Origin: Vicinamibacterales bacterium
GTDB taxonomy: Bacteria; Acidobacteriota; Vicinamibacteria; Vicinamibacterales; UBA8438
Reading direction: 5' to 3'
NCBI GenBank assembly: GCA_964291605.2
Contig: OZ219745.1
Coordinates: 5,001,934 to 5,065,933 of the forward strand
DNA length: 64,000 nt
Shown: piece after piece, positions 1 to 64,000 of the stretch
How positions within the stretch are numbered: position 1 is the first letter of the stretch
Layout of the letters: each line of letters starts with the position of its first letter
The notes under the pieces: model-generated
Told to the model about the DNA's origin: nothing
Databases searched by the model: none
What the model saw: the letters and a program-made list of their open reading frames with translations, nothing else
Position numbers and translations under genes: made by a program

Positions 1-1
1 C

Positions 2-1288
2 CGCATCTTCGTCTGCCGGCCCGCGGCGGACGAACCGGAGGAGCCGTGCGCCGGGCGGATCCTGCAGCGCCTGGCCCGCCGCGCCTACCGGCGTCCGGTG
101 ACGGCCGCGGACATCGACCCGCTGCTCGACCTGTTCGCCATGGGTCGCGGCGACGGGCAACGCTTCGAGGACGGCATCGAGATGGCGCTGAGCGGCGTGC
201 TCGTCTCACCGAGCTTCCTGTTCCGCGCCCCGCGTGCTCCGGACGACGCCGAGCCGGGCGCGGCGTATCCCCTCTCGGACATCGACCTGGCGTCGCGGCT
301 GTCCTTCTTCCTGTGGAGCAGCATCCCGGACGAGGAGCTGCTCGACCTCGCCGAGCGCGGCCGGCTGCGCGATCCGGCGGCGCTCGACGGGCAGATCGCC
401 CGCATGCTGGCGGACCCGAAGGCCGGCGCGCTGGTGGAGAACTTCGGCGGCCAATGGCTGCACCTGCGCAACGTCGCCGACTGGACGCCCGACCCGGTGC
501 GGTTCGCCGACTTCGACGACTCGCTGCGCTACGCCTTCGAGCGCGAGACGGAGCTGTTTCTCGACCACCTGATCCGCGAGGACCGCAGCGTCCTGGAGCT
601 GATCGACGCCGACTACACGTTTCTGAACGAACGCCTGGCCGGCTTCTACGGCATCGACGGCGTGCACGGCGGCTACTTCCGCCGCGTCCCGCTCGCGGGC
701 ACCGGACGCGGCGGCGTCCTGACCCACGGCAGCGTGTTGATGGTCACCTCGTACCCGACGCGGACGTCGCCGGTGCTGCGCGGCAAGTGGGTGCTGGAAA
801 ACCTGCTCGGCGCCCCGCCTCCGCCCCCGCCGCCCGACGTGCCGGCCCTGGACGCCGGCGCGGATGCCTCGGCGGGCAGCCTCCGCGAGGCGCTGGAGCG
901 GCACCGCGCCAACCCCGCCTGCGCCGCCTGCCACGCAAAGCTCGACCCGCTCGGGTTCGCGCTGGAGAACTTCGACGCGGTGGGCGCCTACAGGACGGAG
1001 GACGACGGCGTGACCGTCGAAGCCTCGGGGGCGCTGCCGGACGGCACCCTCGTCGACGGTCCGGCGGGTCTGCGCCGCGTGCTGCGGGACCGCCGCGACG
1101 AGTTTGTGGAGACGCTCGCCGCGAAGCTGCTGACCTATGCCCTCGGACGGGGTCTCGAGTCGTACGATCAGCCGGCGGTGCGCGAGATCCGCCGCGAGGT
1201 CGAGGCCGCCGACTACCGGTTCTCGGCGCTGGTCTCGGCTATCGTCGATAGCGTACCATTCCGTCTGAGGAGGATTCCGGAGCCATGA
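2..1288 (+). CDS. DUF1592/DUF1588/DUF1585-family protein, C-terminal part (5' end lies outside the window)
   Basis: The frame of ORF 98..1288 stays open back to base 2 (RIFVCRP...ARRAYRRPVT). Motifs ENFGGQWLHLRN and HRANPACAACHAKLDPLGFALENFD are typical of the proteins that pair with DUF1552. The stop overlaps the next start (ATGA). Confidence 0.8.
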   Translation, partial: RIFVCRPAADEPEEPCAGRILQRLARRAYRRPVTAADIDPLLDLFAMGRGDGQRFEDGIEMALSGVLVSPSFLFRAPRAPDDAEPGAAYPLSDIDLASRLSFFLWSSIPDEELLDLAERGRLRDPAALDGQIARMLADPKAGALVENFGGQWLHLRNVADWTPDPVRFADFDDSLRYAFERETELFLDHLIREDRSVLELIDADYTFLNERLAGFYGIDGVHGGYFRRVPLAGTGRGGVLTHGSVLMVTSYPTRTSPVLRGKWVLENLLGAPPPPPPPDVPALDAGADASAGSLREALERHRANPACAACHAKLDPLGFALENFDAVGAYRTEDDGVTVEASGALPDGTLVDGPAGLRRVLRDRRDEFVETLAAKLLTYALGRGLESYDQPAVREIRREVEAADYRFSALVSAIVDSVPFRLRRIPEP

Positions 1289-2619
1289 TCACCGGAACTG
1301 CACTGCCGCGCCGCACTTTCCTGCGAGGCATGGGCGCCACCGTCGCCCTTCCGTTCCTCGACGCGATGACGCCGGCTTTCGCACGGGCGTCGACGCCGGT
1401 CACCCGGGTCGCGTTCGTCTACACGGCCAACGGCATCATCATGCAGGACTGGACGCCGGCCGCCGAAGGCGCCGGGTTCGCGTTCAGCAAGACGCTGATG
1501 CCGGTGGAGCCGTTCCGGGACGACCTCCTCGTCCTGACGGGTCTGGCGCACCGCAACGGCGAGGCGCTCGGCGACGGCCCGGGCGATCACGCCCGCGCCG
1601 GCGCGAGCTGGCTTACCGGCGTACACCCGAAGAAGACCCGCGGCGCCGACATCCGCAACGGCATGTCGGTCGACCAGATGCTGGCCGGGACGATCGGCCG
1701 CGACACGCCGCTGCCCTCCCTGGAGCTGGGGCTGCAGGACGTGCGGATGGTGGGCGGCTGCGATTCCGGCTACAGTTGCGCCTACAGCAACACCCTCTCG
1801 TGGAGCTCGCCGACGACGCCGCTGCCCTACGAGAACAACCCGAGCCGGGTCTTCTCGCGGCTGTTCGGCGACGGCGACACCACGGATCCGGCGGTGCGGG
1901 CCGTCCGCGCGCGGCAGAACCGGAGCCTGCTCGACTTCGTGCGCGACGACGCGGCACGGCTGCGGACCACCCTCGGCGCCGGCGACCGGCGCAAGCTGGG
2001 CGACTACCTCGACTCGGTGCGCGAGGTGGAGCGGCGCATCCGGAACGCGCGCTACGACGGCGTCGACCTGCCGGTGCTCGACCGCCCCGACGGCATCCCG
2101 CCGACCTTCGAGGAGCACGTCCGGCTGATGTCGGATCTGGTCACCATCGCGTTCCAGGCCGACCTGACGCGGGTGGTCACGCTGATGTACAGCCGCGAGG
2201 GCGGCAACCGGACCTACCGCTCCATCGGTGTCCCGGACGCGCACCACGGGCTGTCGCACCACCAGAACGACCCGGAGAAGATGGCCCGGCTGGCGATGAT
2301 CGACCGGCACCACGTCGCGATGCTCGCCTACTTCCTCGGCAAGCTGCGGGACGCGCAGGACGAGACCGGATCGCTGCTCGACCACTCGATGGTCGTCTAC
2401 GGCAGCAGCCTGAGCGACTCGAACGCGCACACCCACGACAACCTGCCGACGCTGCTGGCCGGCGGCGGCAGCGGCACGTTACATGGCGGGCGCCATCTGC
2501 GCTATCCCGACGGCACGCCGATGACGAACCTGTTCCTGACCATGCTCGATCGCCTCGGGGTGCAGCGGGAGCAGATCGGCGACAGCACGGGGAGGATTGC
2601 GCACCTCAGCGAGCTGTAG
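1285..2619 (+). CDS. DUF1552 domain-containing protein (Tat-type signal)
   Basis: N-terminal RRTFLRGMGATVALPFLDAM twin-arginine motif. The conserved GVPDAHHGLSHHQNDPEKM block is present. This is the classic partner of the upstream DUF1592-type gene and is coupled to it by an ATGA overlap. Confidence 0.85.
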   Translation: MITGTALPRRTFLRGMGATVALPFLDAMTPAFARASTPVTRVAFVYTANGIIMQDWTPAAEGAGFAFSKTLMPVEPFRDDLLVLTGLAHRNGEALGDGPGDHARAGASWLTGVHPKKTRGADIRNGMSVDQMLAGTIGRDTPLPSLELGLQDVRMVGGCDSGYSCAYSNTLSWSSPTTPLPYENNPSRVFSRLFGDGDTTDPAVRAVRARQNRSLLDFVRDDAARLRTTLGAGDRRKLGDYLDSVREVERRIRNARYDGVDLPVLDRPDGIPPTFEEHVRLMSDLVTIAFQADLTRVVTLMYSREGGNRTYRSIGVPDAHHGLSHHQNDPEKMARLAMIDRHHVAMLAYFLGKLRDAQDETGSLLDHSMVVYGSSLSDSNAHTHDNLPTLLAGGGSGTLHGGRHLRYPDGTPMTNLFLTMLDRLGVQREQIGDSTGRIAHLSEL

Positions 2620-2853
2620 GCAACCGGGTCGTCATCGCGTCGCCCTCCAGCCGCGCAGCGCGAGCACGACCGCGAGAACCGCCAGGCCGAGCGGCGGAAC
2701 CGCCGGCACTCCGGTACCCGATGTTGCTTGTGTCGACCTTCTGGCTGAAACCGTCCAGCACGGTGCCCGATGCGTCTCGCAGTGCGTTCGTTTCCGGCGG
2801 CGTGTACCGCAGAATCACCGTCTCGCCGCCCCGAATCGCTTCGCGAAGGGTAA

Positions 2854-2973
2854 GGGACAACGTCCTGGAGTCCAGAAACGCCACGCTGTCGACCGTAGCT
2901 GACGTGCCGGACAGGGACAGCGTCGTGGAGTCCTCAAACGCCACGCTTTCGACCGTAGCTGACGTGCGGGACA
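2854..2973. repeat. 60-bp tandem duplication (2 units) inside pseudogene copy A
   Basis: Units 2854..2913 and 2914..2973 are near-identical (gggaca[a/g]cgtc[c/g]tggagtcc...gaccgtagctgacgtgc). They encode TSATVESVAFEDSTTLSLSG and TSATVDSVAFLDSRTLSLTL. Copy B has a single unit. Confidence 0.85.
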
Positions 2974-3716
2974 AGGTGAACGCGGAAGTTGCCGGAACGG
3001 CGGACGTATCCATCGCTCTACTGAACCCGACGGTGATGGTCGTGCCGGTGATATCCGCGGCGGCGCCCGTTGTCGGCTCGGGTGTCAGGATCGATGCTGG
3101 CTTTCGCATAGCCGTAGATGGCGACCATCAATGAGGCGTCGGAAGTTGTCCACGGATCGGTGGTAGCGTAAGCCCGATTGAGGCCATCGTCCCCGATGTT
3201 CCCCTCCGCGGCCGTGTCGGTATCGTCGCTGTCACTGCGCGCTGGCGACTTCCGACACCTGTTCCCGGAACCGCTCACGTCTACGACCACGAAATACGTC
3301 GTGCCGGCACCCAGGTCGATGCCTTGGCCGGAGGCCGTGAACCTGTTCTCTTCGTTGTCGACTCAACCCGCTCGGACGGGTTTGTCAGCGTGCCCAGGTT
3401 GCTGCCCGGCTCACCGCCCGAGTTCGAGTGGATGCTCACACTGTAGGTCGGATCCGACGGCGCTGTCGGCTGACTCATCACGATCTCGATACCTACCTCG
3501 GTCAGCTTGTAGCCGCCGGAGTTGCCGCTCATGGTGAACGCCTGGGCGAGGTCGTACAAGTCCAACGACTGAGAAGAAGAGAACGACTGGTCGACGTTGC
3601 CCGTCAGCTTGGTGCTCGTCTGCGCCCACGCCCCCGGGGAAGCGAGCAGCACGGCCACAGTCGACCAGGCCGCCGACCAGGCCGCAAGCCGCAGAATGCC
3701 ACCCGCTACTCTGGCG

Positions 3717-3770
<54 letters not shown>

Positions 3771-4118
3771 GCAATATCCATGCCACTTGCGTCTCGACCC
3801 GTCACGATTCTCGTCATTCACATCTGACCTCCCACAATTGAGATGGCTGGACGCCTCATCCAGCTTGCCCGCGCCAGCAGCCGCCCGTTCGGGGCACACC
3901 TGCTGGAAACTGCCTGAACGTAGACACTGAACTCTAGCAAACCCGCATATCACATTTTCGTGTTTATCTGGTGTACTTATCATGTTTATTTCATCAAATA
4001 GGCTATCCTGGCACCGGGGGGTGACGCCCAGGGCCCCCTCCCGCTCCGGCCCTCGCGGATCGGGATTCGTGCCGAGCCCGCGAAGGAAAAGCCTTGACGC
4101 AACCCGAGGCGAAGGAAA

Positions 4119-4401
4119 ATGACGCAACCCGGCGATCGACTACGCGCAGCGCCGCGTGACGCTTCGAGGGGAGGCGGTCGAGCTCACCGTCACCGAGGAC
4201 GATCTGCTGCGCGTGCTCTCGCTCGACGCGGGACGGGTGGTGACCTTCGAGACGCTGCTGCGGCGGGTCTGGGCCAAGCCGGGGAAAACCGACGCGAACC
4301 TGGTGCGCAATTTCGTCAGGAGCATGCGGCGCAAGCTCGCCGACGGCGCGGCCAGTCGCACCTGCATACTCAACCAGCGCGGCGTCGGGTACCGCATGGC
4401 G
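4119..4401 (+). pseudogene. Remnant of a duplicated sensor kinase/response regulator gene: first ~6 codons joined directly to the wHTH C-terminus
   Basis: Bases 4047..4134 match the leader and start of the 5963 gene (gccttgacgcaa[c/t]ccggcgat). Bases 4135..4401 match 8024..8292 (IDYAQRRVTLRG...GVGYRMA). About 2 kb of internal sequence is missing and the junction is out of frame. Confidence 0.8.
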
Positions 4402-4520
4402 ATCGGTGTCCCGGACGCGCACCAGGGGCTGTCGCACCACCAGAACGACCCGGAGAAGATGGCCCGGCTGGCACAGCACGGGGCGGGTTGCACACCTGGG
4501 CGGGCTGTAGGCAACCGGGT
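4402..4520 (+). pseudogene. Fragment copy of the DUF1552 3' end
   Basis: Bases 4401..4473 match 2224..2295 (IGVPDAH[H/Q]GLSHHQNDPEKMARLA). Bases 4474..4520 then match 2584..2625. About 290 bp of internal sequence is deleted relative to the intact gene. Confidence 0.8.
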
Positions 4521-4522
4521 CG

Positions 4523-5584
<1,062 letters not shown>

Positions 5585-5790
5585 TTGCGTCTCGACCCGT
5601 TGCGATTCTCGTCACGCAAATCCTTACCTCTCCGAATCGACGCCGGTGGACCTCTCCGCCCGCGGTCGAACCGCATCACCAGCTCGACCCCGCCGCGAAG
5701 CTCCCGCGCCACGTCGCCGGGCGCGTACCGTGGGCCGCTCTCGCCTGCGGGGCACACCTGCGGGAAACTGCCTGAACATAGGCACTGAAC

Positions 5791-5865
5791 TCTAGCAAAC
5801 CGCATATCAAATGTTCGTGTCTATCTTTGTCTATTTCATGTTTTTTTCATTAGGATAGGCTATGC
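5791..5865. promoter_or_regulatory. AT-rich divergent promoter/operator region between the surface-protein gene and the kinase-regulator gene
   Basis: This is a conspicuously AT-rich island in GC-rich DNA. The direct repeat TGTCTAT occurs at 5818..5824 and 5828..5834, exactly 10 bp apart, which is the geometry of OmpR-family sites. TTCAT also occurs twice. The homologous island in copy A is about 3931..4005. Confidence 0.35.
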
Positions 5866-5962
5866 TGGCGCCGGGGGTGACGCCCGGGGTGACGCTCAGG
5901 GTCGCCCCCCGATTCCGGCCCTCGCGGATCGGGATTCGTGCCGAGCCGGCGAAGGAGAAGCC

Positions 5963-8320
5963 TTGACGCAATCCGGCGATGCGCGGCGGGAGATCGAGGC
6001 GCTGCGCGAGCGGACCTCCAGCCTCAGCGCGGCCATCCTGCGCATCAGCGCCACGCTCGACCTCGACACCGTGCTCGCCGAGGTGGTCGAGAGCGCCCGC
6101 ACGCTCGCCCGGGCCCGCTACGGGGTCATCGTTACGGTCGACGAGGCGGGGGCGCCCACCCTCGACACCGTGTTCGCCGGCTTCACGCCGGAGGAGGAGC
6201 GGGAGCTGGTCGCCTGGCCCGACGGCGGCCGCCTGTTCGAGCACCTCCGCCACCTGCCGGGGCCGTTGCGGCTCGCCGACCTGGCCGGATACGTCCGCTC
6301 CCTCGGCATCGCGCCTGCACGGTTGTTGTCGCGGGCCTTCCAGGGCACGCCGATGCGCCACCGGGGCGTCGACGTCGGCTACTTCTTCCTCGCCGAGAAG
6401 GCCGAGGGCGAGGAGTTCACCGGCGACGACGAGGAGGTGCTGACGCTGCTCGCCTCGCACGCCGCGGCCGCGGTCGCCAACGCGCGGACGCACCGCAGCG
6501 GGCAGCGGGCGCAGGCCGACCTCGAAGCGCTCGTCGAGATCTCGCCGGTCGGGATCGTGGTCTTCGATGCGAAGAGCGGCCGGCCCGCGTCGCTCAACCG
6601 CGAGGCGCGGCGGATCGCCGAGGGCCTGCGGATGGCCGGCGGCCCGATCGAGGAGCTCCTGGAGACGTTCACCCTGCGCCGCGCCGACGGGCGGGAGGTC
6701 TCACTGAGCGAGTTCCCGCTGGCCGGGCTGCTCGGCGCCGGGGAGACGGTGCGCGCCGAGGAGGTCGTGCTTTCGGTCCCCGACGGGCGCAGCGTCAGGA
6801 TGCTGATCAACGTCACGCCGGTACGCGGCGAAGGGGACGAGATCGCGTCGGTGGTGGTGACCGTGCAGGACCTGGCGCCGCTCGACGAGATCGAGCGGAT
6901 GCGGACCGAGTTCCTGGGCCTGGTGAGCCACGAGTTGCGCGCGCCGCTGATCGCCATCAAGGGCTCGGCCGACGCGCTGCTCGAGGAGGCGTCCGAGCTC
7001 GACCCGGCCGAGATGCGCGAGTTCCACCGCATCATCGCCGAGCAGGCCGACCACATGCGCGGCCTCATCCGCGACCTGCTCGATGCGGGGCGCATCGACT
7101 CGGGCACGCTCTCGGTCACCGCCGAACCCTCGGAGGTGGCCGCCCTGGTCGAGCGGGCGCGCAGCACGTTCCTGAGCGGCGGCGGCCGCCACGCCGTCCT
7201 CGTGGACCTGCCGGCGGGGCTGCCCCCGGTGATGGCCGACCGGAGGCGCATCGTGCAGGTGCTCATCAACCTCTTCTCGAACGCCGCGAGGCACGCTCCC
7301 GATTCGACCCCGATCCGGGTGGCGGCCGTGCGCGAGAACGCGCACGTCGCCGTGTCGGTCTCCGACGAGGGAAGCGGGGTGGCGGCCGAGTTGCTGCCGC
7401 ACCTGTTCAGCAAGCACGCCGGCGCAAGGCAGGGGGCGACGGCGGGCCACGGCCTCGGCCTCGCCATCTGCAAGGGACTCGTCGAGGCGCACGGCGGCCG
7501 CATCCGGGCCGAGAGCCCCGGCGCCGGCCGCGGCGCCACGTTCACCTTCACGCTGCCGGTGGCCGGGGAGGCCGGCGCCGTGGCGGCCGATCGCGCCGCC
7601 GTCCCGCCGGCGGCCCCGGAACCCGGAGAGCCACCGCGCATCCTGGTCGTCGACGACGACCCGCGGGCGCTGCGCTTCGTCCGCGACGCGCTCGCCGAGG
7701 CCGGCTTCGCTCCCCTGGTGACCGGCGCGCCCCCGGACCTGCCGCGCATCATCCGCACCGAGAGGCCGCGACTCGTCCTGCTCGACCTCATGCTGCCCGA
7801 CGTCGACGGCATCGAGCTGATGCGCCAGGTCCCCGAGCTCGCCGACGTGCCCGTCATCTTCATCTCCGGCTACGGCCGCGACGAGATCGTCGCCAAGGCG
7901 CTCGATTCGGGCGCGGCCGACTACCTCGTCAAGCCCTTCTCTCCGACCGAGCTGGTCGCCCGGGTCCGGGCGGCGCTGCGGCGCCGCGAGGAGCCCGAGC
8001 CGTTCGTGACCGGAGAGCTCGCCATCGACTACGCGCAGCGCCGCGTGACGCTGCGAGGGAAAGCGGTCGAGCTCACCGTCACCGAGTACGAGCTGCTGCG
8101 CGTGCTCTCGCTCGACGCGGGACGGGTCGTGACCTTCGAGACGCTGCTGCGGCGGGTCTGGACCAAGCCGGGGAGCGCCGACGCGAACCTGGTGCGCAAT
8201 TTCGTCAGGAGCCTGCGGCGCAAGCTCGGTGAAGGCGGGGCCAGCCCCACCTTCATCTTCAACGAGCGCGGCGTCGGCTACCGCATGGCGAAACCGCCTG
8301 GCCGACAGGACCGGTCATGA
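5963..8320 (+). CDS. Single-polypeptide two-component system: GAF-PAS-HisKA-HATPase sensor kinase fused to a receiver and an OmpR-type winged-helix DNA-binding domain
   Basis: H-box FLGLVSHELRAPL. ATPase G-boxes GHGLGLAICKGLVEAHGG. Receiver RILVVDDDP...LVLLDLMLPDVDG...YLVKPF. wHTH LTVTEYELLRVL...GVGYRM. TTG start preceded by GAAGGAGAAG. Confidence 0.85.
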   Translation: MTQSGDARREIEALRERTSSLSAAILRISATLDLDTVLAEVVESARTLARARYGVIVTVDEAGAPTLDTVFAGFTPEEERELVAWPDGGRLFEHLRHLPGPLRLADLAGYVRSLGIAPARLLSRAFQGTPMRHRGVDVGYFFLAEKAEGEEFTGDDEEVLTLLASHAAAAVANARTHRSGQRAQADLEALVEISPVGIVVFDAKSGRPASLNREARRIAEGLRMAGGPIEELLETFTLRRADGREVSLSEFPLAGLLGAGETVRAEEVVLSVPDGRSVRMLINVTPVRGEGDEIASVVVTVQDLAPLDEIERMRTEFLGLVSHELRAPLIAIKGSADALLEEASELDPAEMREFHRIIAEQADHMRGLIRDLLDAGRIDSGTLSVTAEPSEVAALVERARSTFLSGGGRHAVLVDLPAGLPPVMADRRRIVQVLINLFSNAARHAPDSTPIRVAAVRENAHVAVSVSDEGSGVAAELLPHLFSKHAGARQGATAGHGLGLAICKGLVEAHGGRIRAESPGAGRGATFTFTLPVAGEAGAVAADRAAVPPAAPEPGEPPRILVVDDDPRALRFVRDALAEAGFAPLVTGAPPDLPRIIRTERPRLVLLDLMLPDVDGIELMRQVPELADVPVIFISGYGRDEIVAKALDSGAADYLVKPFSPTELVARVRAALRRREEPEPFVTGELAIDYAQRRVTLRGKAVELTVTEYELLRVLSLDAGRVVTFETLLRRVWTKPGSADANLVRNFVRSLRRKLGEGGASPTFIFNERGVGYRMAKPPGRQDRS

Positions 8321-8435
8321 CGCCGGCGCGGCACACCCGCCTCCGGCTGCGCTGGCAGCTCCACCACTATTGCATCAACGCACCGGCAGGTCGATTGGCG
8401 ACTTCCCGACCGGAAAGCGGTCGATCTCCTGAATC

Positions 8436-9986
8436 CTACGGAACGGCGCAGGCGAAGCTCGCATCGTCGTTGGGGTCTCCCGCCCCGTTGTAGACAGCGA
8501 CCTGCGGATAGGGACAGAGCGGCCGGGTCATCGCGGGCTGGCCGTCCCGACCCGGCTTCGATGCGAGCAGGCGCTCGGGCGCGCGGCCCTCCTCTACCCA
8601 GGCGCGGATCGCCTCCACCCAGTCGACGCGGTCCGGGCCCGGGCCGCCGGCGCAGTGGAGCACGCCCGGCAGCATGTAGAGCCGCGCGTAGTCGCGGGCT
8701 CCTGGATCGCCCTCCTCGAGCCGCTCGTAGTAGTCGATGGTGCCGAGCGGCGCGAGCGCCAGGTCGGACCACCCGGTCCAGTAGATGATCTTGCCGCCGC
8801 TGTCCCGGAAGGCGTTCAGATCGGGATCGGTCGCGTTCAGGATCGCGGCCGTCTCCGCGACGTCCTCCTTCCAGGTCGAGAAGTCGTAGGCCGTGTAGTC
8901 CCAGTCGGGATCGTCGAAGACGAAGTACTTGAACAGCTCGGTGCCGAAGCCGTACTGGGCGTTGGGCACCCCGGCGGCCCGCCGCTGCGGCGCGCTGACC
9001 ACCCACGAATCCCAGCCGCCGCCGTCGTTCTCGCCCCCGTAGTTGAAGCCGTGGTAGATCGGCTCGCCGTTCGAGACCGGGCCGTCGTACACCGTGTTGA
9101 TGGCCGCGAGCTGCGCCGTGGTAACACAGCCGTCGGCCGGACGGTCGCCCGCGCAGCGCGGCAGGTCTTCCGGCTCGAAATCGCACTGGCGCGGGTCGTT
9201 GAGCACGTCGTCCTCCACCCCGTCACTGGCGTCGCAGGCGGCGAGGATGCTCGATCCGAGCAGCTCGAGGGTGGCTGGCGTGAGCACCGGGTCGTCGACG
9301 TCACCGTCCGGGTAGATCGCCTGCTGGTTCTGCACGAAGCCTGCCGTGATGCCGGTCCAGTCGTAGGCGGGCGCCGCCGCCACGATGCCGTCGAAGTCCT
9401 CCGGATAGCGCTGCGACTCCATCATCGCCTGGCCGCCGCCCCGCGAGCAGCCCACGAAGTAGGAGTAGTCGGCCGGCCGATCGTAGTAGTGCGCGATGAT
9501 CGACTTCGCGGCTTCGGCGGTGAGGTGCACGGCGCGGTGCCCGAAGTTCTCCTGCCGCGCGGGGTGATTGAGGGCCCAGCTCGCCTCGATGCCGCTGCCG
9601 GTGTGCCCGGTGTCGGTCCCGACCGTCGCGTAGCCGCGCTGCAGGGGGCTTCCGCCGTGCGCGTAGAGCGTGCGGGCCTGGTTCTGCACGCTCCCCACGA
9701 AGCCGCCGCCGCCGCCCATCAGGAAGCGCCCGTTCCAGTCGTCGGGCAGCAGCAGCTCGAAGTTGATCTCCGTCTCGATCGTCCCCGTCACCCTGCAATG
9801 CGCCGGCAGACCGGCCTCGGCCGGTACCGGTTCCGCCGCCCCGATGTACAGATCGAACAATTCCAGCGTCGCCAGGTCGGTGCAGGCGTCCGCGGGGCCG
9901 GCGGCGGGAGTCGCACACGCGGCGACGACCGCCAGGCCGGCGGCGACAACGACGTTCACGAACTGGCGTTGGATGCGGGACATCAT
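8436..9986 (-). CDS. Tannase/feruloyl esterase family alpha/beta hydrolase (lipoprotein-type signal)
   Basis: GCSRGGGQAMMESQRYPEDFDGIVAAAPAYDW block. I chose the start at the ATG at 9986 (MMSRIQ...VVAAC) because it follows GAGGGGAAAGCC. Confidence 0.8.
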   Translation of the reverse strand: MMSRIQRQFVNVVVAAGLAVVAACATPAAGPADACTDLATLELFDLYIGAAEPVPAEAGLPAHCRVTGTIETEINFELLLPDDWNGRFLMGGGGGFVGSVQNQARTLYAHGGSPLQRGYATVGTDTGHTGSGIEASWALNHPARQENFGHRAVHLTAEAAKSIIAHYYDRPADYSYFVGCSRGGGQAMMESQRYPEDFDGIVAAAPAYDWTGITAGFVQNQQAIYPDGDVDDPVLTPATLELLGSSILAACDASDGVEDDVLNDPRQCDFEPEDLPRCAGDRPADGCVTTAQLAAINTVYDGPVSNGEPIYHGFNYGGENDGGGWDSWVVSAPQRRAAGVPNAQYGFGTELFKYFVFDDPDWDYTAYDFSTWKEDVAETAAILNATDPDLNAFRDSGGKIIYWTGWSDLALAPLGTIDYYERLEEGDPGARDYARLYMLPGVLHCAGGPGPDRVDWVEAIRAWVEEGRAPERLLASKPGRDGQPAMTRPLCPYPQVAVYNGAGDPNDDASFACAVP

Positions 9987-10293
9987 GGCTTTCCCCTCGT
10001 GTCGTTCGGACCGCTTCAACCGTATCAGCAGCGAGCACGCCGCGCCACACGCCCCACTCGTCAAGCCCCCTGTGCAGTCCGGACCGCTTCAACCGTAATC
10101 AGCGTACCTCCAGTGTCTCGAGGGGCTCGCGCCGTCGACACGCTGACCGCGTCCCCACAACGGGAATCGGCCCCCCGGCACCGGACGCCTCCGTTCGTCC
10201 GGAGGGTCCGGTCTTGCTGCCGCCTGCGGTCCACCGCTCTGCAACCTGCCAGTCGGCGGCCAACATCGGGCCCGCATATAATCGCCCCACCCC

Positions 10294-11493
10294 ATGCCCC
10301 CTCTCGACGGACTGCGCGTGCTCGATCTCACCCGGGTGCTGGCCGGCCCCTACTGCGCCATGATGCTGGGCGACATGGGTGCCGAGGTGCTGAAGATCGA
10401 GGAGCCGACCCACGGCGACGACACGCGGGCGTGGGCGCCCCACCGCAATGGCTGGAGCACGTTCTTTCTCGGTCTGAACCGGAGCAAGAAGAGCGTCGCG
10501 CTCGACCTGAAGTCCGCGGCCGGCGCCGACGCCCTCCGGCGGTTGATTGCGACGGCCGACGTGCTGATCGAGAACTTCCGGCCGGGCAGCCTGGCGAAGC
10601 TCGGCTTCAGCTACGAGGCCGTCTCCGAGGCGAACCCCCGACTCGTCTATTGCTCCGTCACCGGCTACGGGCAAGTCGGCCCCAAGAAGGACCTCCCCGG
10701 CTACGACGCGGTAATCCAGGCCGAGAGCGGACTGATGGACGTCACCGGCCAGCGCGACGGTCCGCCGACGCGGGTGGGCGTGGCGATCACCGACTACCTG
10801 GCCGGCCTCTACGCGATGAACGGCATCCTGCTGGCCCTGCGCGACCGCGACCGCACCGGTCGGGGCCAGCACGTCGACATCGCGCTGATGGATGCGATGA
10901 CTTCGGCGCTCGCACTGCCGGCCGGTATCTACTTCAACACCGGCGAGGCGCCGGGACGCGAAGGCAACCAGCACCACACGCTGACCCCGTACGAGACAAT
11001 CGAGGTCGCGGATGGACTGGTCGTCGTCGCCGCGGGCAACGAGCGGCTCTGGAAGCAGTTCTGCGACGCCGTCGGGGCCGAAGATCTCGAGCGCCATCCG
11101 GACTACGCCACCAACACGGACCGGATGGCGCACCGGCCGCAACTCATCGCCGAGTTGACGCCGCGCCTCGCACGGTACACGCGCGACGCGTTGATCGAGC
11201 GGCTCCGCGCGCACAACGTACCGTGCGCACAGGTGCGAACCATCGGGGAGGCGCTCGAGGACCCCCACCTGCGGGAGCGGGGGATGGTCCTCGACATCCC
11301 GCACGAAGACCTCGGCGCGATGCGCAGCCTCGGCAACCCGATCCGGCTGTCACGCACGCCGGCCGTGATTCACCGCCGCCCGCCGGCACTGGGCGAGCAC
11401 AACGAAGAGATCCTGGAGTCGCTCGGCGCGGACGACGACCCACCAACCGACCGGCAACCCGTCGGCGCAACGTCGCGAGGAGTGGACCGATGA
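10294..11493 (+). CDS. Family III CoA-transferase (CaiB/BaiF family)
   Basis: N-terminus LDGLRVLDLTRVLAGPYCAMMLGDMGAEVLKIEEP..GDDTR is typical of the family. A TATAAT lies 12 nt upstream of the ATG. Confidence 0.9.
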   Translation: MPPLDGLRVLDLTRVLAGPYCAMMLGDMGAEVLKIEEPTHGDDTRAWAPHRNGWSTFFLGLNRSKKSVALDLKSAAGADALRRLIATADVLIENFRPGSLAKLGFSYEAVSEANPRLVYCSVTGYGQVGPKKDLPGYDAVIQAESGLMDVTGQRDGPPTRVGVAITDYLAGLYAMNGILLALRDRDRTGRGQHVDIALMDAMTSALALPAGIYFNTGEAPGREGNQHHTLTPYETIEVADGLVVVAAGNERLWKQFCDAVGAEDLERHPDYATNTDRMAHRPQLIAELTPRLARYTRDALIERLRAHNVPCAQVRTIGEALEDPHLRERGMVLDIPHEDLGAMRSLGNPIRLSRTPAVIHRRPPALGEHNEEILESLGADDDPPTDRQPVGATSRGVDR

Positions 11494-11945
11494 TGAGCAG
11501 CAGAAGAGTCCTGACGTTCACCCTGGCAGTCCTGACCGCGGTGTCCCCCGCGGCAGTCGCGGGAACGCAGGAAGTGGAGCACTATGGCGAGCGCTTGTCG
11601 CGCATGCCGGTCGACCTGCGCACGACGTCGGCCATCGCGGGCGAGGGCTCGGTAGCCGCGGAGCTGGCCGGCGACGAGCTCACCATCCGCATCCGGTTCA
11701 GCGGGCTGACCTCGGGAGTAACGGCGGTTCACGTGCACAACGCGCCGGTCGCCCGCCGGGGCGGAGTCGCGTTCGCCGTCGATCCGGGCGGCGCGACCGG
11801 CACCGCCGGGGAGATCGTCGATACCGTGGCGCTGACCGACGACCAGATCGCCGAGCTGCGCGGCGAACGCTACTACGTGCAGATCCACTCCGAGAGCAAT
11901 CCGGGCGGTGAGCTGCGCGGCTGGCTCCTCCGCCGCGGCGACTGA
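11490..11945 (+). CDS. CHRD domain-containing secreted protein
   Basis: Signal peptide MMSSRRVLTFTLAVLTAVSPAAVAG. CHRD-like blocks VHVHNAP...YYVQIHSESNPGGELRGWL. The ATG overlaps the upstream TGA. Confidence 0.75.
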   Translation: MMSSRRVLTFTLAVLTAVSPAAVAGTQEVEHYGERLSRMPVDLRTTSAIAGEGSVAAELAGDELTIRIRFSGLTSGVTAVHVHNAPVARRGGVAFAVDPGGATGTAGEIVDTVALTDDQIAELRGERYYVQIHSESNPGGELRGWLLRRGD

Positions 11946-12009
11946 GCGTCCTGAGCATCCGTGGTAGCATGCTTTTCGGGACATCGGGTCCGTTTGGCAC
12001 AACTTCACA

Positions 12010-12029
12010 GCGCCCCGCGTCCGGGGCGC
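12010..12029 (+). terminator. GC hairpin downstream of the CHRD gene
   Basis: gcgccccg-cgtc-cggggcgc forms an 8-bp perfect stem. No clear T-tract follows. Confidence 0.3.
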
Positions 12030-12048
12030 CCCAGCAGGAAGCGCCGGC

Positions 12049-12915
12049 ATGACGAACGGTAATCCAACGCTGCTGCAGGATCTGCTGACACGTGTGAAGC
12101 AGCTACCGCCCGCCGTCGGTCTGGGCGGCGTCGTGATTCTCGTCGCGATTCTCGGCTACCTCTTCGTGGACACCGAGCCGGAACCGGAGCCGGAAGCGGA
12201 AGTCGTCGAGGCCCCGCCGCCCCCGCCGCCTCCACCGCCTCCGGAGCCCGAGCCGGAACCGGAGCCCGAGCCGGAACCGGAGCCCGAGCCGGAGGTCGAG
12301 ATACCGCCGCTCAACCAGAGCGACCCGGTCGTTCGCGAGCTGGCCGCGGAACTGTCCGCGAGTCCGGAGCTGGCGAGCTGGCTCGTCACCGACGAACTCG
12401 TCCGGACGGTCGTCGTCGTCATCGACAACGTGGCCGAGGGCACGAACCCCTCGCAACACGTACCGTTTCTCCGACCGGAGGGCCGCTTCCAGATCGACGG
12501 CGACACGTCGGCGCCCCGGATTTCCGCCGCCAGCTACGCGCGGTACGACGAGGTGGCGGCGTTCGTGGCCTCGCTCGACGCGGAGGGCATCGCCGAGCTG
12601 TATCGGCAGTTGCGTCCGTTGCTGCGGGAAGCTTACGAAGAGCTCGGCCAGCCCGGCGACGCCTTCGGCGACACCCTGTGGCGGGCGGTGGCGCATCTGC
12701 TCAACGCGCCGGTCATCGAAGGCCAGCCCGAGCTGGTCGCGCGCGGACCGCTGTACCTGTACGCCGACGAGACCCTCGAGTACCTCTCGCCGGCACAGCG
12801 CCAGTTGATCGGCATGGGTCCCGACAACCAGCGTCGCGTGCAGCGGAAGATCCGGGAGATCGGGGTGGCCCTCGGCTTCACCGACCTGCCCCGGCCCCAC
12901 ATCGTGCAACGGTAG
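12049..12915 (+). CDS. DUF3014 domain-containing membrane-anchored protein with a Pro/Glu-rich linker
   Basis: N-terminal TM helix VGLGGVVILVAILGYLF, then a P(n)/(EP)n linker. The C-terminal block ...VVVVIDNVAEG.NP..HVPFLRP...F is DUF3014-like. Confidence 0.7.
   Translation: MTNGNPTLLQDLLTRVKQLPPAVGLGGVVILVAILGYLFVDTEPEPEPEAEVVEAPPPPPPPPPPEPEPEPEPEPEPEPEPEVEIPPLNQSDPVVRELAAELSASPELASWLVTDELVRTVVVVIDNVAEGTNPSQHVPFLRPEGRFQIDGDTSAPRISAASYARYDEVAAFVASLDAEGIAELYRQLRPLLREAYEELGQPGDAFGDTLWRAVAHLLNAPVIEGQPELVARGPLYLYADETLEYLSPAQRQLIGMGPDNQRRVQRKIREIGVALGFTDLPRPHIVQR
12241..12294. repeat. 3 x 18-bp tandem repeat (ccggagcccgagccggaa) encoding (PEPEPE)n
   Basis: Read directly from the sequence. It lies inside the DUF3014 linker. 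Confidence 0.9.
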
Positions 12916-12928
12916 TGGCGCGACCTGG

Positions 12929-14815
12929 ATGCACCGCGTGCTCCGCGTCGCGCTCTGCCAGTCGAATCCGGTCGTCGGCGATCTCTCCGGCAACGTTGCC
13001 GCTCTTCGGGCACGAGTGCGTGAGGCGCGAGACCGGCAAGCCGACGTCATCCTTTTTCCCGAGCTGTCGATCACCGGCTACCCGCCGGAGGATCTCCTGC
13101 TGAAGCCGAGCTTCGTACAGGACGCCGCCGCCGCGCTCGGCGAGCTGGCCGCGGGGGTCGCCGGCATCGTGGCCTGCGTCGGGGTGCCGAGCGGCGGCAC
13201 AACCGCGACCGGCGCCGAGAAACTCCACGGCGGCGATCCCGCGCCCGCCGCGGACGCGCCCGCGCGGACTGTGCTGTACAACTGCGCTGCGGTGTTGGCC
13301 GACGGCCGCGTCCAGGCGCTCTACCCGAAGCACCACCTGCCGAACTATGCCGTCTTCGACGAGCGCCGCTACTTCACGCCCGGCAACGAGGCAATCGTCA
13401 TCGAGCTCGAGGGCCGGCGCCTCGGCGTCACGATCTGTGAAGACATCTGGCTGCCGGGCGGTCCCGCGGACTGGTCGGTGCGGGACGGCGGCGCGGAGAT
13501 AGTCCTCAATCTCTCGGCCTCGCCGTATCACCAGGGCAAGGGCCGCCAGCGGGAGGCGCTGTTCGCGGCCCGCTGCCGCGAGCAGCTCTGCTTCCTGGCA
13601 TTCTGCAACGCCGTCGGCGGCCAGGACGAGCTGGTCTTCGACGGCCACAGTCTGGTCATCGGACCGGATGGAGCGATCCTCGCCCGCGGTACGCCGTTCG
13701 GGGAGGAGATGCTCGTCGTGGATCTCGACCCGGCCGTGGCCCGCGAGCTGCGAGAGTCCGATCCTCGATGGGCAGCGTCTGCCGCCGCGCCCACACCGGA
13801 ACGAACCGCGAGCACGCCGCTCGCTTCGACCTCCGACCCGCCCCCGGCGCGGCGGCCGCGCGAGGACGCAAGACGGGTGATCATCGTCCGCCCGCGGCGA
13901 CCGGCGCGCTCCGAGACGGCTCCGCTCGCACCGCGGCCGGCGGCGGAGCCGCTGTCTCCGGAGGCGGAGATCTACAGCGCCCTCGTGCTGGGAACCGCCG
14001 ATTACATCCGGAAGAACGGCTTTCCGGGAGCGGTGCTCGGGCTGTCGGGCGGTATCGATTCCGCCCTCGCGCTCACCGTCGCGGCAGACGCCATCGGTCC
14101 GGAAACAGTGACCGCCGTGTCGATGCCGTCGCGCTACACCGCCGGCATGAACCGCGACGACGCGGCCATTCTGGCCGGCCGGCTCGGCGTCCGTTTCCTC
14201 GAGCTGCCGATCGAGGACCTGGCGGTCACCTACGGCGCCGCCCTGGCCGATCCGTTCGAAGGCACGGAACCGGACGTCGCCGAGGAGAACCTGCAGGCGC
14301 GCATCCGCGGCAACCTGCTGATGGCGCTGTCCAACAAGTTCGGCTGGCTGGTGCTCACCACCGGCAACAAGAGCGAGATGAGCGTCGGCTACGCCACCCT
14401 CTACGGCGACATGGCGGGCGGCTTCGCCGTGCTCAAGGACGTGCTCAAGACCTGGGTGTACCGCCTGGCCGTGTGGCGCAACCGCGACGGCGAGATCATC
14501 CCGCAACGCATCATCGACAAGCCGCCGACTGCCGAGCTCAGGGACAACCAGCGCGACGCCGACAGCCTGCCGCCTTACGACGTGCTCGACGGGATTCTGG
14601 AGGCCTACGTGGAAGAAGACCGGAGTCCGGCCGAGATCGAGGCGCTCGGCTTCGCCCGGGAGACGGTCGAACGCGTCGTGCAACTCGTCGACCGCGCGGA
14701 GTACAAGCGCCGGCAGGCGCCCCCCGGCGTCCGCATCTCGACTCGGGCGTTCGGCAAGGACCGGCGGCTGCCGATCACCAACCGCTATGCGCCGCGCAAG
14801 GCGGGCCGCCAGTAG
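12929..14815 (+). CDS. nadE: Glutamine-dependent NAD+ synthetase
   Basis: N-terminal nitrilase/CN-hydrolase domain (LRVALCQSNPVVGD). C-terminal NAD synthase domain (GLSGGIDSAL...LLTTGNKSE). A Pro/Ala/Arg-rich insert separates the two domains. Confidence 0.9.
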   Translation: MHRVLRVALCQSNPVVGDLSGNVAALRARVREARDRQADVILFPELSITGYPPEDLLLKPSFVQDAAAALGELAAGVAGIVACVGVPSGGTTATGAEKLHGGDPAPAADAPARTVLYNCAAVLADGRVQALYPKHHLPNYAVFDERRYFTPGNEAIVIELEGRRLGVTICEDIWLPGGPADWSVRDGGAEIVLNLSASPYHQGKGRQREALFAARCREQLCFLAFCNAVGGQDELVFDGHSLVIGPDGAILARGTPFGEEMLVVDLDPAVARELRESDPRWAASAAAPTPERTASTPLASTSDPPPARRPREDARRVIIVRPRRPARSETAPLAPRPAAEPLSPEAEIYSALVLGTADYIRKNGFPGAVLGLSGGIDSALALTVAADAIGPETVTAVSMPSRYTAGMNRDDAAILAGRLGVRFLELPIEDLAVTYGAALADPFEGTEPDVAEENLQARIRGNLLMALSNKFGWLVLTTGNKSEMSVGYATLYGDMAGGFAVLKDVLKTWVYRLAVWRNRDGEIIPQRIIDKPPTAELRDNQRDADSLPPYDVLDGILEAYVEEDRSPAEIEALGFARETVERVVQLVDRAEYKRRQAPPGVRISTRAFGKDRRLPITNRYAPRKAGRQ

Positions 14816-15110
14816 CACCCCCAGGTGAAGGACGCCCGCGGCGACCGGCGCACACCGCGGCCGAAGCGTTCCAGGTAGTCCTCGGCGACGCGGAGCTGCA
14901 TGGCCTTGTCCCCGCCTTCCGAGTTCAGTGCCGCCGCTACCTTCTCAAGCCCTTCCGCCGTCGCCCCGGCGACCGCCAGGATGGCGGCCGCCTCACCCTC
15001 GGCCTCGTTGATCTGCTGCTGTTTGGCCGCCTCGGACTCCTTGATCACCCGTTGCTTCTCGCCTTCGGCCTGGTTGATCTTGGCGTCCCGGTCACCCTCG
15101 GACTCGAGTA
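14785..15110 (-). pseudogene. 3' fragment of an SPFH/band-7 (stomatin/HflC-like) gene
   Basis: ESEGDRDAKINQAEGEKQRVIKESEAAKQQQINEAEGEAAAILAVAGATAEGL...LRVAEDYLERFG is the coiled C-terminal region of SPFH proteins. No SPFH core lies upstream. The fragment overlaps the PqqD-like tail and the nadE end. Confidence 0.55.
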
Positions 15111-15461
15111 CTCGATCATCCGCGACCGCAGCATCGACTGCACGAACCGCGCCAGCCGTTCCTCAGCGGGCTCGACGCGCTCGCCGAACTCGTCCCGCAG
15201 CCGGCCGGCGATCTCCGCCAGCGGGGTCTCGCCGTCGCACGCCCTCCAGATGAAGGTTCCGACGTCGTCGAGGCGGATCCGATAGAACGAGTCGCCCAGC
15301 TTCGAGGCGAGCCAGCGGCCGAGCCGCCCCCCGCCGAATCTCGAGCGCAGGACGACGCAGCACCCATGGTCCGCCTCGCGCCAGTCCAGGCGACGGCGCG
15401 GGCAGGCGTTCCAGAAGGCGACGGCACCCTCGGACGCTTCCGGTCGAGCGCCCGGGCTCAC
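15045..15461 (-). CDS. PqqD-family (RRE-type peptide-binding) protein
   Basis: LDDVGTFIWRACDGETPLAEIAGRLRDEFGERVEPAEERLARFVQSMLRSRMIE matches the PqqD fold signature. The GTG start overlaps the OPT stop (GTGA). The last ~25 codons run over the SPFH remnant and are probably not native. Confidence 0.55.
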   Translation of the reverse strand: MSPGARPEASEGAVAFWNACPRRRLDWREADHGCCVVLRSRFGGGRLGRWLASKLGDSFYRIRLDDVGTFIWRACDGETPLAEIAGRLRDEFGERVEPAEERLARFVQSMLRSRMIEYSSPRVTGTPRSTRPKARSNG

Positions 15462-17443
15462 TCCCCGCCGCCGCGCATGGCGTTCAACGGCATCCTGACC
15501 AGCATGTAGTAGAGCAGGATGAAGACGAGCGCCCCGCCGAGGGCGGAGTTCGCGATCTCGGGCAGAGCCAGCCACGGCAGCGCCTCGCTGGCGCCGACCA
15601 CCAGGGCGAGCAGCACCGCCATCAGCGCCTCGCCGGCGATGAAGCCGGACGAGAGCAGCACACCCGTGTTGGTCGCGCGCGTCCGCTCCTCGCCGGTCGC
15701 CTCCTGCTCGTCGAGCGAGCGCGTAAGCCACCAGCTCACGAGGCCGCCCACGAATATGCCCGCCGTCGACGGGAAGGGCAGGTACATCCCCACCGCGATG
15801 AGCATCGGCGAGGGCGCCTGGATGAGGATCATGACGGCCGCCAGCGCCATCCCGGCGATGACGAGCGGCCAGGCCATCTCCCCGCCGACGATGCCCTGCG
15901 AGATCAACGCCATCAGGCCGGCCTGCGGCGCCGGCAACTCCGGGCTGCCGATCTCGTAGACCTGATCCATGAGGATCATCGGCCAGATGAGGACCATCGC
16001 GGCGACGGTCACGCCGACCAGCTCGCCGATCTGCATCTTCCAGGGCGTGCCGCCGAGAATGTGGCCCACCTTCAGGTCCTGCAGCATGTCGCCCGCGATG
16101 CCGCACGCGCAGCAGACCACGCCGGCCACCGCCAGCACGCCGAGGATGCCGCTCGATCCGGTAACGCCGATCCCGACCATGACGATGGCGGCGATGAGCA
16201 GGGTGCTGAGCGTCAAGCCGCTGATCGGGTTGTTCGAGCTGCCGAGCAGGCCCACCAGGTAGCCGGCCACCGCGGCGAACAGGAAGCCGAGAATGACCAT
16301 CATGATGGTCAGCAGAATCGCCCCGCCGAAGCTCTCGCTGAAGTACCAGTAGAGGCCGAACAACGGGACGGCCAGCGCCGCAATCGCGAGGCCGGTCTTC
16401 CGGAAGTCGATGTCGATGTCCTGGCGGCCGGCGCCCTCGGCCTGCGCGGCGCCGAGGTCCCCGAAGGCGCGGCCAATGCCCTGGATGAGCGACGTGCGCA
16501 GGTTGTAGAGCGTGTAGAACGCGGCGACGATCATCGTGCCGACGGCGAGCGGCCGCACCTGCCGCAGCCACACCTCGGTGCTCAACTCGATGAAACCGGC
16601 GGAGTCCGTCGCCTGGGCGGCCAGCTCCGGGTTCAGGAAGAGGCCCAGCGGAACCAGCAGCAGCCAGCCCAGCACGGCCCCGGCGAACAGCGTGGCGGCG
16701 ATCTGCGGCCCGACGATGAAGCCGACCCCGATCAGCGCGGGTGACGCCGCCGGCGACTGCAACAGGAACCCGCCGACGTAGTTCACCTGCCGGCCGAGAA
16801 TCTCGATGGTCGACTGCCCGAGCGAAACGAACCACGTGGCCGAATCGGCCACCAGCTTGATGCCGTTGCTGTTCTTGAGCAGCTCCCACGCCCCGGCGAC
16901 GCCCATCGCCTGGAACACGAACTTGGCGCCGGTCTGCCGTCCGCCCTGCCCCGCCTTGACCAGCTCCGCGGCGGCGACGCTCTCGGGGAACGGCAGCTCC
17001 GCCTCGACCACCAGGGTGCGGCGCAGGACGATGATGAAGAGGACGCCGAGAATGCCGCCCACCAGCATGATGGCGGTGCTCTCCCAGTAGCGCAGCTCGT
17101 CCCAGACGCCGCTGATGACGAACGCGGGAATCGTGAAGATGGCCCCGGCGACCAGCGCCTCCCCCACCGACGCGGTGGTCCGCGCCATGTTCTCCTCGAG
17201 GATCGAGCCCCCGAACAGGCGCAGCGCGGCCATCGCCACCACCGCGGCGGGAAAGGTGGCGGCCACCGTCAGGCCGGCCCGCATCCCGAGGTAGGCGTTC
17301 GCGGTGCCGAGCACGATGGCCATCGCGGTGCCGAGAAGCACGGCGCGAAACGTCAGCTCGGGCAGATCGGACGATTCGGGCACGAACGGCACGAACGGAC
17401 GGGAAGACGGCTCGTTGGTCGGGCTCATGCCGCCATTCTGCAC
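15458..17443 (-). CDS. OPT-family oligopeptide transporter
   Basis: 661 aa and polytopic. N-terminal ELTFRAVLLGTAMAIVLGTANAYLGMRAGLTV... is typical of the bacterial OPT superfamily. Confidence 0.9.
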   Translation of the reverse strand: MQNGGMSPTNEPSSRPFVPFVPESSDLPELTFRAVLLGTAMAIVLGTANAYLGMRAGLTVAATFPAAVVAMAALRLFGGSILEENMARTTASVGEALVAGAIFTIPAFVISGVWDELRYWESTAIMLVGGILGVLFIIVLRRTLVVEAELPFPESVAAAELVKAGQGGRQTGAKFVFQAMGVAGAWELLKNSNGIKLVADSATWFVSLGQSTIEILGRQVNYVGGFLLQSPAASPALIGVGFIVGPQIAATLFAGAVLGWLLLVPLGLFLNPELAAQATDSAGFIELSTEVWLRQVRPLAVGTMIVAAFYTLYNLRTSLIQGIGRAFGDLGAAQAEGAGRQDIDIDFRKTGLAIAALAVPLFGLYWYFSESFGGAILLTIMMVILGFLFAAVAGYLVGLLGSSNNPISGLTLSTLLIAAIVMVGIGVTGSSGILGVLAVAGVVCCACGIAGDMLQDLKVGHILGGTPWKMQIGELVGVTVAAMVLIWPMILMDQVYEIGSPELPAPQAGLMALISQGIVGGEMAWPLVIAGMALAAVMILIQAPSPMLIAVGMYLPFPSTAGIFVGGLVSWWLTRSLDEQEATGEERTRATNTGVLLSSGFIAGEALMAVLLALVVGASEALPWLALPEIANSALGGALVFILLYYMLVRMPLNAMRGGGE

Positions 17444-17699
17444 AACGAGGTGCCGGTTGTCACCCCCGCCGCAGCCGTTCGGTCACGCCGTTCCGGTCGC
17501 ACGGTACGCTACTCTCGTTGGTCCCAGCGTCGCGAATCGACGGGGCGACACGTCGTCGTGGTGTCTACCGCGCCCCGCTGTCCCACAGGAGACCTCGCAA
17601 TGGCCATCGCCGTCGGACGACCCGCTCCCGATTTCCCACCGTGCTGGACCATCGACACGCAACGGAACCTGCGGGACGCTCCGCCCGAGAACCAGTGAC

Positions 17700-18596
17700 G
17701 TGAGGCGCATCCCCGACATCTACGCCGAGAAGCGCGCCGCCGGCCGGCCGGTCATCTCCATCGAGTTCTTCCCGCCGAAGACGCCGCTGGGCGACGAGCG
17801 CCTGTTCGAGCGGGTGCTGCCGCGACTGGCGGAAGCGCAGCCGGACTTCTGCTCGGTGACCTACGGCGCCGGCGGCGGCGGCACGCGCGAGAAGACGCTG
17901 CGGATCGTCGACTGCATGCAGCGGGAGCACGGCCTCACGGCGATGGCGCACGTCACCTGCGTCAGCTTCACCCGCGCCGAGATGGACGGGTTTCTCGACG
18001 AGGCGGCGAGCCTGGGCATCGAGAACATCCTGGCGTTGCGCGGCGACCCGCCGCCGGGAGAGCCGGACTTCGTGAGGCCGGCCGGGGGCTTCGACTACGC
18101 CTATGAGCTCATCGACGTCCTGAAGGCCCGGTCCGGCGAGTTCGCGATCGGCTGCGCCGGCTTCCCCGAGGGCCATCCCGACTGCGCCGAGGGGAAACAC
18201 GTCGACTGGCAGCGGCTGCGCGACAAGGTGGACCACGGCGCCGAGTTCGTCCTGACGCAGCTCTTCTTCGACAACGCCGACTACTTTCGGATGGTCGACT
18301 ACCTGACCGGCACGCTCGGCGTGACGGTGCCCATCACCCCCGGCATCCTGCCCATCCTGAGCACGAAGCAGGTGAAGCGTTTCACCAACCTCTGCGGTGC
18401 GACGCTGCCCCCCGCGCTGGTTGCCGACCTCGACCGGCTCGGCGACGACGACGAGGCCGTTACGCAGTTCGGCATCGAATTCGCCTCGCGGCAGTGCGCG
18501 GCCCTGCTTGCGGGTGGCGCGCCCGGCCTGCACCTCTATGGTCTGAACCGGTCACGGTCGGCGCTGGCGATCCTCCGCAACCTCGAACTCGCGTAG
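17700..18596 (+). CDS. metF: Methylenetetrahydrofolate reductase
   Basis: ISIEFFPPKT...FCSVTYGAGGGGTREKT...MAHVTCV...LALRGDPP. I chose the GTG at 17700 as the start. The longer ORF upstream is Pro/Arg-rich noise. Confidence 0.9.
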   Translation: MRRIPDIYAEKRAAGRPVISIEFFPPKTPLGDERLFERVLPRLAEAQPDFCSVTYGAGGGGTREKTLRIVDCMQREHGLTAMAHVTCVSFTRAEMDGFLDEAASLGIENILALRGDPPPGEPDFVRPAGGFDYAYELIDVLKARSGEFAIGCAGFPEGHPDCAEGKHVDWQRLRDKVDHGAEFVLTQLFFDNADYFRMVDYLTGTLGVTVPITPGILPILSTKQVKRFTNLCGATLPPALVADLDRLGDDDEAVTQFGIEFASRQCAALLAGGAPGLHLYGLNRSRSALAILRNLELA

Positions 18597-18635
18597 CCGC
18601 GAACCCGGCAGGATCTCGGAGTTGGCCAGGGCTGC

Positions 18636-18797
18636 TCAGTCCCGTTTCGGGGTCCCATGCATCAAAGCCCCGAGGACGTGGTGCTGCGTCTGTTCGATGG
18701 AATCGACACGGCCGGTCAACCGTGCGATCTGCCACGAGTTCACGAGGCCCGCAAGGGCGCCGATCACGGCGGCGACGGCCGTGAGGAGTTCGACCAC
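18636..18797 (-). CDS. Possible small membrane protein (53 aa)
   Basis: Only the 3' end of ORF 18636..19118 looks protein-like (VVELLTAVAAVIGALAGLVNSWQIARL...). I recognise no homology. Confidence 0.2.
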   Translation of the reverse strand: MVELLTAVAAVIGALAGLVNSWQIARLTGRVDSIEQTQHHVLGALMHGTPKRD

Positions 18798-19029
18798 ACC
18801 CCGAGTGTAATCCGACGGCCAGCAACCCGCCAAACCCCGCGCATGAACCTGGCTGTGCGCAATCGCATACTCAAGATGAAGCGCCAGCGGTGCGGCGGGC
18901 ACGCAATCGCGCCGCTGGACAAGGTCCCACCGGGGGGGCAGGCTCGACGCTACCTGCAGGCGCGGCGCGATATGGCGGCACCGGCGCCGAATTTCGCCTT
19001 CGCCCTGTACAGTCGGACGGACACCGACG

Positions 19030-22000
19030 TCAGAACCGGAACAGGCGGTTGAACTTGACCACGAAGCCGCGATTGCGCAGGTCCCAGCCCCGGTCGGGAC
19101 GCAAGCCGCCGGTGACATCGCGGTCGTCGGTGTAGACCACGAACAGCTCGCTGCCCGGGCTGTACTCCCACCGCAGGCGCAGGTTGCTGCCGAACGAGTT
19201 GCTCGCCGAGTTGTACTGCAGCAGCCCGCTGAAGAACATCCGCGGATTGAACGCGTAGTTCACCCGCGTCACCGCCAGGTTCGTCTGGAACGCCCCGTAC
19301 GGGGTGTCGATCCAGTTGAACGAAACCGTCGGCTCCACCGACATCTGCGGCAGCACGGCGATGCGGCCCTGGCTCAGCTCCACCGACGTCAGATCGCCGT
19401 CGAAGTAGGCGCCCCGCCGCACCCCCACCGTGCCGTTGATGCGCCGCTGCTGGCCGATGGAGTAGGACACCATGGCGTCGGCGAAGCTGTAGCCGCCCAC
19501 CGGGATCGAGAAGCCGGAGCCTGGGGGCGTGAACGGCCGGACCAGCAGCTCGTAGTTGTCGATCGCGGTGAACGTAAGCTGGTCGCTCGACTCGAACTCG
19601 GTCTGGAACGCGACGATGTTCTGGCGCGTCTCCAGGTGGTTCTCGTCGGCCGTCAGGATGTAGTCGATGCTCGCTTCCAGGCTGAACTGCCGGACGCTCT
19701 CGATGGTCCGCGGCCGGGGACTGAACCGTCCCGTCACGTAGGTGCGCCGGAAGTTGTCGCGCCGCAGGAAGCCCACCTCGGGCAGGAAGTTGTCCTCGAC
19801 CAGCAGGTGATCGACCTTCAGGCCGTAGCGGTCGGCCGCGTACTCGAACGCGCCCTGGTAGCTCGTGTCCTTGCCGCGGTGGTCCGGGCCGGGAACCCGG
19901 GTGCGGGCGAGGTACGTGATCAGGCTGAGGTTCTCGAAGAAGGCGAAGGTGCCGTCGACGCCGTAGGCCTGGCTGGAGCCGGGGGCCACCCGCGAAACCG
20001 AGCGGTTGGTGAACATGGCGCCGATGGAGCTCCGCCGCAGGACGTCGCGGCGGAGGCGGACGACGGTGAAGTTGGTCGGGTCCGAGCGGGAGACCGTCTC
20101 GTCGCCGGCCTGAATGTTGAGGGCGCCGACGTCGAACTGGCCGATCTTGCCGGTCACCCGCGCGCCGCCGACGATGGGCACCACGCGGCCCTGTTCCAGC
20201 CCTATCTTCCGGCTGTAGAAGAGTTGCGGCACGTTGACGTCGCCGAAGATGCCGCCCACCGGGCCGCCTCCGGGACCGCCGAACCGGCCGGTGACGCCGC
20301 CGCGGGCGAAGCCGAAGATGCCCCGCCCTTCGAGAAAGAACTCCCGCTTCTCCGGGAAGAACAGCGGGAAGCGGGTCAGGTTTACCTGCCGCTCGTCCAC
20401 CTCGACCTGGGCGAAGTCGGTGTTGTAGGTGAAGTCCGCGGTCAGGTTCTGGGTGATGCCGTACTTGACGTCGAGGCCGCCGGCGCCGCTGCCCTCGTCG
20501 ACCAGTTGCGGAGACGCGGTCAGGTCGGTGGTCAAGCCGCCGATGGCGTACGGCTTGACCTCGAGGTTGCGGCTGGCGGGCGGCGGCTCGAGACCGACCA
20601 GCGAGCCTGCAGCCGAGACCCGGAAGATGCCGGCCGAGCCGGAGCCGCCGCCCGCCGAGATGGGCAGCCGGGTCAGGTAGACCCACTCGTTCTTGCGCCG
20701 GATCGCCCGCCGGAGCTGGATGCCCCAGACATGGGGCGGCTCCGAGCGGTAGCGCAGCGTCTTGAACGGAATCTCCATCTCGACCGTCCAGCCGCCGGCG
20801 AAGCGGCCCGTGCGCACGTCCCAGACCGGGTTCCAGTCGGCGTTCGGGTTGCCCTCGTTGGTGAACTGCTGGTCGGCCCGCGCGCCGAGCGGGTTCGTGT
20901 AGAAGTTGAAGCCGTTGCGACGGTCGTAGAACGTGTCGAAGAAGGCGGTGAACGTGTCGTTCTGACGGAGCTGGCTGGTGTCGCGCCGCATCTCGTTGGC
21001 GACCCACTGGCTCTCGGGGGCCGAGTCCCAGACCCGCGCCGAGACGTAGACGTTCGTCTCGTCGAACAGGATCCACGCCTCGGTCCGTTCGGTGGCGGGC
21101 GCGCCGATGTCGGGCACCTGCTGGATGAAGTCCGTGATGGCCGGCACGGTCTCGTAGACCGGCTCGTCGAGGACGCCGTCGAGGCGGATGCCCCGATCGA
21201 GGCGGATCGCGCGCACCGTCGTCCGTCCGTCGGCGTCGCGCGTCATCACCGCCGGCGGCTCCGGTGCGGGCGGCCCGTCGATGATCCCGGGGTCGACGAA
21301 CAATCCCCCGGTCGCAGCGAAGGGCAGACCGGCAGTGCCGGGGTCGCCCGCGCCGGCCGCCGGCATGGCGGCGCCTCCGCCGGCGACGCCGGCGTTGGTT
21401 TCCGAAGGCGTCGCGGGAACTGCCGGACGCGCCGGCGGCGCGTCTGCGCGCGGCGCCGGCGCCGGCCGGCCGAAGGGCCCGCGACGTCCCGCCGGAGCGC
21501 CCGCGACGGTCTCGGCAACAGGAGCCGCGTCACCCGCACGTGGGGACATCGCCGGCGCCGGGCCGCGCCCGGCGGCTGCCGCCGTTGCGACGGGCCCGGA
21601 GCCGGCGCGCAACCCCGCCGCCACCTGATCCTGCAGCTCGAAAATGTCGGTGACTCTGCCGGTCACCGCTGCCGATTGCAGCACGGCACCGTCGGCCAGA
21701 TCGACGAGCCGCGCGGTCACGCGGATCAGGTCGCCCAGTCGCTGATAGGCGCCGTTGACCACCCGGTCGGCTCCCGCCCGTCGACCCGCCTGCAGTCCGC
21801 CGTCCGCACCGGGTCGGCCCGACCCCGCCGCAGAGCGCACGACCCGCGCTCCTCCCATCTGGAGGTCTATCGCGACCGCCTCGGCGATCCCGAGGCCAAT
21901 CCAGTCGTCCGCCGGGTCACCCGCGAGGTTGACAAATGGAACCACCAACACGACGGTGTCGTCTCCGGCGGGAGCCGCCGTCGCGGCGGGTTGCGGCTGA

Positions 22001-22116
22001 GCCGTGGTCGCGGTTGCGGCGGTCAACGCCGCGATGACAAGTCCGGAAGCGATAACTGTCGTCCGCATGGATCGGGCATGGGTAGCGAGGGTGGAGGGGA
22101 TCGGTCGGGTGCGCAC
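19030..22116 (-). CDS. CBM9-like/DUF5916 outer-membrane-type protein with an extra N-terminal TolB_N/FlgO-like domain and a Pro/Ala linker
   Basis: The core is collinear with the 22253 paralog (DGVLDEPVYE...WNPVWDV...WGIQLRR...ends NRLFRF). The N-terminal ~130 aa read VLVVPFVNLAGDPADDWIGLGIAEA...GDLIRVTARLVDLADGAVL...DIFELQDQVA, followed by a ~120-aa A/P-rich spacer. An alternative start is at 22068. Confidence 0.75.
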   Translation of the reverse strand: MRTRPIPSTLATHARSMRTTVIASGLVIAALTAATATTAQPQPAATAAPAGDDTVVLVVPFVNLAGDPADDWIGLGIAEAVAIDLQMGGARVVRSAAGSGRPGADGGLQAGRRAGADRVVNGAYQRLGDLIRVTARLVDLADGAVLQSAAVTGRVTDIFELQDQVAAGLRAGSGPVATAAAAGRGPAPAMSPRAGDAAPVAETVAGAPAGRRGPFGRPAPAPRADAPPARPAVPATPSETNAGVAGGGAAMPAAGAGDPGTAGLPFAATGGLFVDPGIIDGPPAPEPPAVMTRDADGRTTVRAIRLDRGIRLDGVLDEPVYETVPAITDFIQQVPDIGAPATERTEAWILFDETNVYVSARVWDSAPESQWVANEMRRDTSQLRQNDTFTAFFDTFYDRRNGFNFYTNPLGARADQQFTNEGNPNADWNPVWDVRTGRFAGGWTVEMEIPFKTLRYRSEPPHVWGIQLRRAIRRKNEWVYLTRLPISAGGGSGSAGIFRVSAAGSLVGLEPPPASRNLEVKPYAIGGLTTDLTASPQLVDEGSGAGGLDVKYGITQNLTADFTYNTDFAQVEVDERQVNLTRFPLFFPEKREFFLEGRGIFGFARGGVTGRFGGPGGGPVGGIFGDVNVPQLFYSRKIGLEQGRVVPIVGGARVTGKIGQFDVGALNIQAGDETVSRSDPTNFTVVRLRRDVLRRSSIGAMFTNRSVSRVAPGSSQAYGVDGTFAFFENLSLITYLARTRVPGPDHRGKDTSYQGAFEYAADRYGLKVDHLLVEDNFLPEVGFLRRDNFRRTYVTGRFSPRPRTIESVRQFSLEASIDYILTADENHLETRQNIVAFQTEFESSDQLTFTAIDNYELLVRPFTPPGSGFSIPVGGYSFADAMVSYSIGQQRRINGTVGVRRGAYFDGDLTSVELSQGRIAVLPQMSVEPTVSFNWIDTPYGAFQTNLAVTRVNYAFNPRMFFSGLLQYNSASNSFGSNLRLRWEYSPGSELFVVYTDDRDVTGGLRPDRGWDLRNRGFVVKFNRLFRF

Positions 22117-22164
22117 GCAGTCGAGTATGTTAGACGAATCCGCTCATGACCGCGTTTACCCGCT

Positions 22165-22252
22165 CCGCCGGGAGTCTGCGCCGTAGAACGGTGCAGACTC
22201 CTGGTCAGGCCCGGCCGGGCGGCAATCGGAGCCGCAGGCGACGATTGTCGGG
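22165..22252 (-). repeat. Stop-codon-abutting ~90-nt element, copy A (hairpin 22168..22204)
   Basis: It starts immediately after the TAG of 22253..24679. It shares CCCGAC.AATCGTCGCC...GCCGCCCG...hairpin with the copies at 48341..48430 and 25915..26000. Confidence 0.75.
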
Positions 22253-24679
22253 CTAGTTCCGAAACAGCCGGGTGAGCTTTACCACGAACCCGCGGTCGCG
22301 AAGCCCGTCGTAGCGATCCGGCCGCAACGGATCCGTATCCTGCTCCTCGGTGTAGACCACGAACAGCTCGCTGCCCGGCGAGTACTCCCACCGCAGCCGC
22401 AGGTTGGTTCCCAGCGTTCGATTGGCGGAGTTGTACTGCAGCAGGCCGCTGAAGAACATCCGGGGTGAGAACGTGTAGTTCACGCGCGCCCGCGCCAGAT
22501 CGGTGCGGAACGATCCGCCCGGCAGGTCGATCCAGTTGAACGACATGCTCGGCTCGACCGACAGCCGCGACGACAGATCGACCCGGCCCCGGCTCAGATC
22601 GACCGACGTGATCTCGCCGTCGAAGTAGCCGCCGGTCGCCACCTCCACCCGGCCGTTGAGCACCCGCTGCGGGCCGAGCGAGTACGTCAGGCGCACGTCG
22701 GAGAAACCGTAGCCGCCGACGGGTACCGCGACGTCGCCGCCCGAGGGGAAGAACGGTCTCTGCAGCAGCTCGTAGCTGTCGCTCAGGCGAACGCCGAACT
22801 GATCGCTGTTCTCGAGCTCGGTCTGGAAGGCGACCTGGTTCTGGCGCGTCTCGAGAAACCCGGTGTCGGCGGTCACAAAGTAGTCGTGGCTGGCCTCGAG
22901 CACGAACTGCCGCACCGACTCGATGGACCGCGGCCGCGGACTGAAGCGCCCGGACAGCGACGTGCGGCGGAAGTTGCGGCGTCGCAGGAAACCGACCTCC
23001 GGCCGGAAGTTGCCCTCGACGAGCAGATGGTCGGCCTCCAGGCCGTAGCGGTCGGCCCCGTAATCGAATCGCGCCTGGTAGCTCGAATCGCGGCCCGACA
23101 CGCCGGTGGTACCGGTCTTCGCGTAATACCCGAGCAGGTTGACGCTGTCGAAGAAGGAAAAGACGGCGTCGGCGCCGTAGGCCTGGTTCGACCCGTCGCC
23201 GGAGAGGGACAGCGACCGATTCGTCACGATGCCGCCGATGCTGCTCCGCCGGAGTATGTCCCGCTTGACGCGCAGCACCGTGAAGTTCGTGTCCAGGGCC
23301 CCCGAGACCGCCTCGTTGCCGGTCTGGATGTTCAGCGCCCCGACGTCGAAAGCCCCGATCTTTCCCGTCAGGCGCCCCCCGCCGAGGATCGGCACCGCCT
23401 GTCCGCCCTGCAATCCGATACGCCGGCTGTAGAACATCCTCGGCGCGTCGCCGCCGCCGAGCACGCTGCCCCGCCGCAGGCTGCGGGCAGTGCGGAAGCT
23501 GCCGCGGGCGAAGTCGAAGATGCCGCGGCCCTCGAGAAAGAACTCCCGCTTCTCGGGAAAGAACAGGTTGAAACGGGTCAGGTTCACCTGCTGCTCGTCC
23601 ACCTCGACCTGCGCGAAATCGGTGTTCCAGGTGAAGTCCGCGGTCAGGTTCTGGGTAATTCCGTACTTCAGGTCCGCCCCGACCTTCCCGCCGCCCTCGA
23701 ACCGCCTCTCGGGCCCGGAGCCCGGGTCGGCGGCGGCCACCGCGGCCGGGGTCAAGCCGCCGATGGCGTACGGCTTGACCTCCAGGTTAACGCCGGCCGG
23801 CGGCGCTTCGAGCCCGACCAGTGTGCCGGCCGCCGACACCCGGAAGACGCCGCCCCGCCCGCCGAACCCGGCGGCCGAGATCGGGATCAGGGTCAGGTAG
23901 GCCCACTCGTTCTTGCGCATCACCGTGCGCCGGAGCTGGATCCCCCACACCTGGTCGCGCGCCGGCCGGTAGCGCAGCGACTTGAAGGGGACGACCATCT
24001 CGATGGTCCAGCCGCCGTCGAACCGGTCCGTCTTGACGTCCCACACCGGGTTCCAGTCGCGGTTGGGATTGCCCTCGTTCGTCAGCGCCTGATCGACGAA
24101 CCCACCCAACGGGTTCGCGTAGAACAGCAGCGCGTTGCGGCGGTCGTAGAACGTGTCGATCAGGAAACCGAACAGGTCGTTGTTCAACATGTTGAACGCG
24201 TCGCGGCGCATCTCGGTGGCCACCCATGCGCTGGGCGGCGCGCTGTCCCAGCAGCGCCCTGCGACGTAGAAGTTCTCGTCGTCGAACATCACCCACGCGT
24301 CGGTCCGCTCGGTAGCCAGCGCACCTTCGTCCGGAAGCTGCTGGATGAAACCGGAAACCGGCGCGACGGAGTCGTAGACCGGCTCGTCGAGGCGGCCGTC
24401 GACGTCGATGCCGGCGAGGAGGCGGATGGCGCGCATCGTCGCCTGCCCCCCGTCCCGCGTGATCACGTCGGGCGCCACGGGTGCGGGAGGTCCGTCGATG
24501 ACGATGTCGGTCTCGAATCGCGTGCCGTCGGGGACGGGCGCCGGCGTGCCGGCGGCGATCTGCGCCCGCGGCGACGGCTGCCCGGCGGACTGCGCCGCTG
24601 CCGGCGCGGCACACGACACGAGGAACGCCAGCATGGCGCCGGTAGCGATTGGCCTCATGAACGGTGTGGATCCTCGCAC
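22253..24679 (-). CDS. CBM9-like/DUF5916 domain protein
   Basis: Signal peptide. DGRLDEPVYDSV...GFIQQLPDEG...WNPVWDVKTDRF...WGIQLRRTV. C-terminal beta-rich region ending TRLFRN. Paralog of the downstream gene. Confidence 0.8.
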   Translation of the reverse strand: MRGSTPFMRPIATGAMLAFLVSCAAPAAAQSAGQPSPRAQIAAGTPAPVPDGTRFETDIVIDGPPAPVAPDVITRDGGQATMRAIRLLAGIDVDGRLDEPVYDSVAPVSGFIQQLPDEGALATERTDAWVMFDDENFYVAGRCWDSAPPSAWVATEMRRDAFNMLNNDLFGFLIDTFYDRRNALLFYANPLGGFVDQALTNEGNPNRDWNPVWDVKTDRFDGGWTIEMVVPFKSLRYRPARDQVWGIQLRRTVMRKNEWAYLTLIPISAAGFGGRGGVFRVSAAGTLVGLEAPPAGVNLEVKPYAIGGLTPAAVAAADPGSGPERRFEGGGKVGADLKYGITQNLTADFTWNTDFAQVEVDEQQVNLTRFNLFFPEKREFFLEGRGIFDFARGSFRTARSLRRGSVLGGGDAPRMFYSRRIGLQGGQAVPILGGGRLTGKIGAFDVGALNIQTGNEAVSGALDTNFTVLRVKRDILRRSSIGGIVTNRSLSLSGDGSNQAYGADAVFSFFDSVNLLGYYAKTGTTGVSGRDSSYQARFDYGADRYGLEADHLLVEGNFRPEVGFLRRRNFRRTSLSGRFSPRPRSIESVRQFVLEASHDYFVTADTGFLETRQNQVAFQTELENSDQFGVRLSDSYELLQRPFFPSGGDVAVPVGGYGFSDVRLTYSLGPQRVLNGRVEVATGGYFDGEITSVDLSRGRVDLSSRLSVEPSMSFNWIDLPGGSFRTDLARARVNYTFSPRMFFSGLLQYNSANRTLGTNLRLRWEYSPGSELFVVYTEEQDTDPLRPDRYDGLRDRGFVVKLTRLFRN

Positions 24680-24766
24680 ATTCGGAGCGGCCGCACGTCT
24701 TGACGCCCCCCGCCCCCGGTTGTAGGCTCGCCTTCAACTGCAAAGAGAGCCCTGAGGAGGCAACCC

Positions 24767-25816
24767 ATGAAGGTGTCCGCACGACTCGTTCCACTCTTCT
24801 TCGTGGTCCTGGCCATCGTCACCGCCGGGGCCGCCACCATGCAGGACAAGGCCGGTCAGACCGCCTCGATGGCGGAGGCGGCGCAGGCGTTCCTCGACTC
24901 GCTGACGCCGGAGCAGCGCTCGGCCGCGATGTTCCCGTTCAACAGCGACGACAGGTTCGACTGGCACTACATCCCCCGCGAGCGCAAGGGCGTTTCGCTG
25001 AAAGCGATGAGCGGGCCGCAGAAGAAGGCCGCGCTGGCTCTCGTGGAAGCCAGCCTGAGCGCCGAGGGCTACGACAAGTCCGAACGGATCCGCCAGCTCG
25101 AGCAGATCCTGTTCGACCGCGAGGGCCGCGCCATCCGGGACACCGAGCTGTACTTCTTCATGATCTTCGGTGACCCGTCCGCGGACGGGTCCTGGGGCTG
25201 GCGCTACGAGGGGCACCACATCTCGGGGAACTGGACCGTCCTCGACGGGATGCTCGCCTCCAGCACGCCGCAGTTCTTCGGCACCAACCCGGCGTACGTT
25301 CGCGAGGGCAGCCGCGCCGGCGAGCGGGTTCTGGTGCTGGAGGACATCCTGCCCCGCAGCCTGCTTGCCTCGATGTCCGACGCCCACCGCAGGGCCGCAA
25401 TCGTCTCCGACGAGGCCCCGAGCGACATCCTGACCACCTCCGACCGGGAGGCCGGGATACAGGAGAACTCCGGCGTCGCCTTCGGCGATCTGAGCCGCGG
25501 CCAGCAGGACATCCTCTGGGCGCTGATCGAGGAGTACGCCGAGGCGCAGCCGGCGGCGATCGCGGCCGAGCGTCTTGCCAAGGTGAAAGAGGCTGGACTC
25601 GACGGCATCCGGTTCGCCTGGATGGGGAGCCTCGAGGAGCGCGAGGGGCATTACTACCGCGTGCAGGGCCCGACGTTCCTGATCGAGTACAACAACGTGC
25701 AGAACACGGCGAACCACGTCCACAGCGTGTGGCGCGACTTCGACGGCGACTTCGGCCGGGACGTCCTCGCCGCCCACTACCGCCAGTACGTGCACGACAG
25801 CGCCAGCGCGAACTGA
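24767..25816 (+). CDS. DUF3500 domain-containing secreted protein
   Basis: FLDSLTPEQRSAAMFPFNSDDRFDWHYIPRERKG...YFFMIFGDPS...WGWRYEGHH...HSVWRD pattern. Confidence 0.8.
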   Translation: MKVSARLVPLFFVVLAIVTAGAATMQDKAGQTASMAEAAQAFLDSLTPEQRSAAMFPFNSDDRFDWHYIPRERKGVSLKAMSGPQKKAALALVEASLSAEGYDKSERIRQLEQILFDREGRAIRDTELYFFMIFGDPSADGSWGWRYEGHHISGNWTVLDGMLASSTPQFFGTNPAYVREGSRAGERVLVLEDILPRSLLASMSDAHRRAAIVSDEAPSDILTTSDREAGIQENSGVAFGDLSRGQQDILWALIEEYAEAQPAAIAAERLAKVKEAGLDGIRFAWMGSLEEREGHYYRVQGPTFLIEYNNVQNTANHVHSVWRDFDGDFGRDVLAAHYRQYVHDSASAN

Positions 25817-25873
25817 TTGGCGCCTCGACGGCGTGCCCGCAGGTGCGGGAATCAAGCGCCTCGCAGACAAATC

Positions 25874-25905
25874 GAGAGCCGGGCGGGACTCCCCGTCCGG
25901 CTCTC
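25874..25905 (+). terminator. Hairpin downstream of the DUF3500 gene
   Basis: gagagccgg-N14-ccggctctc forms a 9-bp stem, followed by cgttcgttc. Confidence 0.35.
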
Positions 25906-25914
25906 CGTTCGTTC

Positions 25915-26000
25915 GGCCGGGAGTCCGCGCCGCAATAGGGGGACAGACTCCCAGCCCGGGTTGGTCGGGCGGAAAGCGGAACGAGGCGACGATTTCCGGA
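25915..26000 (-). repeat. Stop-codon-abutting ~90-nt element, copy C (diverged; hairpin arms 25919..25925 and 25946..25952)
   Basis: It starts right after the TAG of 26001..27311. The minus strand reads TAGTCCGGAAATCGTCGCC...TTCCGCCCGAC...GGGAGTC...GACTCCCGG. Confidence 0.6.
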
Positions 26001-27311
26001 CTACGACGGCGAGGGGCGTCCGTGCCCGCCGGCGTTCGAGCGGATTACCACGAGCGTGCGGTCGTCGCTCTGCCGCCCGGCGCCGAAGCGGTGCACGTCC
26101 TGCATCACCCGGCTGCACAGCTCCGTCGCTCCGGCGTCTCCCGCCTCGCGCAGCGTGCTGATGAACCGCGAGCTGCCGTACTCCTCTCCGTCGGGGTTGG
26201 TCTGCTCGACGATGCCGTCCGTGTACAGGCCCACGACGTCGCCCGCGGCCAACGTCGCGTGTCCTTCGAAGTAACGCGGCGACTCGAAAAGGCCGAGCGG
26301 GACTCCGCCCTCCTCCAGCAGCTCGACCTCGCCGGTCGCGCGCACGAGAACCGGTGGCACGTGCCCCGCGTTGACGTAGAGCACGCTCCTCGCCGGCACG
26401 TCGAGCACCATGTAGAAGAGCGTGACGTAGCGCCCCTCCTCGACCGACTCGTGAAAGAAGCGGTTGGCGCGGCGCATGATCGCCCGCACGGCCAGCTCGT
26501 GGCCGACCAGCGAGGCGATGGAGGCCCGAATCGCCGCGACCAGCAGGGCCGCTGCAATGCCCTTGCCCACGACGTCGGCGATCACCACGCCCCAGCGATC
26601 CTCCGGCAACGGAATGAACTCGTAGTAGTCGCCGCCGACCGCGAGCGAGGATTCGTGCGCTCCCGCGATATCGAAGCCGGCGAGCGTCGGGGTCGCCCGC
26701 GGAAGCAGATCCTCCATCACGTCCCGCGCGAGCGCGAGATCGCTGTCGAGACGACGCTTGTCGCGCACTTCCGCGATGAGGCGGGCGTTCTCGATGGTCG
26801 CGGCGACGGCCGACGCATACACCCCGACCACCGCCTCCGCCGCCGGGCCGTAGCCGGACGACCGGTCGGACCACAGATCGAGCGCGCCCCGCACGCGGCC
26901 TCGGGAGCCGATGAGGGGCACCACCAGCCGGGAGCGCGCGCGTTCGCGTCCTTCGCAGACGCCCGCCTGATCGTGCAGCGAGATGGGCTCGCCGGTAGCC
27001 AGGACCCGCCCCACCACGCCGTGCTCCTCGAACGGCGCCGCGATGTCGACGGGCATGGGATTGATGCAGCCGCGCGCGAGGCTGTGCGACACCCGCCCGC
27101 CGAGCGGATCGACCACGTAGATGCCGGCCGCGTCGTGATCGACGAGCGACACCAGGCCGTCGAGGATGCCGTTGAGGATACGTCCCGCGTCGCTGCCATC
27201 GGTCGTCAAGCGGAACGCCTCGACCATGACGCGCGCACCGGCGACGGCGTCCTCGCCGACCCTGGCCGTGGGACGGCGGGTATCGCTGACGGAATCGCCT
27301 GTATTCGGCAT
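26001..27311 (-). CDS. GAF domain-containing PP2C/SpoIIE-family protein phosphatase
   Basis: N-terminal GAF (ILNGILDGLVSLVDHDAAGIYVVD...PLIG). C-terminal PPM domain (GGDYYEFIPL...VIADVVGKG...LYTDGIVE). Confidence 0.85.
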   Translation of the reverse strand: MPNTGDSVSDTRRPTARVGEDAVAGARVMVEAFRLTTDGSDAGRILNGILDGLVSLVDHDAAGIYVVDPLGGRVSHSLARGCINPMPVDIAAPFEEHGVVGRVLATGEPISLHDQAGVCEGRERARSRLVVPLIGSRGRVRGALDLWSDRSSGYGPAAEAVVGVYASAVAATIENARLIAEVRDKRRLDSDLALARDVMEDLLPRATPTLAGFDIAGAHESSLAVGGDYYEFIPLPEDRWGVVIADVVGKGIAAALLVAAIRASIASLVGHELAVRAIMRRANRFFHESVEEGRYVTLFYMVLDVPARSVLYVNAGHVPPVLVRATGEVELLEEGGVPLGLFESPRYFEGHATLAAGDVVGLYTDGIVEQTNPDGEEYGSSRFISTLREAGDAGATELCSRVMQDVHRFGAGRQSDDRTLVVIRSNAGGHGRPSPS

Positions 27312-27483
27312 GGGCCTATTGTAAGTTGCCCGCCGGGCGCGGCAGGCAACCGCTGACGCGCGTCCGGCCCGGACGGGAAGATGGGCGGGATGCTAAAATA
27401 ACCGTTTGTGCCGAGTGCGGGGCGCCCGCTCCGTCAACTCGGTACCAGCGCGACGCGGCCGAGCGCGCTGGCAAAGGCACCGT

Positions 27484-27560
27484 GGTGAGTGTAGCTCAGT
27501 TGGTGGAGCGCCGGACTGTGGCTCCGGAGGTCGCGGGTTCAAGCCCCGTCACTCACCCCA
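27484..27560 (+). tRNA. tRNA-His: tRNA-His (GTG)
   Basis: Cloverleaf folded by hand. The extra G-1 pairs with C73. The anticodon loop is CTGTGGC. The T-loop is TTCAAGC. CCA is encoded. Confidence 0.9.
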
Positions 27561-27580
27561 CCCGCTTTCGGTCGGGAATC

Positions 27581-28885
27581 CTGCGGCGCGGTCCGTGGGC
27601 GGTCTGGCTGCTCCTCGTCGCCGTATCGCTGATCGCCTGCGGCGCGGGGGCGAGGTCGGAGCGCGAGCGTCCGGCGTCGTCGGCGCAACCGACGGCCGGG
27701 ACCGGCGGGATCAACCATCCCTCCGCCGCATCGCGCCCGCATGTCGTTCTCGTCTCGTTCGACGGCTTTCACCCCGGTTACCTCGACCGCTTCGACACGC
27801 CGCACTTCGACCGCCTCGCGGCGCGCGGCATGCGCGCGGCCGGCCTCGTCAGCGTCTTTCCGTCTCTGACCTTTCCCGCGCACTACTCCATCGCCACCGG
27901 CGTGCATCCGGAAGCGCACGGCGTCGTCGGGAACCGGTTCTTCGATCCGGCCCGCGGGGCGGAGTTCAACTACCGCCGGAGCGCCGACGCGCAGGACGGA
28001 CGCTGGTGGGGCGGCGAGCCGATCTGGGTCACCGCGGAGACCCAGGGCCTGGTCTCGGCCGCGTTCTTCTTCCCCGGCACGGAGGCCGACATCGGCGGCG
28101 TGCGGCCGAGCCACTGGCGCCCGTACGACGGCCGCGTCCCCAACCGCGAACGGATCGAGCAGGTCCTGGCCTGGCTGGCTCTGCCGGCGGCCGAACGCCC
28201 GCACCTGGTCACGCTGTATTTCTCGCTCGTCGACGGCGCCGGCCACCGGCTCGGCCCGGAGAGTCCGGACATGCGGCGGAGCGTCGAGAGCGCCGACGGG
28301 CTGCTGGGGGCGCTGATGGAGGGCATCGACGCGCTGCCCCATGCGGAGCGTGTCGCGCTGGTCGTGGTCTCCGACCATGGCATGGCCGCGCCGGACCCCG
28401 ATCGCACCTCCGTCCTCCCGGCGGTGCCGGAGCTCGCGCGCGTGCGCATCGTCGCAGCCGGCCCCTCGCTCAGCCTGCACGTCGGCGACCCGGAGCGTGC
28501 CCGCGCCCTGCGCGACCGGCTCAACGCCCGGCTGACGCACGCGCGGGCCTACCTGCGCGAGGAGCTCCCGGATCACCTGCACGCAAGCGGCAACCCGCGG
28601 CTGGGTGATCTGCTGGTGATGCCGACCGGATTGGGCATGGTGCAGCTCGCCCCCGACAACAGACCGCCGGCCGGCATGCACGGCTGGGATCCGACGCTCC
28701 CGGAGATGCACGGCATCTTCCTGGCGGCGGGGCCGGGCATCGCCGCGGGCACTACGCTGGCCACCGTGCGCGCCGTGGACGTCTACCCGCTCGTCGCCCA
28801 CCTGCTGGACCTCACGCCGCCACCCGATGTCGCGGGGGACCTGGCAGCGTTCGCGCCGGCGCTGGAATCCGAGTCAGTCCGCTGA
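27581..28885 (+). CDS. Nucleotide pyrophosphatase/phosphodiesterase (alkaline-phosphatase superfamily, NPP type), lipoprotein-like
   Basis: HVVLVSFDGFHPGYL...FPSLTFPAHYSIATGVHPEAHGVVGN...VSDHGM. The start is uncertain. No ATG, GTG or TTG lies between the tRNA and the lipobox (SLIACG), so the in-frame CTG at 27581 is given provisionally. Confidence 0.75.
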   Translation: MRRGPWAVWLLLVAVSLIACGAGARSERERPASSAQPTAGTGGINHPSAASRPHVVLVSFDGFHPGYLDRFDTPHFDRLAARGMRAAGLVSVFPSLTFPAHYSIATGVHPEAHGVVGNRFFDPARGAEFNYRRSADAQDGRWWGGEPIWVTAETQGLVSAAFFFPGTEADIGGVRPSHWRPYDGRVPNRERIEQVLAWLALPAAERPHLVTLYFSLVDGAGHRLGPESPDMRRSVESADGLLGALMEGIDALPHAERVALVVVSDHGMAAPDPDRTSVLPAVPELARVRIVAAGPSLSLHVGDPERARALRDRLNARLTHARAYLREELPDHLHASGNPRLGDLLVMPTGLGMVQLAPDNRPPAGMHGWDPTLPEMHGIFLAAGPGIAAGTTLATVRAVDVYPLVAHLLDLTPPPDVAGDLAAFAPALESESVR

Positions 28886-28930
28886 ATCGAGCTCCTCCCG
28901 ACCGGCGTCGCGCCGGGAGTCCGCGCCAGG

Positions 28931-28969
28931 AGCCCGTCGTGAAACGTCGCGTTGCACCGAGAGTGGGCG
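28931..28969 (+). repeat. Truncated copy (5' arm plus loop) of the long hairpin found at 56626..56679
   Basis: agcccgtcgtgaaacgtcgcGTTGCACCGAGagtgggcg compares with agcccgtggcgaaaccccgcGTTGCACCGAGtgcgggg. The 3' arm is absent. Confidence 0.55.
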
Positions 28970-29132
28970 CTACCCGTCCAGGCCGCGGTACCAGACAGCA
29001 GGAGGTGGGATTGCCGTGGATGAACAGGACCGGATCGCCGCTTCCCTCCTCCACGTAGTGGATGCGTGAACCCTCCACTTCCACGAACCTGGACTCGTAG
29101 GGCATGGCGACCGGTATCGGACGTTCGGACAT
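28970..29132 (-). pseudogene. 5' remnant of a haloalkane-dehalogenase-like alpha/beta hydrolase gene
   Basis: MSERPIPVAMPYESRFVEVEGSRIHYVEEGSGDPVLFIHGNPTS is the canonical N-terminus. The expected SYLWR continuation is frameshifted (..LWYRGLDG*) and the rest of the fold is missing. Confidence 0.6.
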
Positions 29133-29228
29133 GGCACCTCCACTATACTGGCGCCGCGTTGCGCCGACGCCGCGCCAACCGGCATCGAGCGCCAGCGGAC
29201 GTCTCGGACCGCAAGAAGTGGAAGACGG

Positions 29229-30092
29229 ATGACAACGCCCGTACAGTCCGTTCTCGAGCGGTCGGACAGCCTGGTCTTCCCCGGCGTCTACGACACGCTG
29301 TCGGCGAAGCTGGCCGAGCGGGCCGGCTTCGAGCTGGCGTTCGTGTCGGGGTACGCGGTCTCGGCCACATCCATCGGCGAGCCCGACGTCGGGCTACTGA
29401 CCCAGAGCGAGGTGGTCGACCGGGCGCGGCGCATCTGCGGCAGCGTCGGCATCCCGATCCTCGTCGACGCCGACACCGGCTACGGCAATCCGCTGAACGT
29501 GGTCCGCACGGTGCGCGAGCTGATCGCGGCCGGAGCGGCCGGCTGCTTCCTCGAGGACCAGGTGTGGCCGAAGCGCTGCGGCCACATGCGCGGCAAGCGG
29601 GTGATCCCGCGCGATGAATACCTGGGCAAGATCCGCGCCGCGGTGGACGCCAGGGGCGACGCCGACTTCTTTCTCGTGGCCCGCACCGACGCCATCGCCG
29701 ACGGCGGCCTGGACGAGGCGCTGGCGCGCGCGGAAGCGGCCCGGGCGGCCGGAGCCGACGCCACGTTCGTGGAAGCGCCCCGGACCCGCGAGGAGCTGAT
29801 CGAGGTCGGCCGCCGGGCGCCCAGGCCGACCGTGGCGAACATGGTCGAGCAGGGGCGGACCCCGGTGCTTCCCCGGGAAGAGCTGGCGGCGCTCGGATTC
29901 CAGCTCGTTCTCTATCCGGTGTCGGGTCTGTACGCGGCGGCAAGGGCTCTGGAAGTCGTGTACGGACGCTTGCGCGCGGAGGGCACCACCGCCGGCGCCG
30001 AGGAGCAGCTCATCGCCTTCGAGCGGTTCAACGACCTGATCGGCGTGGAGGAGAAGCACGCTCTCGCCGCACGTTACGGCGGCGATTCGTAG
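29229..30092 (+). CDS. Isocitrate lyase/PEP mutase superfamily enzyme (methylisocitrate lyase / carboxy-PEP mutase-like)
   Basis: VFPGVYDTLSAKLAERAGF...ILVDADTGYGN...GCFLEDQVWPKRCGHMRGK...VARTDA. Confidence 0.85.
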   Translation: MTTPVQSVLERSDSLVFPGVYDTLSAKLAERAGFELAFVSGYAVSATSIGEPDVGLLTQSEVVDRARRICGSVGIPILVDADTGYGNPLNVVRTVRELIAAGAAGCFLEDQVWPKRCGHMRGKRVIPRDEYLGKIRAAVDARGDADFFLVARTDAIADGGLDEALARAEAARAAGADATFVEAPRTREELIEVGRRAPRPTVANMVEQGRTPVLPREELAALGFQLVLYPVSGLYAAARALEVVYGRLRAEGTTAGAEEQLIAFERFNDLIGVEEKHALAARYGGDS

Positions 30093-30197
30093 CCCGGGCG
30101 CCTCCGACCCGGACGCCGCTTGCTTGCCGCCCCGGATGCGAAAGTGGCGCGTATCCGCTGCCGGACGATATAATGCCGCTCCCCTGGGAGGTGACGC

Positions 30198-30677
<480 letters not shown>

Positions 30678-30690
30678 CGGGAGAAAAGCC

Positions 30691-33072
30691 ATGAGCAGCA
30701 GAATCTTCGGCTCCGGAATCCGCCGCCGCGAAGACCCGCGCCTCATCACGGGAAGCGCCACCTACACCCACGACATCGTGCTGCCGGGAATGGTGCACGC
30801 AGCGATGCTCCGCAGCAGCCACGCGCACGCCCGGATCACGCGCATCGACACCGAGCAGGCCAGGGTTGCCCCGGGCGTCGTCGCCGTCTACACCGGCGCC
30901 GACACGGAGGGCGCCCTGGCGCCGACGCCCTGCGCCTGGCTGCTCCCGGACGCGGAGCTCAGGATCGCGCCCTATCCGTGCATCGCCAAGGACGTCGTCC
31001 GCTACACCGGCGACATCGTGGCGGTGGTCGTGGCCGAGACCCCGTATCAGGCGTACGACGCGCTGGATCTGATCGAGGTCCACTACGACCCGCTCCCGAC
31101 CGTGATCGACCCCGAGCAGGCGGCCGGTGCGGACGCGCCAAAGCTTCACGCCAAGGACATCAACGGCGACGACATCCCCGGCAACCAGGCCTTCCACTGG
31201 GTCGTGGCGGGCGGGGGCGACGTCGACGCCGCGTTCACCGCGGCAGAGGCCGACGGCGTCGTCATCAAGGAACGGATCCTCCAGCAACGGCTGATTCCGA
31301 ACGCCATGGAGCCGCGCGCCGCGGTGGCCCAGTACACGCAGGCGACGGGCGAGCTGACGCTCTGGAACACGACCCAGAACCCGCACATCGTGCGTTTCCT
31401 CTGCTCGGTGGTCACCGGGGTGCCGGAGGACAAGCTGCGGGTCATCGCGCCGGAGGTCGGCGGGGGCTTCGGCAGCAAGATCGCCGCCTACCCCGCGGAC
31501 TTCGTCACGGTGTTCTGCTCGAAGACGCTGGGCCGGCCGGTCAAGTGGGTCGAGACCCGCAGCGAGAACTACCAGGCGACGACGCACGGGCGCGACCACG
31601 TTCAGGACGTCGAGCTGGCGGCCACCAAGGACGGCAAGATCACCGGGTTGCGCTGCACCGTCCACGCCGGGATGGGCGCGTATCTTTCGACCGCCGCCCC
31701 CGGCATCCCGACCATCCTGCACGGCCTGATGCTGTCGGGCTGCTACACGATTCCGGCTCTCAAGGAGGACGTCTACGGCGTCTACACCAACGGCGTGCCG
31801 GTGGAGGCGTACCGCGGCGCGGGACGGCCGGAAGCGACGTTCATGCTCGAGCGGCTCATCGACATGCTCGCCAACGAGCTGGACATGGACCCGGCCGACG
31901 TCCGCCGGAAGAACTTCATTCCGAAGTTCGACGACGGACACGAGGTGGTCACCACGCTGAACTACGACAGCGGCGACTACCCCGGCGCCCTCGAGAAGCT
32001 CCTGGAGCACACCGGCTACAAGGCGCTTCGCGAGAAGCAGAAGGCCGGGCCCTCGAACGGCAAATACCTCGGCCTCGGCCTCTCCTCCTACGTCGAGATC
32101 TGCGGTCTCGGACCGTCGCAGGTCGCCGGCGCCATCGGCTTCCAGGGGGGGCTGTGGGAGAGCGCCATCGTCCGCTTCCACCCCACCGGCAAGGTGCACG
32201 TCTTCATCGGCGCCTCGCCGCACGGGCAGGGCGAGGAGACGACCTTCGCGCAGATCGTCGCCGACGAGATCGGCGTCGCCGCCGACGACGTGAAGATCTT
32301 CCACGGCGACACCGATTCCACGCCGATGGGCTGGGGCACCTACGGCAGCCGGACCACCGCGGTGGGCGGCGCGGCGCTGGCCCTGGCGGTGCGCAAGATC
32401 CGCGACAAGGCGAAGGTGCTGGCCGCGCATCTGCTGGAAGCGTCGGTCGAGGACATGGACTACGAGGACGGCAAGTTCTTCGTCAAGGGCTCGCCCGACA
32501 AGGCGAAGACGATCCAGGACATCGCCCTGATGGCCAACGTCGCCTGGAACATGCCGGAAGGCATGGAGGCGGGCCTCGAGGCGACGACCTTCTACGATCC
32601 GCCCAATTTCGTCTTCCCCTACGGCGCCCATCTCGCGGTGGTCGAGGTCGATGCGGCGACCGGGCACGTCGAGCTGACCGGCTACACGGCGCTCGACGAC
32701 TGCGGGCCGCAGATCAACCCCATCATCGTGGAGGGACAGGTGCACGGCGGCATCGTGCAGGGCGTCGGCCAGGCGCTCTGGGAAGGCGCCGCCTACGACG
32801 AGAGCGGACAGCTCGTCACCGGGTCGATGCTCGACTATGCGCTCCCGCGGGCGGACCTGCTGCCCGATCTCGACGTCATCTCGACCGTCACGCGGTCACC
32901 GCACCACCCGCTCGGCGTCAAGGGCATCGGCGAGGCGGGCACGATTGCGTCCACGGCGGCCGTCTACAACGCCGTGCTGGACGCCTTGAAGCCGCTCGGC
33001 GTCAAGCGCGTGGACATGCCGTTCACACCCGAGCGGGTGTGGCGCGCCATCCAGGAAGCGAAGGGGAGCTGA
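30691..33072 (+). CDS. coxL: Molybdopterin-binding large subunit, form-II CoxL-like
   Basis: The active-site loop reads [19 protein letters not shown] is the form-II signature, whereas form I has AYXCSFR. ATG at 30691 after GGGAGA. Confidence 0.85.
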
Positions 33073-33075
33073 GCC

Positions 33076-33984
33076 ATGTTTGCTGCCGATTTCGAGTACT
33101 ACCGCGCAGGCTCGGTGGCCGAGGCCGGCCAACTGCTCGCCGCGCACCCCGGCGCCAAGCTCCTCGCCGGCGGCCACAGCCTGATCCCGCTGCTCAAGCT
33201 GCGCCTGGCGGCGCCAGCCGCGGTGATCGACATCGGGCGCGTCGCAGCGTTGCGCGGCATCTCCGCCGACGGCGACGGCCTGCGCATCGGCGCGCTGACC
33301 ACGCACGCGGAGATCGCAGCATCGGACGCGGTCAAGGAGCACGCCGCGGCGCTCGCCGAGGCGGCCGGCCAGATCGGTGACCCGGCGGTGCGCAACCGCG
33401 GCACCATAGGCGGCAACGTCGCGCACGCCGACCCGGCTTCCGATCTGCCCACGGTGCTCGCGGCGCTTGGCGCCACGGTCGGCATCACCGGCCCGGAAGG
33501 CGAACGGTCGGTAGCCGCGGCCGATTTCTTCACGGGCGTGATGATGACGTCGCTCGGCGAGAACGACCTGCTCACGGCGATCCGCGTTCCCTCGGCCGCG
33601 GGCCGCGGGACCGCCTATGTCAAGTTCTCGCACCCCGCCTCCCGCTACGCGGTCATCGGCGTGGCCGTGTCGCTCGGGATCGGCACGAAGGGCGGCGGCT
33701 GGATGGCCAAGATCAAGGGCGAGCCGAAAGAAACCGTGTGCATGGACGCCGCGGTCGCCATCGGCGGACTCGTGCCGAAGCCGGTGCGCTGCGGCGCGGT
33801 CGAGGCGGCGCTAAACGACCAGCCGCCCACGGCCGAGACGTTCGCCGCCGCGGCGGCCGCAGCCAGCGGGGACGTCGGCGACGACCTGCTGGGGGACGTC
33901 TTCGCGTCGGGCGAGTACCGCAAGGCGGTCGCGCCGGTGTACGTGCGGCGCGCCATCGAGGCCGCGGCCGGACGGGCCGGTTAG
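33076..33984 (+). CDS. coxM: FAD-binding medium subunit (CoxM-like)
   Basis: [17 protein letters not shown]...[17 protein letters not shown]. It has a C-terminal insert ([17 protein letters not shown]). Confidence 0.85.
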
Positions 33985-33996
33985 CCAAGGCGCCCG

Positions 33997-34941
33997 GTGT
34001 CCGAACCGAACCCGGGATCGATTGACGAGCTGCGGCAGCTTCTGGCGGAGCACCTGTACATCGCCGACGACGGCCTCGCGACGGCCATCTACCTGGCGCT
34101 GAAGCTGCGTCGCCCGCTGCTGCTCGAAGGGGAGGCGGGAGTCGGCAAGACCGAGGTCGCCAAGGTCCTCGCCGCCGCGCTCGGCGCCGACCTGATCCGG
34201 CTGCAGTGCTACGAGGGACTCGACGTCACCCACGCCGTCTACGAGTGGAACTACGCGCGGCAGTTGATCGAGATCCGGCTCGGCGAGGCGGCCGGCGAGC
34301 AATCGCGCGACCGCCGCGAGCGGGCTCGCGAGTTGTTCGGGCCCGACTTCCTGATCGAGCGTCCGCTCTTGCAGGCGCTGCGGCAGCGGGAGCGCCCTCC
34401 GGTACTCCTGATCGACGAGCTCGACCGCGCCGACGAGGAGTTCGAAGGCTACCTGCTGGAGTTGCTCTCGGACTTCCAGATCACGATTCCCGAGCTCGGC
34501 ACGATCAAGGCGGCGGCGGCGCCGGTCGTCATCATCACGTCGAACCGCACGCGCGAGCTGCACGACGCCCTCAAGCGGCGTTGCGTCTACGCCTGGATCG
34601 ACTACCCCAGCTTCGACAAGGAGCTGCGGATCATCACGACGAAGGTGCCCGAGGCGCCCGCCGCGCTCGCCGAGCAGGTGACCGGGTTCGTACAGGAGTT
34701 GCGGCAGGCCGACCTCTACAAGGTGACCGGCGTGTCGGAGACGCTGGACTGGGTGGCGGCGCTCGTGGCGCTCGACAAGCAGGAGCTCGACGCGGCGACC
34801 ATCGACCGCACGCTCGGCATCGTCCTCAAGACGCAGGAGGACATGCAGAACGTCCGCGGCGAGCAGATCCAGCAGATGCTGAACCGGGCGAAGACGCCGG
34901 GGGCCCGCCCGGCCCGAGCGGATGCGCCGGCGCGCGCCTGA
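33997..34941 (+). CDS. coxD: MoxR-type AAA+ ATPase (CoxD-like)
   Basis: Walker A LLLEGEAGVGKT. Walker B VLLIDELDRA. Confidence 0.85.
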   Translation: MSEPNPGSIDELRQLLAEHLYIADDGLATAIYLALKLRRPLLLEGEAGVGKTEVAKVLAAALGADLIRLQCYEGLDVTHAVYEWNYARQLIEIRLGEAAGEQSRDRRERARELFGPDFLIERPLLQALRQRERPPVLLIDELDRADEEFEGYLLELLSDFQITIPELGTIKAAAAPVVIITSNRTRELHDALKRRCVYAWIDYPSFDKELRIITTKVPEAPAALAEQVTGFVQELRQADLYKVTGVSETLDWVAALVALDKQELDAATIDRTLGIVLKTQEDMQNVRGEQIQQMLNRAKTPGARPARADAPARA

Positions 34942-35023
34942 AAGGTATGCTCCCTCGTCGCGCCTCGCCACGCGGGCGCCTCGCCGCTCTCGCTGCTACA
35001 CGGCGTTTCACCATGGACTCCTA

Positions 35024-36229
35024 GTGTCCTTCCTACTCCACAACCTGCTGCACTTCACGCGGCTGCTCCACCGGCTGGGGCTCGACGTGCAGGCGGGCCG
35101 GGCGCGTGACGCGGCCGCGGCGCTCGCCCACGTCGACGTCGGGCGGCGGGCGGACTTCTACCACACGCTGCGCAGCCTGCTCATCCACCGCGCGGAAGAT
35201 CTCCGGGTGTTCGACGAGGCCTTCCGCGTGTTCTGGCGCCGCCCGCACGGCGACTGGACCGAGAAGGACCTGAGCGCGATGGGCGAGAAACGCCGCTCGG
35301 GGGCGCCGGAGTACGAATCGGAGGCGCCGGAATCCAATGCCGAGGGCGAAAGCGGGGAGCGTCGGACCAGCTACCAGGTGGAACGCATGGCGGTGCTCAG
35401 CTACAGCGATCGCGAGTCGCTGTACGCAAAGGACTTCGAGCAGTTCACCGAGGACGAGCTGGCTGCGGCCGAGCGGATGATGGCCGACCTCGACTGGGAT
35501 CTGGGCGAACGTACGTCCAAGCGCTGGACGCCCGGCCGGGGGCCGGCGCTGGACCTGCGCCGCGCGGTGCGCGCCAACATGCGCTACGGCGGCGAGTTGA
35601 TCGACCTGCCGGAGCGGCGGCGCAAGACCAAGCGCCGGCCGCTGATCCTGCTCTGCGACGTCAGCGGCTCGATGGAGCGCTACAGCCGGATGCTGCTGCA
35701 CTTCGTTCACGCGCTGACCGGCGGCGGGCGGCTGGGCCGGGTCGAGTCGTTCGTCTTCGCGACACGGTTGACGCGCGTCACCCGGCAGCTCGTCACGCGC
35801 AAGGCCGAGGTCGCCGTGCCCCGCTTGCCCCGCACCATCGCCGACTTCGGCGGCGGCACGCGCATCGGCGACGCGCTGCGCACGTTCAACGTCGAGTGGA
35901 CGCGGCGGGTCCGCGGGCAGGGCCCCGTCGTCCTGCTGATATCCGACGGCTGGGACCGCGGCGAGCCAGACCGGCTGCGGGCGGAGATCGCGCGCCTGCA
36001 GCGCTCGTGCCATCGACTGATCTGGCTGAATCCGCTCCTCGGATCACCCGACTACGTGCCGTTGACCCGCGGCATGCAGGCCGCGCTGCCGTGCATCGAC
36101 GATTTCCTGCCGGTCCACAACCTGGCCAGCCTGGAGGCGCTGGCCCGCCATCTGAACAGCCTCCCGGCGCACCGTCCCGCCCGGCGCCGGGCACCGGCCA
36201 TTCCCGCTCCGAACAGGCCGGCGGCATGA
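35024..36229 (+). CDS. coxE: VWA domain-containing CoxE-like protein
   Basis: LLCDVSGSM MIDAS motif and a CoxE-like N-terminus. I preferred the GTG at 35024 over the ATG at 34922 because the extra 34 aa look non-coding. Confidence 0.75.
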   Translation: MSFLLHNLLHFTRLLHRLGLDVQAGRARDAAAALAHVDVGRRADFYHTLRSLLIHRAEDLRVFDEAFRVFWRRPHGDWTEKDLSAMGEKRRSGAPEYESEAPESNAEGESGERRTSYQVERMAVLSYSDRESLYAKDFEQFTEDELAAAERMMADLDWDLGERTSKRWTPGRGPALDLRRAVRANMRYGGELIDLPERRRKTKRRPLILLCDVSGSMERYSRMLLHFVHALTGGGRLGRVESFVFATRLTRVTRQLVTRKAEVAVPRLPRTIADFGGGTRIGDALRTFNVEWTRRVRGQGPVVLLISDGWDRGEPDRLRAEIARLQRSCHRLIWLNPLLGSPDYVPLTRGMQAALPCIDDFLPVHNLASLEALARHLNSLPAHRPARRRAPAIPAPNRPAA

Positions 36230-36365
36230 CCGCCGCGGACGGCAACCTCCGCACTCCACACTTGCACGGCTTCGACGGGCGCCGACTCGGCGGCGCGCCT
36301 GCACAGGGCTCCCGCGGCACGGCGGCGGTTGCACCGGCCGTGCAGATTCTCTGTATGCTCATCAG

Positions 36366-36824
36366 ATGGAAGTTTCGGCCACCTACACGTTCGACGCGCC
36401 CCGGCAACGGGTCTGGGAGTTGCTGATCGATCCGCAGGTCATCGCCGGCTGCCTCCCCGGCTGCGAAGCGATGGAACCGACCGGCGACGACACCTACCGG
36501 GCCATCCTGACCATCGGCATCGCCGCCATCACCGGGCGCTACGAGGGCACGGTCCGCATGTCCGACAAGGACGAGCCGGCGGGCTACACGCTGGTCGTCG
36601 AGGGCAAGGGCAAGCCCGGTTTCGTGAACGGCTCGGCGAACGTCTCGCTGGCCGAAGCCGACGGCGGCGCTCGAACGAGCGTGGCGGTGACCGGGAAGGC
36701 GCAGGTAGGCGGCACCATCGCCCGGGTCGGCCAACGGCTGCTGGGCGGCGTATCGAAGATGATGATGGACCGCTTCTTCGCCTGCCTGCAGGAGCGCGCC
36801 AGGGCAACGGGAGCCGGCTCATGA
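36366..36824 (+). CDS. coxG: SRPBCC-fold CoxG family protein
   Basis: VWELLIDPQVIAGCLPGCE...GKAQVGGTIARVGQRLLGGVSKMMMDRFF. Confidence 0.85.
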   Translation: MEVSATYTFDAPRQRVWELLIDPQVIAGCLPGCEAMEPTGDDTYRAILTIGIAAITGRYEGTVRMSDKDEPAGYTLVVEGKGKPGFVNGSANVSLAEADGGARTSVAVTGKAQVGGTIARVGQRLLGGVSKMMMDRFFACLQERARATGAGS

Positions 36825-38224
36825 CCACCCTGCTGTTGCGTGCCCTGGCCGCCGTCGTGGTGCTCGCCGCGTTCGCGGCGGGTATCGTGGGATTCCTGGT
36901 CGTCGCCTTCGACATGCAGGTCGAGTTCGCCGGCAACGGGATGCGGCCGCTCTTCTCGTTCGGCGCGCCCGACGCGCACTACGCCTCGCTGGAAGCCGAC
37001 CGAGGGAGCGGATCGGCGGAAGACGCCGCCGAGCGTGACCCGCCTGCGCCGGTCATGTCCGCGCACGACGCCTACTGGACGGACTTCCGCGGCCCGCACC
37101 GCGACGGCGTGTACGCCGAAACTGCCATCCGCACCGACTGGCCCGCGACCGGACTGGAACCGCTGTGGCGTCAGCCGGTCGGCGGCGGCTACGCGTCATT
37201 CGTCGTCGCCGACGGCCGGGCGTTCACCATCGAGCAGCGCCGGGACGAGGAGGTGGTCTCCGCCTACGACGTCGACACGGGGACCGAGCTGTGGACGCAC
37301 GCCTGGCCCGCGCACTTCCGGGAGACGATGGGTGGTCCCGGACCACGCGCTACGCCGACATGGCACGACGGCCGGCTCTACGCGCTGGGCGCGACCGGCC
37401 GGCTGGTTTGCCTGGAGGCCGCCACCGGCAGCGTCCTCTGGGAACGGAACATCCTGGACGACGCCGGCGCCCGCAACCTGCCCTGGGCGATGTCCGGCGC
37501 CCCTCTCGTGGTCGACGACCTCGTCGTCGTCCAGCCGGGGGGCACCCGCGATTGGTCGATCGCCGCCTACGACCGCCGGACCGGCGACGTCGTCTGGCAC
37601 GCGCTCGACGACGTGCAGAGCTACACGTCGCCGATGCTGGCGACGCTGGGCGGCGTACGGCAGATCGTGGTCGTAACGGCCGAGCGGGCCGCCGGCCTGC
37701 TGCCGTCGGACGGCACCCTGCTGTGGGAGTATCCCTGGACCGTACGGGTCGTGCCCAACATCGCACAGCCGCTGGTCATCAGCGACACGCGAATCTTTCT
37801 CTCGGCCGGCTACGGCAAGGGCGCGGCGCTCGTCGAGCTGACCCCGGACGGCGACCGCTTCGCCGCGGCGACGGTCTGGGAAACGAACCGCATGAAGAAC
37901 AAGTTCAGCAGCTCCGTGCTGATCAACGGCTACATCTACGGGCTGGACGAGTCGATCCTCGCCTGCATCGACGCCGCGACCGGCGAGCTGATGTGGAAGG
38001 CCGGGCGCTACGGCCACGGCCAGCTCCTGGCCGCCGGCGACCATCTGGTCGTGCTGACCGAGCGGGGCGATCTCATGCTGGTGCGGGCCACGCCGGACGG
38101 CCACGAGGAAGTGGCGGGCTTCCCCGCGATCGAAGGCAAGACCTGGAACGTGCCGGCGATCGCGGACGGGCGCATCCTGGTGCGGAACGCGCGGCAGATG
38201 GCGGCGTTCGACTTGAATCCGTGA
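36821..38224 (+). CDS. Membrane-anchored PQQ-like (BamB-type) beta-propeller repeat protein
   Basis: N-terminal TM helix. Repeated blades (LYALGATGRLVCLEAATGSVLWE, AYDRRTGDVVWH, CIDAATGELMWK). The ATG overlaps the coxG TGA (ATGA). Confidence 0.75.
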   Translation: MTTLLLRALAAVVVLAAFAAGIVGFLVVAFDMQVEFAGNGMRPLFSFGAPDAHYASLEADRGSGSAEDAAERDPPAPVMSAHDAYWTDFRGPHRDGVYAETAIRTDWPATGLEPLWRQPVGGGYASFVVADGRAFTIEQRRDEEVVSAYDVDTGTELWTHAWPAHFRETMGGPGPRATPTWHDGRLYALGATGRLVCLEAATGSVLWERNILDDAGARNLPWAMSGAPLVVDDLVVVQPGGTRDWSIAAYDRRTGDVVWHALDDVQSYTSPMLATLGGVRQIVVVTAERAAGLLPSDGTLLWEYPWTVRVVPNIAQPLVISDTRIFLSAGYGKGAALVELTPDGDRFAAATVWETNRMKNKFSSSVLINGYIYGLDESILACIDAATGELMWKAGRYGHGQLLAAGDHLVVLTERGDLMLVRATPDGHEEVAGFPAIEGKTWNVPAIADGRILVRNARQMAAFDLNP

Positions 38225-38343
38225 TTCGGGCGAGGCCCGACCTCCACACGTGAACCGCGGGCGCCGCCATCCGCTGCCGGCTCTCCGGCAACTCCGGCGT
38301 CCGATGTTCCGCCGCGATCTTCCCGTAGCGGGTCACCGTCGGC

Positions 38344-39255
38344 TCACGCGCGCTTGCGCTTACGAACCGGCGCCGCCGTCGCAGCCATGTCCTCGGCGCC
38401 CGCCGCCACCCGCGAGGTCCGCTTGGCCGCCGTCTTCGCGCCCCGTTTCGCGGGCGCCTTGACCGGCTTCTTCTTCTTCGCGCTGACCTCATCGAGGCTC
38501 TTGCGCAACGCCTCCATCAGGTTGACGACCTTGGCCGGCGAGTCGGCCTCCGTCTCGACCACCTCCTCGCCGGCGACCTTGGCGTCGATGATGCGCCGCA
38601 GCTCGCTCTGGTACTCGTCGGTGAACTCCGACAGGTCGAGGTCGCCCGCGAAGGTGCCGATCACCTGCCGGGCGAGCTGGACCTCGGCGTCGTTGACGGT
38701 CTCCGGCAGGTCTTCCAGCTCGTCGATCGCGGCCATCCGGCGCACCTCGCCGGCCGCCCGCAACGTGAGCATCAGGAGGCCCTTCTCGCGCGGCTGCACC
38801 GCGACCAGGTACTCGCGGCCCAGGAGCGCCAGCTTGCCGATGCCCGCCTTGCCCTCGAGCGCCTCGCGCAGCACCGCGAAGGCGTCGGCCGCCACCTTGC
38901 CGTCCGGCGCGAGGTAGAAGGGGCGCTCGACGTAGATGGGGTCGATCGAATCGACGTCGGCGAACCGGAGCAGGTTGATGATGCGGGTCGACTCGGGCTT
39001 CGCCTTGGCGATGTCCTCGTCGTCGACGACTACGTAGCGGCCCTTCTCGAACTCGTAGCCCTTGACGATCTCGGACTTGTCGACCTCGCGGTCGCACTCC
39101 TCGCACCATTTTTTCTGGCGGATGCGCGTCCGGCACTCGGCGTGCAACTGGTTGAACCGGACCACGCCGGTCGCGTTGGTGGCGGGAAACACCCGCACCG
39201 GGACGGTCACCAGGCTCACCTTCAGGTAGCCCTTCCAAGTCGGACGTGCGGCCAT
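38344..39255 (-). CDS. ku: Ku protein (NHEJ DNA end-binding) with a basic Lys/Ala tail
   Basis: RPTWKGYLKVSLVTVPVRVFPAT...YEFEKGRYVVVDDED...PFYLAPDG. ATG at 39255 after AAGGAG. Confidence 0.9.
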   Translation of the reverse strand: MAARPTWKGYLKVSLVTVPVRVFPATNATGVVRFNQLHAECRTRIRQKKWCEECDREVDKSEIVKGYEFEKGRYVVVDDEDIAKAKPESTRIINLLRFADVDSIDPIYVERPFYLAPDGKVAADAFAVLREALEGKAGIGKLALLGREYLVAVQPREKGLLMLTLRAAGEVRRMAAIDELEDLPETVNDAEVQLARQVIGTFAGDLDLSEFTDEYQSELRRIIDAKVAGEEVVETEADSPAKVVNLMEALRKSLDEVSAKKKKPVKAPAKRGAKTAAKRTSRVAAGAEDMAATAAPVRKRKRA

Positions 39256-39339
39256 CGGTCGTGCTCCTTGCTCTGCTCCATTGACTATATCGGCACGAGA
39301 AGCTCCGAGGAGTCCCTGGGGGAAGTCGCTGATTCCCGT

Positions 39340-41628
39340 ATGCTGGTAGCTTTCGTGCCCAAACCGACCGGCAAGCGGCAACCGGCGCCCGCGGTGTGGC
39401 GCGACGAGCCCCGCAACGTACGGCCGATGCTGGCCGAATCGGCGCCGGCGAGCTCGCACGCACGACTCCTCGCCAGGCCGGATCTCGTCTTCGAGCCCAA
39501 GTACGACGGCATTCGCGCCCTGGTCGCGCTGGACGGCAGCAATGCTCCCCGCATCTACACGCGGCTGGGCCGCGACAAGACCGTGCAGTTCCCCGATCTG
39601 GTCGAAGCACTGGCAACGCTGGCGGATCGGCTCGGTCGGCCGCTACTGCTCGACGGCGAGATCGTGGCGACCGACGAACACGGAGCGGCACTGCCGTTTC
39701 AGCACCTCCAGGAACGCCTCCACGCCACCGGCGGTGCGGTCCGCGCCGCGGTCCGCCACGTCACGGCCGCGCTCCTGGTCTTCGACCTGCTGCGTGACGG
39801 CGACCACGACCTGCGTCCCCTCCCCTTCACACAACGGCGGCGGCGCCTGGAACGCGCGCTGCCGCTCAACGCCTCGGACCTGGTCCGCCTGGTCGACAGC
39901 ACGGTCGGCAACGGCGTGGAGCTGGCGTCCCGGGGCCTGGAGAACGACTGGGAGGGAATAATCGCCAAGCGGCCGGACGGGCGCTACGCCTCCGGCAGCC
40001 GCAGCCCGTCGTGGCAGAAGCTGAAGTTCACCCACACGGAGGAGCTCGTGGTCGGCGGCTGGACCGCGCCGCGCGGGTCGCGCCGTCACTTCGGCGCGCT
40101 GCTGCTCGGCTACTACACGGAAGGGAGGCGCCGGTCACGGTCCGCGCCGCTCGTCTTCGCGGGTCAGGTGGGAACCGGTTTCAGCGACACCGAGCTCGAC
40201 CGCCTGGCCGGACTGCTCGCACCGCTGGAGACGGACGCATCGCCGTTCGTCGAGCTGGTCCATCCGAAGCCGTCCGAGAAGCGCCACTGGGTCGAGCCGG
40301 TCCTCGTCGTGCAAACGTCGTTCAGCCAGTGGACGCGGGACGGCGTGCTCCGGCATCCCGTCTACGACGGCCTGCGGGACGACAAGCGGGCAGCGGACGT
40401 GCGGCTTCCCGCCCGACGTCCACCCGTTGCCCGCACGCCCGAACGGACTTCCACCTCTCCCGCAACACCGCCGCCCCGTCCGGCCCCCCGCCGGTCGACC
40501 ATCGAGGCCGACCTGTCGAAGCGCGGGACTCGAACCCGCGCGGCGCGGCCGGGGGCGGACGCCGCAGCGGCAGGCACGGCCGCGAACCGCCGCGGGCGGC
40601 GCAACCGCGGCGACCGGCAACGGCCCATTCTCCCGGTGCATCCGGAACCGGCGGCCGACGATCTCCTGGCGCAGCTCGAGGACCTGGAGCGCAGCCGCCG
40701 GCGCGGGACCCTCGTCCTGCGCGACGGCGCGCGAGTCCCCATCGGCAACCTCCACAAGGTCTTCTGGCCCGGACCCGGCATCACCAAGGGCGAGCTGCTG
40801 CGCTTCTATCTCCGCGCGGCCCCGTACCTGCTGCCCGTCGTCGAGGACCGGCCGCTCGTGATGAAACGCTTCCCCAACGGCGTCGAGGGCAAGTCGTTCT
40901 ACCAGCACCGCGCTCCGGACCCACTGCCGGACGGCCTGCGCGTGGCGACAGTCCGCGAGAGCCCGAACAAGCCGGCCTCGGTGGTGCCGTACCTGGTCGG
41001 CGGCCGGCTCCAGACCCTGCTCTACATGGCGCAGCTTGCGGTGATCTCCCAGGATCCCTGGTTCTCCACGCTGCCGGACATCGAGACGGCGGACCTGGTC
41101 GCGCTCGACCTCGACCCGATGCCGGAGGCCTCGTTCGACCGGGTGCTGGACGTCGCGTGCTGGCTGCACGACGAGCTCGACCGCCTCGGCGTGCCCTGCT
41201 TCGCCAAGACGTCCGGTTCCGCGGGATTGCACATCTTCATTCCGCTACCCCCCGACACACCGTACGAGGCGGGGATGATCTTCTGCCAGATCGTCGCCAC
41301 CGTCGTGGCCGGCGCGCACCCGGCGGCGGCCACCGTCGAGCGGCTGGTGAGGCAGCGCCAACCGGACGCGGTCTACATCGACTACCTGCAGAACATCTAC
41401 GGCAAGACGCTCGCCTGCGCCTACAGCGCGCGCGCCAGCCCGTTCGCCGGCGTGTCGACGCCGCTCACCTGGACGGAAGTGCACGAGGGAGTCGCGGCGG
41501 GACTCCGCCCTCACGACTTCACGCTACGGTCCATCTTCGGGCGGCTCGCGCGGATCGGCGATCTCTGGGCCGGACTCCGGACCGCCGAGCCGGCGCGCCT
41601 CGAGGCGGCCTTCGCCTACGAGGCGTAG
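39340..41628 (+). CDS. ligD: ATP-dependent DNA ligase D, ligase plus polymerase/primase domains (no phosphoesterase domain seen)
   Basis: Adenylation motif EPKYDGIR. OB domain. A ~130-aa R/A/P linker. Pol domain NLHKVFWP...MKRFPNGV...KTSGSAGLHIF. No HYDLRLE-type PE motif. Confidence 0.85.
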   Translation: MLVAFVPKPTGKRQPAPAVWRDEPRNVRPMLAESAPASSHARLLARPDLVFEPKYDGIRALVALDGSNAPRIYTRLGRDKTVQFPDLVEALATLADRLGRPLLLDGEIVATDEHGAALPFQHLQERLHATGGAVRAAVRHVTAALLVFDLLRDGDHDLRPLPFTQRRRRLERALPLNASDLVRLVDSTVGNGVELASRGLENDWEGIIAKRPDGRYASGSRSPSWQKLKFTHTEELVVGGWTAPRGSRRHFGALLLGYYTEGRRRSRSAPLVFAGQVGTGFSDTELDRLAGLLAPLETDASPFVELVHPKPSEKRHWVEPVLVVQTSFSQWTRDGVLRHPVYDGLRDDKRAADVRLPARRPPVARTPERTSTSPATPPPRPAPRRSTIEADLSKRGTRTRAARPGADAAAAGTAANRRGRRNRGDRQRPILPVHPEPAADDLLAQLEDLERSRRRGTLVLRDGARVPIGNLHKVFWPGPGITKGELLRFYLRAAPYLLPVVEDRPLVMKRFPNGVEGKSFYQHRAPDPLPDGLRVATVRESPNKPASVVPYLVGGRLQTLLYMAQLAVISQDPWFSTLPDIETADLVALDLDPMPEASFDRVLDVACWLHDELDRLGVPCFAKTSGSAGLHIFIPLPPDTPYEAGMIFCQIVATVVAGAHPAAATVERLVRQRQPDAVYIDYLQNIYGKTLACAYSARASPFAGVSTPLTWTEVHEGVAAGLRPHDFTLRSIFGRLARIGDLWAGLRTAEPARLEAAFAYEA

Positions 41629-41655
41629 CGCCCGCGTGGTAGTATGGCTGCTTGC

Positions 41656-41732
41656 GCGCCCGTAGCTCAGCTGGATAGAGCGCCGGGCTTCGAACCCGTA
41701 GGTCGGGGGTTCAAATCCCTCCGGGCGCGCCA
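41656..41732 (+). tRNA. tRNA-Arg: tRNA-Arg (TCG)
   Basis: Hand-folded cloverleaf. The anticodon loop is CTTCGAA. One C-U mismatch closes the anticodon stem. CCA is encoded. Confidence 0.85.
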
Positions 41733-41746
41733 ACCGCCCCCGACTC

Positions 41747-44700
41747 CTACGCCGCCTGCTCGGGATGCGGCCGGTTGCGCATGAAGACCGCGGCAGGCAC
41801 GACGAACATGTTCAGCGCCGTCGACGAGAACAGCCCGCAGACGATCACCAGCGCCAGCGGCGCCTGAATCTCGCTGCCCGGCGCGCCGAACCGCAGCGCC
41901 ACCGGCAGCAGCGCCAGCCCCGTCGACAAGGCCGTCATCACGATCGGCACCAACCGATCCACCGAGCCCCGGATGATCGCCTCGTGCACCTCGATATCGG
42001 GCTCCTCCTCGTGCAGGCGCCGAATGCGAGACACCAGCATGATCCCGTTCCGCGTGGCGATGCCGAACAACGCGATGAAACCTATCAACGCCGCCACCGA
42101 CAGCACCCCGCCCCCCAGGAACACCCCCGCCACACCGCCGATCAACGCCAGCGGCAGGTTCAGCATGATGATCGCCGCGTCGCGCGTCGAGTGGAACGCG
42201 CTGTACAGGATCAGGAAGATGCCCGCCACCGCCCCGATGCCCAGACCCAGGAGCAGGCGCTCGGCCTCCTCCTCGGCCTCGAACTGACCGCCGTACTCCA
42301 CGCGGTAGCCGTCCGGCAGGGTCACCCCGGCCGCCACCCGCTCGCGCACGTCGGCCACGACGCTCCCCAGGTCGCGGCCCGCCACATTCGCGGTCACGAT
42401 GATCCGCCGCTGCGCGTTCTCCCGCCCGATGAAGTTCGGACCCCGGTCCTCCACGATATCGGCCAGGCTCCCCAGCGGCACCCGCGCACCCGCCGGCATG
42501 TCCAGCCGTGTCTGCCACATCGATTCCAGATCCGCCAGGTCGCCGGTCGCATAGCGCAGCACCAGCGGCACCGCCAGTTGCCCGTCGATGATCTGCCCCA
42601 CCCGGCGCCCCAGAAGCGCCGTCTCCAGCGTCGACGCCGCCTGCCCCGCCGGCAGACCGTGACGCGCCAGCGCCGCCCGGTCGAAGCCCACCCGCACCGT
42701 CGGGATGTCGGCCTGCGGCTCCAGCGCCGCGTCCACCAGTCCCGGGATGCCCTGCACCGCCGCCAGGCTCTGCGCCCCCAGACCCCGCAGCATGGACAGG
42801 TCGGGCCCGAAGATCTTCACCGCGATGTTCGCCCGCGCCCCCGACAGCATGTGGTCGATACGGTGCGAGATCGGCTGCCCGATCGTGATGTTGGTGCCCG
42901 GCACCAGCGACAGCCGCTCGCGGATCTCCGCCAGCACCGCCGCCTGCGGCCGGCCCCCCGGCGTCAGCCGCACGTCGATCTCCGCCGATTCGACCCCCTG
43001 CACGTGCTCGTCCAGTTCCGCCCGCCCCGTACGCCGCGCCGTCGCCGCCACCTCCGGCACGTCCAGCAGCAGGCGTTCGATGGCGCTCCCCAGCGCGTCC
43101 GACTCCGCCAGGCTCGTCCCCGGCAGCGTCACCGCGCTGATCACCAGCGCCCCCTCGTTGAACGCCGGCAGGAACGCGCGCCCCATCCGCGGCACCGTCG
43201 CCAGCGACACCGCGAACAGCAGGCCCGCGGCGGCCAGCACCAGCTCGGGTTGCCGCAGCACCCCGGGCAGCATGCGCCCATAGCCCCGGCGCAGGGCCGC
43301 CGCCAGCGCCGGCTCGCGACCCTCCCGGATGCCCCGCTCGCCCGGCAGCAGATACGCGCACAGCGCCGGCGTCACCGTCAGCGCCACCACCAGCGACGCC
43401 CCCAGCGCGATCAGGTAGGCGAGACCCAGCGGCTGCAGCAGGCGCCCCTCGACCCCCGCCAGGAAGAACAGCGGCAGGAACACCAGCATCACGATCACGG
43501 TCGCGTAGACGATCGACGCCCGGATCTCCCGGCTGGCCCCGTAGACCACCTCCAGCACCGGCCGCCGCGCCGCCTCCGGCAGCGACGCATTCTCCCGCAA
43601 CCGCTTGACCACGTTCTCCACGTCGACGATCGCGTCGTCCACCAGCGCGCCCACCGCAATCGCCATCCCCCCCAGCGTCATGCTGTTGATCGACAGCCCC
43701 GCCAGCCGCACGCCCACCACCGCGGCCAGCAGCGACAGCGGTATCGCCAGCAGCGTGATGGCCCCAGCCCGCAGGTTCGCCAGAAACACCAGCGTGACCA
43801 GCACCACCAGCAGCGTGCCGTCCCGCAACGCGCCGTTCAGGTTCGCCAGCGCCAGCTCGATGAAGTCCGCCTGCCGGAACAGGCGGGCGTCGAGCTGCAT
43901 CCCCGCCGGCAGCTCCGACTGGATCTCGTCGAGAACGCGGTCCAGATCGGCGGTCAGCGCCAGCGTGTTGACCTCCGGCTGCCGGTGGATGCCGAGAATC
44001 ACCGCCGGCTGCCCGTTGCGCGAGCCCTCGCCCCGCTTGAGGGACTCCCCTATCCGTACCTCGGCCACGTCCCGCACCCGGATGGGACGCATGTCGCGGG
44101 TGGTGACGACCGTGGCCCCGATGCCCTCGACGTCGTGTGCGCGGCCCGCCCCCTGGATCAGGTACTCCTGACCGCCAGCGCGGCGGAACCCCGCCGACGT
44201 GTTGCGACTCGCGCGGCGCATCGCGTCCTCGACTGCGCTCAGGGGGAGCACGTAGTCCGCCAGCCGCTCCGGATCGACCAGCACCTCGAACTGCCGGCGC
44301 TCCCCGCCGATGACCGTCACCTGCGCGACGCCCGGCGTCGCCAGCACCCGCCGGCGGACCACCGTTTCCGCCGTCGTGCGCACCTCCAGCGGCGTGTGCG
44401 CGTCGGACTGCAGGGCGACGAACATGATCTCGCCCATGATCGACGACATCGGCGCCATCACCGGTGGGTCGACATCGTCCGGCAGCGTCCCGGTCACCGT
44501 GGTCAGTCTCTCGCTCACGGTCTGCCGCGCGCGGAGCACGTCGGCCCCCCAGTCGAAGTCGACCCAGACCACCGCGATGCCGACCGCCGTCGACGAGCGC
44601 ACCCGCCGCACACCCGACGCGCCGTTCAGGGCCGCCTCGAGGGGAAAGGTGACCAGCGCCTCCATATCGGTCGGCGCCATCCCGTGCCCTTCGACCAGCA

Positions 44701-44848
44701 CCGTCACCGTCGGCGCGGTCAGGTCCGGCAGCACGTCGACCGGCATCCGAACCGCCACCCACGCGCCCCAGACGAGGAACGCCGCCGCGGCGGCAACGAC
44801 CATCAGGCGGTTCCGCAAAGACCAGCGGATCAGCGCGTCGAGCAGCAT
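41747..44848 (-). CDS. CusA/CzcA-family heavy-metal efflux RND permease (no adjacent MFP or OMF genes)
   Basis: IRWSLRNRLMVV...MPVDVLPDLTAPTVTVLVEGHGMAPTDMEALVTFPLEAALNGASGVRRVRS is the family N-terminus. 1033 aa. ATG at 44848. Confidence 0.85.
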   Translation of the reverse strand: MLLDALIRWSLRNRLMVVAAAAAFLVWGAWVAVRMPVDVLPDLTAPTVTVLVEGHGMAPTDMEALVTFPLEAALNGASGVRRVRSSTAVGIAVVWVDFDWGADVLRARQTVSERLTTVTGTLPDDVDPPVMAPMSSIMGEIMFVALQSDAHTPLEVRTTAETVVRRRVLATPGVAQVTVIGGERRQFEVLVDPERLADYVLPLSAVEDAMRRASRNTSAGFRRAGGQEYLIQGAGRAHDVEGIGATVVTTRDMRPIRVRDVAEVRIGESLKRGEGSRNGQPAVILGIHRQPEVNTLALTADLDRVLDEIQSELPAGMQLDARLFRQADFIELALANLNGALRDGTLLVVLVTLVFLANLRAGAITLLAIPLSLLAAVVGVRLAGLSINSMTLGGMAIAVGALVDDAIVDVENVVKRLRENASLPEAARRPVLEVVYGASREIRASIVYATVIVMLVFLPLFFLAGVEGRLLQPLGLAYLIALGASLVVALTVTPALCAYLLPGERGIREGREPALAAALRRGYGRMLPGVLRQPELVLAAAGLLFAVSLATVPRMGRAFLPAFNEGALVISAVTLPGTSLAESDALGSAIERLLLDVPEVAATARRTGRAELDEHVQGVESAEIDVRLTPGGRPQAAVLAEIRERLSLVPGTNITIGQPISHRIDHMLSGARANIAVKIFGPDLSMLRGLGAQSLAAVQGIPGLVDAALEPQADIPTVRVGFDRAALARHGLPAGQAASTLETALLGRRVGQIIDGQLAVPLVLRYATGDLADLESMWQTRLDMPAGARVPLGSLADIVEDRGPNFIGRENAQRRIIVTANVAGRDLGSVVADVRERVAAGVTLPDGYRVEYGGQFEAEEEAERLLLGLGIGAVAGIFLILYSAFHSTRDAAIIMLNLPLALIGGVAGVFLGGGVLSVAALIGFIALFGIATRNGIMLVSRIRRLHEEEPDIEVHEAIIRGSVDRLVPIVMTALSTGLALLPVALRFGAPGSEIQAPLALVIVCGLFSSTALNMFVVPAAVFMRNRPHPEQAA

Positions 44849-44940
44849 GGTTCCGTGCCTGGACTCGCTACGCATCGAGTCTAGTGACGGGCGGGAGCCA
44901 CGCTGCCTTAAGATTCCCTTAATATTGGCTGAAGATTCCC

Positions 44941-45155
44941 TCAACGAAGCCGAGTATCGGCAGCGCCTACCGGAGCGCGTGCAACCTCCAGTTCCAATCC
45001 CTCGCGTTCCTGCAGGCAACCGATGATCGTGAACAGGTGGCGCGCCCGTGGCTTCCCATCCGGTCCCAGCATCCGCATGAGGCTCTTCGGCGACTTCGCG
45101 GTCAGTCCTCCGAGTTCCTGAAATCCGATGGTGGCGTTGACATGGTCGCGCAGAC
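44941..45155 (-). pseudogene. 5'-truncated HTH antitoxin-like gene (HigA/addiction-module antidote type)
   Basis: [57 protein letters not shown] matches my recollection of the ..YINATIGF..L...PKSLMRM.GP.GNP.. family. The N-terminal ~40 aa are absent. Confidence 0.45.
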
Positions 45156-45336
45156 GGGCTGCTGCCCCGCGCGTCCATGTTGCCGACATCGCGGACGTGC
45201 CGGCGCATTTGACGCCGGGGTCCGGAACCGTAGTACGCTTACGGCTCATGCACTGGACGGGCATGAGGCCGTCGCAGATGGCCCGTCTGCAGCCGGATGA
45301 CTTCCGCCTCGACGAGCCCACGCCGTTCCCAAGGAC
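45128..45336 (+). pseudogene. Possible internal fragment of a tyrosine recombinase/integrase gene abutting the tRNA
   Basis: [27 protein letters not shown] resembles the L.L.TG.R.SE...L.W.D.D box. The reading frame runs straight into the tRNA-Arg 5' end. Confidence 0.3.
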
Positions 45337-45413
<77 letters not shown>

Positions 45414-45450
45414 ACTCTTCAGGCCCTTTTCCTCGTTCCGGCCGGAGAGC

Positions 45451-45590
45451 ATGGCGGAAGGCGAGCATCACGATTCGCAACCCTCGACGACGACGTCAAG
45501 ACCCGACTGCGCGTGCGGGCGGCGGACAACGGCCGCTCCATGGAAGAGGAAACGCGCCTGATCGAGGCGCTGGCGGACGCGGGCATCGAA
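45451..45590 (+). pseudogene. Frameshifted ribbon-helix-helix (FitA/VapB-like) antitoxin remnant
   Basis: SITIRN in one frame and [27 protein letters not shown] in the next frame. An extra C in aaccctcgac breaks the typical SITIRNLDDDVK. No PIN toxin gene follows. Confidence 0.5.
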
Positions 45591-45638
45591 GCCCGCCACT
45601 GGAGCGAGGTCGGTGACGGCGCGGCTTCCGACGAGAGG

Positions 45639-47861
45639 CTACGGCGCCGACACCCGGTCCGGGAGGGCGAAGACGTAGAGCCCGTTCCCGGACGGGGGCT
45701 GGTAGATGTCCGGGCTGAGCACCCCGCTCAGGCCGCGGAAGATGCCGACGCCGGTCGGGACCGCGACGTACTGCTTGCCGCCCGCGGCGTACGAGATCGG
45801 GAACCCGTGGCCGGACTGGCCGAGGCGCGTCTCCCAGAGGACTTGGCCTGTGCCGACGTCGAGCGCCCGAAAGTAGCGGTCGACGTCTCCGACGAAAGCC
45901 AGCCCGGTGGCCGTCGTCAGGACCGACGTCAGGAAGATGGCGCGCTGCTCGCGGCTCCAAACCTCCTCCATCGTGCGCACGTCGTACGCGGAGAGGCGTC
46001 CGAGCATGCCGTTCGTGCCCGGCATCTCGTGGAGCTCGATGGCGGAGACCCCGAGCCCCCCGCCCCCCTCCACCAGCTCGACGTGACGGCCGGTCAGCGT
46101 CATGCACGCCTGGTGCAGCGGATAGATGATCAACTTCGCCTCGGGGCTGTAGCCCGACGCCTGCCAGTTGTGGCCGCCGTAGAGGCTGGGGCAGGCATCG
46201 ACCGCGTCGTCGATGCCGGCGTCGCGAATGTCCTGCCGGTAGCTCACGCGCCCCGTCTCCATGTCGATCGACTCGAAGATGTCCTGGTGCAGCATCTCGG
46301 CCAGGTCGACGAAGGCCCCCGTGCGCCGGTCGAGCTTCCAGAGGATGGCGTCCTTGCCGGCCGTGAACAGCCACTTGTGATCGTCGACGTCGACCAGCAC
46401 CCGCTCGAAGACGATGTCCAGGTCGAGCGTCTCGCCCGGCACGTGCTGGAAGTACCAGGCGACCTGCCCCGTGCGCGGGTTCAGGGCCAGCGTCGAGTTG
46501 GTGTAGAGGGCGTCGTTGTAGGTCGACATCCCGCGGCTCGCCGCCACCCACGGCTTCGCCTGCGCGGTGCCGATGAAGAAGAGATCGAGGTCCGGATCGT
46601 AGGCGCCCGGAATCCAGGTATCGCCGCCGCCGCGCAGGTGCGGCGGGATGTCGCCCCAGGTCCCGCTGTTGACGTCGCCCGGCTGGGCGATGGTCGAGGT
46701 GCGCCAGAGCTCCTCGCCGGTGTCCGGGTCGTGGCCGGTGATGAAGCAGCCTTCGTCCTCGAAGCGCTCGCAGCCGTTGATGCCGCTGACGACGACGCCG
46801 TTCGCGATGCTCGGCCCGCCCGTCTGGGCGAAGCCCTTCCGGTAGTCGGCCCGCGTGGTCCGCCAGACCGGCTCGCCCGTCCGCGCGTCGAGGGCGACGA
46901 GTGCCGCGTCGTAGGTGGCCAGGTAGACCTTGTCCCGGTAGAGGGCGATGCTGCGGGTCGCCCGCCGGCTCTCCGCGTCCTCGGGATACTGGTGCCGGTG
47001 CTCCCAGAGCAGCTCGCCGGTGGCCGCGTCGAGGGCCTGCACGACGTTGCCGGGGCTCGCCAGGAACATCACGCCGTCGTGGACGAGCGGCGCGGTCTGG
47101 TTGGTGCCCTCGGGCATCGCCAGCGCCCAGGCCAGGCGCAGGCCGGCCACGTTGTCGGGCCCGATCTGGTCCAGCGGCGTGTAGCCCTGGTTGTCTCGCG
47201 TGCGCCGCCAGGTAAGCCAGTCCTCCGCCGGCGGATTCCGGAGCAGCTCGTCGGTGACCGGGGTGAAGCCGGAGACCTCGCGGTTGACGAACGCGCGCAG
47301 CGCCGGCACGGCGTCCACGTCGCGGGGCTCATCCGCCAACGCCGCGTCGGACGCATCCGCCGTGGCGGGGGCGCCCCTTGCCGGAGCGGCGCCGGGCTCG
47401 CCGACGATGTGTACGGCGTCCGCGGTGAGGGCCCGCGGTCCCGCCGCATGGCCGTTCACCTGCAGCAGGTAGGCGACGATGCTCAGGTAGGTGCCGCTCG
47501 GGAGCGATCCGCCGAGCCCCGGCGGCATCTCGGCCCGCACGTACTCGTACAGCGCCGCCGCGGTCTGCGATCCCCAGTTGCTCAGAAAGCTCGGACCGGT
47601 CAGATCCGGCCCGTGCACCGCACCCCGCAGCGTCGTTCCGTGGCAGGACGCGCAGGCGCGGCCGTAGGCCGTCCGCCCGCTTGCGGCCTGCGCGTCGAGG
47701 AACGCGCCGCCCTCGGCGGACTGCGCCCCGGCCGGTGCGGCGATGCCGAGGGCCAGCCCGACGGCGGCCAGGCTCGTGACGCCGGCAAGTGGTCGTGTCC
47801 TCCGCGACGCCCGACCGTCCCCGCATTCGCCACCCTGTCCCGCGCGTGTCTGTCTCGGCAT
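45639..47861 (-). CDS. PQQ-dependent dehydrogenase-type beta-propeller with an N-terminal c-type cytochrome domain
   Basis: CASCHG haem motif at about aa 70 in a mono-haem domain (..YEYVRAEMP..). It is followed by [12 protein letters not shown]...YTPLDQI and propeller blades ([25 protein letters not shown]). Confidence 0.75.
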
Positions 47862-48041
47862 CGGCGCGCCTCCCTTCGGACAACCTCGCCGGGCCGCCCG
47901 TATGGTCCGCGATTATAGGTCGCGGGGCCGGGCTCTCGATGCCGACTCCGTACCACACCGACCATTGCGCCGCACGCGGATGACGGAACGCTATACTCTT
48001 GGACGCAACGAGTGAAACACTCGCACGTGGAGGAAGAAGCC

Positions 48042-48341
48042 ATGACGTGGCAAAGAGCGGGTCTCGCCGCCGCCATCGCATTCGGGTTGACGCTGGTGGA
48101 GATGTGGCCGCACACCGCCACCGTGGTCATCGCCTGCAGCGCCTGCTACGTACTCTCGAAGAACCTGGCCGGCCAGGCCGTACTGGCGAACGGCACGCCC
48201 ATCTCCATGCAGACCGGCGTCCCCCTCGCTGCCGTCCTGCTGGGATTGACGCTCGTGGACCTGTGGCCCCACGCGGTCACGCTGGGGATCGGCGTCGTGG
48301 TCCTCTGGGCAATCTGCGCGCGCCTGGATTCGTCGGCCTGA
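48042..48341 (+). CDS. Small membrane protein with an internal two-fold repeat
   Basis: AIAFGLTLVEMWPHTATVVIA and AVLLGLTLVDLWPHAVTLGIG are duplicated helices. Third-position GC is high. The ORF may start at 48012. Confidence 0.4.
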   Translation: MTWQRAGLAAAIAFGLTLVEMWPHTATVVIACSACYVLSKNLAGQAVLANGTPISMQTGVPLAAVLLGLTLVDLWPHAVTLGIGVVVLWAICARLDSSA

Positions 48342-48430
48342 CCCGACAGGAGGCTGCGCCGTAGAACGGTGCAGCCTCCTGCCAGACTCGAGTCGGGCGG
48401 CATCGGGGCCGCGGGCGACGATTAGTCGGG
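48341..48430 (-). repeat. Stop-codon-abutting ~90-nt element, copy B (hairpin 48347..48381)
   Basis: It starts right after the TAG of 48431..48889. The hairpin caggaGgctgc-gccgtagaacggt-gcagCctcctg differs from copy A by a compensatory pair. Confidence 0.75.
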
Positions 48431-48889
48431 CTACTCCGGAGCGGCCTCCTGCTGCTGCAGGCACTGGCTGACGATCTGGTCGCTCCCGAACACGTTGAAC
48501 TCCAGTTCCCGGTCGGCCGCGCGCACGGTCAGGAGGTTGGCGTTGCGCAACATCCGGAACATGAAATCGCGCCCGGGACCGCTGGCGATGGCAAGGAAAT
48601 ACCCCCCGGACTGCCAGCGGACCGCAATATTGCGCTGCCCGCCGGGAACGCCGCGCATCGTGACCCCGCGGACCGAATTGACCGGCTGGGCGAACTGCAG
48701 GGCCGCCCCCGTGCCCCGGGTCAGACACTGCAGGAAGATCGCGTCGCCCCCTCCGGTGAAGAGCCGAAACTCCTTCCCACCCTCGACATCCGTCTCCACC
48801 CACAGCGCCTGTCCGGCGGCGGGAACCGCGCCGAGCGTGGCCAGCACGCCCAGCAGCGCCAGAGCCGTAACCGTGTGCTTTGTCGTCAT
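48431..48889 (-). CDS. Secreted protein of unknown function, paralog 1 of 3
   Basis: Signal peptide ...LATLGAVPAAGQ. Shared blocks EGGKEF.LF, AI.L.C, RG.PG...N, GRDF, F.VFGS..IV.QC. The ATG overlaps the stop of paralog 2 (ATGA). Confidence 0.7.
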   Translation of the reverse strand: MTTKHTVTALALLGVLATLGAVPAAGQALWVETDVEGGKEFRLFTGGGDAIFLQCLTRGTGAALQFAQPVNSVRGVTMRGVPGGQRNIAVRWQSGGYFLAIASGPGRDFMFRMLRNANLLTVRAADRELEFNVFGSDQIVSQCLQQQEAAPE

Positions 48890-49401
48890 TGCGGATCGTT
48901 GCTCCCCCACGTGATGAGCGCCGGCTGTTCCTGGGAGCGGCTCATGCCCGCAGCCCGGTCCTCCATCTGCTCCATGCACTGCTCGACAATCGTGGCGCTG
49001 CCGAACACCGCGAACGTCGACGCCCGGCCGGAGGCCCGCACGTAGAGGCTCGAGGCGGTACGCAGCATCGCCATCGTAAAGTCGAGACCCCGGCCGCCCG
49101 CGACCTGCACGGTGTGGTTGCTGACGGGGTCGACGACGACGTTCTGCCGCGCGCCGGGAATGCCGCGCACCACCGCTCGATCCGTGGGATCGACCGGCTC
49201 GGCGAACGCGAAGCCGGCGCCCATCCCCTGGAGGCGACACGCGAGAATGATTGCGGCGCCGTCGTCGTTGAAGAGCAGGAACTCCTTGCCCCCGCCCTCG
49301 AGGTTGCGCGACTGCCACCGGTCCTGTTGTCCGGCGGCAGGAACCGCGCCGGCCGTCGCGAGAACGCCGAGCACCGCCAGCGCCGATATGGCTGGCCTCA
49401 T
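48886..49401 (-). CDS. Secreted protein of unknown function, paralog 2 of 3
   Basis: Signal peptide ...LATAGAVPAAGQ and the same conserved blocks, including two Cys. It has a longer C-terminal tail. Confidence 0.7.
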   Translation of the reverse strand: MRPAISALAVLGVLATAGAVPAAGQQDRWQSRNLEGGGKEFLLFNDDGAAIILACRLQGMGAGFAFAEPVDPTDRAVVRGIPGARQNVVVDPVSNHTVQVAGGRGLDFTMAMLRTASSLYVRASGRASTFAVFGSATIVEQCMEQMEDRAAGMSRSQEQPALITWGSNDPQ

Positions 49402-49411
49402 GGTCCGCTCC

Positions 49412-49882
49412 TCAGAATTGCCGCCGCGGGTCCCCGATCAGCGACTCCTGCAGCTCGATGCACTCCCGGACGGTCGATTCGCTCCCGAAGACCTCGAACG
49501 CGAGGTTCTGTCCGGCCGCGCGCACCGAGAGCCGGGTGGCCGATTGCAGCAGATCCAGCATGAAGTCGCGCCCGCGGGCGCCAACGACCTGCAGCAACTG
49601 CGCGGCGACCTGCGTCACCTGGACGTTCTCCTGCCCCCCGGGCGTCCCCCGTATGGTGGCCCGATCCGCCGACTCGATCGGCTCGGGAAACTGGAACGCG
49701 ACGGCCTGCCCGTTGACCAGGCACAGCATCACGATCGCGGACCCGTCCTCGTTGTTGAGCTGGAACTGCTTGCCGCCGCCCTGGACGTCCATCGAGGCCC
49801 ATTGCGCCTGCCCGGCGGCCGGCGACGCGCCGAACGCCAGGAGCAGGCCGAGCACGGCGGTCGCGGCTGCTGTCGTCTTCAT
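49412..49882 (-). CDS. Secreted protein of unknown function, paralog 3 of 3
   Basis: Signal peptide ...LLAFGASPAAGQ and the same blocks (GGGKQFQL, AIVMLC, RGTPGGQEN, GRDF, FEVFGSESTVREC). GAGGGGG lies upstream of the ATG. Confidence 0.7.
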   Translation of the reverse strand: MKTTAAATAVLGLLLAFGASPAAGQAQWASMDVQGGGKQFQLNNEDGSAIVMLCLVNGQAVAFQFPEPIESADRATIRGTPGGQENVQVTQVAAQLLQVVGARGRDFMLDLLQSATRLSVRAAGQNLAFEVFGSESTVRECIELQESLIGDPRRQF

Positions 49883-49983
49883 TCGTTACCCCCTCGGGTC
49901 AGGCTGCCCGGACCCCTCCTCCGACTCTACCGGAAACCGGCTCCCGTGGCGACAGGTTTCCGTCAAGGCGAATCCGGCGCCCA

Positions 49984-52661
<2,678 letters not shown>

Positions 52662-52878
52662 TGTCCGAGTCTACGCTTGTATTCTGGACTTCGTCAAGTA
52701 TTGGGTTGCATCGACAATAACCGCACGACCGTCGCTTCCAGCCGGTGTAGACCCGACCGTGGCCGGTGCCGGCGCAAACCGCCCTAGCGAGATGCGACGT
52801 GGTGAAGACAGGCATTGGCGTATACTGCGGCTGCGGCAGCCGAGCTGCGGGAAACCTCGGGCTGCGAAGGAGAGACCC

Positions 52879-54135
52879 ATGAGTGCGAAGCGACCTGATC
52901 GAAGGGAATTTCTGCGAGGCGGCGCCGCGTTGGCCGGTGGCCTGACCGTGGGAGCGGTCGAGCCGGCGCTCGGCCAGGCACCGGAACCACAGAGGTTCAT
53001 CCGGGGCGACGCGGACATGAACATGATCGCCTACGGTGAGCGCTCCCGTTTCGTGACCTCGGTCCGCATACCGCACCCGCCGGGCGGCAGGCACTCGCCC
53101 GATGCGTTCGGACTCGTGTTTCACGTGGCGGCGCCGCTCCAGGATTCGGTGGGCGTGATCACGCCGTCCTCGCTCCACTTCGTGGGGACCACCCGCGGCT
53201 CCCTCATGCCGGACATCGATCCCGCGGAGCATCGCCTGATGATCCACGGCATGGTGGACCGTCCGCTGATCTTCACCATGGAGGAACTGATGCGGCTCCC
53301 GTCGGTGACCCGCCTGCACTTCATCGAGTGCGCCGGGAACCGGGCGAGAAGCACGCACAAGACCGTGCAGGAATCGCACGGGATGACCAGTTGCGCCGAA
53401 TGGACCGGGGTGCTCCTGTCCACGCTGCTCGAGGAAGCCGGCGTGAAGGACGGGGCGTCCTGGGTCGTCGCCGAAGGAACGGAGAACGTGAAGGGCGCGT
53501 CGAGCTTTCCGCTGGCCAAGGCCATGGACGACTGCATCGTCGCCTACGGCATGAACGGCGAAGCGGTGCGTCCGCAGAACGGATACCCGCTGCGGCTGCT
53601 GATTCCCGGCTTCGAAGGCATCTTCAACACGAAGTACCTCCGGCGCATCAAGGTGGTGGACCGCTACTACATGAACTACAACGACTACGGGCATCTGCGC
53701 CGCGACCCGGTGCGCGCCGCGCTGGGCTACCAGATCGGACCCAAGTCGGTCATCACGCGTCCTTCCGGGGGGCAGCAGCTGCCCGGCCCCGGATTCTACG
53801 AGGTCTCCGGCCTCGCCTGGTCCGGCGGAGGCGCCATCAGCCGGGTGGAGGTGTCCACCGACGCCGGCCGGAGCTGGAACGAGGCCGAGATCCAGGGGAC
53901 GGCGCACCGCATGGCGCACACCCGGTTCCGCCTCAACTGGAACTGGGACGGACAGGAGACCGCGCTCATGTCGCGCTGCACGGACGAAGTGGGCCAGGTG
54001 CAACCGTCGCCGTCCCAGGTCGCCGAGCACTTCGAGGGGGCCCCGGATCCGACCTACAGCGTGCCGGGCCTCGACAACACGATCCAGCCGTGGCGGGTCG
54101 CCGGCGATGGGAGCGTTCACAATGGGCGCGCCTAG
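52879..54135 (+). CDS. Sulfite-oxidase-family molybdoenzyme (SoxC/SorA-like sulfite dehydrogenase), Tat signal
   Basis: RREFLRGGAALAGG. FIECAGN...MNGE.V.P.NGYPLRLLIPG.EG motifs. ATG at 52879 after GAAGGAGAG. Confidence 0.8.
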   Translation: MSAKRPDRREFLRGGAALAGGLTVGAVEPALGQAPEPQRFIRGDADMNMIAYGERSRFVTSVRIPHPPGGRHSPDAFGLVFHVAAPLQDSVGVITPSSLHFVGTTRGSLMPDIDPAEHRLMIHGMVDRPLIFTMEELMRLPSVTRLHFIECAGNRARSTHKTVQESHGMTSCAEWTGVLLSTLLEEAGVKDGASWVVAEGTENVKGASSFPLAKAMDDCIVAYGMNGEAVRPQNGYPLRLLIPGFEGIFNTKYLRRIKVVDRYYMNYNDYGHLRRDPVRAALGYQIGPKSVITRPSGGQQLPGPGFYEVSGLAWSGGGAISRVEVSTDAGRSWNEAEIQGTAHRMAHTRFRLNWNWDGQETALMSRCTDEVGQVQPSPSQVAEHFEGAPDPTYSVPGLDNTIQPWRVAGDGSVHNGRA

Positions 54136-54721
54136 CAGTCCGCGGCTACGGGCGGTGGGCAGTCTTCTCGCGTTGATCGTGCTCCTGGGCGGCTCCGCGC
54201 TGGCGCAGGGGCCCACCTACGGCGTGGGGCGGACCCCCACCCCGGAGGAGATCCGTACCTGGGACATCTCCATCGGCCCCACGGGCGAGGAGCTCCCGCC
54301 GGGGAGCGGCACCGCCGCCGAAGGGGCCCGGCTCTATCGGATCCGGTGCGCGGGATGCCACGGCAGAAATCTGGAGGGCGGCCGGGAGCCCCGGCGCGCT
54401 CCCCGGCTGGTGAAGACCGAACCGGGGCGGGATGTCGACCCCTGGGACGCGGGGCGCATCCTGCCGTACCGCTCGCCGTATGCGACGACGGTATGGGACT
54501 ACATCAACCGCGGCATGCCGCTCTACCAGGAGGGGACGCTGACCGCCGACCAGGTGTACGCGCTGACGGCCTTCCTGCTGTTCAGAAACGACGTTATCGC
54601 GGAGGACCTGGTGCTGGACGCCGAGAGCCTGCCGCAGGTCGAGATGCCGAATCGCGATGGATGGGCGCCGCTGCCGGAGTGGAAGCCCGGATCGCCGAGG
54701 CTTCCGGGTTACCCCTTTTAG
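54107..54721 (+). CDS. Mono-haem c-type cytochrome (SoxD/SorB-like partner)
   Basis: Signal peptide. CAGCHG haem site. ...WDYINRGMP...ALTAFLL. It overlaps the end of the molybdoenzyme gene. An alternative start is at 54122. Confidence 0.75.
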   Translation: MGAFTMGAPSSPRLRAVGSLLALIVLLGGSALAQGPTYGVGRTPTPEEIRTWDISIGPTGEELPPGSGTAAEGARLYRIRCAGCHGRNLEGGREPRRAPRLVKTEPGRDVDPWDAGRILPYRSPYATTVWDYINRGMPLYQEGTLTADQVYALTAFLLFRNDVIAEDLVLDAESLPQVEMPNRDGWAPLPEWKPGSPRLPGYPF

Positions 54722-54755
54722 CCGGAAGCACGGACTGCCAGCCAAGGAGAGCAAG

Positions 54756-56618
54756 ATGAGTCTGTCAACCAACCGGAGCGGCCGGATGTCGATTCCGCTC
54801 CTGTCGCTGCTGTGCGTTTTCGCCGTACCGGCGGCCGCGGCCGCCCAGGCGGGCGCGGCGGACGACCCGTCGCAATGGGTCATGCCGAACGCCAACTACG
54901 CGGGCTGGAACTACAGCGCGCTGGATCAGATCAACGTCGACAACGTCGAGCAGCTCACGATGGCGTGGACGATGCAGCTCGGCATCCACGATTCGTACGA
55001 AGCCTCGCCGCTCGTCATCGGCGACACGATGTACATCGTCACCCCGGAGCCGAACTACGTCTACGCGCTCGACCTCGCCCGGGACGGCTTCATCAAGTGG
55101 GAGTTCCGGCCCGAGATCGACGACCCGGAGCTGACACGGAGGAGCGCCTGCTGCGGCGCGCAGACCCGCGGCCTGGGCTATGCCGACGGCCGCATCTACT
55201 TCGTCACCCTCGACGGACAGGTGCACGCGCTCGACGCGGAGACCGGAGAGCAGATCTGGCAGGCCGAGAACGCGAACATCGGGATCGGGGAAACGGTCCC
55301 CGGCATGCCGCTGGTGGTCGGCGACAAGGTCATCGTCGGCGTGGCCGGCGGCGAGCGCGGCGTCCGCGGTCACGTCACCGCCTACAACGTCGACGACGGC
55401 CGGTTCCGGTGGCGGTACTACAGCATGGGGCCGAACAACGAGGTGGGCATCGGGTCCCGCTTCGCCCCCTTCTATCCGGACGACCGGGTCCCGAACCCGG
55501 CGCTCGACACCTGGTCCGGCGACTCCTGGCGGCGCGGCGGCGGCGCCGTCTGGGGCTGGTTCACGTACGACGCGGAGCTGAATCTCTTCTACTACGGCAC
55601 GAGCAACTGCGGCCCGTGGAATCCGGACTACCGCCGGGAGTGGGGCGTGGTCGAGCTCGACGAGGACGGGGGCCTGACCGGCTACCGGAACAACTACTGC
55701 GCGTCGATCCTGGCCCGCGACGCCGACAGCGGAGAGCTCGTCTGGGCCTACAACATGACCCCGCAGGATCAGTGGGACCTCGACGAGCCCAACGTGAACC
55801 TCCTCATCGACCTCGAGATCAACGGCGAGGCGCGCAAGACGCTGGTCCGCCCGGCGCGCAACGGCTATTTCTACGTGTTCGATCGCGCGACCGGGCAGAT
55901 GCTCCTCGAACCCTGGATGTTCGTCTACAACGACATCTTCGACGGCATCAACATGGAAACCGGCCGTCCGCGCTACGACATGACGAAGATGATGTTCACC
56001 GACCTCGAGGATCGGCAGCGGTACCTGCCGGACGCCGACAACGTCGCCATCGGCTGGTGTCCCGGCATCGCCGCCCGGAACTGGCAGAACGACGCGTACT
56101 CCCCGCGCACCGGACTCGTGTACACCCCGACCTCGAACTCCTGCGATCAGTTGAGAATGGTCGAGGGCGAGTACGTACCCGGGAACGACTACACGCTCCG
56201 TGAACGCGGCGGCCGCGCACCGGACCCGCCCAATGCGGAGGTCGTCAACGAGTTGCAGGCCAACGATCCGGTGGCGGGCGAGACCGTCTGGCGGATTCAG
56301 TTCACGACCGCCAACAACGCGCCGGTCATGGCCACCGGCGGGGACCTGCTCTTCCAGGGCGGTCCGAACGAAGGTGTGGTGCGCGCGATCGATGCCCGGA
56401 CCGGGGACATCGTCTGGTCGTTCCAGACCGGCACCGGCTTCCGGAACTCGCCGATCACCTACCTCGGGCCGGACGGCCGGCAGTACGTCGCCATCATCGG
56501 CAGCCAGCGCGCGGGGAGCGTGCAGGTAACCGGCGACACGGAGCCGGATGCGCCCGACCGCTTCCGGCGGGCCGGCAGCGCGCTCTACGTGTTCGCGCTC
56601 CCGCCGGCGCGCGACTGA
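54756..56618 (+). CDS. PQQ-dependent alcohol/methanol dehydrogenase family protein (D-x-D, lanthanide-type signature)
   Basis: Vicinal Cys ring SACCGAQTRG. W-motif blades. WDLDEPN carries Asp two residues after the catalytic Asp. ATG at 54756 after AAGGAGAG. Confidence 0.8.
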   Translation: MSLSTNRSGRMSIPLLSLLCVFAVPAAAAAQAGAADDPSQWVMPNANYAGWNYSALDQINVDNVEQLTMAWTMQLGIHDSYEASPLVIGDTMYIVTPEPNYVYALDLARDGFIKWEFRPEIDDPELTRRSACCGAQTRGLGYADGRIYFVTLDGQVHALDAETGEQIWQAENANIGIGETVPGMPLVVGDKVIVGVAGGERGVRGHVTAYNVDDGRFRWRYYSMGPNNEVGIGSRFAPFYPDDRVPNPALDTWSGDSWRRGGGAVWGWFTYDAELNLFYYGTSNCGPWNPDYRREWGVVELDEDGGLTGYRNNYCASILARDADSGELVWAYNMTPQDQWDLDEPNVNLLIDLEINGEARKTLVRPARNGYFYVFDRATGQMLLEPWMFVYNDIFDGINMETGRPRYDMTKMMFTDLEDRQRYLPDADNVAIGWCPGIAARNWQNDAYSPRTGLVYTPTSNSCDQLRMVEGEYVPGNDYTLRERGGRAPDPPNAEVVNELQANDPVAGETVWRIQFTTANNAPVMATGGDLLFQGGPNEGVVRAIDARTGDIVWSFQTGTGFRNSPITYLGPDGRQYVAIIGSQRAGSVQVTGDTEPDAPDRFRRAGSALYVFALPPARD

Positions 56619-56625
56619 GGCCGGG

Positions 56626-56679
56626 AGCCCGTGGCGAAACCCCGCGTTGCACCGAGTGCGGGGACTTTCGCCACGGGCT
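56626..56679 (+). terminator. Long nested hairpin directly after the PQQ-ADH stop
   Basis: agcccgtggcgaaa / ccccgc / gttgcaccgagt / gcgggg / ac / tttcgccacgggct gives a 14-bp plus 6-bp stem. Confidence 0.5.
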
Positions 56680-56771
56680 GCCGGGTCGGGACGCCCGCGA
56701 CGCGGAGCTCACGAGCGAGTCGAGGGATCCGTCGCGGAGACGCCTCGCGGGAAGGCGCGGGAGGTACCCAC

Positions 56772-58037
56772 ATGGTAGGTCGACGTCGGTTCAACAGGCT
56801 GCTCGCGGGAACGGCCGGCTGGGCTGCCGCGGGGCCGTTCGGCACGGCCGCCGCGCAGGCGCAATCGCAGTCGCGGGGCGCCGTCTATGCCAGCCTGGGC
56901 GCCCGGCTCTACCGGATTCGCCGCGACGGCGATTCCCTGGTCCGGGATCCGCGCCCGCTGATCCTGCCCGCGCAGGTGCAGGAGGGGTGGCAGCATCCGT
57001 CGGGCCGGTACTTCTACATCGCCAGCAGCGACCAGCGCACGTCGACCGCCCGCGTGCGGCATCACTACCTGAACGCGTTCCGGGTGGATTCGTCGGGCGA
57101 TCTCCAACCGTTCGGCGGAGCCGTCGAGCTGCCGCACCGGCCCATCTACATCACCGTCGACCAGCGCGGCGAGTACGTGCTGTCGGCGTACAGCTTTCCG
57201 AGCTCCCTCTCGGTGCACCGGTTGCACGCCGACGGGTCGATCGGCGACATGGTGGAACAGCGCGCGAGCCTGGACGCCGGCTTCTATGCGCACTCCGTGT
57301 ACGTCATGCCCTCCAACCGCGCCGTCCTGCTGCCGGCGCGCGGCAACGAGCCGCAGCCCGGCGTCCACACGGAGGATCCGGGCGGCCTCTTCCTGTACGG
57401 CTTCGAGAACGGCCAGTTGACCAACAAGCAGACGGTGGCGCCCAACGGCGGACTGGCGTACCGCGCGCGGCACGCCGACTTCCATCCGTCGGGCCGCTGG
57501 GTCTACGTCGACCTCGAGACGCAGAACCTGCTCCACACCTACGCCATCCGCGCCGACGACACGCTTTCGGAAGAGCCCCTGTTCGTCAGCACGACGCTGG
57601 CCGCGCCGGAGGCGTATCGCGGCGGGCAGACGACGTCGTCCATCCGCATGCATCCGACCAATGGCCGGACCCTGTACGTGGCGAACCGGGGGCGCGGAAC
57701 GGAGACCTTCCGGGGCGAGTTGGTGGCGAACGGCACGGAAAACACGATTTCGGTGTTCGCCGTGGATCCCGACACCGGCGAGCCGACCCTGATGCAGACC
57801 ATCGACAGCCACAGCATCGCCGTCAGGACGATGGCGTTTCAGCCGGACGGCCGTTCCATGGTCGCCGCGAGCCCGGAGCCGGGACAAGTCCGTACCCAGG
57901 GTCGTCTGGAGACCGTGCCGGCCATGCTGACGCTGTACGACATCGAAGCTGACGGCCGGCTGGCGTTCCGGTCCACCCTGCCGATCGACACGCGGGGCGA
58001 ATCGATGTTCTGGAGCGGCGTCGTCCTCTACTCGTAG
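56772..58037 (+). CDS. Lactonase-family 7-bladed beta-propeller protein, Tat signal
   Basis: RRRFNRLLAG signal. Repeats typical of the 6-phosphogluconolactonase/cycloisomerase-like PF10282 type (HPSGRYFYIAS, HPSGRWVYV, HPTNGRTLYVANRG). Confidence 0.7.
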   Translation: MVGRRRFNRLLAGTAGWAAAGPFGTAAAQAQSQSRGAVYASLGARLYRIRRDGDSLVRDPRPLILPAQVQEGWQHPSGRYFYIASSDQRTSTARVRHHYLNAFRVDSSGDLQPFGGAVELPHRPIYITVDQRGEYVLSAYSFPSSLSVHRLHADGSIGDMVEQRASLDAGFYAHSVYVMPSNRAVLLPARGNEPQPGVHTEDPGGLFLYGFENGQLTNKQTVAPNGGLAYRARHADFHPSGRWVYVDLETQNLLHTYAIRADDTLSEEPLFVSTTLAAPEAYRGGQTTSSIRMHPTNGRTLYVANRGRGTETFRGELVANGTENTISVFAVDPDTGEPTLMQTIDSHSIAVRTMAFQPDGRSMVAASPEPGQVRTQGRLETVPAMLTLYDIEADGRLAFRSTLPIDTRGESMFWSGVVLYS

Positions 58038-58039
58038 TC

Positions 58040-58200
58040 CGCGGCCGTCAGCGACACGCACGACCTCGCCTTGTCGAACGCCACCACCATGGCGTCCGGC
58101 TCGCCGCCCAGCAGCGTGATCAGGAGCTCGCCCTCCACCAGCGGCGAGTGCGCCACGCCGTAGCCCGGCACGGTGACGTCGTAGTCGGCCGCTGTGTCGA
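58040..58200 (-). pseudogene. Isolated single-blade fragment of a PQQ-like/BamB-type beta-propeller gene
   Basis: PGYGVAHSPLVEGELLITLLGGEPDAMVVAFDK resembles one blade of the 36821 gene. No further blades flank it. Confidence 0.4.
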
Positions 58201-58289
58201 TCTGCCGGATCGGCCGTGTGAACGCCTGTAAACGGACCGGAGCACCGCGAAGCGGGCAAGCGCACACCGAGCGAGCGGCGCGACGAATT

Positions 58290-58997
58290 TCAGAAGGTTG
58301 TGTGCAGACTGACCTGGATCTGCCCCTTCGAGCCACCCGGCAACGTCTGGATCATGTAGCCGGCCTGGATCTGGGAACGGTCGCTGACTCCGAAGCCGAG
58401 CGCGGTGTAGAACCGGTTGCGGTCGAAGCGCTCTACATTCCTGCCTCGCCCGATTTCGAGCTCCCCGTTTATGAAGACTTCGTTGTACAGCGCCAGGTAG
58501 ATGGACCTCTCTCCGGTCCCACGTCCATTCAGCGCGACATTGCCGAACAGGGCGTAGCGAAACCGTGTCCGGAAGTCCTGGCCGTAAACCCAACGCTGTT
58601 CGTACCGGTAGCGGTGGCGCAGAGAAACGACCCGTCCCAACTGCTGGCGAACCAACGCCTCCTGATACACGCGTTGCTCTGCGCTGGTCTCGTCGCTGTC
58701 GCCGAAGGCGCCGCTCGTGATGTGCGCCAAACCACCAGTTACCAGTACGGGGGATTCGGGCAGGGCGTAGGTCAGGCCACCCCGGATCAGCAACTGCTCC
58801 AGGTCGGTCCCCATATTCCAGTTGCGGTGCTGCACGTCACCCTGTAATCCCACCGGCGTGTCGTCGAAGCGAGTCGACCAGAACAGCATGTACCAGGCGC
58901 CGAGCTGGTCCCAATCGACCGGCGTCTGCGCCCGGGCCGCACCGGGCAACAGCATCGCGCCGGCGAGAACGAGGGCGCCGATCAATACGCGCAGCAT
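58290..58997 (-). CDS. DUF2490 domain-containing outer-membrane-type protein
   Basis: Signal peptide. ...RHRYRYEQRW...RFRY...LYNEVFIN...NRFY.GFG pattern. The C-terminus is aromatic. Confidence 0.75.
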   Translation of the reverse strand: MLRVLIGALVLAGAMLLPGAARAQTPVDWDQLGAWYMLFWSTRFDDTPVGLQGDVQHRNWNMGTDLEQLLIRGGLTYALPESPVLVTGGLAHITSGAFGDSDETSAEQRVYQEALVRQQLGRVVSLRHRYRYEQRWVYGQDFRTRFRYALFGNVALNGRGTGERSIYLALYNEVFINGELEIGRGRNVERFDRNRFYTALGFGVSDRSQIQAGYMIQTLPGGSKGQIQVSLHTTF

Positions 58998-59001
58998 GGG
59001 G

Positions 59002-59796
59002 TCAGATGAAGCGCACGGCGCCGGTGGAGACGTCGTACATCCCGCCCACGATGCGGATCTCTCGTTCCTGCTCCATCGTGGCCAGTACGGGGCTTTCTCG
59101 GCGAATCTCCGAGATCACCATGCGCACGTTCTCTTCGGCAACCCCGTCGACGTAGTCGGCGTTGTCGACATCGCGCTCGCCCTCGATCGCCTCCACGGCC
59201 GGGTCGATCTTCTGCACGAGCTGCGTGAGATTGCCGAGCCGGGCGCTGCTGATGGCCCCCTTCACGGCGCCGCACGAGGTGTGGCCGAGGACGACCACGA
59301 GCTTCGACCCGGCGAGTCGACAGGCGAATTCCATGCTGCCGAGCAGTTCGGCGTTCACGATGTTGCCGGCGACCCTGGCCGAAAAGATGTCCCCGATCCC
59401 CTGATCGAAGACCGTCTCGATGGGAACTCGGGAATCGATGCACCCGAGCACCACAGCGAACGGGTACTGCGCGGCGGCGGTCGCTCGAATCTGATCGCTG
59501 TAGTCGCGACGGGCAGGTGTCCCGGCGACGAATCTCGCGTTGCCGTCGGCAAGGAGCGTGAGGGCGGCGTCAGGCGTCACGGCAGCCTGCGACGCGGCAT
59601 CCTGGGCCGGCACGAACCCCGGGGGGGCTGCCGCCTCGGCGGGCGCCGAGTCGACCGAGGGCCGAGACGCGGCGCATCCCGCCAGGGCCAGTCCGGTGGC
59701 CGACAGGCCAAGACGTCGTCCAAAAGCTCGGCGCGACGTTGTCGGCAGCGTGCTCGCGGTGCCGGCAGCGGGCACGGGTGTGATCCTGCTGAACAT
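59002..59796 (-). CDS. Beta-class carbonic anhydrase with a Tat/lipoprotein-type signal
   Basis: LGCIDSRVP...GHTSCGAV zinc ligands. SRRAFGRRLGLSATGLALAGC signal. I chose the ATG at 59796 because it follows GAGGAGAAAACGAG. Confidence 0.85.
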   Translation of the reverse strand: MFSRITPVPAAGTASTLPTTSRRAFGRRLGLSATGLALAGCAASRPSVDSAPAEAAAPPGFVPAQDAASQAAVTPDAALTLLADGNARFVAGTPARRDYSDQIRATAAAQYPFAVVLGCIDSRVPIETVFDQGIGDIFSARVAGNIVNAELLGSMEFACRLAGSKLVVVLGHTSCGAVKGAISSARLGNLTQLVQKIDPAVEAIEGERDVDNADYVDGVAEENVRMVISEIRRESPVLATMEQEREIRIVGGMYDVSTGAVRFI

Positions 59797-59867
59797 CTCG
59801 TTTTCTCCTCGCTCCACCGTATGGGCAACGTGTTGGCCACAACGGGAACCAGTGTCTGACGCTTCAC

Positions 59868-60171
59868 ATGTTACCAAAGACCGTTCTGTTCCCGGGTCTG
59901 TCCGGCAAGCCCTTCGGCGCCGTGTTCAACCAGGGACGGGTGCGGCTCTCTGGTCGGCGGTCCGGAAACGTCCGGGAGTCAGAAAGCACCTGGCGGATCC
60001 GGAATCGGCTGGCAGAACAGACTTGCCGACATGCTGGGCTGCAGCAGTGCCATTGGTGCTGACCGGGGAGTGCTCCTCTTCACCGCCGGCGAGGCACTTC
60101 AACCGTGGAGGACCGCGAGAGCGTCGAGACAGGGCCTCCGAATCGTAGCCGACGGCGACCGGTGAAAGTCG
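59868..60171 (+). pseudogene. Possible decayed 5' fragment of an IS1380/IS4-superfamily DDE transposase gene
   Basis: MLPKTVLFPGLSGKPFGAVFNQGRV resembles my recollection of M.PKTVLFPDLFSKPLVATFDQ...SSDGG N-termini. The continuation is only recognisable after frameshifts. It ends at the ISL3 insertion. Confidence 0.3.
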
Positions 60172-60179
60172 CGATTTTC

Positions 60180-61814
60180 GAATCTCCTCAAACGCGTGTG
60201 GGTAGGGGCGGGGCCAGTTCGATGCCGGCGCAGCAGAGAAACAGCATTGAGATGAGCGCGCCGTGCGAGTGGAAGCCGTAGGCGCGACGGGCGATTACCC
60301 GCAGCTTGTTGTTGAAGCCTTCCACCGGCCCGTTGGTCATCTTCGTGTCGAGGTAGGCCAGGATGCCGGCCGCGTGCTTGCGGACCGTCCGTGCCAGCTT
60401 GACGAACGGCGCCAGACGCGACCGCGCCGCCCACGCCAGCCACTGGTCGAGCATGTCGGGCGCCTCGTCCGGCGTGGCCTGCTCGAGGATGATCGCCAGG
60501 TACTCCTTCAACTCGTAGGCGCGGTCGAGGGCACGATTCTGGCGGCGTAGCGCCGCCAGGCGCCGCTTCTCGCCTGGCTTGAGCCGCGCCGGGTGTTTCA
60601 GCAGGCAGAAGCGCGACCCCTTGAGCGTCTTGGCCGCCTTGGCGCCCAGGCGCCGTTGCTCCGCCCGCCGGACCTCGTCGACCGCGTCCGCGGCAAGCCG
60701 TTCCACATGGAACCGGTCGAAGACCACCTCGGCGTGCGGCACCTTTGCCCGCAACGCTTTCTGCCAACTCGCGGCCAGGTCTGCCGTCACCAACACAATC
60801 TGTTCGCAGCCGGACGGTCCCAGCAGGTCGAAGAACTTCTCCAGCGTTTCGGCGCTGCGTCCCCGACCGGCCCACACCACCCGCCGCTTGTCGTGGTCGA
60901 CGACCACCGTCAGATAGTGATGCCGTTTGCGGTAGCTGAACTCGTCGACGCCGATGCGCCGCAGCCCGGCGAGCCGCTCCGGGTCCAGCCGCCGCGACAC
61001 CACCCGCTCGACAATGCTCCCGACCGCCTGCCAGGAAATCCCCAACGCGCGACTGACCGTCGTCCGGTCGGTCACCTGCGCCAGATACGCCGCCAACTCT
61101 TCGAACGGCGCCGAGAACACGCTGCTGCCGGCCGCCCACGGCACCCGCTCCACCCGCACGCCGCACTGCCGGCACGACACCCGCCACGGCGCATACTGCA
61201 GCCACACCGGCGTCCGTCCCCACGGAAGGTGACGCCACTGCCGCAACGGTCGCCGGTCGTAGCGCGGCCTCCGACGGCCGCACCTGCCACACCGCGACCG
61301 CCGCCACGACGGCCGTACCCAGACCGACAACGGGCCGTCGGTCGCGACGTGTGCATCCCGGACGTGCATCTGGGTGACACCCAGCAACCGCCGTAGTAGT
61401 GTGGTCACACGCATGGAGCTCTCCTCCTCGCTGGTCGTCTTGGAACACGCCCAATGAGACCAGGAAGCCCCTGCGTTCTGCAACCGCTTGCGCTGCTCGA
61501 TACCGCGCCCGCCAAGCCCAGCCGAGCGACCCCGGTACGGGCGTTGCGGGTGGTTGTCCGCGACAACGGAGCGGCGCGCCGACGTCGCCTCAGCCAGTAG
61601 ATTGCGGGCCAGCCTTCCGGCTGGCCCGCAAGCGATTCCCGCACGGTCGGTCGCGGCAGTCATCCGGAGGACCGAAACGCAGTGAAGGACCCGCGAAGCG
61701 GGTTGACGGCCGGGACCGACCGTGCGTGGTGAACGCGCTCCGAGCGAAGCGAGGGCCTTATCCGGCCGTCCCGCGGACCGGCCTCAACCCACCCACACCT
61801 CTTTCAGGAGAGCC
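60180..61814 (-). mobile_element. Intact ISL3-family insertion sequence with an 8-bp target-site duplication
   Basis: The direct repeat CGATTTTC occurs at 60172..60179 and 61815..61822. The imperfect 27-bp terminal inverted repeats are GAATCTCCTCAAACGCGTGTGGGTAGG and GGCTCTCCTGAAAGAGGTGTGGGTGGG, matching at 20 of 27 positions. A single transposase ORF lies inside. Confidence 0.85.
60188..61414 (-). CDS. ISL3-family transposase
   Basis: Zinc-ribbon CGRCGRR...CRQCG. IGVDEFSYRKRHHYLTVVVD. NGPVEGFNNKLRVIARRAYGF. ATG at 61414 after GAGGAGGAGAG. Confidence 0.9.
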   Translation of the reverse strand: MRVTTLLRRLLGVTQMHVRDAHVATDGPLSVWVRPSWRRSRCGRCGRRRPRYDRRPLRQWRHLPWGRTPVWLQYAPWRVSCRQCGVRVERVPWAAGSSVFSAPFEELAAYLAQVTDRTTVSRALGISWQAVGSIVERVVSRRLDPERLAGLRRIGVDEFSYRKRHHYLTVVVDHDKRRVVWAGRGRSAETLEKFFDLLGPSGCEQIVLVTADLAASWQKALRAKVPHAEVVFDRFHVERLAADAVDEVRRAEQRRLGAKAAKTLKGSRFCLLKHPARLKPGEKRRLAALRRQNRALDRAYELKEYLAIILEQATPDEAPDMLDQWLAWAARSRLAPFVKLARTVRKHAAGILAYLDTKMTNGPVEGFNNKLRVIARRAYGFHSHGALISMLFLCCAGIELAPPLPTRV

Positions 61815-61832
61815 CGATTTTCTTAGAAAAAG

Positions 61833-61908
61833 TGGTGAGCCGCCAGGGACTCGAACCCCGAACCCGCAGATTAAGAGTCTGCTGCTCTACCAGTTGAGCT
61901 AGCGGCCC
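61833..61908 (-). tRNA. tRNA-Lys: tRNA-Lys (CTT)
   Basis: Hand-folded cloverleaf on the minus strand. The anticodon loop is CTCTTAA. CCA is encoded. The T-rich 3' flank is where the IS sits. Confidence 0.9.
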
Positions 61909-62464
61909 ACACCGTTTGGAATCAACGACTTACGAGAATCCACCGAAGTACTGCCAGCCGGTACTGCCGCGCCAGACGGTGTCGACCCAAGCGGCAGCAC
62001 CTAGAGATCGTAGCATGCCACGTCCGAGAGGATGCGGGACTTCTCCGGTCGGTGGGCCGACCTCGGTGGTCGAGCCAATCTGGCCGCATGCCGCCCTACG
62101 GTGGTCCGCCTGGGCGATGCCGTCCGGCGAAAGCTGCCCGCGGACACGGTCGGCGGGCGGCCGGAGACCACCCTGGTTCGTCGCGAGGTGGTCGGGGACG
62201 GTTGGGAGCTGGGCTCGCCAGACACTCTCCGCGGTCGCGCTCGGCCACGAGCTCGGCGCTGGCCTCGAGGATGTATCGATTCTCCTCGTGAAGTGCTTCG
62301 TCAACTGGCTCCAGCGGTGATGTCCGGTCCTCGTCCTTGGCATCGCCGGCGGTGGAGCGTTGCCCGGCCTGTCTGCGCTCGGGGAAATACGGTCGTCGGA
62401 TCGCAGCGGGCGCGGAACGGACTTGCCGTAGAGACGTGCTCGGAGTCGGTCTTGGCGTCGGCGA

Positions 62465-64000
62465 TCAGGACTCCCATGGGAGAGGATCGCGTTTCACCAC
62501 CTGCGGCCGCATGAAGCCGACAGGTCCCGTCTCCGACAGACCATAGGCTCCAGAGATCCGAAGGAGCGGGTAACCCCGCGCAGGATCCAGCAGTTTCACG
62601 GACTTTACGCAGACTACGGTCCACACAATACCCAGATTGTGTCGTTGCATGAGTTCCTTCAGAAAATCCTCTCGCACCAGTAGGGCGCTCGGACCTGCCG
62701 CGTACGCACTCGGATCATGGGCAGCGACATTGCCGTTCGCATCCAGAAAGTCCGCCGCCTGTCCGCTCCAACGCAGCGTTCCCATCTGCACGATCCGCTG
62801 AACCGGGAGTTGAAGGCATTCGTCCGCGGATGCCAAATGGTCGGCCCGACCTGCGCCCAACGGGAATTTCGCGGCTAGCGCTTCAAGACGGACCGGCGCG
62901 TACCTGCTGGGCCGAGCCTCAAATAGGTTCCCGAGCGGCACTTGCCTGTAGGCCGCTGCTGGCGCCCAACCGTGTTCGCCAAGGAACACCTCGTGTACCT
63001 CGGCAACGTCGTCGATGCCGGCATCTACCGCGGGCAGTGCGCTGGCCCACTCCAGAAAAGTCTGGACGTCCTCCGAGCGCGTGATGTACGCAGTGATCCA
63101 CCACGCTACCTCGCCACGCTCGACCTCGAACACTCTTCGTCCGACCGGCGGCTCCTGTTTCCATCTGAAGTAGCTGTTGCCATTGAGCCACGTCGTACCC
63201 GTTCCTGGATTGCGTGGCGCCAAGAGGTCCTCAACCTTCGGCAAGTCGTCGTAGCGCCGGACCCAGACTCCAAGTCGGTCGGAAGTCTCCCACCGATCGT
63301 ATCTTCCGCCAGTCCACCAGACCCCCCGATTACCTCGCCGGTAGCTCCATCGTCTCCCGCTCGGAGGCGTTCCCGTGTACGTCGGATCGATGTCGCGCAG
63401 CCGATTCTGCCAAGGACCCGCATAACGGTGGTCACGCTCAATCTCCACGGGATGCTCTCTGTACTGGAAGTGGTCCGCGATCAGCGCAAGTACCTCTCGG
63501 TACGCGATCCACTGGTACTTGCGGCCGATGCTCTCTTTAGTCGAAAATCGTCCGATTCCGTCGAGGTCCCAGGTGCGGTCGTACTTCGCGAATCTCTCCG
63601 TTGTCCATCCCAGCGCGAATACCCGCTGCAGTACGTAGCGCTCGATTTGACTGCGGTCAAACGTCGGTATGGGAGAGCTGTCCCTGTTTCTATCTCCTGG
63701 TTCGCTTGGTTCCTGCCACGCTGGCTGGTCTAGTCCGAGCAACAACCACTCTCCCGAGCACCCCCAGGTATCTCGGATGACTCGATGCAACTCTCCCTCC
63801 AGCACCGAGTGGCCAATATGGTTCCGGGCCCAGTCGTCGCCCTCGCGCTTGTGGGGGTTGTGCTCGGAACTTGGCAGCAACGGCGCCACGGCCTCCTCGC
63901 TGGGAAACTCCGGTGGCGTGCTGTCGTACGGCGGACGCAGTCGCGTCACGTCCACGTCGACCCGCGATCCCAGGTAAAGCGCTCGCTCGACGACGCCCCG
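62465..64000 (-). CDS. Large hypothetical protein, C-terminal >=511 aa (the N-terminus lies beyond the window edge)
   Basis: The frame remains open from the listed GTG at 63955 to base 64000. GC is visibly lower than in the rest of the window. I can name no domain. The segment ESIGRKYQWIAYREVLALIADHFQYRE vaguely recalls C-terminal regions of large NTPase-type accessory proteins. Confidence 0.6.
   Translation of the reverse strand, partial: RGVVERALYLGSRVDVDVTRLRPPYDSTPPEFPSEEAVAPLLPSSEHNPHKREGDDWARNHIGHSVLEGELHRVIRDTWGCSGEWLLLGLDQPAWQEPSEPGDRNRDSSPIPTFDRSQIERYVLQRVFALGWTTERFAKYDRTWDLDGIGRFSTKESIGRKYQWIAYREVLALIADHFQYREHPVEIERDHRYAGPWQNRLRDIDPTYTGTPPSGRRWSYRRGNRGVWWTGGRYDRWETSDRLGVWVRRYDDLPKVEDLLAPRNPGTGTTWLNGNSYFRWKQEPPVGRRVFEVERGEVAWWITAYITRSEDVQTFLEWASALPAVDAGIDDVAEVHEVFLGEHGWAPAAAYRQVPLGNLFEARPSRYAPVRLEALAAKFPLGAGRADHLASADECLQLPVQRIVQMGTLRWSGQAADFLDANGNVAAHDPSAYAAGPSALLVREDFLKELMQRHNLGIVWTVVCVKSVKLLDPARGYPLLRISGAYGLSETGPVGFMRPQVVKRDPLPWES

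Follow-up and report, generated by a model that had tools for sequence, protein, structure and literature searches.

Many copies of a small hairpin-forming repeat are present in Vicinamibacterales (Acidobacteriota) that are marine or live in association with sponges and corals. Rather than a regulatory signal tied to particular genes, it represents a lineage-specific family within a type of bacterial repeat that is already known, and its copies are probably non-autonomous mobile DNA elements that lack terminal inverted repeats (TIRs), are targeted to the triplet TAG and resemble REPs and IS200/IS605-derived elements. The unit has been inserted immediately 3' of a pre-existing 5'-TAG-3', adding 83-85 nt (the unit and 3 nt), and related genomes differ in whether a given gene end carries it.

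Three copies in the window

The window (the whole 64-kb stretch of DNA that was analysed) contains three minus-strand copies of an 81-82-nt unit with a 3-nt junction, each located directly after a TAG stop codon. Copies A, B and C adjoin the stops at 22253-22255, 48431-48433 and 26001-26003, respectively, and their host genes are unrelated. A first-pass annotation had aligned the three sequences as TAG, [C/T]CCG.., AATCGTCGCC, 12-14 nt, CCGCCCG, 14 nt and a long hairpin, and this alignment holds; an exact match to AATCGTCGCC is found at each of these three sites and nowhere else in the window. When the whole 64 kb was searched with a covariance model and the filters off, only copies A, B and C were found (104, 81 and 68 bits, respectively), the next-ranked matches being the palindromic reverse strands of the same three copies. 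The features are as follows.

48346..48430, minus strand: copy B, inserted segment of 85 nt (81 bits; empty orthologues L129 and L130)
48349-48430, minus strand: copy B, 82-nt core, CCCGACTAATCG...GCAGCCTCC
48346-48348, minus strand: copy B, distal junction triplet TGT
48392..48419, minus strand: copy B, hairpin 1 of the 5' module, GTCG / GCGGC - loop - GCCGC / CGAC
48349..48379, minus strand: copy B, hairpin 2, REP-like palindrome, GGAGGCTGC-A-CCGT-TCT-ACGG-C-GCAGCCTCC
48431..48433, minus strand: TAG stop of gene B (48431..48889), the insertion target; the element begins at the next base
48342-48345: original 4-nt spacer CGGG beside copy B, outside the element and the same in L130
48339-48341: TGA stop of the convergent plus-strand gene 48012..48341 (the minus strand reads TCA), the same in L130
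22168..22252, minus strand: copy A, inserted segment of 85 nt (104 bits; empty orthologue L119)
22171-22252, minus strand: copy A, 82-nt core, with the junction triplet CGG at 22168-22170
22171-22201, minus strand: copy A, hairpin 2
22253..22255, minus strand: TAG stop of gene A (DUF5916 protein, 22253..24679), the insertion target
25917..26000, minus strand: copy C, decayed (68 bits), with an 81-nt core at 25920-26000 and the triplet CGG at 25917-25919
26001..26003, minus strand: TAG stop of gene C (GAF and SpoIIE/PP2C phosphatase, 26001..27311)
25874..25893, minus strand: native terminator-like hairpin with a T-rich tail, downstream of copy C and outside the element

At copy B, BLAST breakpoints lie at 48345 and 48434, and the stem of hairpin 2 reaches out to 48346-48382. 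The extent of 48341-48430 that had been proposed for this element does contain it; however, 48342-48345 is the original spacer and 48341 belongs to the convergent TGA, so these positions are not part of the element. A convergent gene of 99 aa is called at every locus orthologous to site B.

Copy C retains the outer stem of hairpin 2, but both of its hairpins have degenerate inner stems, in agreement with the diverged inner stem noticed earlier. An orthologous copy is present in L065. Copy C was inserted between the gene C stop and a terminator that was already there: the empty orthologues L119, L125 and L127 have an equivalent (GAGCCGG..CCGGCTC) of the terminator at 25874..25893.

Structure and distribution of the repeat family

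In the unit of approx. 80 nt, a conserved 45-nt 5' module, which includes a short hairpin (CCCGRMAATCGTCGCC-TGCGGCTCCGATTGCCGC-CCGACC), is joined to a REP-like palindrome of 31-37 nt, GGAGTCTGCRCCGTTCTACGGCGCAGACTCC. Hairpin 1 begins 10 nt inside the left end, and hairpin 2 extends to the right end. On either side, the unit borders TAG or one of its decayed forms (TGG, CGG, CAG or TGA). The base that precedes TAG at the 5' junction may be C, G, A or T; the tag is thus NTAG or YRG.

In 453 kb of DNA from over 20 Vicinamibacterales metagenome-assembled genomes (MAGs), the covariance model detects 60 copies, a copy being a match at E <= 1e-6; a relaxed regular-expression census gave false positives in coding DNA. 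In a pattern scan of 185,579 genomes, the true copies among the matches listed came almost exclusively from MAGs of Vicinamibacterales or Acidobacteria; plasmid and phage collections gave no match. Some of the units form head-to-tail arrays with a period of 83 nt (5.9 and 4.2 copies); the model matches include no inverted doublets, except for the palindrome matching itself. At least one sister family, with a unit of 103 nt, shares both termini with the 80-nt unit, and solo hairpin-2 units exist. In a host-associated metagenome, the read depth over hairpin 2 is approx. 14,500, against 40-100 in the flanks (approx. 360 times a flank depth of about 40). Such depth spikes, together with many loose ends, indicate that the repeat breaks short-read assemblies.

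Empty and filled sites in related genomes

At site B, the sequence TAG-CGGG-TCA of relatives corresponds to TAG-[85 nt]-CGGG-TCA in the window. In particular, orthologues L129 and L130 have TAG-CAGG/CGGG-TCA with nothing between, and the TAG of gene B is present at all six empty orthologous sites. In one relative, a sister element in the opposite orientation adjoins the gene B stop (loose end 48437).

At site A, the empty orthologue L119 reads aac-TAG-CGAGGGCGTAAACG, whereas the window reads aac-TAG-[85 nt]-CGGAGCGGGTAAACG. The TAG of gene A is conserved in all eight orthologues examined, among which L119, L126 and L128 are without the element, L125 has reversed hairpin-2 units at the gene end and L127 has a short hairpin-2-like stretch. 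In L090, whose identity to the window is 96-99%, an additional sister element of 103 nt sits exactly at the gene A TAG; this insertion is flanked by a CTAGC repeat, within which TAG stands on both sides. Moreover, the element follows the TAG of a PEP-mutase gene in L119, and six empty relatives of that gene end in TAG as well.

At gene C, comparison of copy C with its empty sites gave no clean breakpoint. The stop at this codon is TGA in all seven close empty orthologues and TAG in one distant orthologue; hence, either the insertion was preceded by a change of stop codon or a stop can be replaced by the element. The distal TAG/YRG triplet of the unit may be a duplicated target or the element's own end.

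Association with stop codons

Elements adjoin 20 of 99 TAG-ending genes and 1 of 111 TGA-ending genes, which is in line with the earlier remark that none was noticed behind the TGA-terminated minus-strand genes inspected by eye. That the copies begin at TAG stops is likewise a real rule: the empty and filled sites place the insertion directly after TAG, and the copies start on TAG stops because it is immediately after this triplet that the element inserts. The abutted TAG stops lie on either strand, and the element is found in both orientations relative to the gene. In about 15 copies, an open reading frame (ORF) of 190 codons or more terminates in frame at the 5' junction TAG. Convergent ORFs stop at the distal CTCC|TAG in 11 copies; they stop at the loop CTA, which lies 15 nt beyond in the same frame, in at least six cases validated by frame and in one gene call from a database. 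On this loop TAG, gene callers terminate real genes within the repeat.

The association with stop codons probably arises because insertions into TAGs inside genes are lethal. In a genome of approx. 70% G+C, most TAGs lie inside genes, and the surviving insertions would pile up on TAG stops. Insertion on the gene's own strand would place the element behind that gene's stop; where the stop lies within CTAG, the element could also lie reversed, in which case its distal ...CTCC|TAG end would re-create the stop. A junction TAG that serves as a stop would be kept by selection while the other junction decays. Once the distal TAG has decayed, the convergent gene would read five codons on to the in-frame TAG of the hairpin loop. 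However, about 60% of copies abut a gene end exactly, whereas stop TAGs account for approx. 15% of non-genic TAGs; a preference for TAG alone is therefore insufficient, and selection or true targeting of the stop context must add to it.

A signal for UAG recoding (PYLIS-like) was also considered and rejected: in-frame stops follow 3-16 codons on, and orthologues lack the element.

Hairpins, covariation and a possible role in RNA

Copies A and B share the hairpin GGAG[T/G]CTGC-A-CCGT-TCT-ACGG-C-GCAG[A/C]CTCC, in which, as the first-pass annotation pointed out, a T-to-G change is matched by an A-to-C change. Both copies fold far better than shuffled sequences, as RNA (z = -3.4 for copy A and -4.8 for copy B) and as DNA (z = -4.9 and -4.7, respectively); copy C folds no better than shuffles in either form. 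In an alignment of 37 copies, helices 1-2 (hairpin 1) are 90-97% paired and conserved in sequence, with no covariation. For the long hairpin, the MAFFT alignment of the 37 copies with a hand-set structure yielded no covariation above shuffles, and RNAalifold did not recover the hairpin from this alignment, in which the loops are misaligned. When 59 copies were aligned by fitting to the model, an approach that favours the structure, 40 double-change cells were counted compared with 20 +/- 3.5 in shuffles. The long hairpin thus appears to have modest covariation, graded so because the excess is seen in the model-fitted alignment only. Compensatory changes may stem from an RNA function but are equally expected of a single-stranded DNA hairpin recognised by a transposase, and the reading of the compensatory change as a sign of gene-linked RNA or 3'-UTR function is not supported.

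The alternative closest to that reading is a 3'-UTR RNA module selected by the host (a terminator without a T-tract, an mRNA-stabilising hairpin, a 3'UTR-derived sRNA or a protein-binding RNA), which would be kept beside stop codons by its action on the transcript, or on the termination of translation. We consider it unlikely. All three window copies are sense-oriented directly after a stop, the pairing of hairpin 2 is kept by the compensatory changes counted above, and the hairpin of copy B is the only structure between two convergent genes; however, relatives of gene B have just 4 nt between the convergent stops and no substitute structure, and gene A orthologues such as L119 lack both the element and a substitute. 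REPs elsewhere are thought to act as RNA hairpins and lie mostly just 3' of ORFs, according to PMC3733652. The present repeat stands beside genes in both orientations and its mismatches show no strand bias (77 G.U vs 97 A.C), and its arrays of four to six units and hundreds of copies beside unrelated genes fit spread better than a function. A metatranscriptome contig spans the site, but such contigs are 85-90% identical to it, the evidence is at contig level and DNA carry-over is possible. Copy C, itself decaying, lies upstream of a pre-existing terminator.

No copy has a T-tract or matches an Rfam family. A terminator scan of either strand called no T-tract terminator at copies A, B or C, and a canonical (intrinsic) terminator was rejected; the scan does call the separate site at 25893-25874. 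A known RNA family was likewise rejected: with Rfam 15, four tRNAs alone pass the gathering score in the window, and a permissive scan of copy A returned only matches at E >= 0.7 that reflect a generic hairpin shape. The 3'UTR-derived sRNA and protein-binding options raised by the first-pass annotation do not agree with the absence of the element from the same gene ends in close relatives; its "lineage-specific REP-like module" was the closest of the options offered. Any role as an mRNA 3' hairpin (a stabiliser or a barrier between convergent genes) would be a by-product of the mobile repeat.

Mode of movement and candidate enzyme

Less probable still than an RNA module is a classical MITE of a DDE transposase (IS5/IS630-like), with TAG or TA as a target duplicated on insertion. 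Some IS5-group elements prefer CTAG-like targets, and the fresh sister insertion in L090, with TAG on both sides within CTAGC, would suit such an element; moreover, DDE transposases of the IS4/IS5 type occur in these genomes. However, TIRs are missing, as is evident when CCCGRMAATCG... is set against the reverse complement of ...GCAGACTCC, and in older copies the distal triplet is not TAG. The first base of this triplet covaries with the stem (pair 59-143), so that a part of the element fits better than a duplicated target. The flanks of the DDE element in L119 were examined and have no end like this repeat. The earlier statement that the element has neither TIRs nor a T-tract was borne out by the terminator scan and by comparison of the element ends by eye, in which no TIRs were seen. 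A 6-nt match (CCCGAC/GTCGGG) in copy B was rejected as a TIR, as it pairs the element start with the original flank.

Local duplication or gene conversion of a 3' flank, or chance resemblance, has next to no probability: a paralogue of gene A does lie 3.2 kb away, but it ends in TGA without the element, the three host genes are unrelated, and this element-less paralogue and the 60 further copies in more than 20 independently assembled genomes refute the idea.

For the TAG-targeted mobile repeat, movement would be mediated by a single-stranded DNA "peel and paste" enzyme of the HUH/Y1 class, either a RAYT or an IS200/IS605-type transposase, which would recognise the subterminal hairpins and TAG as the cleavage or target site. 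A tblastn search of 1.13 Mb (well under 1% of the genomes sampled) with approximate IS200 TnpA and E. coli RAYT queries gave nothing credible. The gene tables of 16 loci list only DDE, IS110 and IS21 transposases, whose ends are unrelated to the element, and the flanks of the L119 DDE transposase and of L129 (an IS110-type gene) have no matching ends. IS200/IS605 insertion has a lagging-strand bias; the element strand, compared with the sign of the local GC skew over 8 kb, which is a crude proxy, was divided 22 vs 27 (p = 0.57).

A more far-reaching proposal, which we put forward tentatively and hold to be rather doubtful, is a single-stranded DNA transposon that homes to stop codons, with TAG specificity built into the element, gene ends as a safe harbour, spare stops on the opposite strand and perhaps a new HUH-type enzyme. 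Such an element would land on the last codon in either orientation and leave the protein unchanged, and the distal CTAG and the hairpin loop would be its spare in-frame stops for the opposite strand. Its specificity might be for TAG in the context of a gene end. The sister families would then share one end-recognition system, with a HUH-type enzyme of Acidobacteriota mobilising them, and the empty and filled sites would show directly how REP-like repeats spread.

Implications

Masking or annotation of the repeat, and of at least two sister families, is advisable in Vicinamibacterales MAGs. The repeat does not reveal a new kind of regulatory system; rather, it explains an association with stop codons that could otherwise be mistaken for recoding or 3'-UTR regulation. 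The pairs of empty and filled sites show a REP-like repeat that lacks TIRs landing precisely behind TAG, and one stop codon being hit repeatedly by different family members. REP-type dissemination, the mechanism of which is called poorly understood in PMC8266576, thereby becomes testable in a new phylum.

Comparison with known systems

REP-type repeats that donate TAG stops are already known; what is new is this Vicinamibacterales family. Intrinsic terminators share with it a stable G+C-rich hairpin downstream of a stop, but the present element has no T/U tract, includes a conserved 5' module and is repeated, and at copy C the native terminator is separate.

Classical MITEs (Correia elements of Neisseria and those derived from IS630/IS5) can supply stop or start signals to neighbouring genes. 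Like the present repeat, they are non-coding, interspersed, approx. 100 nt long and associated with a short AT-containing target (TA or CTAG); in contrast to it, they have TIRs and a clear target-site duplication.

A further comparison is with REPs of the GTAG-tagged superfamily and their RAYT (TnpA-REP) enzymes ("REPtrons"). Each repeat is an extragenic, G+C-rich imperfect palindrome of small size (20-40 bp in REPs, 31-37 nt in hairpin 2) that reaches high copy number, lies mostly just 3' of ORFs or between convergent genes, and is represented by several families per genome. Both also have a TAG-containing tag beside the stem that is degenerate at its middle positions and often is itself the TAG stop of the adjacent ORF. 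In PMC3733652 (Di Nocera 2013), the termini of GTAG REPs are described as often providing TAG stops to neighbouring ORFs, and their tag as degenerating to GYRG or GTRG. The present unit differs in its length (approx. 80 nt), in its additional hairpin and conserved 45-nt module, in having TAG at both ends and in a first tag base that is not a conserved G. The conserved unpaired 5' GTAG of REPs is absent; TAG lies 3' of hairpin 2, after a stem C, and only the other strand of the CTAG junctions reads 5'-CTAG-stem. REPs usually occur as inverted dimers (BIME, REPIN, HH/TT dimers) and rarely head to tail, whereas the arrays found here are head-to-tail. A RAYT gene is typically flanked by REPs; none was found here in 1.13 Mb with approximate queries. 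RAYTs cleave at C|T beside the hairpin, according to PMC8266576, and the distal boundary CTCC|TAG of the present unit is alike.

IS200/IS605 elements and their ORF-less derivatives, the palindrome-associated transposable elements (PATEs), differ from the repeat in some respects: the target here is 3 nt (TAG) and not the 4-5 nt known from characterised members, the 1.13 Mb of fetched DNA yielded no tnpA or tnpB partner that has these ends, and no orientation bias was found relative to local GC skew, a weak 8-kb proxy. They are nevertheless alike in having no TIRs and a hairpin near each end, in inserting immediately 3' of a short specific sequence with the flanks otherwise untouched, and in a right end that resembles the target and allows head-to-tail reinsertion. 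The apparently seamless presence or absence of the unit at gene ends fits the single-strand "peel and paste" movement of IS200/IS605 elements, for which PMC8266576 gives background.

Three copies in the window

Within the window, the element follows the minus-strand stops of three genes, after which its copies A, B and C are named:

22253-22255, minus strand: TAG stop of gene A (DUF5916 protein)
48431-48433, minus strand: TAG stop of gene B (conserved 152-aa protein, no Pfam family)
26001-26003, minus strand: TAG stop of gene C (GAF and SpoIIE phosphatase)

Each copy runs from the TAG through [C/T]CCG.., AATCGTCGCC, 12-14 nt, CCGCCCG and 14 nt into a long hairpin, and the alignment of the three sequences proposed in the first-pass annotation is confirmed as described, as is the single compensated pair (T-A to G-C) by which the otherwise identical hairpins of copies A and B differ; copy C retains the outer stem alone. 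As an exact 10-mer, AATCGTCGCC is present three times in the 64 kb, always at these copies, and in the same stretch a covariance model run with filters off recovers copies A, B and C only (104, 81 and 68 bits). Whether treated as RNA or as DNA, copies A and B fold far more strongly than shuffled sequence and copy C no better than it. No T-tract follows any of the three, and Rfam has no family that matches them.

Other repeats are also present in the window. Gene B and its two upstream neighbours (48431-49802, minus strand) are tandem paralogous small ORFs without a Pfam family that have a repeated 58-nt segment in common; ORFs of this type have 39 uncharacterised homologues, seemingly restricted to this clade. 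Positions 2582-3824 and 4473-5622 form a tandem duplication of ~1.83 kb (80-95% identity), each duplicate carrying a (TGGC)8 microsatellite (3736-3770 and 5534-5568), and 4132-4402 is 92% identical to 8021-8291. Two tRNA genes (41656-41729 and 45337-45410; 83% alike) lie on either side of a 1153-aa ORF. Short stretches at or near tRNA genes (45331-45638 and 61815-61917) are 96-99% identical to spots in L129-L131 (L-numbers denote loci fetched from related genomes), where integrase and transposase genes are also present, and may be integration hot spots.

Anatomy and spread of the repeat family

The element core measures 80-82 nt and consists of three parts, bordered by one triplet on each side:

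Left end: CCCGRMAATC
Hairpin 1: GTCG..GCGGC-TCCGATT-GCCGC.CGAC, highly conserved in sequence, without covariation
Hairpin 2: (CCR)GGAGTCTGCRCCGTTCTACGGCGCAGACTCC(YGG), after a variable 10-14-nt linker

Of 60 copies, ~20 have TAG as the left triplet and the others TGG, CGG, CAG, TGA or TCG; the right triplet is TAG, TGG or CGG. As the first-pass annotation had observed, terminal inverted repeats are absent, the two ends showing no inverted-repeat relation.

A pattern derived from copies A, B and C matched at least 118 loci in a scan of 185,579 species, each represented by a single genome. Among the matches listed, about half are chance hits in unrelated taxa and the remainder full-length copies, nearly all in Vicinamibacterales or 'Acidobacteria' MAGs. 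A covariance-model search, run with a model built from 37 copies, covered 453 kb of these genomes and counted 60 copies (E <= 1e-6), some of them without the exact search pattern. The element is thus a repeat family, and it is reiterated in head-to-tail arrays with an 83-nt period (5.9 units, 97% alike, in L038; 4.2 units in L058). Plasmid and phage collections gave no match. Runs containing the window's DNA are sponge, coral-reef and marine metagenomes, in one of which hairpin 2 reaches a read depth of ~14,500 versus ~40 in single-copy flanks. In run X23, a metatranscriptome contig of 1.7 kb, 85-90% identical and derived from a relative, covers window positions 48039-49400 and with them the two convergent genes and the repeat between them; read-through RNA or DNA carry-over could account for it.

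Several families with common termini coexist. Members of a second family measure 103 nt. Their left end (CGCCCCGAAACGCC) resembles that of the studied element (CCCGGAAATCGTCGCC), they have the right end (..GCGGCGCAGACTCC + TAG) and the TAG junctions in common with it, and their interior is different:

L090:619-721, 103-nt family
L118:5591-5693, 103-nt family
L075:362-551, 103-nt family
L098:3251-3345, 103-nt family

The same genomes contain solo hairpin-2 units (L134:1780-1822; also L125, after gene A) and at least one further palindromic family, a small intergenic repeat GGAGTCTCGCGCCAGCGAAACTCCCAACGCG.. (L120:11380-11410; also L112, L107 and L060). At L119:6294-6440, a TAG stop is directly followed by two degenerate 5' modules of the element in reverse orientation, which lie beside an IS4/IS5-type DDE transposase gene (L119:6502-7713) that is absent from syntenic loci.

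Empty and filled sites

Orthologous loci were obtained via homologues of genes C and B. In relatives with 87-95% protein identity, site B reads ..TAG CGGG TCA.. or ..TAG CAGA TCA.., the convergent stops being 4 nt apart, versus ..TAG (85 nt) CGGG TCA.. in the window, where the flank is unaltered (BLAST breakpoints 48345 and 48434). Gene A ends in TAG in 8/8 orthologues examined; its site is empty in L119, L126 and L128 (aac TAG CGAGGGCGTAAACG in L119 versus aac TAG (85 nt) CGGAGCGGGTAAACG in the window), filled in L120, occupied at the TAG by two reversed solo hairpins in L125, and followed in L127 by a short hairpin-2-like stretch (TAG GAGTCC...). In L090, whose genome is 96-99% identical to the window, an extra 103-nt sister element bounded by the repeat CTAGC lies between the TAG of gene A and copy A; it is a very recent insertion. 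A PEP-mutase gene carries the element right after its TAG in L119; among relatives, six end in TAG with no element there and one ends in TGA. In another relative, the stop of gene B is adjoined by an opposite-oriented sister element (loose end 'GCGGCGCAGACCCC TAG' before 48437). Together, these sites show that insertion occurs immediately 3' of a pre-existing TAG, that the same TAG is reused, and that the superfamily has recently been active. Site C departs from this pattern: in seven close empty orthologues the stop at this codon is TGA, and a TAG end is seen only in a distant one, so the gene C stop may have drifted before insertion or been replaced. Copy C lies between this stop and a native terminator also found in empty orthologues.

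Association with stop codons

In ~15 copies, a long ORF on the same strand (190-900 codons) ends in frame at the TAG of the left junction. On the opposite strand, the right end ...CTCC|TAG reads CTA, and in 11 copies this CTA terminates a long convergent ORF. If the right triplet is TGG or CGG instead, the convergent ORF often extends by exactly five codons, to a CTA in the hairpin loop that lies 15 nt away in the same frame; at least six of these ORFs qualify as genuine genes in a test of codon-position G+C, and in L134 a gene called in the database terminates at this loop TAG (L134:1803-1805, opposite strand). The last five codons of such genes (..ESAP*) come from the repeat, an annotation and protein-family artefact to watch for. 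The element offers clean natural insertion sites at TAG and encoded back-up stops, together with an annotation hazard to be flagged for MAGs of this clade.

With gene ends assigned by a simple frame-composition caller, which reproduced most database stop positions, the element directly abuts 20/99 TAG-ending genes and 1/111 TGA-ending genes, so the 'TAG only' rule of the first-pass annotation holds. At loci that had been selected without regard to the element, overall stop usage is TGA 104, TAG 66 and TAA 3.

RNA or DNA signal

In a MAFFT alignment of 37 copies with a hand-set structure, pairing (87%) did not exceed that of column shuffles, whereas in a model-fitted alignment of 59 distinct copies hairpin 2 shows compensatory changes in 10/17 pairs and 40 double-change cells versus 20 +/- 3.5 after shuffling (reached in 0/500 shuffles). 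Because the latter alignment is biased towards structure and the copies are related, this covariation is real but modest, and it does not discriminate between an RNA hairpin and a single-strand-DNA hairpin. On the element strand, G.U pairs (77) are no commoner than A.C mismatches (97), which are G.U on the other strand. Moreover, both orientations relative to abutted genes occur. The lack of G.U excess, the two orientations, presence/absence variation, arrays and copy number speak for a selfish element at the DNA level rather than an RNA signal tied to genes; of the earlier interpretations, the REP-like one stands and a gene-specific RNA element does not.

Proposed mechanism

The element is non-autonomous, lacks terminal inverted repeats, carries two hairpins and adds 83-85 nt directly after TAG. 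We infer that it may be moved by a single-strand-DNA HUH/Y1 enzyme, as in IS200/IS605 and REP/RAYT systems, for which PMC8266576 describes recognition of subterminal hairpins, short cleavage sites beside them and insertion 3' of a specific short target. The right boundary, CTCC|TAG, is a C|T step, as at RAYT cleavage sites. Searches by tblastn with approximate Y1 queries in 1.13 Mb (<1% of the genomes), and of the flanks of the L119/L129 transposase loci, found no transposase for it. Element orientation was unrelated to local GC skew in a crude test. The distal triplet may be a duplicated target or the element's own end: TAG stands on both sides of a fresh insertion, and the triplet's first base covaries with the stem in older copies.

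The stop-codon association would follow from target choice for TAG, from purifying selection against insertions in genes, invoked because 1107 of the 1463 TAGs in 211 kb lie in genes, and from retention of the junction TAG only where it is used as a stop, the other junction decaying to YRG. Stop TAGs make up ~15% of non-genic TAGs, yet ~60% of copies abut a gene end; therefore, insertions on the promoter side must also be selected against, or the element must truly prefer gene ends.

Relation to known systems

Among described systems, GTAG-tagged REPs and IS200/IS605-derived PATEs come closest. As described by Di Nocera et al. (2013, PMC3733652), ORFs flanking GTAG REPs often take their TAG stop from the REP termini, degeneration of the tag affects its middle positions, the repeats are no more than 20 bp from the 3' ends of convergent ORFs, and several families occur together; the element matches all four features. 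It differs in that its unit is a composite with two hairpins, with TAG at both ends, no conserved leading G and a head-to-tail organisation, and in that no RAYT was seen with it in the 1.13 Mb examined. Owing to its structural differences, it lacks two defining REP features. The element fits the architecture of PATEs, but no partner IS, which would prove membership, turned up in the DNA examined. It is not a new regulatory system; we classify it as a previously undescribed, lineage-specific, small palindromic interspersed repeat without terminal inverted repeats, similar to REPs and PATEs.
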